A program made the translations under genes and the position numbers. The notes under the pieces are model-generated. The model had not been told where the DNA came from, ran no database searches, and saw only the letters and a program-made list of their open reading frames with translations. Of a DNA stretch of 64,000 nucleotides, positions 1 through 64,000 are shown piece after piece; the stretch's first letter is position 1; the number at the start of each line of letters is the position of its first letter. The stretch is taken from the NCBI GenBank assembly GCA_964016885.1, contig OZ024743.1, positions 146,320,001-146,384,000 on the forward strand, read 5' to 3'. Source of the stretch: Eledone cirrhosa (Eukaryota).

Positions 1-329
1 GTTGCAATTCTTGGCAGAAAGAGCAATATGAAATACAGTGTCTTGCTCAAGGATAAAACACATTGCCCAGTCTGGGAATCGAACTTGCAACCTCATGATT
101 CATCATCATCATCATCATCATCATCATCGTTTAATGTCTATCTTCCACGCTAGCAAGAATCCCAATCTCTAACCACTAAACCATGTGCCTTCACAAGGAC
201 AGATATAGAGCTGTTAAATGTTTCTGTTGTATCTTTTTGTAGTCCCAATGTACTGGAAGATCTTGTTTATGGTTGGTAGATCCTTGACAATATACTGCAC
301 CTCCAATCTATACTAATATAACAATATAA

Positions 330-605
330 AGTAATACATGTAGAGCTGTTACTTCTCTGAATTGAGAGATCACAGCTTTGATACTATGGACATGTGGCTA
401 GAATGTCTCAGGAAAGAATTGCTTGACAGATTTTATGGGCAAAACCAACTGGTAGGAGACCCAAGCGTAGACCCTGAGCAAGATGGTTAGATAACATCCA
501 TGAGCTTGGTCATGCTTGGGGATCCAGCCGGATTATTTGGAGATGGTTTCTTCTGACAGGACCCACTGGTAAGAGTATCTGAGGATTCTGCCCCCACGAA
601 GAAGA
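330..605 (+). mobile_element. Degraded 3' fragment of an RTE-like LINE (related copy on minus strand ~61245-61590)
   Basis: Frames resembling ERSQLxYYGHVARM and RPxxRWLD of the RTE C-terminus, followed by a short GAA tail. Confidence 0.55.
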
Positions 606-700
606 AGTAATACATGTATGCAAAAAGTAAACAGAAATAACAAAGCAAACAACACAGTACAATGAAGAAATATATTATTTTAACTCTTGATATAGTAGGA

Positions 701-745
701 AAAGAGTTTTTACATTTCAGACACTAGTCCTTCATCAGAAGAAAT
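701..745 (-). ncRNA. Degenerate minimal type I hammerhead motif in a PLE-like pLTR fragment (~620-830)
   Basis: Minus strand reads CUGAUGA-A-GGAC(UAGU)GUCU-GAAA-UGUA; stem I pairing is weak. The 3' tail of the same family recurs at ~32135-32198. Confidence 0.5.
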
Positions 746-1009
746 AAAAGTTGAAATAGAAAGATAAAGAGTGAGAAGAGGAAGGAACAGAGAAATAATT
801 GAAAAAAATAGCATGTGTGTATTCAGTCAGCCATTTTACTTTGCTTGTTTTGAATTGTAAAATCCATGCATTAATGGAAGGGGATTACATACATGTAGGT
901 GTGTATATATGTAAACATTTCTATTTAAAACTAAATGAAGATATATCTTGTGATATTTCCATCTGCTTTTTAATGTTGGCATTTATTGGCTTGAGTCAGT
1001 TCTTATTTG

Positions 1010-1250
1010 TTAACCTTTTATCATAAAAAACAGCCGTGTCTGACCAGAATTCTATCCCCTCTTTCTATTCCAACCAGCCTTAACCGGCTGCTTATACCAA
1101 TGTTAAGGTATTGTTCTCAAAATAAATTATATCAAAATCTCATAGATTCGATATTATGTGAGATAATTATGTGAGGTAAAGCCTTTACTGTGAAAATATG
1201 ACAGTATATATTATAGTATATATATAGTAATGTAAATACTAAAGGGTTAA
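1010..1250. mobile_element. piggyBac-type MITE (other copies 2149-2724, 2869-4270, 19336-19913)
   Basis: Family TIR CCCTTTAGCATT...AATGCTAAAGGG (degenerate in this copy) bounded by TTAA at both ends; four homologous copies, three with nested insertions. Confidence 0.8.
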
Positions 1251-1270
1251 ATGACTATGACCCACTCATA

Positions 1271-1437
1271 TGAGGGTGGGCTGAAAAGTTCATAGGCTGA
1301 CTACGAAATTTTGTATGCATTAATTTAAACTCTTCTTATTAATAACTGCATTGTTTCTTTCCAGGGACTATGTTGAAAAATAAACCCCATTTGGTCATTC
1401 CATGGGAATCAGTCTATGAAATTTTCAGCCGACCTTG
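1271..1437. mobile_element. Mariner-derived MITE (opposite-orientation copy 19978-20175)
   Basis: TIR TGAGGGTGGGCTGAAAAGTTCATAG / CTATGAAATTTTCAGCCGACCTTG flanked by TA. Confidence 0.7.
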
Positions 1438-1714
1438 TATGATCCAACTTTTGGCATGGTTTGTATGGCTGGATGTTCTTAATTATCATCCTTTAATGTC
1501 TGTTTTCCCACCCAGCAATGGTTGTGACCTGATCCATCCCTGTGATCCCCACTTTCACTAGCACTTCCGAACTGCTATCCTCACCCTCACTGTACCCCCC
1601 CCCCACCCCAGTAGCACATCTTTGCTACTCTCTTCTTGTAAACCTGTAGATACTCTCACTAACACACCCTTGTAGCTACTCTTTCTACCCCTTAGTTATT
1701 TTTCCATCACTACA

Positions 1715-1970
1715 CTCTATATGCATATGGGATTTAATTTCTGGGGGAAAAAGTGCCAAGAAATCCCAGTGGAAGGAAGCTGCAGTAAAGGAAGACCAAG
1801 GATGACCTGTGCAAAGGTGTTTAGAGATGACCTCAAATTGCAGAAGTTCACTGAGGAGATGATGAAGGAACGTAATGAGTGGAGAGACGCTGTGCTGAAA
1901 AAGGCCTGTCCAACCCATGCAAGCATGGAAATGTGGATGTAAAATGATGAGGGTAATGATGATGATGATG
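1715..1970 (+). mobile_element. RTE LINE 3' end fragment
   Basis: KKCQEIPVEG..GRPRMT..DDLK..EWRDAV peptide followed by (GAT)n tail. Confidence 0.8.
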
Positions 1971-2347
1971 AATCCTGATTTGATGTTGTCAGAAAATAAT
2001 TTATTGTGAATTCTGTCTGTTTACATCAAAATTACGACACATATGTGCTATAAAAAGTTTGGCTGTTGTTTCTAGCGTTTTTTCAGACAGTAGAGTTATA
2101 TGATTTAGTGAAGACTCCTCCTTCAGTATTTGTTTCCTTGTACCTTTCTTAACCTTTTAGCATTTAAACCAGCTGTATCTGGCCAGAATTCTCTCACTTC
2201 TTTCTGTTCAAATTGGCCATAACTGGTCACTCATACTGATGTTAAGGTATTGTTCTCAAAATAAATAATATCAAAATCTCATAGATTCAATATTATGTGA
2301 GATAATTATGTGTGATAAAACCTTTATCACAAAAATAAAATAGTATT

Positions 2348-2689
2348 CATTTCATTTCATTTCATTTTACGTCCGCTTTTTCCCTGCTTGCAAGGGTGGG
2401 ACGGGAACTGATTTTGGCTTGATTTCTACAGCTGGATGCCCTTCCTAACACCAACCTCATTTACAGTGAGTGCTGGGTGCTTTTTTGCCATGGCACCTCC
2501 ACGACCACTTTGCAATGGAATGATAGGGACCCCAGTCCCTATCATCTCATTTCTACAGCTGAGTAAACTGGAGCAATGTGAAATAAAGTGTCTTGCTCAA
2601 GGAAACAACACATCACCCGGTCTGAGAATTGAACTCACAACCTTTCGATTGCAAGGCCAATGCTCTAACCACTAAGCCAAGTGCCTCCA
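2348..2689 (-). mobile_element. tRNA-derived SINE family A with RTE-derived 3' tail (copies 18798-19143 -, 19371-19718 +, 35981-36320 +, 63236-63573 -)
   Basis: Head GGAGGCACATGGCTTAGTGGTTAGAGC (A box) and GAGTTCAATTCTC (B box); tail ...GCAAGCAGGGAAAAGCGGACGTAAAATGA shared with the RTE end at 16966-17035. Confidence 0.9.
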
Positions 2690-2986
2690 GTATATGTAGA
2701 GTAATGTCAATGCTAAAGGGTTAATAATGCATGTTTTAAATGCATATTTTCAGGGATGCATTTTTAAAAGTGTAGACTAGATTGATGAAATTAATGTTTT
2801 TTTTTACTTAATTCAGAAACATTTTGCATAATTTAGGAAACCCTCAAATAGTTGCATGATGAAGTATTTTAAACCTTTAGCATTTAAACCCACTGTATCT
2901 GGCCAGAATCCTCTCACTCCTTGCTGTTCAAACTAACCGTAACTGGCCACTCATACTGATGTTAAGGTATTGTTCTCAAAATAAAT

Positions 2987-3178
2987 AATTGTTTCTACTT
3001 TTGGCACAAGGCCAGCAATTACGCCAGTATATTACTGGTACCTTATTTTATCGACCCCGTAAGGATGAAAGGCAAAGTTAACCTCGGTGGGAATTGAATT
3101 CAGATCATAAAGAGGCGTAACTCTATGCTACAAAGCATGGCGTCCGACGCTTTACTGATACTGCCAATCCACCGCCCT
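2987..3178 (-). mobile_element. tRNA-derived SINE family B with Nin/Deu-type central domain (also ~21070-21405, 22821-22925, 27080-27240, 33541-33985, 39140-39275, 57486-57663)
   Basis: TGGCAGTATCGGTAG A box, GAGTTCAAATCCC B box, core GAGGTTAACTTTGCCTTTCATCCTTACGGGGTCGATAAAATAAAGTACCAG; the 57486 copy has an ATTATACAA target duplication. Confidence 0.85.
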
Positions 3179-3230
3179 CAAAATAAATAATATCAAAATC
3201 TCGTAGATTCGATATTATGTGTGATAATTA

Positions 3231-4201
3231 TCTATATATATATAAAATAGACTAGGTGTGTGTATCTGTTTCCACATAACTTCTACAACTTGCAACTGAT
3301 TTTCTTCAAATGTGGCACAAACATGCATTATGTTACTGACCTTCGTACGAACTCATTACATTTTCAAATTTCTGTCTACTGCGCCCTCTATAAAAGAACA
3401 ACCGACTAAAAAAAAAATCATTTTTGTCAATAACTTCTACAGTTTACATCCAATTTCCTCCAAATTTGGAACAAACATGCATTATGTTCCTGACTTTATT
3501 TTGGACTCATAACATTTTGTTTGGTGCACCCTCTGGACCAAAAAAAAAGAATAAAAAAAACCCCTCATCATTATAACACCTACAGTTTGCAACCGATTTC
3601 CTTCAAATTTAGAACAACTATGCCTCATGTACCAAACATTATTTTGGACTAACCGATTTTTCGAGTTTTTATCTAATTCGGGCCCTGTGTGAGAAAAACT
3701 ATATTTAAAAAAGTATCGAGTTCAATAACTTCTACAGTTTACAGCTGATTTAATTCAAATTTGCACAAATTATGCATTGTGTTCTGTTTAATATTTTTTA
3801 CTCATAACATTTTAGTTGTTCTGCATACTGTAGTCCCTAGTAGTAGAAAATCAACTCAAACGGCCACCTCAATTGCATGGTTTACTGCTTGGTCCATGCG
3901 AGTTTATCGATTTTTCACCACTGGCATAGCATGTGATGCATTTCATAAGACATCGGTTGTACCAGAAAAAGCTTAACTGGTGAAAAAGAGTCAGAACGGA
4001 TCTATTGAAAAAGTCCCTGCCAATGGTTAGCAACAATAACACCAGGTGTTACTGGTTTATTTTTTTCACCAAAGAAGTAGGTCACAAACTACAACCTATG
4101 TTTCCGCTCCATGTGTGCAACTCACAATCATATTTGATATTTTATTTATACGTGTTACTACACTTTTGAAGTTTAATTTTTCCAATCCCATGCACTGCTA
4201 G
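3231..4201 (+). mobile_element. Non-autonomous Helitron
   Basis: Starts TC, ends CTAG, inserted between A and T of the piggyBac MITE with no TSD (compare the empty site GATAATTA|TGTG at ~1162-1175); internal degenerate ~130-150 bp repeats. Confidence 0.8.
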
Positions 4202-4442
4202 TGTAAGATAAAGCCTTTACCACAAAAATAGAATAGTATATATAGAGTAATGTAAATGCGAAAGGGTTAAGTGTATCCCACAGACTCTTGTACCCCTAAT
4301 ATAATATTGGGGCAGAATAAGCATAACATTGTGTGTATCAAGGCTGATACTTTGAAATACAGGTATAGTCCATTGAATAAGCTTCTACACAGTTTTTACT
4401 TAGTCAGATTTACTCACAACGCTTTAACCCAGGCCACTAAAC

Positions 4443-4811
4443 CAGAAGTTCTCAAACTTTTGGGGCCAGCACCTGCCAGACCATGTAACACCTTCAGCAC
4501 CTGCCAGACCATGTAATACCTTCAGCACCCCCCACCCCTATTTCCAGAGAGACCTGCCTACACACAAATTGTAAATATATAATAAAATAAATCGTTAATT
4601 TATATATAATAAATAATATGATATATACAATGTATAAATAAATATTATATATTTTTTATTTGACTATATTTATATATAATATGTATCATTTGATATTTAA
4701 TATACTATTATATCATCTCTACCATCCTCCACTGCCACATTAGGCCTCAGCGCCCCCTGGACTTTCTTAATGCCCTTCAAGGGTTGGTAGGGCTCACTTT
4801 GAGAACTTCTG
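4443..4811. mobile_element. hAT (Charlie-like) MITE
   Basis: TIR CAGAAGTTCTCAAA...TTTGAGAACTTCTG, 8-bp TSD CACTAAAC/CTCTAAAC. Confidence 0.85.
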
Positions 4812-5218
4812 CTCTAAACCAATGTACTGTATTCAATGGGTTTGAACCTGTGATTTTATGATTCTAATGCAAACTACACCATTCAGTCATGTTTGTACCG
4901 TATTTTACAAGAATGCTTCCAGACAAAGTTACTTAATGATATGAACATCTCTGACTTTTCTGTACATTATCATTGAGTAAAGATAGAATTGGATCTAATA
5001 TTAATAGCATTTACTCTGGTTATTGCCTCAAACATAAAACACTTATTGAACATTTTTCTATATTTTTCATTCTTTTATGTTTAGATACGTTTTGCTATTT
5101 TATGAAAAAAACGAAACAAAACAAAAAAATGTGTAAAAGTGTATCTATGAAAGTATATGTGAGCATGTCTGAGAGTTGATGAAGAATACCTCTTCATTGT
5201 GTCTTCTGGTATTATTGT

Positions 5219-5290
<72 letters not shown>

Positions 5291-5351
5291 CATATATATA
5301 TATATCACCATCATCATCATTTAACATCTATTTTTCCATGGTTGCATGGAC

Positions 5352-5387
<36 letters not shown>

Positions 5388-5514
5388 TATATGTGTGTGT
5401 GTGTTTGAGTCTATTTGTATATTTATGTGTGTGTATATATATATATATAAATATATGTATATAAATATACATATAGGAATATATATGTTTCTGCATATAA
5501 ATATATATATATAT

Positions 5515-5560
<46 letters not shown>

Positions 5561-5662
5561 ATGTATGTATGTATATATATATATTGATATATATATATAT
5601 TGATATATATATATATTGATATATATATATATATATTAATATATATATATATATATATATAT

Positions 5663-5762
<100 letters not shown>

Positions 5763-5833
5763 TAAAATAACAGATTAAAGTTTAAGGAAAGAATCGCTGC
5801 TTATATATATATATATATTGATATATATATATT

Positions 5834-5960
<127 letters not shown>

Positions 5961-5984
5961 CATATATATATATACATATATATA

Positions 5985-7260
<1,276 letters not shown>

Positions 7261-7276
7261 TGATATATATATATGC

Positions 7277-7598
7277 ATTGCCAGAGAACGTCTCTATGCA
7301 CCACCTAAGAGAACATTAGTCTACGACCTCTTTTATACCATAAACGTGGTTTTGTCTTTGCGCGTAATTGTTTTTCACCGCTCCTATTAATGACGTATTA
7401 TATTCGTTTTTTCCCGTTCTTTGCCAGCGAACGTTACCACGAACCAAAGTATCGTCTTCCTGTCTTCCTCCGGTTGCAACGTTTTTTGAAATATCCAGTT
7501 CTGCGTTTACAGATTGACTTTGTTAGTTTCAGAAGATCCCGTTAAGGGTGAAAGCAGCGATTCTTTGCTTAAACTTTAATCTGTTATTTTAATAAATA
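7277..7598 (+). mobile_element. Non-coding HHR-bearing interspersed repeat (longer copy 61791-62265 -, 3' fragments 46242-46314 +, 5758-5802 -)
   Basis: Near-identical dispersed copies sharing the same 3' end and abutting (TA)n. Confidence 0.85.
7509..7584 (+). ncRNA. Type I hammerhead-like motif, variant core CAGAAGA (U4A)
   Basis: AGUUU-CAGAAGA-U CCC(GUUAA)GGG U-GAA-AGCA...UGCU-U-AAACU plus distal ACAGAUU/AAUCUGU helix. Confidence 0.7.
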
Positions 7599-7637
7599 TT
7601 TATATACATATATATATATTAATATATATATATATAT

Positions 7638-7703
<66 letters not shown>

Positions 7704-8019
7704 ATATATATATATATATTGATATATATATATATATATAAGTAAATAATCGAGAATCAGAATCTCGGCCCACGAAATAACGATAAACAATCTTCGACAT
7801 GTGTGGCAGAGGGCTCAATAGTTTGGATAAACCAGAGCTATAACTATCGTTAAAATACCAACACATAGAGACGATGCCTAAAATCATTCACACAGCGGAA
7901 AAAAATGACCAGGAAAATTCGGGTCACTCAAATAATAAATTAATAAATTAATAAATTATATATATATATATATTGATATATATATATATATATATTGATA
8001 TATATATATATATATATAT

Positions 8020-8055
<36 letters not shown>

Positions 8056-8133
8056 ATATATATATATATATTGATATATATATATATATATTGATATATA
8101 TATATATATATATTGATATATATATATATATAT

Positions 8134-8187
<54 letters not shown>

Positions 8188-8440
8188 ATATATATATATA
8201 TTGATATATATATATATATTGATATATATATATATTGATATATGTAGATAAATCTACCAAGAGTTTACGGTAGTGTCCAATCCGTATGAAGAACTCAATG
8301 TATTCCGGATATCATGGAAAGAAGAGATGTAATGAAAAATCACTTTCGGTGAAAGATAAACGGTATACAGAGTCAAGATAAAATATTAAACAAATAATGA
8401 ATAAAACAATGAAACAGTTCCTTATATTAAACAAAAAAAG

Positions 8441-8594
8441 TTCATTATTTAACGATCGTTTCTAGGATATATATGTGTTAGAATTGGCATGCATATTCAA
8501 CAGATCTATGTACAAAATTATACAAAATTATACAAACTATCAAGATTAAATATACATATCAACACATATATACGCCGTCTTCAGAAATAATGAA
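8441..8594 (-). ncRNA. Type I hammerhead with ~115-nt stem II domain
   Basis: UUCAUUAUUU-CUGAAGA-[long rod]-GAA-ACGAUCGU-U-AAAUAAUGAA; 10-bp stem I, palindromic stem III. Confidence 0.75.
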
Positions 8595-9231
8595 ATATAT
8601 TTATTGATAATAACAACAATTCAAAATTTCAGGTCCGTTTGGGAACAAAATTGACCAATGAAAATACAAAAGGTTTTATGCAGTTCGGTGTGTGTATATA
8701 CATGTAACTACCCTTACACATATTTTACAAAAATGTATGCTCAACATGTATACGCATACCAAAAGGATGGATGCAAATACAAAATTTCAAGGTTAATGTC
8801 TCTGTAAGTTTATAATGCACAGATAAGATGCGTATAGACACATAAATATGAAATAAGTGTATATACATATTCTCATACTCACACATATCCGTACAATCAC
8901 ACACACGCGCGCGTATATGCATAAACATACACATAATTACGAACATACAAACACACACACACCCCCACTCACATATATATATGTGGATATAATATCATAA
9001 GCACATGGATATTAATTCACTCACATAAACACTGTCACACACATTTAGATCAAGATACAGAAATTAGGTGGGAGGGGGGGAGAGGTCAGTATTCAACGGT
9101 TTGGGCAGACTGCTTATTATAGATGTATCTATAAACTAAGAAAATAAAAAATAAAAATTAAAAAGGAAAGAAAGGAAAAGAAAAAAGAAAAAAGAAATAT
9201 ATCAAGAAAATATATATATATATATATATAT

Positions 9232-9283
<52 letters not shown>

Positions 9284-9380
9284 ACATACATACATATACA
9301 CACATCCACACTTAGAACATACATACACACACATATATAAACATATACATATACACACATACACACATATACACATATAC

Positions 9381-9429
<49 letters not shown>

Positions 9430-9710
9430 TATATACACACACAATCACACATACTATATAGACACACATATATATACACACATACACGCACATATACATA
9501 CACATACATACTTATATACATACAGATATACACATACATACCTATATATAGACGCAAATTCATACAGATATACATACATACATACACACAAATACTTACG
9601 CATCCATATATCGGTATATACATACAAACACCACTACACTCTCTCACAACTCAGACATACAAAGAAAAAGGTATACACCTATATACATATACATATACAA
9701 ATAGAGATAC

Positions 9711-9779
<69 letters not shown>

Positions 9780-9960
9780 CACATATACACACATATACAT
9801 ACATACACATACATACATGTACACACACATACATATACACACATACACATACATACATACATATATAGTCATACACACACATACACCTACACGAACATAC
9901 ACATACACATATATAAAGATATATAAACACACACACATACACACACACACATATATATAT

Positions 9961-10042
<82 letters not shown>

Positions 10043-10595
10043 TACACACATACATAGACATATATGTACATACATACACATACATACATACATACACACA
10101 CATATATACATATATATACACACATAGACACATACATACATACACACACATATATACTCATACATAGAATTAGATATATATTCATACATACATACGCACT
10201 TACATATACTCATATATACAAATACATACGCATCCATATATGCGTATATACATACAAACACCACTACACCCTCACACAACTCAGACATACAAAGAAAAAG
10301 GCATATACATATACATATATACACGCATTAATAGAGATATATATACACATATATATATATATATATATATACACATACATTTATATATATACACCCACAC
10401 ACACATACAACCATAAACACACATACAAAACATACAAACACACACATACACATATATATACACATACATATATATACACACACACAAAAAACAGACATAC
10501 ATATATATATTTTTTTACACATATATATACACATATATGTACATATACACACCCTCACATATACACACATACACATAAGATATATTATAATAATA

Positions 10596-10636
<41 letters not shown>

Positions 10637-10887
10637 CGAATATAGACATATATACACACATAGATATATATATATATATACATATACACACACACACACA
10701 CACACTCACATATATATGTGTGTGCGCACACGCACATACATACACATACACACATATACACGTAAACACATACATGTGCATACATGCACATACACACATA
10801 TACCCACATAGATACGAAGATAGACATATAAATAGAGAGACATACATATATATACACACACATATATACATACATACATACACACAT

Positions 10888-10924
<37 letters not shown>

Positions 10925-11758
10925 CATACACACATACACGCCCACACACATATACACATATACACATATATATACACACACACACATACACATACACATA
11001 TATATACACATGCATATATACACATATATATATACACATACACACATATATATACACACAATCTTACATTCTTATTTGCATGCGCATATATGTATTTTTA
11101 TATTCAGATATAAATACCCAAACATATATACACCTACCTACATATATATTCATACATACACGCTTACAAACACAGATGATAATAGTATGGGGGAAAGGGG
11201 GGGGGTTTGGAGAAGGGGATTATAGTAAATATATGTTTCAAGAAACATAGAATATTATCTGTATCTGGATCCAATGTATGTTTTTACATAGTTTCAGTGT
11301 TAGGAAATACAAGAAATAAGGCAAAATTTATGCATCTCAAAATAAATAAGTATACCATTAATTATATGTTAACTAAACTAAAGATAGTTAACATATTGAT
11401 TTCTAAGGTGTAAATTAGTTAGATTTATAATATTTGAAGCAGAATTTTGAAGTTAAATAGTAGTAGAGTATTAATTATAGTATAACTAAATTAAAGTTAA
11501 TAACGTTATGGTATCAATATTAGGAAATGAATATAGTAATAGGGAAAAAAACAAATAAAGTATTACATCGGTAGTAGAATATAAATTATAGTTTAACTAA
11601 ATTAAAAATTATATATTAATTTCTATAGTATATGTTAATTAGGTATATAATAAATAAAACAGATATTGTATTTTATCAATAGCAGAATATAATTATATGC
11701 AAATAGAAATCAAAATTAATACATATACATATACATATACATACACATATATATATAC

Positions 11759-11805
<47 letters not shown>

Positions 11806-12279
11806 TACACATACATATACATACATACATATACATATTTTTTCAAAAATTGCAAAGAATATATTAACTAGGTATATATCCAAAACACATCCCATTCTAT
11901 GATTACATGACATTCTGCAATCCGTCTGTATAAGGATACTAATTTTAAGCCAATTAAATTAAATTTTTAGGTTGACTAAATTTAAAACCAAATTATAAAT
12001 ATATTTCTAAAATGTATATTAATTAGGTCTATAATACTAAAAATTATTTCTCTGTCATTGGATACACGATATTTTGTTATATTTTATCTGTAAAGGAATT
12101 TTAATAAAAGGTTTAAATAAATTAAAATTAATCTATAAATTAAATTACTAATATTTAAAGGTTTTTCACAATTTATGATTACACAATATTTTATATTCTC
12201 ATCTGTAATAGAATTTTAATTAAATTAAATTTATAGGTTAACTAACATTTAAATTAAATTAATTTCTAAAATAATGTTA

Positions 12280-12903
12280 TTAATTAGGTTTATAATATTT
12301 AAATGTTTTTTTTAGTTTATGATTACACGATATAATTAATTCCTGTCGTTTATTTAATAGGATATCCTTAGATTTCATTATTTCAAATAGTTCTTGGGAA
12401 CATAATCTACATTCATTTCTATTATTTTGATAAGGGGTGGCTCTTTTGAGCACACTCCAGGTCAAATCATATTCTATATTCTTATTTTTATAACTATTGA
12501 TTTTTTCTGCTAGAGATGTTGTATTAGCCAGTGCGGCATTTTTAAAACTATGCTTGTGGGTATTAAACCTTGTCTTAAAATTGTTAGAGGTAGCTCCTAT
12601 ATATGAGCAAATAGAATCTTTAGTTTTAACATTACATTTATAGACTATGTTGTTAACAAGACAATTCCCTTTTAATGGGCAGTTTGCTTTGTTTCTACAG
12701 TTACAACCTTTCGTTAATTCTGTATTTGAGGAGATATTATGGTTAATTTGATGTACTGGTGGTATACTTATGGTTTTCTTACATTTATATGCATTATAGG
12801 CACTTATATTTTGTTTTATGTTATTTGTTGTAGAGTATGAGAATTTAACTGTAGACCTATTTAAGATTTGATGGTATTTGTGGTTTGGCGGGAAGTTTTT
12901 CTC
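12280..12903 (-). CDS. PLE polyprotein C-terminus: linker, Cys motif and GIY-YIG endonuclease (open frame, 5'-truncated, no start codon)
   Basis: Manual translation [24 protein letters not shown]...[24 protein letters not shown]...[20 protein letters not shown]...CRLCSQE...[14 protein letters not shown] with no stops. Confidence 0.9.
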
Positions 12904-13113
12904 TAGAGTGTAGTGGTGTTTGTATGTATATACCGATATATGGATGCGTAAGTATTTGTGTGTATGTATGTATGTATATCTGTATGAATTTGCGTCTATA
13001 TATAGGTATGTATGTGTATATCTGTATGTATATAAGTATGTATGTGTATGTATATGTGCGTGTATGTGTGTATATATATGTGTGTCTATATAGTATGTGT
13101 GATTGTGTGTGTA

Positions 13114-13164
<51 letters not shown>

Positions 13165-13261
13165 GTATATGTGTATATGTGTGTATGTGTGTATATGTAT
13201 ATGTTTATATATGTGTGTGTATGTATGTTCTAAGTGTGGATGTGTGTATATGTATGTATGT

Positions 13262-13358
<97 letters not shown>

Positions 13359-13971
13359 CTTGATATATTTCTTTTTTCTTTTTTCTTTTCCTTTCTTTCC
13401 TTTTTAATTTTTATTTTTTATTTTCTTAGTTTATAGATACATCTATAATAAGCAGTCTGCCCAAACCGTTGAATACTGACCTCTCCCCCCCCTCCCACCT
13501 AATTTCTGTATCTTGATCTAAATGTGTGTGACAGTGTTTATGTGAGTGAATTAATATCCATGTGCTTATGATATTATATCCACATATATATATGTGAGTG
13601 GGGGTGTGTGTGTGTTTGTATGTTCGTAATTATGTGTATGTTTATGCATATACGCGCGCGTGTGTGTGATTGTACGGATATGTGTGAGTATGAGAATATG
13701 TATATACACTTATTTCATATTTATGTGTCTATACGCATCTTATCTGTGTATTATAAACTTACAGAGACATTAACCTTGAAATTTTGTATTTGCATCCATC
13801 CTTTTGGTATGCGTATACATGTTGAGCATACATTTTTGTAAAATATGTGTAAGGGTAGTTACATGTATATACACACACCGAACTGCATAAAACCTTTTGT
13901 ATTTTCATTGGTCAATTTTGTTCCCAAACGGACCTGAAATTTTGAATTGTTGTTATTATCAATAAATATAT

Positions 13972-14125
13972 TTCATTATTTCTTAAGACGGCGTATATAT
14001 GTGTTGGTATGTATATTTAATCTTGATAGTTTGTATAATTTTGTATAATTTTGTACATAGATCTGTTGAATATGCATGCCAATTCTAACACATATATATC
14101 CTAGAAACGATCGTTAAATAATGAA
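13972..14125 (+). ncRNA. Inverted-arm copy of the long-stem-II hammerhead, core mutated (CUUAAGA)
   Basis: Reverse complement of 8441-8594 with a G5U change. Confidence 0.65.
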
Positions 14126-14190
14126 CTTTTTTTGTTTAATATAAGGAACTGTTTCATTGTTTTATTCATTATTTGTTTAATATTTTATAT

Positions 14191-14290
<100 letters not shown>

Positions 14291-14416
14291 ATATATATAT
14301 ATATATATATATATATCAATATATATATATATTGATATATATATATATTGATATATATATATATATATTGATATATATATATATATATATATATATTGAT
14401 ATATATATATATATAT

Positions 14417-14450
<34 letters not shown>

Positions 14451-14594
14451 ATATATATATATATATCAATATATATATATATATATATATTGATATATAT
14501 ATATATATATTGATATATATATATATTGATATATATATATTGATATATATATATTAATATATATATATATATATATTGATATATATATATCTTG

Positions 14595-14634
<40 letters not shown>

Positions 14635-14642
14635 ATATATAT

Positions 14643-14681
<39 letters not shown>

Positions 14682-14852
14682 AATATACAAACATACAAAC
14701 ATAATGATGTTGCTATATATATATATATATATATATTGATATATATATATATATATTGATATATATATATTGATATATATATATATATATATATATATTG
14801 ATATATATATATATATTGATATATATATATATATTGATATATATATATATAT

Positions 14853-15358
14853 TGTAAGTATGTATGTATACGTACATACATATATGTATACAGACGTACA
14901 GTAGCATGCATATATATATATATATACATACAGGTACACATACATATATGCACGCATCAGTTTAGCGGACGCTTATTATAACGCCGCTTTGTTCGTTTGT
15001 CAACAAACTGAACAGCCTGAATTTATGCCATACAGTGTTAAGGCAACCAGGTCACCTTTTTGTTCAACACTGACACAGGAACGATGTACTAGTTTCAAGC
15101 TTGTTAGCTATCATCAGCACCGTTTACCCATCTGCCAGATAGTTGAACGTTCGAAAGTATATACTTTCCTTATGAAAATTAACGGCTGAGCAGCCTAATT
15201 TGCATAATGAGTGAGTTAAATCGGTCAGGCATACCGAAAACGATAAGTTGAAAAAAATGAAAACGAAATTTCATTTCTCACTCTTAGTATGGCACTTACT
15301 TAAATGTAAGTATGTATGTATACGTACATACATATATGTATACAGACGTACAGTAGCA

Positions 15359-15422
<64 letters not shown>

Positions 15423-15527
15423 CAGGTACACATACATATATGCACGCATCAGTTTAGCGGACGCTTATTATAACGCCGCTTTGTTCGTTTGTCAACAAAC
15501 ATGCGTGCATATATGTATGTGTACCTG

Positions 15528-15575
<48 letters not shown>

Positions 15576-15611
15576 TGCTACTGTACGTCTGTATACATAT
15601 ATGTATGTACG
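14853..15611 (-). mobile_element. Retrozyme-like non-coding element: ~450-nt unit in partial tandem with an inverted end segment
   Basis: Direct repeat 14853-15008 / 15305-15500, inverted copy 15501-15611, HHR in the unique part. Confidence 0.7.
15080..15124 (-). ncRNA. Canonical minimal type I hammerhead ribozyme
   Basis: AACGGUG-CUGAUGA-U AGCU(AACA)AGCU U-GAA-ACUAGU-A-CAUCGUU; GUA site, 7-bp stem I, palindromic stem III. Confidence 0.9.
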
Positions 15612-16880
15612 TCACTTGTGGCAAAGGCCCTCAACAGGATGATTCTTAACAGGATCCAACCTCAGATGGAGAAGAAGCTCAGGGACAACCAGAATGGCTT
15701 CAGAGAGGGTAGATCAACCACCAGTCACATCCTGATGCTGAGGAGGATATTAGAGGGAGCTAGAGCAAAGTGCCTTCCTGCGGTCATGGTTTTCATTGAC
15801 TTTAGGAAGGCCTTTGATTCTGTGGACCGTTACTGCCTGATGAAGATCTTACAGGCTTATGGAATCCCCAAGAAGATAGTGGACCTGATATCACTGCTCT
15901 ACACCAACACCAAAGCCCAAGTCATTACACCTGATGGGATGACAGAGTTCTTTGAGATACTGGCTGGAGTGCTCCAGGGAGATATATTGGCTCGCTACCT
16001 TTTTATCATCATAGTGGACTATTGTATGCGCCTTGCACTGGAGAAACACCAGGACTCTGGCTTTACTGTAGCACCGGCTCAGAGCAGGAGAGTTAGGGCG
16101 AAAAAGGTATCGGATGCTGAATTTGCCGACGACATAGTTTTGGTGACAAATACAGTGAAGGAGGCAGAGGATTTGATGCGGGAGGTTGAGACTGTGTCGA
16201 TGAGTGTGGGGCTGAGAATGAATGAGACTAAAACAAAATATCTGGTAGAGAATGTTGAGAAGCCAGAGGGGATCACTAATGTAGGCGGGAAGCCGCTGGA
16301 ATTGGTTGAGGACTTCCTGTATTTGGGAGCAAAGATTGGGAATACGGAAGATGATGTGGTTGAGAGGAAGAGCAAGGCCTGGGCGGCGTGCCACAGCTTG
16401 AGATCGGTGTGGAAGTCGAACCTTCGTAGAGACCTGAAAATCCGCCTCTTCATTGCTGTAGTGGAGTCTGTGCTGCTGTATGGGTCTGAGACTTGGACAC
16501 TGACCAAGAAACTCACTCAGATGGTGGATGGGTGCTACACGAGAATGCTGAGGATAGCTCTGAACATTAATCAGTATACACTGAGGATGAAAAACTCAGA
16601 GCTGTATGGGAGCATCCCAAAAGTCAGCTCAAAAGTGACACAGAGGAGACTGAGGTTGGCTGGACATGCTCACCGACATCCAGAGTTGACATTGCACGTA
16701 GTGCTCCTTTGGGAGCCCCTACATGGACACACTAGAAGAGGAAGACCAAGGTTAACATATGTTGATGCCCTAAGGACAGACACTGGTCTGTTGGAGATGC
16801 AGGATATGGCAGCGATAATGAGGGACAGAGACCGCTGGAGAGAACTCGTCCATAGATCTCGGGAATTTTCCCCTCCTTAG
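15612..16880 (+). mobile_element. 5'-truncated RTE-clade LINE with an uninterrupted RT and C-terminal ORF
   Basis: NQNGFREGRS, FIDFRKAFDSV, GVLQGD, FADD, LLYGSETW, LAGH; the first ~41 aa of the ORF track entry are not part of the element. Confidence 0.93.
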
Positions 16881-16896
16881 ATATATATATATATAA

Positions 16897-16932
<36 letters not shown>

Positions 16933-16964
16933 TGATATATATATATTTATATATTTATATATAT

Positions 16965-16965
<1 letters not shown>

Positions 16966-16996
<31 letters not shown>

Positions 16997-17875
16997 TTTA
17001 CGTCCGCTTTTCCCTGCTTGCAAGGGTGGGACGGGTCTTATTCAGCACAGCATCTCTCCACTCGTCACGGTCCTTCGTCATCTCCACCGTGAGCTTCAAT
17101 GGTCTGAGGTCTGTTCTCACCACCTCCGCCCATGTTTTTCGTGGTCTACCTCTACCACGTCTTCCTTCAACTGGCATTTCCTGGCACTTCTTCACCCATC
17201 GGTCATCCTCCATGCGCATCACATGTCCATACCACCTCAGTCTCCTCTCCCGTACACTTCATTCTATCCCTCTCAGACACAGTTTCTCTCTCAACACATT
17301 TATGCTGGGTCGTTCACGCACATTTACACTGCACATCCAACGGAGCATGCTTGCCTCATTTCTCTCCAGCCGTCGCATATCCTCTGCAGTTGCTGCCCAT
17401 GTCTCACTACCATGCAGCATCGCGCTCCTCACACAGGCATCATACAACCGGCCTTTCGTACGCAGGGAGAAACCCTTTTTCATCAACAGAGGAAGCAGCT
17501 CCCTAAACTTCTTCCAACCCATCCTTATTCTAGATACTATGGCCTCGGAACACCCTCCTCCCATGCTAATCTGATCTCCTAGGTACCGGAAGCTATCCAC
17601 CACTTCTATAGCGCCCTCTTGCATTTGAAAAATGTGTCTATCAGTGCGACTTCTACTGTCTAATTTCCCTGTACATCTACTGCATACATATTTCTCCCTA
17701 CCTGTTAGTTTGCCTGCTATCCCGCTACATCTCTTGTGTACCCAGGATCTGCATTGTGTGCATTTTATAGAATTTATGCCAGTTCCATTTCTGCATATCG
17801 AACATGGCCATTTCCCTGACGGAATCAGGGTTTTGTCCTCTTTTCTACTCATCAACACTTTTGTCTTAGCTATAT
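16966..17875 (-). mobile_element. 5'-truncated RTE LINE, short-UTR subfamily (donor of the SINE A tail)
   Basis: KTKVL..WPCSICR..CTQC..HKRC..CSRC..MLHGSETW; (GAT)n tail. Confidence 0.92.
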
Positions 17876-17901
17876 TATATATATATATATTGATATATAT
17901 A

Positions 17902-17984
<83 letters not shown>

Positions 17985-18091
17985 TTATATGTTTATATAT
18001 GTATATATATTTATATCCCTTGCTAGCAGGGAAAGTGGATGTTAAAATGATAATGATGATGATGAAATATATGTGTATATATGTATGTGAC

Positions 18092-18123
<32 letters not shown>

Positions 18124-18702
18124 AGAATATGTATATATATGTGTGTGTGTGTGTGAGAGTATATATATATATATACATACTTGCACACATACTTGCTATA
18201 CTACTGTATTACTTCTTTATGATCATAAGTAATTAATGGATTGGGGACTTGTTCTATATTAGAAAATCCCTACAGCATAGATAGTGTAATAAACTCTGCT
18301 CAAATCACTGTGAGGCAACAAATAAGCTGATCCAGGCTAAAGACTAGTTTTATATAGCCTTCTTTGGAAGTATATTTTTGGCAAACAACCTCAAAGAATA
18401 ATTTCTTTTCTTCAAAGGAGCACCTGAAGACAGCTGCAATATTTGGATAGCCAGGAGCATTGATAATTACTTTGATGCCTTTCTGTGTGCCCTGGTTATT
18501 CGAGGATTTTTCATTTCCAGAGGAAATCACGATGGCTAAAAATGTAATAAAAAATATAAATAAATAGAAGTAGAAAGAAAAAAAGGAGAGCTGGTAAAAA
18601 GGAGTGGAGATTGCAAATTGATTATTATTGTATATACATGATTTAAGTTGCTGATCTTGAGCTTCTCTACTTAGATACACAAACTTAATCTTCCAAGTAC
18701 AT

Positions 18703-18753
<51 letters not shown>

Positions 18754-20261
18754 TTAGGTTTGTTGGTTCACCACATTTTACTCAATAATATATATATATC
18801 ATCATCATCATCATCATCATTTTATGTCCGCTTTTCTCTGCTTGCAAGGGTGGGATGGGAACTGATTGTGGCTTGATTTCTACAGCTGGATGCCCTTCCT
18901 AACACCAACCTCATTTACAGTGAGTGCTGGATGCTTTTTTGCTGTGGCACCTCCACGACCACTTTGCAGTGGAATGATAGGGACCCCAGTCCCAATCATC
19001 TCATTTCTACAGCTGAGTCAACTGGAGCAATGTGAAATAAAGTGTCTTGCTCAAGGAAACAACACATCACCCGGTCTGAGAATTGAACTCACAACCTTTC
19101 GATTGCAAGGCCAATGCTCTAACCACTAAGCCATGTGCCTCCATATATATATATATATACACGTTAAACGATGATGATGATGATATATAGATATATATAG
19201 ATATATATGAATAGATAACAACATATGTGCATACCTAACTACATACATAAATACATACCTCTATCTTACATAATCACAAATCCCTAGAACTATCTTGACT
19301 AAAAATAAAATCTAGTTACTTTGTTAGTGAGCCACTTAACCCTTTAGCATTTACATTACTCTATATATATGGTGGCACATGGCTTAGTGGTTAGAGCATT
19401 GGCTTTGCAATCGAAAGGTTGTGAGTTCAATTCTCAGACCGGGTGATGTGTTGTTTACTTGAGCAAGACACTTTATTTCACATTGCTCCAGTTTACTCAG
19501 CTGTAGAAACGAGATGATAGGGACTGGGGTCCCTATCATTTCACTGCAAAGTGGTCGTGCAGGTGCCACGGCAAAAAAGCACCCAGCACTCACTGTAAAT
19601 GAGGTTGGTGTTAGGAAGTGCTTCCAGCTGTAGAAACCAAGCCAACAATCAGTTCCCGTCCCACCCTTGTAAGCAGGAAAAAGCGGACGTAAAATGAAAT
19701 GATGATGATGATGATGATACTATTATATTTTGGGGTTAAAGGCTTTACCTCACATAACATCTCACATAATATCAAATCTATGAGATTTTGATATTATTTG
19801 TTTTGAGAACAATACCTTAACATCAGTACGAGCAGCCAGTTATGGTCGGTTTGGACAGAAAGAGGTAAGAGAATTCTGGCCAGATATGGCCGGTTTAAAT
19901 GCTAAAGGGTTAAATTCTGTAAAGAAGAACTAACTTAAATAAATCTCATAAAAAGAATATATGCAAACATGCATATATGAGGGCCGGCTGAAATGTTCAC
20001 AGACAGAACAAGATACTCTCATGGAATGACCAAATGAGGTTAATTTTTCAATATAGTCCCTGGAAAGAAACAATGCAGTTATTAATAAGAACAGTTGATA
20101 TTAATGCATACAATATTTCACAGCTTTAGCATCACCCCTTTATAGTCAGCCTACGATATTTTCAGCTGACCATTGTATATATATATATATATATATATAA
20201 TCAAGGTTTAGCAAATAAGAAAAAGTTTCAAAATAAATTTCAAAAAATTCACTGCATGGTT

Positions 20262-20326
20262 ACCTTTGCCGAAACGGTTTCGAGTCTCAAAAATAATCTA
20301 GAAAAGATAAACTCTCGTCAGAAGGT
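20262..20326 (-). ncRNA. Type I hammerhead copy with U16.1C change (GCA site) and shortened stem II
   Basis: ACCUU-CUGACGA-GAGUUU...AGACUC-GAA-ACCG(UUU)CGGC-A-AAGGU. Confidence 0.7.
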
Positions 20327-20726
20327 TCTTTTCCCTCGGAGAATATAAAATTCCCAAGTTCGAATTACGAACCGGCGCTATTCAAAATTGTTCCCGAGAT
20401 GAGAATGAATGATGTGGAAGCAATTCTGTCCAGTGCCGTGTGCAAAGATAGAAGGCAAAGGCAGGGAGGTCAATCTACTACCACTATAAATAGCAGTAGT
20501 CAAAACGACCAAATTTTATCTCGACCAGGGGGAGATTAATAATAATAAAGTATATATCCCTACACACAAAAATCGTATAGGGACACATGTATTATCCAAC
20601 CATATGCCAATGTGGTTCAATGGCAGGTTAATAAATTAACGAGCCAGAACATATATAATCAAGGTTTAGCAAATAAGAAAAAGTTTCAAAATAAATTTCA
20701 AAAAATTCACTGTACTTACTATGGTT

Positions 20727-20813
20727 ACCTTTACCGAAACGGTTTCGAGTCTCAAAAATAAATGGATAGTCCTTGCGGGCCTCCATTGAAAAGATAAACT
20801 CTCGTCAGAAGGT
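20727..20813 (-). ncRNA. Intact type I hammerhead with extended, GCAA-capped stem II
   Basis: ACCUU-CUGACGA-GAGUUU..AAUGGA..CC(GCAA)GG..UCCAUU..AGACUC-GAA-ACCG(UUU)CGGU-A-AAGGU. Confidence 0.88.
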
Positions 20814-21611
20814 TCTTTTCACTCGGAGAATATAAAATTCCCGAGTTCGAATTACGAACTGGCGCTATTCAAAATTGTTCCCGAGATGAGAATGAATGAT
20901 GTGGAAGCATAAAATACACATACATACACATGTTCATATATACATAAATACATACACACTCACACATACACACAATTATTAATATCTTTGGTTATGTTAC
21001 TAAATGTCTAAGTAGTAATGTTTCTAGTAAATGAAGAGACCAGCAAACACATACATTGTAAGAACCAAGAGATTGGCAGAATCGGTAGAGCATCAGACAA
21101 CATGCTTAGCAACATAGAATTACAGCCCTTTACGTTCTGAGTTCAAATCCCGTTGAAGTTAGCTTTGCCTTTCATCCTTACAGGTTTAATAAAATAAAAT
21201 ACCAGTAATGCACTGGGGTTCGATTTTATCACCTTTCCCTTTCCTCCAAAAATTGTTGGCTTTGTGCCTAAATTAGAAACCATTATTTTATACAAGACCC
21301 ACCGAGGTTAACTTTGCCTTTCATCCTTACGGGGTCGATAAAATAAAGTACCAGTAAAACACTGGGATAATTGCTGGCCTTGTGCCAAAAGTAGAAACAA
21401 TTATTTTATACAAGACCTTTCTAAATTTCACCACGTTACTCTTATGTGAAGTCCAGCAATCAGCTCCATTTTATAGGAGGAATTCAAATAATGAAAAAAG
21501 AAGAAAATTGGCATACATATACATACATACAGGGCCAGATTTAGACCTTGGGGGTTTAGGTTTGGTGGGTTCCTTATATAACAACACTCACACACATGTA
21601 TGTGTGTTCTT

Positions 21612-21657
<46 letters not shown>

Positions 21658-23067
21658 CATATGCACATAAGCAGGAAGAGAGAGAGAGAAGGAGTGGGAT
21701 AGAAGGACAGAGAGAAAGAGAGAGAAGATGGCAGCAGAGATTGAATACAGAGGAAAAGATTTGAATTTCTTCAAATACATCTGCCCACTACCAGAACGAT
21801 TGGTGATGGTGTACACACACAAGCATATAACTATACACACACACATATAGATATATATATACACATCAAGCACCTTCATTGATAAACTATTCATACACAT
21901 AAACATACACTCCTGCTTTCACTGACTGATGTCACTAACATAAAGAAATATTGATAAATTGGCACAAAAGTAACATCAATTACATTTTTAAAAACATACT
22001 CTCTAAAAGATAAAATTATGTTTATGATCAGAGCCGTATTCTTAAAAGGTAGCAGGAACTCTATTTGAAGTGAGGACCCTGCTTGAAGAAGGGGCCGTGT
22101 TTGGAGAGGAAGGCCCTGTTTGATGAAGGGTGCTCACAGCATTCACCCCCATCTCGCCAATAAATCCAGCCCTGCATAATTTTCTGAGCTAATGATGGCC
22201 ACTACAAACACCTTTTTCTTATCACTGGAATACAGCTGCTCCCAACTCAACTTCTGAAATCCAACTACAGAAACTTCAGAATACAGGCTTTGAATATCTC
22301 TTCTCACTTGGCACACAGACAGACCCACATGCTTATACAGACACACATAAACACATACATATATATATATATATATACACTAATAATCCATACAAACTCA
22401 CTTGGGCACACACACATCACCCATGCATAAACATATATACTCGTGTACACACTCACACCATTATAGATAAACATACACACAAACAACATTCACATATGCA
22501 CACACACACACACACAGCCAAACAAACACACACACATTCTCATTGACAATACACAAAAAACACACATAGACTGAACTACACACATACATATATACACTGA
22601 TAATACACTCATACATACATGCCATCACAAACAAAATATACACCCCTCCGACATACATATACACACAAACAAAAAATAAAAACAACACCACACATATGAA
22701 ATACACCTCACCTGTACATGCATAGCAGTGCAAATAATAGACTCAGATGCTCCGACTTGTCTGGTCTCTGACTATGACAACCCATCCAACCCATGTGAGT
22801 GTGAAAAGTGGACATAAAATAATTGTTTCTACTTTAGGCACAAGGCCAGCAATTACCCAGTGCATTACTGGTACTTTATTTTATCGACCCCGTAAGGATG
22901 AAAGGCAAAGTTAACCTCGGTGGGATGATATATATATAATTATTATCATTATATTTTGGGAGGGTCTTGCTACCAATAAATACACACGCATCTATTGGTT
23001 TTCTCTTCAATTTATTATAAATTTCTGGTTGGCTGGTTGTTTCAATAACCGGATGGTTGTTTATATA

Positions 23068-23114
23068 TTGTCAAAGCTCTTTCGTCACACATTCTGTGAC
23101 CTCCTCAGTGACTA
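23068..23114 (-). ncRNA. Minimal type I hammerhead in a short pLTR-like fragment (~22935-23165)
   Basis: GUCA-CUGAGGA-G GUCACA(GAAUG)UGUGAC-GAA-AGAGCU-U-UGAC. Confidence 0.78.
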
Positions 23115-23176
23115 GGTTTTTATTTTGTGTCTCTCCTTTGTTCTGTCCTACACCATCATTATTTTATATATATCAC

Positions 23177-24404
23177 TATCATCATCATCATCGTCATCGT
23201 TTAATGTCTATCTTCCACTCTAGCATGAGTTAGATGGGAATTGTCCCACTTGAGGCAAGATTGATCGGGTGACCGTGTCTCGCTCATATAGGACTGTATC
23301 TGGCAGGTTTTCTACGGCTGGATGCTCTTCCTATCACCAACCACATTTACAGTGTGGACTGGGAGCCTTTTTAGCGTGTCTCCTACACGACCACTTTGCA
23401 GCGTGGACTGGGTTTTTTTTTTTTGTGACACATACACAACTTCTTTAGTTTGGACTGGATGTTGTGGTACCAACATAACTTTACAGAGAAAGGGTGGTGT
23501 TGGTGGGAGTGAGAGGACAGAGTAGGGGTAGTGGGTTGGGGTGTATATTTGGTTAAGAGGTGTCTACTGACTGTAGGTTAACTTTGTATGGGTCTTCTGT
23601 ATTACTGCGTGGCACCAAAGATCTCGATCCAGTGACATAGAGAGGTGTAAGTGTGCAAGGTCGGATTTTATCATGTCGTCCAGGTTTTTCTGGGTCTACC
23701 TACTTCGTAACTTCCATCAATTTTGATCGGCCTGCACTTTTTTATACAGCTGTCTTCTTTCATGCGCATCACATGACCATACTAACATAATCTTCTCTCA
23801 AGTAGACAGCATCTGATCCCTCTTATTCCTAATTCTCATTTAGTTCGTTTATGTTTTGTTGTTCGTCTATATTACTATTACATATCCATCCAATGGAGCA
23901 TGCATGCTTCATTGCTTTCCAATCTGCGCAGGTCCTCTGCACACAATACCCATGTCTTACTGCCATGTAACATTGCTGTTTGTATACAAGCATCATACAA
24001 TCTGCCTTTCATTTTTTAGAGAGAAATTTTTTGTGGCCAACAGCAGTATAAGCTCTCTGAACTTTTTCCATCCTGTACCACCACTGGTGATTTTGTCACC
24101 CAGGTAATGGAAAGTGTCCACTATTTCTATAGAACCATCTGGGCAGTAGAAGGAGCTAGTATCCTGTGGGCACTTGCTACTTATTGCACCTGAGCATCGG
24201 CCACATATAAAATATACATTCTTAGATAGCTTGCCTGTGATCCCACTACATCTTTTATGTACCAATAATTTGCATTTGGGGCCTAGAATGGAATTTCTAC
24301 CTACTCCTTTCCTACACACTGAGCATGGCCATTTCCCAGAGGGCACTTGTCCCTATTTTCCTTTCTACATACAAACTTGTCTTAGACAAGTTAACTTTAA
24401 GGCC
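23177..24404 (-). mobile_element. 5'-truncated, decayed RTE LINE
   Basis: Homologous to the 3' part of 41674-45270; frameshifted ORF. Confidence 0.9.
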
Positions 24405-24467
24405 ATATCATCATCATCATCATCATTTTACGTCTGCTTTTCCCTGCTTGCAAGGGTGAGACAGGAA

Positions 24468-24518
<51 letters not shown>

Positions 24519-25054
24519 CTTGCAAGGGTGGGATGGGAACTTATATATATATATATATATATATATATCAGTTCCCGTCCCACCCTTGCAAGCAGGGAAA
24601 AGCGGACGTAAAATGATGATGATGATGATATATATGTATTCATATATATGCACAGACACAATCACATACACACACACATATTAAATTCAATTCAATCCAA
24701 GGCCTTCTCACTCTTGCTGGAGGAACTCCTCTCCCCCTCTCTAGTTAACCGCCACTGCTTTCTGTTTGGTTTTTGTCATGTCAGGAGTGTAGCCGTACTT
24801 ACCATGCTTGGCCAATTGCATGTTGGAGGGGCTATTTAATCCATAGTTGGGGTGGATGGCAATTGACTCTGAGGAGTTCATCTTCCCCTTTTTTAACAGC
24901 TCTTGTTTCTTGTGTTGCTGGGATGCAACTTACCCTCCACACCAGACCAGGGTTTGGTGGGGGGGAGCTGGTTTAGACACCAATTACTTGACCATGAGGC
25001 AGGTTGTACTGGGTTTCATGGTGCCAGTAACAGGCAGAAGCTTGACCTAACCTG

Positions 25055-25090
<36 letters not shown>

Positions 25091-26338
25091 AATGCCGTCA
25101 TCATCATCATCATCATCATCATCACTATTTAACATCCCTTTTTCCATGCTGGCATGAGTTAGATGAGTTATCCTGTTGTGAGCAATGTCAGGTCAGGTGA
25201 CTATGTCTTGCTCATACAGAACCGATTCTGGCTTGGTTTCTACAGCTGGATGCCCTTCCTAGTGCCAACCTCATTTACAGTGAGTATTGTGTACTTTTTA
25301 TTGTGAAGCCTACATGACCACTTATATATGCATATGGTAGGAATATCTAATTTGTGGAATTTGATGATAATTATGTACATCTTAAGAGTACCTAGTATAT
25401 ATTCAACTCAATGTAATGCTTAACAGTATAAACAATTCTGATAACATTTATTGTAATCACTCACTAATAGAGGCCTGTGTTCCTTATATCAGTGATGGGG
25501 CTTTAATAATTATACTCTATTTATATACTACACACTAAAATGTACCATACTGCACTATAGATTCCAAGTGGCATATTTCCTTCTTATTTTAACCAATGGA
25601 TTCCTATAAATAGGTGAGTTTGTTTCAAGTATGATAGTAGAATCTTCTAGAATCTCCATCAAACTCGAAATACAAATCAAAGCTATTGTGTTATCTCCCA
25701 AACTATCTTCATTTTTGCATATTACTAATTCTATATTTTCTTTAAATTTTATATAAATTTTCTTCATCTAATTAATCATATACCTTTTCTTTCTAAAATT
25801 CAGAATATCTATTTTACAAATTTGGTTAGATGATTTTATAAAGAACTAAGAAAAAACAAACAAAAAAAAATCAACAAAAACAAACAATAATATAAAGTAA
25901 AAAATAAATAATAATAAAGGCAAAGCAAAGGAAAATCCTCCAAAAATCTCTGGTATATTGTAATTAGAGATCTAGATTATATTCTTTATTATATTTCATT
26001 TTATTATTGTTCCCCACCCCAAGACGTTTTTTTCCCCCTTTCATTTACAATCCAAACATTTTTGTGGCTTGAGGCTAGTAGAAGGTCAGCTTGTTTGAAA
26101 ACTAGATGGATTGTTCAAACTTTGACGTGGTTTTATTAATTTGTGATCTTGTTCAATTAGCTGTGATGTTTCAGATGTTACACAGCTAATAGCTGTCGGT
26201 CACAAATTTAGTTAACTTAGTTGTCATCAAGCTTGGCAATTATTTTTCAAATTATTTTTGTTGGAAAATGGAATATTAACAGTAAAACACACACACACAC
26301 ACACACATGCACACATACACACACACACATACACACAT

Positions 26339-26376
<38 letters not shown>

Positions 26377-26484
26377 TGTATTTTACTGTTAATATTCTGT
26401 TTCCCCCAAAAAATAATTTGAAAAATAATATATATATGTATATATGTATATATGTATATATGTACATATATGTATATATGTACA

Positions 26485-26559
<75 letters not shown>

Positions 26560-27380
26560 ATGTATATGTAAGTATATATATGTGTATATATAACATTACT
26601 TTCTTATATATATGTGTATAGATAACATTACTTTCTTATATATATGTATATTACACACATACACACATACACATACACGTGTATGTGTATGTGTGTGTGT
26701 ACATGTGTGTGTGTATGTGTGTGCATGTGTGTATGTGTGTGTGCATGTATAAACAACGAAGAAAGGGAAAATATAACAAAGATACTCATAAAATAAATCA
26801 ATGAAACAAAAAGAAATAAAGTAAGACGTGAAATAATTTTTCTGTCAATATTTTATAATATTATTCAAAAGTTTTATTTTTGACTAAAACAGCCATTAGA
26901 TTTTGTTTCAGTTGGGGGCCTGTATGCCCCTGCACATGTAGGGGTGAGAAGCAGATCCCTTTATTTAGTTTACTTATCAATATTTGACATAAATCACTAA
27001 ATAACATATAGTGACAAAATTGTTTATGTATAGAGGCTATAATAACAGATGAGACAACTAACTATCCTGTGGTAGATTAGGCGGCAAATTAGCAGAGTCG
27101 TCAGAACGTCAGATAGAATACTTTGTAGTATTCATTTTGGCTTTCTACTCTCTGAGTTCAAATCCCACTGAGGTCAACTTTGCCTTTCATCCATTCAAGG
27201 TTGATAAAGATTGTACCAGTCAAGTACTGGGGTCAATTCTACCTCTATATCTCTTTCTCACTTCTTTTCTCTCGCTCTCTCTATGGAAGAAATCTACTGT
27301 ATTCAGGCCCGGTTTAAAAAATGCCCTAGAAACACTGTATTTCAATATGGCGCCTCTACAACTCCTCAGGAGTTACGGGT

Positions 27381-28457
27381 CCATACCATCCCATACCATC
27401 CCATACCATACCATCCCATACCATACCATCCCATACCATACCATACCATACCATCCCATACCATCCCATACCATACCATCCCATATAATACCATCCCATA
27501 CCATCCCATACCATACCATCCCATACCATACCATACCATCCCATACCATACCATACCATCCCATACCATACCATACCATACCATACCATCCCATGACATC
27601 CCATACCATCCCATACCATACCATCCCATACCATACCATCCCATCCCATACCATACCATCCCATGACATCCCATACCATACCATACCATACCATACCATC
27701 CCATACCATACCATACCATACCATCCCATGACATCCCATACCATACCATCCCATACCATCCCATACCATACCATAGCATACCATACCATAGCATACCATC
27801 CCATACCATCCCATCCCATCCCATACCATACCATCCCATACCATACCATACCATACCATCCCATACCATCCCATACCATACCATCCCATACCATCCCATC
27901 CCATACCATACCATCCCATACCATACCATACCATCCAATACCATACCATCCCATACCATCCCATACCATACCATCCCATCCCATACCATACCATCCCATC
28001 CCATACCATACCATCCCATACCATCCCATACCATACCATCCCATCCCATACCATACCATCCCATCCCATACCATACCATCCCATACCATACCATACCATC
28101 CCATACCATACCATACCATCCAATACCATACCATCCCATACCATACCATCCCATACCATCCCATACCATACCATCCCATCCCATACCATACCATCCCATC
28201 CCATACCATACCATACCATACCATCCCATACCATCCCATACCATACCATCCCATACCATCCCATCCCATACCATACCATCCCATACCATACCATTCCATC
28301 CAATACCATACCATCCCATACCATCCCATACCATACCATCCCATCCCATACCATACCATCCCATACCATACCATACCATCCAATACCATACCATCCCATA
28401 CCATACCATACCATCCCATACCATACCATACCATCCCATACCATACCATACCATACC
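27381..28457. repeat. Pentanucleotide satellite (CCATA/CCATC)n, ~215 units
   Basis: Direct reading; rare CCATG-ACATC, GCATA and CAATA variants. Confidence 0.98.
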
Positions 28458-29030
28458 AATGTGGTAGTGCTAGTACTATGATGAAATACACCTAGTTGAC
28501 TCTGTAAATTGATAGTGCTAGTGTCACAAAAAACACTGTAATGTGTTTGGTGTTAAGAATGACTATTTAATAACACACAGAACCTATTATGTTCATTTTT
28601 GTTTATTTCTTCATTGTATTGCCTACTATGAATTGCCAAAAGCTTCCGTTGCACCTTGTGACCTTGTCAGTATTAAAATTCCACTGTATTCATTGAAATT
28701 CAATTTCTGGTCTGATATTATATGACTTTTGAGTTGACTTTTGATTTTTTGTTTATGCTTTCAAAACGTAGGATTGTTTATTCCTTTTAAAACATAGGAT
28801 TGGTTAATGACATTTACATGTCAGTTATATAAAGCTAACATTGGAAAGATGACATTGTGTGTGAGTGGCCACCCTCATTTTGAACTTTTGGATTCAATTC
28901 CTCTGTGTTTTTCTTTTCTTCCAACCTGCCTGCCATTGGTTTTATTTATATGTTATCATTATCATTATTATTACCATTATTATTAATATATTTTTTTCTC
29001 AAGATGTTTGGATATGTATATATATGTATA

Positions 29031-29067
<37 letters not shown>

Positions 29068-29121
29068 CATCATCATCATCATCATCATATATATATATAT
29101 ATATATATAATACATGGAGGA

Positions 29122-29270
29122 TTTGTTATGCCTTCATTACGTTTATTGATTGGTGACGCGTATTTTGGTATCGATCAGCTCAAGGTTCGACATATATCGA
29201 TCTGGCCCAACTCTGGCCCAACTGTGGAATTAAAAGCTTGTCGGACCTCTGCTGTTGTAATGACAGCATA
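29122..29270. repeat. Structured ~140-150 bp repeat, inverted partner at 30592-30731
   Basis: Reverse-complement match with scattered substitutions; internal hairpins. Confidence 0.85.
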
Positions 29271-29280
29271 TATATATATA

Positions 29281-30133
29281 TAGGGTAAGAACGGGATGGA
29301 TATATAGGGTAAGAACGGGATGGAAGAAGTTCAGGGAACTACTGCCACTGCTAGCTGCAAAAGGCTTCTCCCTCAAAATGAAAGGCAGACTGTATGATGC
29401 GTGTATCCGAACAGCAATGTTACATGGTAGTGAGACCTGGGCGCTGAAGGTGGAAGACTTACGTAGATTAGAAAGAAACGAAGCCTGCATGCTCCGATGG
29501 ATGTGTAATAGTAATATACGCGAACGGCAAAGCATAAATAAATTGAGAGAGAGACTGAGCATAAGAGGAATCAAACGCTGTGTGCAGGAGAGGCGGTTGC
29601 ATTGGTATGGAGATGTGATGTGTATGAAGGATGACAGCTGCATAAAAAGGTGCAGAGCACTAGAAGTCGATGGAAACCGCGGAGTGGGGAGACCCAAGAT
29701 GACCTGGGATGAGGTGATAAAAGCCGACCTTACCCAATTACACCTCTCAAAGGCGATGACACATGACCGTGACCTCTGGCGTCACACAGTAATACAGAGT
29801 ACCCGACCTCCCATGGGTACAAGCTGAAGCATATAGACAATATGCCCCCACACCCTCCCACTGCAAGGTGGTTGTGGAGGTGCCATGGCAAAAAAGCACC
29901 CAGCCCACACTGTAAAGTGGACGTGTAGGCGCCACGAAAAAAAAGTACCCAGCACTCACTGTAAATGAGGTTGGTGTTAGGAAGGGCATCCATCTGTAGA
30001 AATCAAGCCAAAATCAGTTCCTGTATGAGCAAGGCATGGTCAGCCGACCAGACACTGTCCACAACAGGACAACCCGTCTAACCCATGCTAGCATTGAAGA
30101 ACGGATGTAAAACGGTGATGATGATGATGATGA
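29281..30133 (+). mobile_element. 5'-truncated RTE LINE (same subfamily as 46417-47053 and 54900-55389)
   Basis: MKGRLYDACIRTAMLHGSETW... ORF, shared 3' UTR and (GAT)n tail; 20-bp 5' tandem duplication. Confidence 0.93.
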
Positions 30134-30137
30134 TATA

Positions 30138-30199
<62 letters not shown>

Positions 30200-30454
30200 A
30201 AAGTTTTATTTAAAATTGTTGGGTTACAACAAGTAAATATTTTATAACTGATATAAAGCACTCAACAAGTTTTGGAGTAGATATACGATATTAAACAAAT
30301 GGAAACTATATTTATAAAACCATATTTATTTCATTATACATATTTCGGGGATACCATATTAAAAATATGGCACACTACCACACCAACTTCTTACATAAAA
30401 GTTGATCAATATTTATGGTACGTCAAAATTATTTATAAAACTGTTTATATATTG

Positions 30455-30520
30455 TATTTTATCTGAAGAAGGCATGCCATATTTTTAATATGGTATCCCC
30501 GAAATATGTATAATGAAATA
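30455..30520 (+). ncRNA. Type I hammerhead in a foldback pLTR-like element (30196-30564)
   Basis: UAUUUUAU-CUGAAGA-AGGC AUGCCAUAUU(UUU)AAUAUGGUAU CCCC-GAA-AUAUGUAU-A-AUGAAAUA; ~90-bp inverted repeat 30283-30372 / 30475-30564. Confidence 0.82.
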
Positions 30521-30728
30521 AATATGGTTTTATAAATATAGTTTCCATTTGTTTAATATCGTATATATATATATATAAACATATATATATATATGCTGTC
30601 ATTACAACAGCAGAGGTCCGACGAGCTTTTAATTCCAGAGTTGGGCCAGATTGATACATATCGAACCTTGAGCTGATCGATAGCAAAATACGCGTCACCA
30701 ATCAATAAATGTAATGAAGACATAACAA

Positions 30729-30771
<43 letters not shown>

Positions 30772-32075
30772 TACATATACATATATATACATATATATAC
30801 ATATATATACATATATATAATAGAATGTTTGTGTATTTTGTCTTGTCTGTTTTGAAGAGAATAAATATTACTGAATGAAATCAAATAAACCACAAAATCA
30901 AATAGGTATCTGTAAATTTGTATCTTTACCATATGAAAAATTTAGTATTCTCTATTCATACCAGTTCATATATTTGTACACATTGACCAGCAGAAAATCA
31001 CTCTCTTTATATGTAAAACTAAGATAAGTTTTTGTTATTTAATTCCAGGTCATCTCTAGCTGAGCAGACCTGTGATCAAGTTTGTTTTCTTGCAGTGATC
31101 ATTCTGTTTTTTTCCTGGCATAGTCTATCCAGAACTACTTTGCAATTAAATTGTCCTTTCTTTTTTAAGGGATATTTCATTGCTTTTTCTAGTAAATCAA
31201 TCAATCTCATAGTGGCTCCTTTTCTAGCTCATGTATAAGGAAGTGAAAGAAGGGAGGAGCTAGAGAAAGAAATGGAAGTGTAAGGATAAGTCTGAGATTA
31301 AGGTGGGTTTGTATTTTTTAGCCCCAGGACAACCCTGATTGATCAGACCTTTGATAAAAGTGATTTAGTGGGGGAAAAATGGACGTTGAATGGTGATGAT
31401 GATGATTCTTGCCCTGACCATTGTTTCTTTTCTAGGATTACATTATCCAAAAATGACTTTTGCTTTTTTAAAAGGTATGATTTGAGGGAGATTTAACTTT
31501 TTTCTTGCAAGTCAAGTAGCCACACAAAGGTATCCCAATTGGCTCAAGTAAGGTGAGGAAAAAGAGAAACGAAGAGGTAAAAGGATATATTAGAAGAGTA
31601 AGAGAGTGAAAAGGGGAAAGAGTCCAAACATAAGGATATATATACTTGTATGTGTTGATAATAGTTGAAATAGATAGGGAAGGCGACAATGACAATATAT
31701 ATGAGTGAGTGACAAATATCTATCCATCTATCTATCTATCCCTCCCCATATATATATGTAGAGTGAGAATGAGAGAGAAAGACAGTGAGAGAGAGAGGGT
31801 ATGAAAGATTGGGAAAGAGAAAAAATGAAAGAAAAAGACAAGCTGCTAAAAATAGCAAAGATATATTAATAAAATAAAAGATGAGAAGAGATTAAAGAGT
31901 GAGAAAAAGAATTCTAGAGTGTGAGAGAGTGATTGAGAGAAGGGATTATAGCAGGAAAGAGAGAAAGGAGAAAGTGAGAGTGTAAAGTCAATGAAAAAAT
32001 AGAAGAATATGATGGAATGAGGGAGGAGAGGGATTTAGTGGCATAAGAGTTATTCAGATTATACTGAGCTGTGTA

Positions 32076-32139
<64 letters not shown>

Positions 32140-32540
32140 GGTAAACAGGAATAACAAAGCAAACGACACAGTACATTGAAGAAATAGATTAGTTTAACAC
32201 ATATATATATATATATATATATATATCTTTATATATATATATATATATGTATGTATATATACATGTATTATGTATATATGTATATATATACGTCTAACCC
32301 ATGCTAGCGTGGAAGAAAGGACGTAAAACGGTGATGATGATGATACATGTATATGTATATATATATATATGAATAACCCATGCTACCGTGGAAGATGGAC
32401 GTCAAACGAAGATGATGATGATGACGATGATGATACATGTATATGTATATATGTATATATATATGTATATATATATGTATATATACATGTATATGTATTT
32501 ATGTATATATGTATATATGTATATATATATATATAAATTA

Positions 32541-32573
<33 letters not shown>

Positions 32574-33989
32574 AATTTATATATATATATACATACATAT
32601 GTGTGTGTGTGCGTGAATGCAGAGAGAGAATATAAGAGATTGACATTAGTAAAATGGATGAGAGCAATAAAATATAAACTGTGAAAGAGCTGTGGAGAAA
32701 TGAAAATGTCTTCTAATTGAGCATAATCCTAAAGACAAAGAAGTGATGCCAGAATAAATCAGGAGAATCCATTGTGAAAGAGTAAAGATGAAAATACTTG
32801 GTGAAGATGCTGAAAGGAATTTGGAAATTTGTAGCTGAAAGGTTAAAGAAAGAAAGGATTAACTGAAGCAAGTATACAGAAACAAACAGAAATCTCTATT
32901 GAATGGGTTAAAATACAAGATTATAGCAGGAACAACGAGATGATCAACAACAACCACAACAGTATAACATCAACAATAACAGCAGTAACAACAATAAGCA
33001 ATGACAACAGGCAGAGAACAAATAAGACAGAAGAAAAAATGTAAATAAAAGTATGAAGTTGAGTGAAGCTGACAGTCTAACAAAAGGAATACCTGTTTGG
33101 CTTTAGTTAACAGATCTGTGTCAGTTCTTGGATTCAAAGAGTTCTTTAGCATTGCTTCCATTGGGATTAGCGGTCTGTTGCCAGTAATTTGAAGATTTTT
33201 GAAGGTGTTGTACTGTCAAGTTGTAATTTTCTCAGAAAGAGGAGTCTTAATGGAATAGAAAACAGTTTGAACTGTCAATTTAGGCTTCGATTTGAGAAAA
33301 ATCAAACGTAGAGGATAAGAGAAAGTCTAGTGAAAACCAAGACAGAGAAGGTTAAGAAGATCAAAAAGAAGAGGAAAGAAAGAAAAAATAATCTAAAGTC
33401 AATGAAGACAAAGAAGAATATGATAAAAAGAGGAAGTAGAATGAGAGGATATATCGAAGAGAGGGACACAGGATAGAAGTGAGGAAGAAAGAAGAGAAGA
33501 ATATGAAAGCAGAATGAGTAAGAATAAGTTATAGTGAAATAATTGTTTCTACTTTAGGCACAAGGCCAGCAATTACCCAGTACATTACTGGTACTTTATT
33601 TTATCGACCCCGTAAGGATGAAAGGCAAAGTTAACCTCGGTGGGATTTGAACTCAGACTGTAAAAGGACAAAGTTTATTAAGAATGATGTATTATCCAGA
33701 TGAAAAATATTGACTAGAAGGAGGAGGACAAGAGAAAGATATTTAGATGGAGATATGAAGCAGAAGCAGGCAAATATATACAGGTAAAAGTGGAATAATA
33801 ATTGTTTCTACATTTGGCACAAGGCCAACAACTTAAAGGGAAAGTCAATTAAATTGATCCCAATGCATTACTGGTACTTTATTTTATCGACCCTATAAGG
33901 ATAAAAGGCAAAGCTAACCTCAGCGGGATTTGAACTCAGAACATAAAGCGCCATAACTATATGTCACAAAGCATGTTGTCCAATGATCC

Positions 33990-35900
33990 TAGATACGGAC
34001 AAGGTGGAGTTTTCACTGATCATACTGCTTGATTGGTTGGGTACTGTGAACCCTTGAAAACATTCCAGTTTCCAAGTGATCCCTTTAAGTCTTTGTTTGA
34101 TCCAGCACTGCAACTCTGCCAAGTAGACTAGCTGTGCAAAGATGTGCCTAGCAAATGGTGACCACACTTGTTCACCGTTGAAGTAAAGCTGAATATGATG
34201 TAGCCCCAGTGCTTGTTTGCACATCATCAGCCACAACATGTCCAGTCTTACATACATCTGGTGTTGGCAGAAATAGACTGCCTGACTATTAGCACACATC
34301 CCTTCCACAAAAAGCAAAAGAGCAAACGCTCCAGTGCAGTCAGACATGGACCAGAGCAAAGCATGACAGTCTCTCAATACTAGATGATGGACACAATGTA
34401 TGTGTTTGCCATCTCTACCTGACTTTTCAAGGATAGCTTCCTCTCAGCCCATTTCTGGGCAAGAGTGGCCACCCTGGTCATTACCTCATTCCAGTTTTTG
34501 TTCATTTGGCGGTCTGGACCAAACTAGACCCCAAGTCTAGCTGTCTAGTATCCAGCAATGCTATTAGGTAGCATGGGCTTGCCTCTCCAGGTGCTGAGTC
34601 ACAGACCCACTGACTTTTTCAGGTTGTTTTGCTCCTATTATCACTTTATAATCCCTGAGAGTAGTGCCAATCAACTCAATATGTTCACTGCATGACACCA
34701 TTACAGTGACGTTGTCGGCATATGCTGACATGGATATCCCATATCCTAGTTTGCTTGGGATGCTTCAAGATTCAATTCATACAGCACAGATGAGAAGGGA
34801 CAGCCTTGGCAGACCATCCAAACTAGGTGATTCACCTTTTATGCAGCTAGTCATTGTGTCCCATATTTCATCAGCTATTATCAACTTTTCACAAAACTCT
34901 GCCTCCATCACCAAGAGCTGCAGCAGGCCATTGACATTGGCACTGAAATCCATCCCTTGATCTCCATCACTGCTCCCTAACATTTGTGTGAAATGTAGAT
35001 GAAAAACAGCACACATCTGCTTGGAATTGAGTACCATGCACCAGATGTGGTCCACCAAAGACTGAATTGTTGCTTTTTTTTTCCATGCTGTACTTCCACA
35101 CCATGGGCTCATTGAATGGCTTTCATCCCTGCATGTCTAAAAATAAACTCCTTAGCTCTGACAATGCAGCCTTTGTGCTTCACATTGAAGAATTGGTTGA
35201 GTGCCAAACTTGCCATGAGGACATTGACTCCAATGCCTTTCCTAATGCCTTCTTCTGTCTTTCTAACCAGTTCTCCCTCTAGCTTAGTTTTCTCTATCAC
35301 TATTCCTTTACTAAATCTTATTGATTCTACTCTAATTGCCCCTTTCAGGGTGAACCACCATCTGTTGTTGATGATTGCCTCTGTTAAAGCCTGCTTAATT
35401 AATTCACTAATCCAGTCTTTGTAATCATTGTGAGCTGGGAATGCCGCACTCAACTTCCAGTAACTAGGTCCCTGTCTATGAAGTCTATTTAAGTCAACTG
35501 CACAAATCATGAATTTGTGGCCTGTGTAGTCAACTACGTTGAATTGGGGACACCCTATACTAGTCTTATCTACTTCCCTACAGAATACCTTATCTAAATA
35601 CAATCTGGATGACCCAATGCAGTTTGTCCATGTCCATATTGGCACATTTGGGTATCCCATCGGTACCTATCAGACAGTTGGAAGGGCCTGAGTAAGTTTG
35701 CAAGGCTTTTACACTTTCCTCCCCAATCTACTAGTCTCACACAGTCCCAGCATGCATCTAAGACACCATTCCAGTTACCCACTAGCACTAGAAAGTTTTC
35801 CAGGTGTCTGAAGAAATCAGGCCTTCCTGTCTCTGTAGGGGCATAGATGGCCATTAGCCTAAAAGCACACTCTTTGTTGCTGGTCATGTCCAGCAACAAA
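33990..35900 (-). mobile_element. Decayed Tx1/L1-clade LINE (APE endonuclease and RT remnants)
   Basis: FRLMAIYAP, VLVGNWNGVLD, YLDKVF, GPSYWKL, SPSLDGLP in shifted frames. Confidence 0.8.
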
Positions 35901-38900
35901 GTTCAGCTAGATAATCCGTATTAGTTTATTAAATTTGCTTTTTGAGAAACAAGTTACTATTTAAAGAAATATAGGCACATGGAGGCACATGGCTTAGTGG
36001 TTAGAGCATTGGCCTTGCAATCAAAAGGTTGTGAGTTCAATTCTCAGACCGGGTGATGTGTTGTTTCCTTGAGCAAGGCACTTTATTTCACATTGCTCCA
36101 GTTTACTCAGCTGTAGAAATGAGATGATAGGGACTGGGGTCCCTATCATTCCACTGCAAAGTGGTCATGGAGGTGCTACGGCAAAAAAGCACCCAGCACT
36201 CACTGTAAATGAGGTTGGTGTTAGGAAGGGCATCCAGCTGTAGAAATCAAGCCAGAATCAGTTCCCGTCCCACCCTTGCAAGCAGGGAAAAGTGGACATA
36301 AAATGAAATGAAAATGATGATAGGCAGCTTGAATGGAATCCTTTTTAGATATTCATCAAAGAAACACATGAATGTTTAGGTTTATTTATTCCTTCATAAA
36401 TTTTGGAATACTATTGAATAGAACAGAGCCAATTGAATAAAATAGTTATAACAGAATGTATTGGGATTGAAATTTTTTCAGTAGTTGAGAAATGTGGGGG
36501 TCTTAGTTTTGAGTAATTTAAAAAAAATGTATTAACATAGTTAACTATTTTCTGCTTGCTCCTGTTGTTTAAGTGAATATGTATTTGTCATTGTCATTGA
36601 AACACAATGATCTTTATGTAATACTAGTTAGAAGATTACAATCATCAAATATTAATTCTGAATAGTGTTTTTTCTTTAAAGAAAAGTTAATAGAAGTTAA
36701 CATAACCACAATCATCTCATAAGTAGTACCCCCATTCAACCTATATCCACTTCACTCTTTTCACTCATAACTTTCAATAAACTTCATTATTTTCTACCCT
36801 CATACATATCCAAAGATAAAGACTTACTTTTTTTAGTTTTAGTTTTTAAACAAAACAAAATAACAAAGTAATGAACAAAAATCATATAAAAAAGAAAAAT
36901 ATAAAACTAAAAGGTTCCAAAATAAACAAACACCAGAAAGAGAGAAAAGTGAGAAGGGAAATTCTCAGATAATTTTTTTACTCTGTAACTTTGTAAAATA
37001 GAATTTATTCTTAGTTGAGCTCTTAAAAGAATAATTGTAAAGGCAAGTAAACTTCTATATCTGTCACTTGGGGATTGGAGAGAAGATAAGAGCTTATGTC
37101 TGATGCTTGTTTCTTGTTTAGCTATAATTTCTTTAAAGGTTAGTGAACTTTAAATCAATAGTTAACATAAAATTCAAAAATTTAAACTTTACACAAAGCA
37201 ACAGTTTGTAGGTTTTAAGCTTCATAAACTAAGTAGGTAAATAGCTGTATATTTTATTACATAGTGAGCAAAGAATTGATGCTTGTCTTAAAAACAACTT
37301 TTAATTGATTGTATTAGCTGCCAACCACCTGAGAATTAAAAGTAAGCTTCCTTAAACTTGATGCAGCTCATCCTGACTTTGTGGTAGAGACAATTTAGAG
37401 CAAATGGGAGAGAATAGGTTCGTACTTAGTTTGTGTCTTTGGTAGTCTCTAGGCTCTGTAAGATATGACAATGCAGCATTTTCCAAGTCAGTGATTTGAT
37501 GATTCTATTCTGTCATCTATGAGTTCCTTGTACACATCCCTCAACTTCTGAATTTCATTTCATTTGAGTTTGAGTCCATGCTCAGGCCAAGTCGAAGACT
37601 CCACCCTCAGTCGAAGACTCCACCCTCATTAGCATGGTATTTGAATCATTCACTGTTAGGTTCAGTACTAAGTGGGTTAGATGTACAGTTAAAATCACAG
37701 TCGATGTAGGTGCATCTTCATACAAGACCATTAATTACTTGCTTCCACTCTGCTTGACTTCTCACTTTTTAAAAATCTTTCTTTACTAAGTGATTTCTCA
37801 GTTTTTGGTCTATGGGCCTTGTAATACAGAAGATGAGGGGATTTCAATTGTTTCCAATCGAACTGTTCCTGGAGTTGTGACAAGTCGTGCTCAATAGACA
37901 TCTGTAGTTAAGGTCTTAACCTCTGGAGCTTGTTGTTATTGTTACTGCTATGTCTGCTGCCATCTGCCACCCTGTATTTTTTTCTTCTTATAGGTAGAAT
38001 GTCTTTAACTATCACATGTATACTAACTAGGTCTTCTGCCCTAAATCAATAGTCTGACTGACTTTCTCTCCACTCCCTCAATGAGGTAAGTTTTTAGATG
38101 GGCTTATGGTCTTCAGGGAAGCAGCATAATTATGACCTGGTTATCCATATAGATTTCTCCCAATACCATACCATTGCAGATAAATTCTGTACTCACCACA
38201 GATGGACATCTGTGCCAATATCTCTAGGTGTGATACTAATATTTCTGAGTCCAATGTAATGTGACACCAGCCTGTGGGGAGCGTGTGCAGTCTACCATTT
38301 CTACTTTTCTTCTAGCTTTGTCTTCAATCTTAAAAACCAGATATACAGTTCCATATTCCCACTTCAAACTTCACTGCTTATGTCCTGCCACACATCAGCA
38401 GGGCTATGTGTAAATCTTGCTTTGTGGATATATTGAACAAATTTCTCAGTGAAGGAGGCACTGTCTACCACAAGACACCTAGCCAAATCTTTTTTATCCT
38501 TGAATTGCATCAAGTCAGGCCGCTCTTCTTTTCCCTCAATATTGCTGATGGAATGTTGCTGTTGTTGGTATTGTTATTTTTTTAATCCTTTTTCTTCACA
38601 AAATTATTGTTTTGAAACCTGTTCCTTTTCATTTTCTGTTGTATGTGTCTATCTTTATGTTTAACTAATAATTTGGGAGTGTGTGTGTTCATGTCATCGT
38701 TACCATCATTGTGGGGGAGTACTTCTCCTATCCCTTCTGAGACAGCTTTCTTCCAATATGTACATTTGGAAAATATCAAGAATGCTTAAATATATTTTTT
38801 TAAAATGTTTTAAGACCAATTTTTTCTCTATTTTTGTTAATGGTGAAGATGTTTAAAAGTTCTGAAGTCTTTTTGAAGTAAAAGTCCCCACCCATCAAAA

Positions 38901-40140
38901 GTCATTTTTCATAAATAATCCTGAAAGAGTATGTCTTCTACATGGAGATCTCTGAAACACGACTGTTCACAGTGGACAACAACAATAATAATCCTTTCTT
39001 TATTGGGCACAAGAACAAAAACACAATGATTATGATGATTATGACAGGCTACTCCCATATTTAAATCTTCAATAGTGATTTGTAGACAAATTAATTTCTC
39101 TAGATTAATTGTTGATATTATTATTATTCATGCTTTGACGCATAGAGTTGCGGCCCTTGCTATTCTGAGTTCAAATCCCGCCGAGGTTAACTTTGCCTTT
39201 CATCCTTACGGTGTCGATAAAATAAAGTACCAGCAATGTACTGGGATAATTGCTGGCCAAATGTAGAAACAATTATTACTATTGAAAAGGTAAAATGTTG
39301 GACTAAATGCTTTTCAGTATTCAGTGATGTCTCTTTCCTTTCCCTCCTTTCTTCTGTTTCACCAACACCCTCTTCCATCCTCTCTCTTTCTCTCTCCTTC
39401 AGTGTATTTACTTCTTCACTACTTTTCATCCTTCATTCTCCTCCTCTCTACCTATTTCATATTCTTCTCTATCTTTCAGATTATCAACATTAGCAAGATG
39501 ATAGAAAATAAATGGAACTGGACTAAACTGGTTTGAAATTCACACCTAGTATAATTCCACTTGCATTTAGATTTAATTTAGTACAAATACATTATGTTTT
39601 AATGGAGAAGTTAAGGGGGAGTTGTGACAATCATGCTTTTGTATTTGGACATATTTTTAGCAAGAGTGAAGTGAGTTAGCTGAAATTGGGAATCTATATT
39701 TGGTAAATGGACTTGACTTACTAGAATCTACATGACATTCACTAAAGACATTTTTCCTCTCTCCCTCTCTTAATGTCAACTGCAATTACTGTACCCCCTC
39801 CCTCATGTCACCATCGAAAATGGAAGTAAAAGGATGTTGATGATGTTGATGATGATGATGATATATCTTATAAGTTAGATATAAATTACAAATATGATTC
39901 AACAGCTTTAATTATAACCATAAGGACTAAGTTTAATTAATTAATTAATTTGTCATAGATAACTAATTAAATATTGGCATACTGCTGTTTTCATTCAATA
40001 ATTACCTTTCAAACTGAGGTGTTTTAAAAGAAAAATAGTCAGGAATATTTAATCCTTAACCAACACCCCAACAACCCTCATCACAACCATATATATATAT
40101 ATATTCCCTGACCCCACCCCCGCTCCATATACACACACAC

Positions 40141-41095
40141 TAACATTGCACATCCATCAAAGCATGCTTGCTTCATTTCTCTCCAGCCTTCATATATCCT
40201 CTTCATTCACTGTCCATGTCTCACTAACATGCAACATTGTACCATCACACACAACCATCATACAGCCAAGCATTCATTTGTAAAGAGAAACCTTTTACTG
40301 TCAACAAGGTTAGTAGCTTCCTGAATTTTTCTCACTTTGTTCTTATTCTAGCTACTGGGTAACCTTCTCCCTTTCTAGTTAGGTAACCTAGGCAGCAGAA
40401 GCTAACAACCACTTCTATGGATCCTGTTTGGGATAGGAAAAAGTTTATTTCACTGATGCTCTTACTAGCAACTAACCTTGTTCATCCTCCACATAAATGT
40501 TTAGCTTTTCTGATAGTCTACCTGCTATCCCACTACATCTCTTGTAACTAAGATTTTCACACATCAGAGTGAGTTTCTACCGACTTTGTTTTGATATATC
40601 AAACATGGCCACTTCCATGATGAGATTATTGTCCTTTCTTCTGCCCTACTTTGGTTTTTGCCAAATTTACCCTGAGTCCTTTTGATTCTAAGTTCTGTTT
40701 CTAGAGCTGGAATTTCTTCTGAAGCACTTGCAGAGACTCAGCTGTAAGAATCAGGCCATCATTGAATTCCTCACTAAATTCATTATCTACTCACACTTTA
40801 CTGACAGCTCCTCTATATATGGCTTTCACTGCTTTCACAAACAACTCATCTGCATCCAGTTTCCTTAAGGACCACCAGATAACGGATCTTGAAACTCTGT
40901 CTAAGGCCTTTTCCAGATCTACAAAAGTTAGATATAACAGCTTATATTTAGCTGGGAACTTCTCTTGTAGTTATCTCTCTAAGAAGAGGGTGGCTATAGT
41001 ACTCTTCCCTGATACAAAACCAAACTGCATCTCATCTTATTTGACTCTTTCCCTAATTAGTTGTGCTAAAACTCTTTCTGTCACTTTCATAACTT
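40141..41095 (-). mobile_element. Old, internally deleted RTE LINE fragment
   Basis: Nucleotide similarity to the RT region of 41674-45270 (QFGF, DLEKA motifs on the minus strand). Confidence 0.8.
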
Positions 41096-41097
41096 AT

Positions 41098-41657
41098 GCT
41101 GGATTCTTACAGAATACCTTGATAACTGCTAAACAGCGAGAAACGATCGTCAGTTATTTCCTTTGTTTTTGCTGAGCTACGTAAGTGACTAGCTAGCTAT
41201 GTGACTATAGTCACTACATTAAATTCATAACGAAAAGCCTTCAAAATGTTTTAAAATAAACATACAGTATATTATTAAACATACAATATGTACATTCATA
41301 TATACATAACTATTTCAGAACTCCAACACAAATTTCTAATTGTTGCTGGGTCAGCAATCGCTCTGTATGTTAATGAGTTTAAACCACTCATAAACATAAT
41401 TGGTATTCTGTAAGAATCCAGCTTCTACAGCTGACACCAAAAGCAGTGGTGATATATAACCTTGATAACCGCTAAACAGTGAGAAACGATCGCTGGTTAT
41501 TACCCTTTGTTTTTGCTGAAGTATGTGACTATAGTCACTACCTTAAATTCATAGCGAAAGGCCTTTCAAAATGTTTTAAAATAAAGATACAGTATATTAT
41601 TAAATATACAATACGTACATTTATATATACATCGCTATTTCAGAGCTCCAATGCAAA
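41098..41657 (+). mobile_element. Retrozyme-like element: 343-nt unit, ~1.6 tandem copies, 21-bp inverted 5' cap
   Basis: Repeat starts 41118 and 41461; 41098-41118 is the reverse complement of 41402-41422. Confidence 0.8.
41116..41157 (+). ncRNA. Minimal hammerhead with U3:A8 core (second copy 41456-41500)
   Basis: Two-copy consensus AUAACC-UUGAUAA-C CGCU(AAAC)AGCG A-GAA-ACGAUCGU-C-GGUUAU. Confidence 0.72.
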
Positions 41658-41673
41658 TATATATATATATATA

Positions 41674-44600
41674 TCATCATCATCATCATCATCATCGTTT
41701 AACGTCTATCTTCCACGCTAGCATTGGTTTAGATGGGAATTGCCCCACTTGAGGCAAGGTTGGTCGTCTCGCTCATATGGGACTGTCTGGCAGGTTTTCT
41801 ACGGCTGGATGCCCTTCCTAACACCAACCACGTTTACAGTATGGACTGGGAGGTTTTTACTCTGTTACCTACAAGGCCACATTACAGCGTGGACTGTGTG
41901 TTTTTTTGTCATGACACCTACACAACATCATTTATTTAGGACTGGATGTTGTGGTACCAACATAACTTTACAGAGAAAGGGGCGGTGTTGATGGGGGTGG
42001 GGGAGTTGGGGGGGGGGTAATGGGAGGGGTGTGGGTGTATATTTGATTAAGAGGTACCTACTGACTGTAGGTTTCACTTTGTACATAGGCAAGGCGGGTT
42101 TTCTGTATTACTGCGTAGCGCCAAAGATCTCGGTCCAGTGACATTGTCTTGGAGAGGTGTAAGTGTGTAAGGTCGGAATTTATCAAATCGTCCCAGGTTT
42201 TTCTGGGTCTGCCTACTCCGTAACTTCCGTCAATTTTGATCGCCCTGCACTTTTTTTATACAGCTGTCATCTTTCATGCGCATTACGTGACCATATCAAC
42301 ATAGTCTTCTCTCGAGTAAACAGCATCTGATCCCTCTTATTCCTAATTTCTCACTTAGTTCATTTATGCTTTGCTGTTCACGTATATTACTATTACACAT
42401 CCAGCGGAGCATGAATGCTTCATTCCTCTCCAGTCTGCACAGATCCTCTGCACACAATGCCCATGTCTCACTGTAATGTAACATAGCTGTTCGTATGCAG
42501 GCATCATACAGTCTGCCTTTCATTTTTAGAGAGAAACCTTTAGTGGCCAATAATGGTATAAGCTCTCTGAACTTTTTCCATCCCATTCTGACTCTGGCTA
42601 CTGTACTTTCTGAGCACCCTCCACCACTGCTGATTTTATCACCCAGGTAATGGAAGGTGTTCACTATTTCTATAGAGCCATCTGGGCAATAGAAGGAGCT
42701 AGTATCCAGTGGGCACTTGCTACTTATTGCACCTGAGCACCGGCCACATATAAAATCTACGTTCTTAGATAGCTTACCTGTGATCCCACTACATCTTTTA
42801 TGCACCCATACTTTGCATTTGGGACATAAAATGGAATTTCTGCCTACTCCTTTCTTACACACTGAGCATGGCCATTTCCCAGAGGGGACCTGTGCCCTAT
42901 TTTCCTTCCTACATACTAGAACTTTAGTCTTAGACAAGTTAATTTTAAGGTCTTTTGATTCTAGGCCATGCTTCCATGTTTGGAATTTCTTCTCTAGTTC
43001 AACCATCGATTCAGCTATGAGCGTTAGATAGTCTGCATAGAGAAGTTCCCATGGGCAGCCGGTCTTGAACTCCTCTGTTATTGCCTGAAGGGCAATAATA
43101 AATAGGAGGGGGCTAAGGACAGAGCCCTGATGGACACCAACTTTTATGCTAAATTCTTCACTATATTCGTTGTTAATTCTAACCTTGCTGACTGTTTCTT
43201 TATACATGGCTTGTATAGCTCTCACAAGCCATTCATCAACCCCTAGTTTTCTAAGGGCCCACCAGATAATGGCGTGGGGGACTCTTTCAAATGCTTTCTC
43301 CAAGTCATCAAAAGCTAAGTATAAGGGTTTACTTTGAGCCAGCTACTTCTCCTGTAGTTATCGTACAAGGAAAAGGGCGTCTGTGGTACTTTTACCCGAC
43401 ACAAACCGAAACTGCATTTTGTCTAGATCAATTTGCTCTCTGATTAGTTGCGCTATAACCTTTTCTGTGACCTTCATGACATGGTCAATTAATTTAATAC
43501 CTCTATAGTTTCTTCTATCTAGTGCATCTCCTTTACCCTTGTAGCAGTTAATGATGATGCTGCTACGCCAGTCATTTCAGTCATTTGGTATGACCCCGTT
43601 CTGTATGACTTGGTTAACTATCCGGGTGACCATAGTGTGTCCCACCGTTCCAGATGCTTTCAGCATTTCAGCAACTATCTCCGAAGGCCCAACTGCCTTG
43701 CCTGTCTTCATATCTTTGATTGCCTTACTTATTATACCTTCAACTTGCACTGCTGGTCGCTCTATTGGATCGATGTGGGACAAACTATCTTTGTCCCATT
43801 TATTCTCCATATTTAGTAGCCTCTCGTAGTGACACTTCCAAGCTACATTCTTACCAGCGTCAGTGATGGCAAGTACGCCATCATCATTACGGACACACTT
43901 CTCCCCGACAATATCATGGTTTTCCTTGACACATTGCCTAGCAATCCTGAACACCTCACCTTTTTGGTCCTCGCATTGTAGAACATGCTTGAACTGTCTT
44001 TCCTCTGCTTCCCTTCTTGCAAAGTACACTTGTCTCCTAGCTTCCCTCCTGGCCACTTGATAGTCTTCTCTACTTCCCCCATTCCGCCTGCTTTTTGGCC
44101 TTAATTGACTCCTCCACCTTACTGTTCCACCACCACGTTACTCTCCTCCTGCCTATAGGCCTGCTCCAGCCACAGATTTCATCTGTTGCCTTCAGCAGGT
44201 TAACTTTCAGGAATTCCCACTGTTCCTCTATATTGTGCAACTCTAATTGCTCTTCCTTACTGTCAAAAGCATCAAGTAATATGCTTTTAAATTTGTTACT
44301 GGCTGTGGGGTCCTTTAACTTCCATATTCTTCTCCTTAGGGTAGTCCTCCTCTGTTGTCGAGTACGTCTCATCCTGACTATGAGGTTGCTAACTATGAGG
44401 CTATGTTGGGAGGTGCATTCTTCATGGGGGAGGGATTTAGTGTTTACAACAGACACTCTGTCATGTCTTCTGGTAAGGATATAATCTATCTGACTGGCAT
44501 GTTCCCCTGATCTATAGGAGATCAAAGGATTGTCTTGTTTTTTGAAGTTAGTGTTACAGATAGTTAGGTTATTTGTGTCACAGAATTCCAGGATTCTGGA

Positions 44601-45270
44601 GCCTTCCTCATTTCTAGTACCAAACCCATAGCCTCCATGGATTCCGTCATAGCCGTCACAATGTTGTCCAACATGACCATTTAGGTCACCAGCAATAACT
44701 ATGTAGTGACTGTCGGTTATTTGGGAGGCAGTGAGCATTAGAGACTCATAGAATCTGTCTTTTATAACGCCAGGCAGTCTGGATTGGGGTGCATATACGG
44801 ATTTTATTGTCACAGTAGTTCTATTGAGGACAAGTCTTATTTTAATTATTCTGTCGTTCACTCTATTTACGTCTATTATCTTATCTACCCATTTTTCTGC
44901 TAACATGATTCCTACTCCACCCAGGCCATTGTCATTTCCCACCCAGAAAAGTTTATAGCATCGTTTTTTACCCACAATGAATCTAGCAAACCCACCCCTC
45001 CACCTGGTCTCTTGAATACAGCAAACATCAACTTCCTTATGTTCAAGCATCTCTACAACTTCGTTAGAGCGACCTTTTAAAGTGCCTACATTCATGGTAC
45101 CAACTCTGAAGTTTTGGATTGCGTTTGGTGGGTGGGAAGGATGAGGCGCAGAGAGGGTGAGGGAGATGGGGTTATGTTAGCCACCCGTGGCCGAAATAAA
45201 GAGGAGGAGGCCTTGCATTCTCGTCTGGCAACATGAGGTGAATTTATCTTTATCTTTGACATTGTCATTG
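41674..45270 (-). mobile_element. Near full-length RTE LINE (APE endonuclease, RT, PHD-like finger), frameshifted and with stops
   Basis: NVGTL..CIQETRW..SVYAPQ..AGDLNGHVG..SQIDYIL..SQH; EKAFERVP, GVHQGSVLSP, LLYAD(Y); (GAT)n tail. Confidence 0.96.
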
Positions 45271-45752
45271 AGTGTCCAGATTTTTCAGACTCTCCAGAAT
45301 TCTATAGTCCATCTAGCATATCGAAAAGCAACCAGGTCTAAACTTAAGAAGTAATAGCTGAGGCGGTGGTTTTGTGAAAGAGATTGGTAGGAAATATTAT
45401 AGCCGCTGAATTATGATTGGACCAAATAATAATGGTGACGAGTGGGGGAGGGGTCTGGGGGAGTTAACGAGAAGGTTATTTTATAATATAATCCTAAAAA
45501 TTCGGCCATAATTAAATGAGCATATAACAGTAATAAGAGTTTAAATACAAGTATTATGTATATATCATTACAAAATAGTCAATGACATATATATATACAC
45601 ATAAATATTCAATAATATGAATGTATAATAGGATATATGAAACTTTAACAAGAGACAATTTGTATAGAATGTAAGAATACATGGTTTGTTACAGTATCAT
45701 ATTAAAATTTAACAAAAATTTAAAACATAGATACCTGATAAAAATCATATAT

Positions 45753-45961
45753 ATTTCCCTCATATGTATCCTTTAGAAAACATGAATACATTTCCCCAAA
45801 TATCGATGACCGCGTGCATTGGTTTATTCTAATAATACCATGTGCTTCTCTCATCGCCTTCAGTTCTGTATGTTAGCGGGTGTAAGTATAGATAGTTTGA
45901 TTTCCCTCACTGATGATCCAAATTTGAATACACCAATATTTGGTGAAATGTATTCATGTTT
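45753..45961. ncRNA. Hammerhead split between opposite strands by an inversion
   Basis: Plus 45901-45961 supplies UUUCCCUCA-CUGAUGA-stem II-GAAAUGUAUUC; minus 45803-45753 supplies GAAAUGUAUUC..GGAUACAU-A-UGAGGGAAA. Confidence 0.7.
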
Positions 45962-46066
45962 AAATGCTCAGATTTATTCTTTTAATTTTTTTCTATGAGC
46001 TGACTTTGGGAGACAGGACACATGTTTGAGATTTTCCCAAGCATGACATCCACAACTTTGAATGTA

Positions 46067-46151
<85 letters not shown>

Positions 46152-47149
46152 ATAATAATAAAATTGAAGACTAAAATCCAAAGAGGGCTCGATAAGGAAA
46201 ATATATATCAAATATATAAGAACCGTAGAGCAAATATTTATAGTTTCAGATGTTCCCGTTAAGGGTGAAAGCAGCGATTCTTTGCTTAAACTTTAATCTG
46301 TTATTTTAATAAATATATATATATATATATGTGTGTATATATACATATATATATATATGTATATACACATATACATATATATATATATGTATATACACAT
46401 CCATGTATATATATACATGGATGTGTAATAGTAATATACGCGAACGGCAAAGCATAAATGAATTGAGAGAGAGACTGAGCATAAGAGGAATCAAATGCTG
46501 TGTGTAGGAGAGGCGGATGCGTTGGTATGGACATGTGATGCGTATGAAGGATGACAGCTGCATATAAAGGTGCAGAGCACCAGAAGTCAATGGAAACCGC
46601 GGGGTGGGGAGACCCAAGAAGACCTGGGATGAGGTGATAAAAGCCGACCTTACCCAATTACACCTCTCAAAAGCGATGACACACGACCGTAACCTCTGGC
46701 GTCACGCAGTAATACAGAAGACCCGACCCCACACGGGTACAAGCCGAAGCTGAGACAATATGCCCCCACACCCTTCCACTGCAAAGTGGTCATGGAGGTG
46801 CCATGGCAAAAAAGCACCCAGCCCACACTGTAAAGTGGATGTGTAGGCACCACTGAAAAAAAGCACCCAGCATTCACTGTAAATGAGGTTGGTGTTAAGA
46901 AGGGCATCCAGCTGTAGAAACCAAGCCAGAATCAGTTCCCGTATGAGCAAGGCATAGTCAGCCGACCGGACACTGCCCACAACAGGACAACCCGTCTAAC
47001 CCATGCTAGCGTGGAAGAACGGACGTAAAACGGTGATGATTATGATGATGATGATACATATATATATACATATATATATGTGTATATATATACATATATA
47101 TATGTGTATATATATACATATATATATATATATATGTGTGTATATAATA

Positions 47150-48095
47150 ATAATAATACTATTCATAGTTATGTATATAGTATAAACAACTATAAACAGG
47201 AAGGTCAGTAATTTCTTAATTACCTTATTACCAGTAAGAGAAATAGCTCAATGTATGAACATCAGTTGTTTACAGATCAGTTAAATAATTAAATTTTACA
47301 ATTATCAAAGTTGTGTTCAAATCATTTAATAGCTGACAATCGTTTCTTCCAAACTCTCGTTTGGAGTCATCGGAGCATTATCAATGTTTGCACATATAAT
47401 TACCCTCCTATTCAACTGAACAATAATATAGATACATATAAATTGATGTTGTGAGCAACAGTTTCATATTTACAGGGTGGAATGGATGTGACATATATTT
47501 TACGAGAATTGTACAATAATTGTACAAGCATTCAAGTTCAAATTAAAATTAAAATCAAAAGTACGGAGTTAAAACAAGGGAATAGTCCAAATATCAAAGA
47601 GGCATTGAGGAAGCAGTTTTGAGAAAGGAAGAGTGCGATAACAAATCATATGCAGGCGTAAGTCATATACATGAGAAGGAGACAAGCAAAGCTATTATGC
47701 ATATATAGATGAATAAATACTGCAGTTGAAGCAAATATGTTAATGTATTAGAGTCTATGGTGGATGTTGAATGTTGATGGTGTTCGAATTAATGTGTGTT
47801 GAGAAACATACAGTTTTTGCAGACATTTCCATGACATATGTTGAATTAAATTTTAGTTAATGTTTATATTGAATGTTTTAAGTTAGTTAGAGCAATGGAT
47901 TATAAATTAGTCTTAATGAATACATATTCATAGACTATATTTGATCAACCGTTATATTTTCATATATTCATATTGAATAGGAGGGTAATTATATGTGCAA
48001 ACATTGATAATGCTCCGATGACTCCAAACGAGAGTTTGGAAGAAACGATTGTCAGCTATTAAATGATTTGAACACAACTTTGATAATTGTATAAT
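47150..48095 (-). mobile_element. Non-autonomous PLE derivative with inverted pLTRs (47297-47415 / 47973-48091)
   Basis: ~119-bp inverted repeat carrying an HHR; minus-strand remnant CHGNVCKNCMFL (~47800-47840) resembles a PLE Cys linker. Confidence 0.7.
48008..48061 (+). ncRNA. Minimal hammerhead, variant core CCGAUGA (U4C); identical copy 47327-47380 (-)
   Basis: UAAUGCU-CCGAUGA-C UCCAAAC(GAGA)GUUUGGA A-GAA-ACGAUUGU-C-AGCUAUUA. Confidence 0.8.
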
Positions 48096-48104
48096 TTATT
48101 TATT

Positions 48105-48153
<49 letters not shown>

Positions 48154-48173
48154 GTATATATATATATATATAC

Positions 48174-48209
<36 letters not shown>

Positions 48210-48539
48210 GTGTATATATGTATATATATATATACATGTGTATATATGTATATATATATGTATATACATACATATATACACATATACATATATATATATA
48301 CATATACATATGATGTATATGTATATATATGTATGTGTGTGCATGTGTTTATGTTTACTTTGTGTTTTTACATTCATGTAATTATAAAGTATACATAGTA
48401 AGTAAATTCATATATAGTTGAAAGGAAAAAAAAGAAGAATGTTTGATTATTTGCAAACAACCAAATAAAACAAAACAAACAAATTTTTTTTTTTAAATTG
48501 TCAAATACTTTCCTCCCCAACTCCATCGTGAACAATAAT

Positions 48540-48675
48540 ATCAACAACATAACAATCAACACCACCAGCACCAGTACCATCACCATCACCATCACCATCA
48601 CCATCACTATCACCATCACCATCATCATCATCAACAACAAATAACATCACCACCACCACCACCACCAACACCAAC

Positions 48676-48709
<34 letters not shown>

Positions 48710-48754
48710 ACAACAAATAACATCATCAACATCATCATCACCACCACCAACACC

Positions 48755-48788
<34 letters not shown>

Positions 48789-48850
48789 CCACCACCCTCA
48801 TCACCCTCATCACCCTCATTATCATCATCATCAACAACAATCATCACCAC

Positions 48851-48897
<47 letters not shown>

Positions 48898-48940
48898 ACA
48901 ACAAGCATCATCATCATCATCACCACCACCCTCATCACCC

Positions 48941-48977
<37 letters not shown>

Positions 48978-49060
48978 TATCATCAACAAGCATCACCACC
49001 ATCATCATCATCATCAACAACAACAAGCATTATCATCATCATCATCATCATCATCACCAC

Positions 49061-49098
<38 letters not shown>

Positions 49099-49173
49099 AC
49101 AAGCATCACCACCATCATCATCATCATCAACAACAACAAGCATCATCATCATCATCATCATCATCACCACCAC

Positions 49174-49220
<47 letters not shown>

Positions 49221-49228
49221 ACAACAAG

Positions 49229-49281
<53 letters not shown>

Positions 49282-49289
49282 ACAACAAG

Positions 49290-49342
<53 letters not shown>

Positions 49343-49350
49343 ACAACAAG

Positions 49351-49388
<38 letters not shown>

Positions 49389-49392
49389 ACAA
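48540..49392. repeat. Compound trinucleotide array (CAT/CAC/CAA)n with recurring CAACAACAAG spacers
   Basis: Direct reading. Confidence 0.95.
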
Positions 49393-49704
49393 CATGAACA
49401 ACTGTAGTGATGGAAAAACTTGGATGTTGTATGTGAAAACTATGATGTGTACGAGCTGAAAGAAAGTGACAGGCTGCATTCTATAGGGATTTGTAAAGCT
49501 AACCCATGGAACAGATCAGTGTCAACTAGCTTGACAGACAGAGAAGAGAAGCTTCTCAGGAGATTTAGTCATGAAAGTAGAGGAAATAACGATAATATTG
49601 ATAATAAAGATAATGATAATGATAATGATGATCACAATAACGTTGATAAGGATGAGATGAGGATAAAGGTAATAATAGAAGTAGCATTAGTTGTAATGAT
49701 GATG

Positions 49705-49771
<67 letters not shown>

Positions 49772-49774
49772 TTT

Positions 49775-50392
49775 CTTTATTAACCACAAGGGTTTACATA
49801 AAGTAGACATTAAGGACAGTACAGGACAATACAGGACGGTACAAATGGGCATTTTTGCGTGTAAAAAAAACCAAAAAAACAGGATGTAATAAAAGAACAA
49901 TGAAAAATTCCCCAATAGGGGGGAGACTTCCAAGGGCCATCGTGGAGAAAGCCCATTAAAAAAAAGCCACGGTGACCCTGACCACCAGGACAAGTGTCCT
50001 CTCCCAGTTTTCCACCTTTAATTTACAGACACATACTCAGAGTAGGCCCATTCACTCGGGCCATTCTTGCCTCTCTCACCCATCTTTCAACAAAATGTTG
50101 GGAAGAGAGCACTTCCCTCTCTACCCTGATTTTCCTTTTCAAATGAAATTTGAAAAAGCTAATCAAGGCATCACCTAAGAGGTAAGTGCTCGTCTTCAGC
50201 CCTTTCAGACGTGTCCACCATACTATCTCTTTCGCCATGGCCACCAGACAGATAAAAACTGCCTGCCCTTCCCGGCTAAAGGAAGAGGGCGGAGCAATCC
50301 TCACGATGGACTCAGCTGATAGTCGGATCTGTTTTACACGCAACAGCAGGTGTTCGACATAAACCCACAAGTCAGCAATGCTCGGACACTGT
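49775..50392 (-). mobile_element. 3' end of a Tx1/L1-clade LINE with (TAT)n tail
   Basis: QCPSIADLWVYVEHLL..AKEIVWWTR..FVERW C-terminal peptide typical of Tx1-like ORF2. Confidence 0.7.
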
Positions 50393-50589
50393 AGGGATTG
50401 AACCTCCCCCCAAAATATGCCTACTAGGAACAGCTCAAATATTGAAAATAGTTCTGGACTACCAGCAAAAGTGAAATGACAAGGAATGATATGAAACAGT
50501 TATTAGATGTAGCCTGGTATTCCCTAAAATAACCGGCCCAAGGCAACATCAAAGTTGGTCATGATAAATAGTCAACTAATAATAATAAT

Positions 50590-53500
50590 AATTGTTTCTA
50601 CTTTTGGCACAAGTACATTACTGATACTTTATTTTATCGACCCCGTAAAGATGAAAGGCAAAGTTAACCTCAACAGGATTTGAACACAGACCATAAAGGG
50701 ACGTAACTATGCTAGAAATCATGGCGTCCAAATCCTCTACCGATACTGTACAGGGCCCAAGCTACACATGGTTTATGTTCATTTTTTCTTATTATTTTGA
50801 TGATTCCGTTTACATATTTTACTCCATCGTTTGGATAAGGTAATCACCTGGATGATAGGATAGAACTGCTTTCACAGATAGATCAGGCAAAGGACTTTTT
50901 CAAATTTTGAAAGGAACAATTTCTCATAAGCTGTATGACTTCATAATATTTGGGCTTTTGGGCCCAAATATTTGAACTTTATTTTTTTTGAAACTTTCTT
51001 TTCCTCAAAGAAAACATGGACAAGACATGCCCCCACCCATTAAGTCAGCTGTCAAGTGACAGCAATTTAAACGTGGAGCAGAGTAACACCACCCCTCCCA
51101 CAACCATTACAAACACCAGCATCACATCGGGCAGTATTGCCAACAAGAGCACCGACAACAAAAACTGTTGTTTTTGTTGTCGGTGCTATTGTTGGCAATA
51201 ACAATAATAATAATAATTGTTTCTACTTTAGGCACAAGGCCAGCAATTACCCAGTACATTACTGGTACTTTATTTTATCGTTTTATAACGATAGTTTCCA
51301 TTTATTAATATTATTGATATTATACTCCAGAAGAATGCTGTAGAGTGCTTCGAATCTGTTATAAATAAATTTGTTGAATAACTAACAACTTAAATAACTA
51401 TTTGCTTATATATATATATATATATATAAAAGTAAGTTCAAAGAATCATTAGGTAAAATATATACAGTATTTCCTCTCCCGATCAGTATAATTCAACCAC
51501 ATAAAAAAACATTTAAACGAGGCTATAAGTTTAAAATGTACTCATGAAGAAATAATTGTTTCTACTTTTGGTATAAGGCCAGCAATTAGCCAGTGTATTA
51601 CTGGTACTTTATTTTATCGACACCGTAAGGATGAAAGGCAAAGTTAACCTCGGCGGGATTTGAACTCAGACTGTAAAGGGACGTAACTATGCGTCAAAGC
51701 ATGGCGTCCAACCCTCTACCGATACTGCCAATTCACCGCCCTAATAATAATAATGATTTCTACTATAGCACAAGGCCAGCAATTTTGGGGAGAGAGGTAG
51801 TCAATTAAATCAACCCCAGTGCATTACTGGTACTTTATTTTATCAACCACGCAAAGATGAAAAGCAAAGCTAACTTTGGAGGAATTTGACTCAGAATGTA
51901 AAGAGCCGTGACTCTGTGCTGCAAAGCATGTTGTTCGACACTCTACCAATATTGCCAATCTACTGCTCGAGCAATATTAATAATGATTTCTACTATAACA
52001 CAAGGCCAGCAAGTTTGGGAGAGGGGTAAGTTTATTAAATTGACCCCAGTGCATTACTGGTGCTTTATTTTATCGACAACATAAGGATGAAAGGCAAAGC
52101 TAACCTTGGTGGGATTTGAACTCAGAATATAAAAGGCCTTAACTCTATGCTGCAAAGTATGGTGTCCAACTCTCTACCAATACTGCCAATCCACTGCCCT
52201 CTACCACTAATAATTGCTTCTACTTTAGGCACAAGGCCATCAATTACCCAGTGCATTACTGGTACTTTATTTTATCGACCCCGTAAGGATGAAAGGCAAA
52301 GTAAACCTCAGCCACTAATAATAACTACCATTTAACATCCTTATTCCCAGTGGATTAGCAGAGCCATTAGAGCCTTGGATAAATGCATAGCAGTATTTGT
52401 TTGGGCTCTTTATGCTGTAAGTTCAAATTCCACCGACATCATCAACTTTACCTTTCATCCTTCTGTACCAATCAATTACTGGGGTCAATTTAATCACCCC
52501 CCCCCCAAAAAAAAATGTTGGCCTTGTGCCTAAATCAGAAACCCTTATTATTATTAAGACTAATAAAGTACCAATAAAGTACTGGGGTCGATATAATCAC
52601 TTTGCTCCACTCCTGCAAAAATTGCAACCCTTGTACCTAGATTAGAAATCATTTGGATTGGCAGTATCGGTAGAGGGTCGGACACTATGCTTTGATGTAT
52701 AGAGTTATGCCCCTTGCCATTCTGAGTTCAAATCCCGCCGAGGTTAACTTTGCCTTTCATCCTTACGGGGTCGATAAAATAAAGTACCAGTAATGCACTG
52801 GGTAATTGCTGGCCTTGTGCCTAAAGTAGAAACAATTATTCTTAGTAAATCCTGCCGAGGTTAACTTTGCCTTTCATCCTTACGGGGTCGATAAAATAAA
52901 GTACCAGTAATGTACTGGGTAATTGCTGGCCTTGTGCCAAAAGTAGAAACAATTATTATTATTAAACCTTGGGTGGTGGATTGGCAGTATCGGTAGATCG
53001 TCAGACACCATGCTTTGCAGCATAGAGTTACGGCCCTTTATCATCTGAGTTCAAATCCCGCCGAGGTCAACTTTGCCTTTCGTCCTTACGGGGGTCGATA
53101 AAATAAAGTACCAGTAATGTACTGAGTAATTGCTGGCCTTGTGCCAAAAGTAGAAACAATTATTATTATTAAAACTACAGTGTATTGGCAGTATCAGTAG
53201 AGTATGAGACACCATGCTTTGCATTACAGAGTTACGGCCCTTTACATTCTGAGTTTAAATCCCGCTGAGGTTAGCTTTGCCTTTTGATCTTCCGTGGTAG
53301 ATAAAATAAAGCACCAGTAATGCACTGGGCGATTTCATTGACTTTACCCTGCCCCCAAAATTGTTGGCCTTGTGCCTATAATAGAAATCATTATTAAAAC
53401 TTTAGGGCGGTGGATTGGCAGTATCGGTAGAGGGTCGGACGCCATGCTTTCCAGCATAGTTATGTCCCTTTACGATCTGAGTTCAAATCCCGCCGAGGTT

Positions 53501-53595
53501 GACTTTGCCTTTCATCTTTACGGGGTCGATAAAATAAAGTACCAGTAATGCACTGGGTAATTGCTGGCCTTGTGCCTAAAGTAGAAACAATTATT
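50590..53595. mobile_element. Dense cluster of ~13 family B SINE copies and fragments
   Basis: About 6 minus-strand copies (50590-52310) followed by about 7 plus-strand copies (52350-53595). Confidence 0.9.
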
Positions 53596-54563
53596 AAAAC
53601 TTTAGGGCAGTAAACAAGGGGATTTTTACAAGGGCAGGTTACAAAAAGTGTTTTAGAGTCTACAAATTTCATTAAAAATGTACCACATATTCATATACTC
53701 ATATTTTTTATAATGAAAAATTAAATCAACAGAAGGATTTTAGACAGAGAATAATTTAAAGAGAGATTGTACAAATTTGCCCTCATAACTAAGAGGCAAA
53801 ATATCTTTGAAAGAAAAAAGTAAAAAAAACAAGTAACAAATAAATGAAAAAAAACAAACAAATGTGAAACAAAAATAAAAGAATGTAACATTAGTATTAG
53901 ATCTTAATACATTATATTTATTAAAATACATTTTAAGCAATATAATTGCAATAAAAAAATGAAAATGCAGCAGTATGTGTGTGTATGTGTTTTTATAAGG
54001 CAATTTTTGAAATAGTATAGTTGCAGTTATTAAATTAACAATACATCAGTAATAAATTGAATGAAATAAAAACTTAGCAAAATATATTCCATACATTATC
54101 TCTATAACTAATTCCTGTTCTCTTTCAGTTTCTCTCCTATATAATACTAATAATAATAATAATATAATAGTAATAATCTAATAATTAGCATTGTAATAAC
54201 TTAAAGTTCTAGTTTTTGAATGTTCAAATTGTAATCATATAGATGCATAAAAACGTACTGGCATTTTAACTTATAGGCATTCATGTGCTCATACATAACA
54301 TACCATCAAAGAAGCTTAATGTGGACCCCCTCCCACATCACACAACACAGCAATTTTTACCTTACTCATAAAAGTTCACTGATGTAATAAAAAAAAAACA
54401 TAACTGAAAGGTATTTTCTTAAAAGACAAGCCAATTCAAAACATTATATACTATAAACACATAGATGTATGTACGTATTTATATATACATACACGTATAT
54501 ATGTATAATATATATATGTACTTATATATAAAAGGAATAAATAATGAATAAATATGTATGGAC

Positions 54564-54657
<94 letters not shown>

Positions 54658-55550
54658 ACAGGGAGAAAGAGACGATTATGAGGAAGCAAAAAAATTTTTT
54701 TTTTCCTTTTTTTGTCTCCCTCTCTCTTTTTTCTGGGTTAGAAAATGATTAAAACGAAATGTTTTACTTTGTGTGAAGTGTTAAGGTATTAGTTGATTTA
54801 TTTATTATTTAACAATGGCATTTATTTATCTATTTATATATTTAATTATTATATATATTTAATTATTATATATATTATATATTATATATTATATATATAT
54901 ATAAAAAGGTGCAGAGCACTAGAAGTTGATGGAAACCGCGGAGTGGGGAGACCCAAGATGACCTGGGATGAGGTGATAAAAGCCGACCTTACCCAATTAC
55001 ACCTCTCAAAGGCAATGACACACGACCGTGACTTCTGGCGTCACGCAGTAATACAGAGTACCCGACCTCCCATGGGTACATGCTGAAGCATATAGACAAT
55101 ATGCCCCCACACCCCCCACCACAAGGTGGTCGTGGAGGAGCCACGGCAAAAATGCACCCAGCCCACACTGTAAAGTGGATGTGTAGGCGCCATGAAAAAG
55201 CACCCAGCACTCACTGTAAATGAGGTTGGTGTTAGGAAGGGCATCCAGCTGTAGAAATCAAGCCAGATCAGTTCCTGTATGAGCAAGGCATGGTCAGCCG
55301 ACCAGACACTTCACACAACAGGACAACCCGTCTAACCCATGCTAGCGTGGAAGAACGGACGTAAAACGGTGATGATGATGATGATGATGATATATATATA
55401 TATATATATAACCAAAGATTAATATTATTCATTGATTACTTAATGAATATAGTTTTAAAATAGATTAAAAGCACTCTACAAAGAAGTTTTCTAGAGTTAG
55501 TAATATTATTCAAAATATTAATAAATGAATATGTTCACATAATCAAAATA

Positions 55551-55620
55551 TATGTTTTATTATATATATTTCGGAGGTACTGTGCTGTTTTTTCAGTACG
55601 CCCTCATCAGATAAAATATA
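55551..55620 (-). ncRNA. Type I hammerhead in a foldback pLTR-like element (55410-55716), related to the 30455 family
   Basis: UUUUAU-CUGAUGA-GGGC GUACUG(11 nt)CAGUAC CUCC-GAA-AUAUAUAU-A-AUAAAA; inverted repeat 55503-55553 / 55666-55716. Confidence 0.82.
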
Positions 55621-55904
55621 TGAATTGATGCATGACATACCTCAACTGTCTTGATGGTTCAATTCCATATATTTTGATTATGTGAACGTATTCATTTATT
55701 AATATTTTGAATAATATATATATATTGTTAATTAATAAATAAATCAACTAATACCTTAACACTTCACACAAAGTAAAATATTTCGTTTTAATCATTTTCT
55801 AACCTAGAAAAAAGAGAGAAAGAAATAAAAAAAGGAAAAAAAAAAAATTTTTCTTCCTAATAATTGTCTTTCTCTCCCTGTTTTCATATATATATATATA
55901 TAAT

Positions 55905-56405
55905 CTTATGTCTGCTTTTCCATGCTTGCATGGGTTGGATGGGTCCTTCTAAGTACAACTTCTCTCTACTTGTTGCATTCCTTTGTCATGTCTTCTGCGA
56001 GCTTCAGCAATTTGAGATCAGCTCTCAGCACTTCCATCCAAGTCTTTCTTGGTCTTCCTCTACAACATCTTCTATCCACTGTGATTATTTGGCAATTCTT
56101 CACCCAGTAATCATCATCCATGCATATCAAATGTCCATACCAATGCAGTTTTCTTTCTTGCACACCACTTCTGATTCCTTTTAAACCAAGTTCCTTTCTC
56201 AGTTCAAATATGCTTTGTCATTCTAGCACATTAATAGCTCATTTCTCTCTAGCCTTCACATATCATCTGCACTCATAGCCATGCAGCATTGCACTTTGCA
56301 CACAGGCATCACACAGTTGACCTTTTGTTCATAGGGAAAAACTTTTGTTGTCAACAGAGGTAGCAATTCTCTAAACTTCTGTTCTATTCTTATACTAGCT
56401 ACTAT
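55905..56405 (-). mobile_element. Old RTE LINE 3' fragment
   Basis: LHWYGHL..GRPRKTW peptide. Confidence 0.8.
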
Positions 56406-56869
56406 TATCATCATCATCATTTAACATCTATTTTTCCATGCTTGCATGGGTTAGACAGGTTGTTATGTTATGAGACAAGTCAGGTCCAGAGACCATAACA
56501 TGCTCATATGGATATGTATTTTGGCTTGGTTTCTATGGCTGGATGCCCTTCCTAACACCAATCATGTTACAATGTGGACAGGGTTCTTTTTGTCGAGTGA
56601 GTGGTCGAAGTGGTATATAGGAAATTTAGTGTTGTTCATTGCTTGAAAGCGGTTTAAGAAATTTAAATCAAAATTTTATTTCCTTAAAGTTCCTTAAATG
56701 CTGAAGAAGGGAATTTTAAGTCCCTAAATATTAGGACGACAGAAACAACAGCAACAACAAAAAACAAAACAAAACAAATATTACCAGGTAATTACTTTTT
56801 CATTACCTTCATCTTACAGTCCATTTTGCATTGTTTAGCCTTATATCACTTTCCATATTATATATATAA

Positions 56870-57139
56870 ATCATCATCATCATCATCAACGTTTAACGTC
56901 CGTGTTCCACGCTTGCATGGGTTTGGACGGGGGTAGTCCCACTTGAGGCAAGAGTGATTGTCTTGCTCGCATAGGACTGTCTGGCAGGTTTTCTACAGTT
57001 GGATGCCCTTCCTAACACCAACCACATTTACAGTGTGGGTCTGGGAGGTTTTTACCGTGTTGCCTACACGGCCACATTACAGCGTGGACTGTGTGTTTTT
57101 TTGTCGTGACACCTACACGATCTCATTTGTTTCGGCCTG
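56870..57139 (-). mobile_element. RTE 3' UTR fragment, apparently identical to 5985-6253
   Basis: By-eye base-for-base match. Confidence 0.9.
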
Positions 57140-57899
57140 TATATATATATACACGAGAAGGTAAAATTAAATTTTGTTTGTGTAGATCAAATCAAATATG
57201 TTTGAGGTGAATTTGCAAACAAAATAAACATGGAGGACTGATTACCAAATATTTTTTCTCGACATGTTCCTTGTAGTGTGTAGTGTACAGTTAAAAAGGT
57301 TATGGAACAATTTCCAAAGAGAAAATCACAGAGTATTTATAAGTATAAATATGGTACCAAGAAAAAACAGGAAGAACTAGGCAGGAAGAAGTGGTCAGTA
57401 GAAGAAATTTATTGAGTGTTCAATCTTTAACGTATATTTCTGTACAATTACATAATCGTCAACATGTGCTGACTGCATTATACAATTGGCAGTATCGGTA
57501 GAGGGTCGGACGCCATGCTTTCCAGCATAGTTACGTCCCTTTACGATCTGAGTTCAAATCCCGCCGAGGTTGACTTTGCCTTTCATCCTTACGGGGTCGA
57601 TAAAATAAAGTACCAGTAATGCACTGGGTAATTTGCTGGCCTTGTGCCTAAAGTAGAAACAATTATACAAATAATAAATAAAAAAAAGAATAAATTCATA
57701 AATTACAATATATCAAGTATAGATACAATATTTGTAAGCAGGGGGAAGGATTACGATCCAAATGACCAATAAGAAGAATATTAGAATTGTAAGTAGGGAA
57801 TTTAGAAAGAGGAAGAATTAAGGCTGGTCAAAAAACCTACTTAATTCATATATTGTGGATAGGGGAAGAGGAGGGAGGAAAAAGAGGAGAAAAACACTG

Positions 57900-59068
57900 G
57901 CCCCGTTCCCGTCTTTTATCACTGTATATTCATTTTCTAACTGATCCACCTTATATTTCAGGACATGGCAAATGCAATATCTGAGAAGGTAACAAGATGC
58001 CAATTAAAGCTCCGGCACCAGATTTTTTGTGTGAACCACTACTATAGTGTGGCTTGTACAAACAGGTCCAGCAGCAATTTGATGCATTTTTTGAAATGGA
58101 CAAATCTTCCTTCAAAACCAATATAGAAAACTGGGTGAAGAAGTATAAGACATATGGGACTGTGAAAAGCCTAAATACAATGTCTGAAAACTGTCCCACC
58201 CATTCTGGACAACCCAGGAAGCGTACACAGGAAGTTATTGACATGTTGGAGAAGTCAATCCTAGGCTCTCCCCACAGATTACAGATGGGTTGTCAAGAGG
58301 ATTTTAAGAAGTGCCCCTACAGAATATAGACTAAATAAAAGCTTGCCGTAGTTGATAAGACCAAGAGAAAGATTATGGCTGAGAAAATGTGCAGAAGATG
58401 GAAAACAACCCCAAATTTTATGAATCTACCCTGGACCTTTGATGAAGTACATTTTCACTTAGAGGATAAGATCAACTCTAAGAATAATGTGTCTGGCGGA
58501 GTCAGAGACACTCACTGAAGTGGTTGTGAAGTCTCTTCACTTGGCTAAATGAACTGTCTGGGTTGCTATTTCCGAGAGGGTTGACAGCCCTGTCATCTTA
58601 GAAGAAAATGGTGTCACTGCTACAGTCACAAAGAACACTATGTGGAGGTTCTGAAAGATTTCAAAAAATGAGCTGCAGACCATGTTTATATCTAATGAAT
58701 AAGTTCTGGTTCCAGTAAGATGGAGCAAGTGTTTACACCTCCAATGAGTCATGAGAATGGCTGAAAAATAACTTTGGAAATCATGTGATCAGTTTTAAGA
58801 CTGATTTTGCATGGGCCTCACACAGCATTGATATAAACCCACCAGATTTCTTTCTTTGGGTCTATCTGAAGGATAAGATATATGTCAACAAACTCAGGAC
58901 CATCACTGAACTAAAGGGAAACATCAAGGTGGAGACCAGAGCTATCCCTAGGTCTGTTTGTAAAGTCATTATGCTAAATTTCACCATGCCCCTCAAAAAA
59001 GGCACAACAGGAACTACCAAAGAATCCCTGATTAGCAAAACATACCCCTCTAAGAAACACCCACTGTA
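57900..59068 (+). pseudogene. Decayed Tc1/mariner (maT/DD37D-like) transposase element
   Basis: FDEVHFHL..INSKNN, DGA-like, W..HSIDINPPDFFLWVYLKDKIY motifs; right end GAAACACCCACTG-TA. Confidence 0.8.
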
Positions 59069-59076
59069 CTAATAAG

Positions 59077-59457
59077 AAACGTGTTATATGTAGAATAAAT
59101 CCACAAATAAATTGTAAAACGAGAAATGTAATCTATAGCATAAGATGTACAGAGGGTGCTTGCAGAAATATGACAACGACATACATAGGTGAGACAGCTC
59201 GGAGCATAGGGGACAGAAGAGACCAACACTAGGGTGAACTAAAAGGACAAAAAGTCAGTTCAGTACTATATGAACATGCAAGACAAAGGCAGGATAGTAA
59301 TATAGACAACATAGAAATTAAAATAATATCTAAACATAGAAATTACTCAACAGGTAGACAAATCAGAGAAGCAACTGAAATAGAACTAAGAAAACTGAAG
59401 TTGAACAGAAAAAATGAACGGAATAACAACAACAACAACTATACTCAAACACAATAG
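59077..59457 (+). pseudogene. PLE GIY-YIG endonuclease fragment (Neptune-like), one internal stop; missed by the ORF track
   Basis: Manual translation CKTRNVIYSIRC..C..YIGETARSIGDRRDQH*..SVLYEH..RQIREATEI..LNRKNE. Confidence 0.85.
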
Positions 59458-59536
59458 TGACCTAAGATAAATATAAATAATATACACAGGCACAATAATA
59501 TACAGCAACCACACATAAACACACACTAGTGGGCAA

Positions 59537-61151
<1,615 letters not shown>

Positions 61152-61674
61152 TCTCCCACCCTCCTCCTCCTCTTCTTCTTCTTCTTCTTCTTCTTCTTCT
61201 TCTTCTTCTTCTTCTTCTTCTTCTTCTTCTTCTTCTTCTTCTTCTTCCTGAGAGGTTCATGGGGGGAAGAGTCCTCAAACACTCCTTCCAGCAGGTCCTG
61301 CCAGAAGCAAACTAATCCAGCTGGGTTCCCAAGCAAGACAGGTCAAGCTCATGGATGTTATCTAGTCATCTTGCCCGGGGTCTACCTCTGGGTCTCCTGT
61401 CGGTTGGTTTTGCCCATAAAATCAGTTCAGCAATTCTCTCCTGAAACATTCTAACCACATGCCCATAGTATCAGAGCTGTGATCTCTTAATTTAGAGAAG
61501 TAGTGACTCTCTGATCTCTGAGCTACACATTCTATCAAGTAACGTTACACCAAAGATCCTTCCGAGAAATCCCATTCTTGACTATAGGGAAGAGTTTGCA
61601 CATATATTGAATTGAAAATAGCCAGTTTAAGTAATTTAATCAAAGTTGCATTTGCACAAAAGCAACAGAAGTCG

Positions 61675-61723
<49 letters not shown>

Positions 61724-61727
61724 CATA

Positions 61728-61796
<69 letters not shown>

Positions 61797-61803
61797 TAAA
61801 ATA

Positions 61804-61879
61804 ACAGATTAAAATTTAAGCAAAGAATCGCTGCTTTCACCCTTAACGGGATCTTCTGAAACTAACAAAGTCAATCTGT
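61804..61879 (-). ncRNA. Second copy of the CAGAAGA hammerhead-like motif
   Basis: Reverse complement of 7509-7584 with one stem I substitution. Confidence 0.68.
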
Positions 61880-62264
61880 AAATGCAGTACTGGATATTTC
61901 AAAAAACGTTGCAACCGGAGGAAGACAGGAAGACGATACTTTGGTTCGTGGTAACGTTCGCTGGCAAAGAACGGGAAAAAACGAATATAATACGTCATTA
62001 ATAGGAGCGGTGAAAAACAATTACGTGCAAGAACAGAACCACGTTTATGGTATAAAAGAGGTCGTAGACTAATGTTCTCTAAGTGGTGCATAGAGACGTT
62101 CTCTGGCAATGAACGAAAAAACGAAGATAATAAGTCATATGTGGAGCGTGGAGAACAATAGCACGCAAAGACAAAACCACGTAAATGGTATAGCAGAAGT
62201 TGTAGACTAAAATTCTAACTAGGAGACCGAATGAATCTCCGCTACAGAGTTAAGAACAAAGTAA

Positions 62265-62298
<34 letters not shown>

Positions 62299-62367
62299 AA
62301 AAAGAGATGAAATCGAAAATGCAACTGGAGTCTTATTTTAAAAAAAAATATATTTATTTATTTGGTT

Positions 62368-62405
62368 CCTTTACCGGTTTCGCAGTTCTTCTGCTTTTCA
62401 AAAGG
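62368..62405 (-). ncRNA. 38-nt minimal hammerhead with U3:A8 core in a ~400-bp TA-flanked element (62295-62690)
   Basis: CCUU-UUGAAAA-GCAG(AAGAA)CUGC-GAA-ACCGGU-A-AAGG. Confidence 0.8.
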
Positions 62406-62828
62406 TGAGTTGAGATGGAGGGTCTGTGGTTTTTCTCACATCTGGTTGGTCTCTGAATGTTACTTGTTTTATATGGAAAAAGTGGCTCGAAATGCCAGGT
62501 TTTTCGAGAAGTAATTTGATTGGTTTGTCAATAATTATAATAAATTTCGCGCCAGTTCGCGTTACAATAGTTCTTCAAATAAGAGGGAGGGGGGGGGGGG
62601 GTTGTCACAGGTTGTTTTTTCATATATGAGTGTTTGAATTTCTTTTTACTTGAAAAAAGGAGGCTCACGAAGGCTTTTTTTTGGTTGGTTATATATATAT
62701 ATATATACACATATATGTTCCACCACACCATGAACAGATTGGTCACATCACCAGTGAGGCTGATGCCATTGGCTGCCTCCTCTTCTTAGATGTATGTTTT
62801 ATTATTGAACTTAAACACATAGCCCCCT

Positions 62829-63110
62829 CGCTATGTTGATGATATCAATATTGTAGTAAAAATACCCCTACAAGAGAGTACCCATGGATCAGAACTAGAA
62901 GCTTGCACCATGGGGAGCATCCAGCAAATAGCTAACTCCATCTACCAGAGCATTAAAGTAACAGTAGACCACCCCACTAAACACCCCAATCGCAGACTGC
63001 CCATGTTAGACACAGAACTCTGGATGGAAACTAAGAATGATAAGGTCCAAATCCTCCATTCACATTATACCAAACCCATGGCCTCAAAGTATCTGATCCA
63101 CCAGAGTTCA
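62829..63110 (+). pseudogene. PLE reverse transcriptase fragment
   Basis: RYVDDINI...IANSIYQSIKVTVDHP..RLPMLDTELW..HYTKPMAS in one frame. Confidence 0.85.
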
Positions 63111-63571
63111 GATCTAGTTGTCAAAATGGCCGGAGCTCAGTCCTGACTCTTTTCCTATTATTACCCACTCTACTACCCTAAGTATTGAGTACTCTGGTGT
63201 GTTATGATTCATCTGTAGCCATATATGTATATATTATCATCATTCATCATTTCATTTTACGTCCACTTTTCCCTGCTTGCAAGGGTGGGACAGGAACTGA
63301 TTCTGGCTTGATTTCTACAGCTGGATGCCCTTCCTAACACCAACCTCATTTACAGTGAGTGCTGGGTGCTTTTTTGCCATGGCACCTCCACGAATGATAG
63401 TGGAATGATAGGGACCCCAGTCCCTATCACCTCATTTCTACAGCTGAGTAAACTGGAGCAATGTGAAATAAAGTGTCTTGCTCAAGGAAACAACACATCA
63501 CCCGATCTGAGAATTGAACTCACAACCTTTCGATTGCAAGCCCAATGCTCTAACCACTAAGCCATGTGCCT

Positions 63572-63674
<103 letters not shown>

Positions 63675-63675
63675 C

Positions 63676-63740
<65 letters not shown>

Positions 63741-63907
63741 CACACACACACTCACACACACGGGTGTGTATGATTGTGTATAGAAGATTATATTAATAAA
63801 AGGAATTCCAGCTTTGTCTTATTTACTCGTTTTATTTACAATCCTTTAAAATTATAATGATATTATAATGAAATAGTATGGTAGAATATTAAACGTTAAA
63901 TGTTAAT

Positions 63908-63946
63908 TGAACAAGTACTTTAATGCATTCGCAATCTTCAGGTTCA
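63908..63946 (-). ncRNA. Minimal hammerhead-like motif with G12U
   Basis: UGAAC-CUGAAGA-U UGC(GAAU)GCA U-UAA-AGUACU-U-GUUCA; a long hairpin 63948-64000 lies just upstream. Confidence 0.6.
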
Positions 63947-64000
63947 TATTCAGTGGTGACGTCAAGTAGGCAATTTTCAACTTGACTGTTACCACTGAAT

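Follow-up and report, generated by a model that had tools for sequence, protein, structure and literature searches.

The window analysed here is a 64,000-nt stretch of Eledone cirrhosa contig OZ024743.1 (GCA_964016885.1, positions 146,320,001 to 146,384,000), and all positions below count from its first letter. On its minus strand, at 20193-20909, lies an insertion of about 1.5 units that is 5'-truncated and consists of a single arm, without an inverted arm. A direct repeat of 259 positions occupies both ends of the element, and each copy of the repeat contains a type I hammerhead. This repeat is a partial tandem: its 5' start varies, it encloses no unique internal sequence, and a true LTR organisation is absent. 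The features of the locus are as follows:

20193-20909, minus strand: the insertion as a whole (717 bp), made up of a complete 487-nt unit and a partial terminal one that is damaged
20423-20909, minus strand: the full 487-nt unit, near the subfamily A majority, with 1-2 rare alleles
20727-20813, minus strand: upstream type I hammerhead, intact core, GUA; predicted cut after 20732
20761-20787, minus strand: distal stem II hairpin in the form standard for the family; U-A becomes C-G in other subfamilies
20666-20721, minus strand: long hairpin predicted in the interval from the cut site to the main end site
20651-20658, minus strand: the UA-rich main end site in its internal copy, 81 nt beyond the cut
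20537-20551, minus strand: second UA-rich end site, some 181-198 nt beyond the cut; the inverted arms of other copies terminate here
20262-20326, minus strand: damaged downstream hammerhead, 4 nt at 20297-20300 in place of the distal hairpin, U16.1C at 20268
20254-20257, minus strand: junction of a private 7-nt deletion, just past the downstream cut site
20267-20731, minus strand: cut-to-cut stretch of 465 nt, found at this locus alone
20175-20200, no strand assigned: the 3' end of the element gives way to (TA)n, the kind of tract that the family usually targets

The first-pass annotation had described two hammerheads cutting at 20732 and 20267, one with a GUA site, a 4-bp stem III and a GCAA-capped extension of stem II, the other with U16.1C and without the extension, and these minus-strand motifs are present as described, with the predicted cuts 465 nt apart. 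In the upstream copy, stem I pairs ACCUU with AAGGU, the core elements CUGACGA and GAAA lie at 20808-20802 and 20746-20743, the stem II region of 55 nt carries the distal hairpin with its GCAA cap, and stem III has 4 bp (A15.1-U16.1 included) closed by a UUU loop, with N17 of the GUA triplet at 20732. The downstream copy retains CUGACGA and GAAA, has a 33-nt stem II region and, through U16.1C, the triplet GCA, with N17 at 20267. Its copy of the unit is shortened by a 22-nt loss from stem II and by the 7-nt deletion, the latter absent from the earlier description, and 487 nt have become 465. The window has no Rfam hammerhead match at gathering score, probably because of the long stem II.

In folding models that leave out pseudoknots, the predicted cost of adopting the active fold is 1.5 kcal/mol for the upstream 87-nt ribozyme and 4.8 kcal/mol for the downstream one, or 5.0 and 7.2 kcal/mol when flanks are included. 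Changes at positions 15.1/16.1 reduce hammerhead activity at least tenfold according to PMC3088659. By these predictions the locus would cut well at 20732 and poorly at 20267, and because the downstream ribozyme carries both U16.1C and a second deletion, monomer release from 20193-20909 is probably inefficient.

Other repeats lie close by. A short element at 19980-20176 adjoins the insertion, and its ends appear to resemble mariner-type inverted repeats. Two inverted copies of a tRNA-like SINE occupy 18869-19644 (283 nt, 95%), with further tRNA-like heads at 2621-2680 and 63507-63564, and the frames at 15474-16880 (+) and 42296-45176 (-) are, on their motifs, presumably LINE-type reverse transcriptase and endonuclease frames.

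Copy number and the shortened ribozyme

A search of the 3.0-Gb genome with the element gave 3,019 candidates, 40 of which were scored. A 30-mer from the long stem II had 560 exact matches and the junction of the 3' end with (TA)n had 1,041, each against 0 for its control. The stem III/cut-site motif matched exactly 2,827 times against 0 for its reversed counterpart, and the hammerhead motif is therefore not due to chance. With motif matches at more than 1,000 places the unit is multicopy, and the retrozyme family proposed in the first-pass annotation stands; the 465-nt monomer proposed as its product does not. Of 46 distinct monomers, 44 have a cut-to-cut length of 478-489 nt; the remaining two measure 471 nt and the 465 nt of the window, a length that occurs at this locus only. 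The family unit is 482-487 nt. Its GC content is 38%, and it contains no long reading frame, nor do arrays of up to 9 ribozymes. Four subfamily majority sequences are 82-96% identical, and the youngest sampled arrays are built of 483-nt units. One of these, L142 (G000:C1:82113500-82123400), is a very young two-armed array of 9 ribozymes at 483-nt spacing in which 7 of the 8 complete units are identical. Related pieces are also present in sequencing data of a second organism.

The shortened second ribozyme is damage private to the 20193-20909 copy. The first-pass annotation had regarded the stem II extension as modular, and had offered two template variants or decay after insertion as sources of the difference between the copies. 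If long and short templates both circulated, the short one giving a 465-nt RNA, the short junction should not be as solitary as it is: with up to one mismatch allowed it has a single match in the genome, which is the window locus. A single pattern with two gap ranges found 941 long and 16 shortened forms genome-wide (the pattern does not fit the youngest subfamily), and the stem II region measures 52-57 nt in 120 of 121 sampled ribozymes. The 16 short forms carry assorted deletions that are mostly unlike each other, although a few recur, as the modular reading would allow. More in its favour is the concentration of changes in the terminal copy, which has 4 rare substitutions (U16.1C and three more) and 2 deletions within 259 positions, against just 1-2 rare alleles per 487 positions in the neighbouring unit, and which could thus stem from another template; coral retrozymes, moreover, include a 20-nt indel pair (PMC7229834). 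Against this, the short junction adjoins U16.1C, which is found in only 1 of 123 other units, and the distal helix is conserved, its U-A to C-G swap being compensatory. For this assembly the modular reading is already largely refuted, and we regard it as very improbable. Decay of this copy fits, and damage at insertion or afterwards is compatible with the data.

Insertion footprint, driver and template

To describe the insertions we used 90 loci, corresponding to 93 of the first 100 junction matches listed, all on contig C1; five matches from loci already sampled and the last two of the 100 were left out of the arm sample. Four rows were dropped (no alignment, an N run, a duplicate, and one that ran off the stretch), giving 89 arms, all of which end, by selection, at the UA-rich site 81 nt past the cut. 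These end-anchored arms are 36-1,184 nt long with ragged 5' ends. Eight fall short of the cut site. The other 81 run through it, 66 of them a single time and 15 at least twice (13 twice, 2 three times); the whole unit is contained in 23 of the 89. Upstream of the end, arms go on round the unit or stop in a microsatellite or an inverted arm. An inverted, head-to-head arm is present in at least 25 of the 89 (L112 was missed), and 24 of these 25 end 181-198 nt past the cut. Loci selected by ribozyme have the same two end sites as those selected by end. In 23 of the 25 pairs more than 20 nt of the first arm are copied again in the inverted one, an overlap at odds with classical twin priming on one linear monomer.

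The family thus bears a Penelope-type footprint of truncation, inverted arm, tail and microsatellite target, and from this footprint alone we infer that the driver is likely a Penelope-like reverse transcriptase. The window itself contains a Penelope-type reverse transcriptase fragment at 62823-63146 (+), which belongs to a very abundant family and as a query gave 11,230 candidates, 150 of them scored. Some of these relatives have frames of more than 1,000 residues and hammerheads of their own, smaller than those of the retrozyme. We take the local Penelope-type elements to be Neptune, on a reading of their motifs; Pfam gives the local element a weak reverse transcriptase match only. The Neptune-type elements end in (TA)n, and one locus, L051, is head-to-head with its two ends about 45 nt apart. 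In 30 loci of these elements, ends included, no nucleotide homology with the unit was found; the lone match was a 53-nt AT-rich stretch outside the element.

The partner search consisted of this one Neptune-type query, which leaves some room for the unit to be the terminal repeat of an autonomous Penelope-like element; such terminal repeats do have hammerheads and form partial tandems (PMC8557442). No autonomous element with the same 3' end was present among the 90 end-selected loci, however, and a frame combining reverse transcriptase with GIY-YIG endonuclease is absent from the unit and from the arrays. The arms continue round the unit or terminate in simple repeats or inverted arms, and arrays reach 9 ribozymes without a frame, neither of which suits a terminal repeat. 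A satellite spread by DNA recombination fares no better, since copies that are dispersed, fixed at the 3' end and ragged at the 5' end do not form a recombination pattern. We consider this pair of explanations improbable.

What was copied is a separate question, for which the same element and driver could have used a linear multimer, transcribed from a tandem array and left uncut; the hammerhead would then do no more than trim transcripts, and a circle would not be needed. A cut linear monomer is not the template: it would yield 81-nt copies, which are unseen, and the cut is crossed by 81 of the 89 arms. The median difference between units is 3.8% inside an insertion and 8.0% between insertions (165 units, 73 loci), and 11 of 137 alleles seen exactly twice fall within one insertion where 1.0 is expected. 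Uniform donor arrays such as L142 would give a linear multimer both the read-through and the shared alleles. Two further details lean the same way: 5' ends are slightly frequent near the cut, short of a clear pile-up (9 lie within 10 nt of it, compared with 21 in the flanking 100 nt; p = 0.06), and in L143 a two-base variant is common to 2 of 3 units and absent from the third, which one circular template does not explain. Yet L142 and L143 are separated by 4 fixed differences, and arrays uniform inside with fixed differences between them indicate passage through one monomer; a conserved active core, besides, would be expected to cut such multimers. We therefore think a linear multimer unlikely, if the most serious of the alternatives. 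Taken together, cut-site read-through, alleles shared within insertions and fixed differences between arrays favour repeated copying of one monomer, most simply from a circular template. No RNA-editing scar was found, A>G showing no excess over T>C on the ribozyme strand (49/10,561 vs 83/14,973, p = 0.33).

Ribozyme structure and fold of the predicted circle

Between subfamilies, a U-A pair of stem I is replaced by C-G, G-C pairs at two positions of stem II by A-U, and a U-A pair of the distal stem II helix by C-G, while the stem III loop is variable. Because of these compensatory changes we regard the stem II extension as a conserved part of the RNA. Many compensated pairs occur in other hairpins of the unit, among subfamilies that are 82-96% identical, and one-sided changes in the 20666-20721 hairpin preserve its pairing. 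The sequence GTRAGT past the cut was considered as a retained intron and rejected: one subfamily has GCAGGT there, and the variants preserve hairpin pairing instead.

A candidate pseudoknot would join two further segments of the upstream ribozyme region:

20814-20821, minus strand: candidate 5' strand, directly preceding stem I
20787-20794, minus strand: candidate 3' strand, in the stem II internal loop

In the main haplotypes these 8-nt segments can form 7-8 of 8 pairs, and an A-G mismatch is present in 44 of 121 ribozymes. At one position, counted by script over 157 copies because the alignment set subfamily B wrongly in that region, the pair is A-U in 120, G-C in 32, G-U in 2 and unpaired in 3. 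This compensated pair represents one evolutionary event, with an intermediate lineage that retains A-U, and a small competing hairpin upstream could account for half of the compensatory change. On covariation of this extent, the odds that the pseudoknot exists appear about even.

The consensus circle folds with z = -6.7 on the ribozyme strand and -3.7 on the antisense strand (60 shuffles), and the predicted probability of stem I is at most 0.07 in all four subfamily circles, calculated without pseudoknot energy. These predictions would be compatible with a one-shot switch. In it, the pseudoknot and the extended stem II would restrict cutting to the time of transcription, and folding of the ligated circle would then shut the ribozyme down; a Penelope-type enzyme, working from both sides of a (TA)n break, would start synthesis at two fixed UA-rich sites on a single circle and travel round it. 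We offer this scheme tentatively, as possible but doubtful in its full form. If it is true, the genome records rolling-circle retrotransposition across several successive subfamilies.

Proposed mechanism and relation to known retrozymes

Our preferred reading, to which we assign a probability of roughly 0.7, takes the locus for a damaged insertion, 1.5 units long, from a non-coding hammerhead retrozyme family of high copy number that is likely circularised and copied into (TA)n by a Penelope-like reverse transcriptase. Tandem copies would be transcribed, and the transcript cut at GUA during transcription, possibly aided by the pseudoknot; the monomer would then be ligated into a circle whose predicted fold inactivates the ribozyme. 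Synthesis may be primed by a nicked (TA)n end, at the UA-rich site 81 nt beyond the cut for the first arm and at the site about 190 nt beyond it for a second, and copying would proceed round the circle until synthesis stops.

Judged by its sequence, the family falls within the non-LTR retrozymes as these are defined in PMC7229834 and 10.64898/2026.07.22.740005. With the metazoan non-LTR retrozymes of Cervera and de la Pena (2020; PMC7229834) it shares non-coding tandem type I hammerhead units, low GC, a self-paired predicted circle and occurrence alongside Penelope-like elements. It differs from them in unit length (482-487 nt against about 170-400 nt), in its 52-57-nt stem II region with a distal hairpin, and in the predicted state of the ribozyme in the circle: blocked here, but free in most of the metazoan circles treated there. 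Like the Penelope-derived vertebrate retrozymes described by Li, Clavereau and Pollet (2026; 10.64898/2026.07.22.740005), it has monomer, dimer and multimer copies, and its length lies within their range of 51-972 bp. Penelope-like elements are proposed there to mobilise vertebrate retrozymes, and frog retrozymes are homologous to element terminal repeats, in contrast to the 30 Neptune-type loci here. Molluscs and insertion ends do not figure in the parts of that study covered here, and 8 of its 9 predicted frog retrozyme dimers gave no cleavage in vitro, which weighs against the mechanism proposed here. The study's rule of two complete ribozymes excludes the window locus, because the second core is damaged by U16.1C.

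Penelope-like elements (Craig et al. 2021; PMC8557442) likewise have 5' truncation, partial tandems, an inverted 5' arm, a tail and microsatellite targets; the family here has no reading frame, and its tail is about 100-117 nt rather than 30-40 bp. We read the topology of the candidate pseudoknot as that of the hammerheads in PMC3088659 (Perreault et al. 2011), with the differences that the partner here lies in an internal loop under a further hairpin, that the ribozyme belongs to a high-copy animal repeat, and that one pair is compensated. We found no description of the 482-487-nt family in the literature covered, although supplements to it may list cephalopod hammerheads. The retrozymes, a kind already known, thus gain a new family, and a modular ribozyme domain and a 465-nt RNA are unsupported.

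In the parts of the retrozyme literature covered, circular templates and Penelope-like mobilisation are proposals rather than demonstrations, and this family offers testable genomic footprints of copying along with young, near-identical arrays. The hammerhead is unusually large, and both its candidate pseudoknot and its predicted self-blocking can be tested directly.

Several minor observations concern other elements. In L051 and L052 the Neptune-type elements have 3' ends that lie inside the beginning of the elements' own frame. One Neptune-type end at these loci has a 7-nt motif in common with the main end of the retrozyme. At 12283-12900 (-) a GIY-YIG-like frame is represented by its 3' fragment, which has a CxC motif and no Pfam match and appears to resemble a Naiad element. 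A decayed hammerhead-like motif of another repeat family, its first core half altered, lies at 62340-62410 (-), with a similar repeat in L058, and a minimal hammerhead-like motif, its stem III palindromic and TA-rich, lies at 55550-55620 (-), with similar motifs in L032, L053 and L057.

What the first reader, a model, noticed from the sequence alone, without database searches (positions are those of the whole stretch)
62368..62405. 38-nt hammerhead with an independent U3:A8 covariation
Seen: every helix pairs perfectly (CCUU/AAGG, GCAG/CUGC, palindromic ACCGGU), the site is GUA, and the core is UUGAAAA. The sequence is unrelated to the 41.1 kb U3:A8 family. Inference: the compensatory double change suggests selection for catalysis, probably as a dimer.
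Basis: partly seen in the sequence, partly recalled or inferred. Interest (0 to 1): 0.72.

Follow-up and report, generated by a model that had tools for sequence, protein, structure and literature searches.

The report
Variant hammerhead of a Penelope retrotransposon
This 38-letter motif is one of over six thousand identical copies of a predicted self-cutting RNA at the end of a young jumping gene, and its unusual base pair is already in print; the odder case is a sister jumping gene with over eleven thousand copies that has changed a core letter thought to be needed for cutting.

Summary
The motif is real, on the minus strand (62405 to 62368): a minimal type-I hammerhead with U3:A8 core, 6-nt palindromic helix III and GUA site. 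It sits in a 5'-truncated, (TA)n-flanked end fragment of a young Neptune/Nematis-type Penelope-like retroelement (PLE); 6,285 genomic copies match its first 32 nt exactly. U3-A8 is published for natural hammerheads (2011) and for PLE hammerheads (about 1,300 in Schistosoma, 2014), as are the palindrome and the dimer model; this scan has noted U3-A8 hammerheads before, in this genome too. Across families the 3:8 pair does covary (45 of 48 motifs in 1 Mb are C:G or U:A), and U3:A8 needs two changes on the protein tree. Independence from the 41.1-kb family could not be placed. Against plain 'selection for catalysis': the sister lineage (11,259 matches) keeps the palindrome but has A13 replaced by C. 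Cleavage untested. Known kind; low interest, one testable lead.

The parts
62368..62405 (-). Minimal type-I hammerhead motif, U3:A8 variant (U3 = 62401, A8 = 62396, G12 = 62381)
62402..62405 (-). Stem I, 5' strand (pairs with 62368-62371); the fourth pair is present only in the youngest subfamily
62382..62394 (-). Stem II (4 bp, G10.1-C11.1) with 5-nt loop
62373..62378 (-). Palindromic helix III half, predicted to pair with a second copy
62371..62372 (-). Predicted cleavage site, after A17 (62372) of the GUA triplet
   Evidence: hammerhead numbering applied; cleavage not tested
62296..62696 (-). 5'-truncated 3'-end (pLTR) fragment of a Penelope-like retroelement, 95-98% identical to ends of longer copies; short form of the 3' end
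62268..62295 (.). (TA)n tract at the element's 3' junction (likely target); a shorter TA tract follows at 62693-62716 at the 5' junction

Best explanation
This is the minimal hammerhead motif in the terminal repeat of a young Penelope-like retrotransposon, here in a truncated copy without the protein gene, and in full-length elements it likely cuts the RNA after GUA when two copies pair through the palindrome. Shown: the motif; its place about 1.08 kb behind the RT-endonuclease frame and, in full-length copies, again about 170 nt before the first ATG; thousands of near-identical copies; (TA)n junctions; frequent back-to-back inverted copies. Inferred: a transcript that runs through two terminal repeats (or two transcripts) forms the 6-bp helix III and is cut, freeing a unit-length RNA; the element's own protein may help. 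U3:A8 keeps the 3:8 Watson-Crick pair of the active site and was fixed once in an ancestor of this lineage, not at this locus. The window copy has one motif and no partner nearby, so it is probably inert. My odds: about 0.97 for the identity, about 0.6 that the master element's motif cleaves as a dimer.
For: Repeat of about 400 bp, 1,799 first-look candidates, the other 40 full-length matches listed 96-99% identical. 6,310 matches with positions 3 and 8 free, control 0. Longer copies carry an RT plus GIY-YIG-type frame upstream on the same strand; many have a 775-codon open frame; Pfam RVT_1 E 1e-6, 29.0 bits, just under its 29.6 cut-off. Same-direction 5' hammerhead in 8 of 30 loci with 1.5-kb flank. 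27 divergent pairs among the first 100 listed matches, 20 with gaps of 118 bp or less. Census of 100 x 10 kb with positions 3 and 8 free: C3:G8 36, U3:A8 9, U3:G8 2, A3:A8 1; reversed control 1 hit, two shuffles 0. Stem II shows a compensatory change in the sister lineage and the palindrome is kept. Published: U3-A8 in about 1,300 Schistosoma PLE motifs, palindromic helix III, weak cleavage only as dimer or trimer (PMC4209133, parts 1-2 of 4 read); U3-A8 natural and active in vitro (PMC3088659, passages).
Against: No cleavage data for this sequence. The sister lineage spread to 11,259 matches with C at position 13 (97 of the first 100 listed) and a stem I of three U-A pairs, and its predicted fold hides the core, so catalysis may be dispensable in this clade. 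In the lizard PLE PAc, hammerhead mutants did not affect insertion in vitro, cleavage needed the protein, and no RNA-seq ends mapped to the site (PMC11167929, passages). Stem I is 4 bp here and 3 bp in older subfamilies. The two terminal motifs of a full element lie several kb apart.
Confidence: 0.6

Rival explanations
1. The motif is a hammerhead-shaped structural signal whose catalysis is weak or no longer needed in this PLE clade; stem II and the palindrome are kept for RNA pairing or protein binding, and U3:A8 and later C13 are steps of tolerated erosion.
For: Sister lineage with fixed C13, 11,259 matches, linked to a related endonuclease frame (52% identity; 99/99 support with this family); its predicted fold is not a hammerhead but the palindrome duplex survives. 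PAc results (PMC11167929); low in vitro activity of minimal motifs (PMC4209133).
Against: The family at 62.4 kb keeps every core base, and its youngest subfamily has gained a fourth stem I pair. Across families 3:8 stays Watson-Crick, as the active site requires. In the sister lineage the rest of the core is still intact.
Confidence: 0.25
2. The motif cleaves as a monomer, with the element's protein holding the single A15.1-U16.1 pair and CCGG loop; the palindrome is incidental.
For: Protein-assisted cleavage of the PAc hammerhead (PMC11167929). Terminal motifs are far apart in full-length RNA.
Against: Monomer helix III is unfavourable by 5.4 kcal/mol; helix III is palindromic or nearly so in the families seen (note that the descriptor asks for this, the looser listing does not).
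Confidence: 0.12
3. This copy has been recruited by the host at this locus and is selected here.
For: The window copy is intact at all 38 positions.
Against: 6,285 copies are just as intact over the first 32 nt; the copy is 95-98% identical to other ends, so intactness reflects youth. The window is dominated by repeats.
Confidence: 0.02
4. Chance match in AT-rich repeat DNA.
For: Folding z-score only -0.94; no Rfam hit.
Against: 3 hits in 100 window shuffles at a lower threshold than its score; it sits where PLE hammerheads are described; related lineages keep the fold with a compensatory change.
Confidence: 0.01

Closest known systems
Minimal hammerheads in pLTRs of metazoan Penelope-like elements, including the U3-A8 variant of Schistosoma Cercyon elements (Cervera and De la Pena 2014, PMC4209133; parts 1-2 of 4 and a supplement search read)
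   Same: Type I, short stem I, G10.1-C11.1, palindromic helix III, dimer architecture, location in both terminal repeats, mostly solo truncated copies, U3-A8 core in over a thousand copies.
   Different: Here stem II is only 4 bp, there is no extra base after A9, helix III has a 6-nt palindrome (as in their 'small palindromic helix III' group), the site is GUA, and the host element has a CX4CxxC linker and two overlapping frames.
Natural U3-A8 hammerhead core variants (Perreault et al. 2011, PMC3088659; passages read)
   Same: Same double change, described there as compensatory and active in vitro.
   Different: The passages I saw do not place those examples in PLEs or in this animal.
Neptune/Nematis-type EN+ PLEs (Craig et al. 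2021, PMC8557442; passages read)
   Same: C-terminal GIY-YIG-type endonuclease with CX2-5CxxC linker, 5' truncation, inverted 5' copies, optional tail; the Fig. 1 legend lists (TA)n targets, hammerheads near the 3' end and an ORF1 separated by a frameshift, without my seeing which clades carry which.
   Different: The optional 3' extension here is about 65 nt, not 30-40. Neptune versus Nematis was not resolved with reference sequences.
Hammerhead of the Anolis PLE PAc (Frangieh et al. 2024, PMC11167929; passages read)
   Same: Hammerhead in the pLTR near the start of the coding region; 3:8 pair matters for cleavage.
   Different: PAc is a Poseidon element with C3-G8, and its motif overlaps the start codon; here it lies about 170 nt upstream of ORF1.

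Membership tests
Type-I hammerhead ribozyme | Core U4 G5 A6 N7 A9, G12 A13 A14, A15.1-U16.1, H17 | tested here: met
Type-I hammerhead ribozyme | Watson-Crick pair at 3:8 | tested here: met
   U3:A8 rather than C3:G8; published variant
Type-I hammerhead ribozyme | Three helices around the core | tested here: inconclusive
   Stems I and II form in prediction; helix III only between two copies
Type-I hammerhead ribozyme | Rfam hammerhead model at gathering score | tested here: not met
   I did not run the E-value mode, and the motif is shorter than canonical ones
Type-I hammerhead ribozyme | Site-specific self-cleavage | not testable with these tools
   needs an in vitro assay
PLE minimal hammerhead | Located in the terminal repeats of a Penelope-like element | tested here: met
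   3' copy behind the RT-EN frame; same-direction 5' copy in 8 of 30 loci
PLE minimal hammerhead | Palindromic helix III | tested here: met
EN+ Penelope-like element (parent) | RT with DKG motif followed by C-terminal GIY-YIG endonuclease with internal Cys pair | tested here: met
   RVT_1 E 1e-6 just under cut-off; DKG and GIY-YIG-type motifs read by eye; Pfam gave no GIY-YIG hit
EN+ Penelope-like element (parent) | 5' truncation, tandem and inverted terminal repeats, optional tail | tested here: met
   34 long, 19 short, 1 other of 54 3' ends in 60 partly overlapping loci
Neptune or Nematis clade | CX2-5CxxC linker before the endonuclease | tested here: met
   CX4CxxC in the frame; feature from PMC8557442
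Neptune or Nematis clade | Phylogenetic placement with named reference elements | not tested
   no reference PLE proteins were fetched
Non-LTR retrozyme | Non-coding tandem units of 170-400 nt, each with a hammerhead | tested here: not met
   solo end fragment of a coding element

The most novel reading that the evidence does not exclude
One PLE clade records a stepwise dismantling of the hammerhead active site: canonical C3:G8 in an outer relative, U3:A8 in this family, then U3:A8 plus C13 and a weak stem I in the sister lineage, which still reached over 11,000 copies. If the C13 motif does not cleave, a highly successful retrotransposon kept the hammerhead's stem II and dimer palindrome without catalysis, a natural test of whether PLEs need their ribozyme; if it does cleave, A13 is not invariant in a U3:A8 background.
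Probability: 0.3. Interest if true: 0.55.

Novelty: new member of a known kind. Interest (0 to 1): 0.24.

Why it matters
The motif itself adds one more family to a described class. Its use is as one member of a matched natural series in a single genome (C3:G8 relative, this U3:A8 family with four subfamilies, C13 sister lineage) on which the open question of what PLE hammerheads are for can be tested with three short RNAs. It also shows that searches demanding CUGANGA and GAAA miss a large share of such motifs: in 1 Mb, 9 U3:A8 hits plus 9 C13 sister motifs against 36 canonical ones.

Tried and rejected
Rfam gathering scan: no hammerhead hit. The RT fragment next door (62720-63095) as parent: rejected, it belongs to another PLE family and is not shared by other copies. 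Within-family covariation: none; 17 copies differ at 3 (all A8), 8 at position 8 (all U3), 0 of 6,310 C3:G8. Selection read from the family: positions 3 and 8 vary less (12.5 per site) than six free sites (35 per site), but seven essential core sites vary as much (39 per site, including a CpG guanine), and base type was not controlled, so I draw no conclusion. A C3:G8 or U3:G8 ancestor inside the family: a looser pattern gave 45 G8 copies, 43 U3 and 2 C3; in the subfamily holding both C3 copies only 11 of 1,142 have G8 and 20 of 20 inspected are U3:A8, and partner copies at several G8 loci have A8, so these read as decay; the 2 double changes are more than I would expect by chance among 11 but too few to call relics. 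Search for canonical cores with the same palindrome: 101 matches against 154 in the control, useful only as leads. Parent of the 41.1-kb family: no linked protein gene in 30 loci. The 25-row tree did not finish its careful search and was weakly resolved; I rebuilt with 11 of the 25 rows after seeing it. Sequencing runs: no RNA holder listed. Lunse et al. 2016 on PLE hammerhead variants is not held; I saw only its citation in a review, and it may already list U3:A8 or position-13 variants. Paper searches: 'hammerhead' + 'U3-A8' gave 1 paper; 'hammerhead' + 'A13C' gave 1 irrelevant paper; that is the only search for the C13 variant. One of the two listed supplements of PMC4209133 could not be searched.

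Full report
OBSERVATION. The 38 bases at 62368-62405 read on the minus strand as a type-I hammerhead: stem I CCUU/AAGG, core U3-U4-G5-A6-A7-A8-A9 (U3 = 62401), stem II GCAG/CUGC with a 5-nt loop, G12-A13-A14, the palindrome A15.1-CCGG-U16.1 and A17, so the predicted cut lies between 62372 and 62371. Stems I and II appear in the predicted monomer fold, though the energy is unremarkable (z -0.94). Helix III cannot form within one molecule: a 2-nt loop is disallowed, a single A-U pair costs 5.4 kcal/mol, and two palindromes give a 6-bp duplex of -8.3 kcal/mol. Rfam has no hammerhead hit at gathering score. With a scored descriptor the motif gets 29; 100 block-shuffles of the window gave 3 hits at 22 or more in all.

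WHAT IT BELONGS TO. The motif lies in a 400-bp piece (62296-62696) between TA tracts. The 3.0-Gb host genome holds 1,799 first-look candidates for it; the other 40 full-length matches listed are 96-99% identical. The first 32 nt of the motif, with positions 3 and 8 left free, match 6,310 times (control 0). [quoted passage not shown] Many copies keep a 775-codon open frame. In 8 of 30 such loci a second hammerhead in the same direction lies upstream, its cut site about 170 nt before the ATG of a 400-codon ORF1. Among the first 100 listed matches, 27 back-to-back pairs within 4.2 kb were counted by hand (one further pair 4.9 kb apart left out). The 3' end comes in a short and a long form (19 and 34 of 54 ends, 1 other); the window copy is the short form. 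These are described traits of EN+ Penelope-like elements, and the linker points to Neptune or Nematis (PMC8557442, passages); I did not place it with named references. The window copy is a 5'-truncated solo end with no second family motif found in the window.

IS U3:A8 SELECTED? Within the family the pair is simply inherited: 6,285 exact copies, 17 changed at 3 only, 8 at position 8 only, none C3:G8. Freeing six unconstrained sites adds 209 copies (35 per site); freeing seven essential core sites adds 276 (39 per site, one of them a CpG guanine). Older subfamilies (about 79-92% identical in the flanks) also carry U3:A8; in one, 11 of 1,142 have G8, 2 of them C3:G8, which I read as decay but cannot fully exclude as relics. 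Across families the pair does covary. In 100 stretches of 10 kb at round coordinates, mostly on the large contigs, a descriptor with 3 and 8 free found 48 motifs at score 22 or more: 36 C3:G8, 9 U3:A8, 2 U3:G8, 1 A3:A8; reversed sequence gave 1 hit and two shuffles none. These are copies of roughly ten canonical and three U3:A8 families by eye, not 48 independent events. U3:A8 is thus a common state in this genome.

IS IT INDEPENDENT? The 62.4-kb and 41.1-kb repeats share nothing by blastn (best E 0.097), but that does not date the variant, and no protein gene was found for the 41.1-kb family. For families with proteins, a tree of 11 rows (chosen from 25 after a first, unfinished tree) puts this family next to a C3:G8 family (L044/L130) and far from a second U3:A8 family (L104); the label needs two changes in all 200 bootstrap trees, and an AU test rejects one U3:A8 clade (p 0.003). 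Without a root this is two gains or an older U3:A8 with reversions, and deep branches are long. Repeated switching is therefore supported; independence from the 41.1-kb family is not placed.

A RESULT AGAINST THE SIMPLE READING. The nearest lineage on the tree (L140, 99/99 support) has the homologous site with U3:A8, a compensatory change in stem II and the same palindrome, but G12-C13-A14. The pattern matches 11,259 times (control 0); 97 of the first 100 have C13, 2 A, 1 G. Its stem I is three U-A pairs, and the predicted fold sequesters the core while the palindrome duplex remains. A13 is part of the stated consensus core (PMC3088659 and PMC7151607, passages). Either A13 is tolerant in this background, or this lineage spread without a working ribozyme. 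The latter fits the lizard element PAc, where hammerhead mutants did not impair insertion in vitro and cleavage needed the protein (PMC11167929, passages). One paper search for this variant found nothing relevant, and the most relevant paper (Lunse et al. 2016) is not held.

MECHANISM. Best reading: in full-length elements the motif is present in both terminal repeats; two copies pair through the palindrome and the RNA is cut after GUA, releasing the element's RNA from a longer transcript, perhaps with help from the element's protein. Location, copy structure and conservation are shown; pairing is predicted; cleavage is inferred from published relatives, where dimers and trimers cleaved weakly and monomers not at all (PMC4209133). 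I give about 0.97 to the identity, 0.6 to dimer cleavage, 0.25 to a structural role without needed catalysis and 0.12 to protein-assisted monomer cleavage. No RNA run holding the stretch was listed, so expression was not examined.

COMPARISON AND NOVELTY. U3-A8 was reported as a natural, active covariation in 2011 (PMC3088659) and in about 1,300 PLE minimal hammerheads of Schistosoma in 2014, with the palindrome and dimer model (PMC4209133). Earlier notes of this scan list U3-A8 hammerheads in this and other genomes (unchecked AI notes); none matched this sequence. Other papers opened: bioRxiv 10.64898/2026.07.22.740005 (part 1 of 5), PMC6765202 (passages), PMC3846280 (passages), PMC7229834 (passages). 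The finding is a new member of a known kind. Interest 0.24; the lead worth a bench test is the series C3:G8 relative, this family, C13 sister lineage.

Noticed in passing
L140, L269-L278 (e.g. G000:C1:5077048-5077076); sister PLE lineage: Homologous hammerhead site with U3:A8, compensatory stem II and the same palindrome, but C at position 13 in 97 of the first 100 of 11,259 matches, and a stem I of three U-A pairs; missed by descriptors that demand GAAA.
   Followed up: partly
L169-L198, parent element: A 400-codon ORF1 overlaps the 775-codon RT-endonuclease frame at a U-UUU-UUA heptamer in the register of a -1 ribosomal frameshift; 26 of 30 loci keep six T, 1 has seven (frames fused), 3 did not match. 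A frameshifted ORF1 is mentioned for PLEs in the Fig. 1 legend of PMC8557442. That this heptamer is a slippery site is recalled knowledge; untested.
   Followed up: partly
window 41116-41674, +: The 41.1-kb family: two U3:A8 motifs 343 bp apart, 8-nt palindrome, 2,192 first-look candidates, best other matches 83-89% identical, partial tandem and inverted copies, no protein gene found; retrozyme-like.
   Followed up: partly
L104 (G000:C4:320000001-320010000), 662-5892, -: Full-length PLE of a different clade with U3:A8 hammerheads in both terminal repeats; further U3:A8 motifs in L122, L080 and L149.
   Followed up: partly
window 15117 (-), 23108 (-), 55610 (-), 738 (-): Canonical C3:G8 hammerhead candidates; the first two pass the scored descriptor, the last two only the loose one.
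   Followed up: no
L125:9752, -: A high-scoring U3:G8 motif with a near-palindromic helix III; single copy seen, family state unknown.
   Followed up: no
C1 matches listed: Back-to-back copies cluster at gaps of 69-75 bp (11 of 27 pairs), which suggests a preferred truncation or template-switch point just upstream of the hammerhead.
   Followed up: no
window 62720-63095; 59032-59403; 12283-12900: Fragments of other PLE families: an RT piece with an inverted part, and two GIY-YIG-type endonuclease pieces.
   Followed up: partly
window 63507-63564 (-) and 2621-2680 (-): tRNA-like Rfam hits just over threshold, probably heads of a tRNA-derived SINE.
   Followed up: no
window 61954-62210: 138-bp tandem unit, 1.8 copies, part of another repeat.
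   Followed up: no
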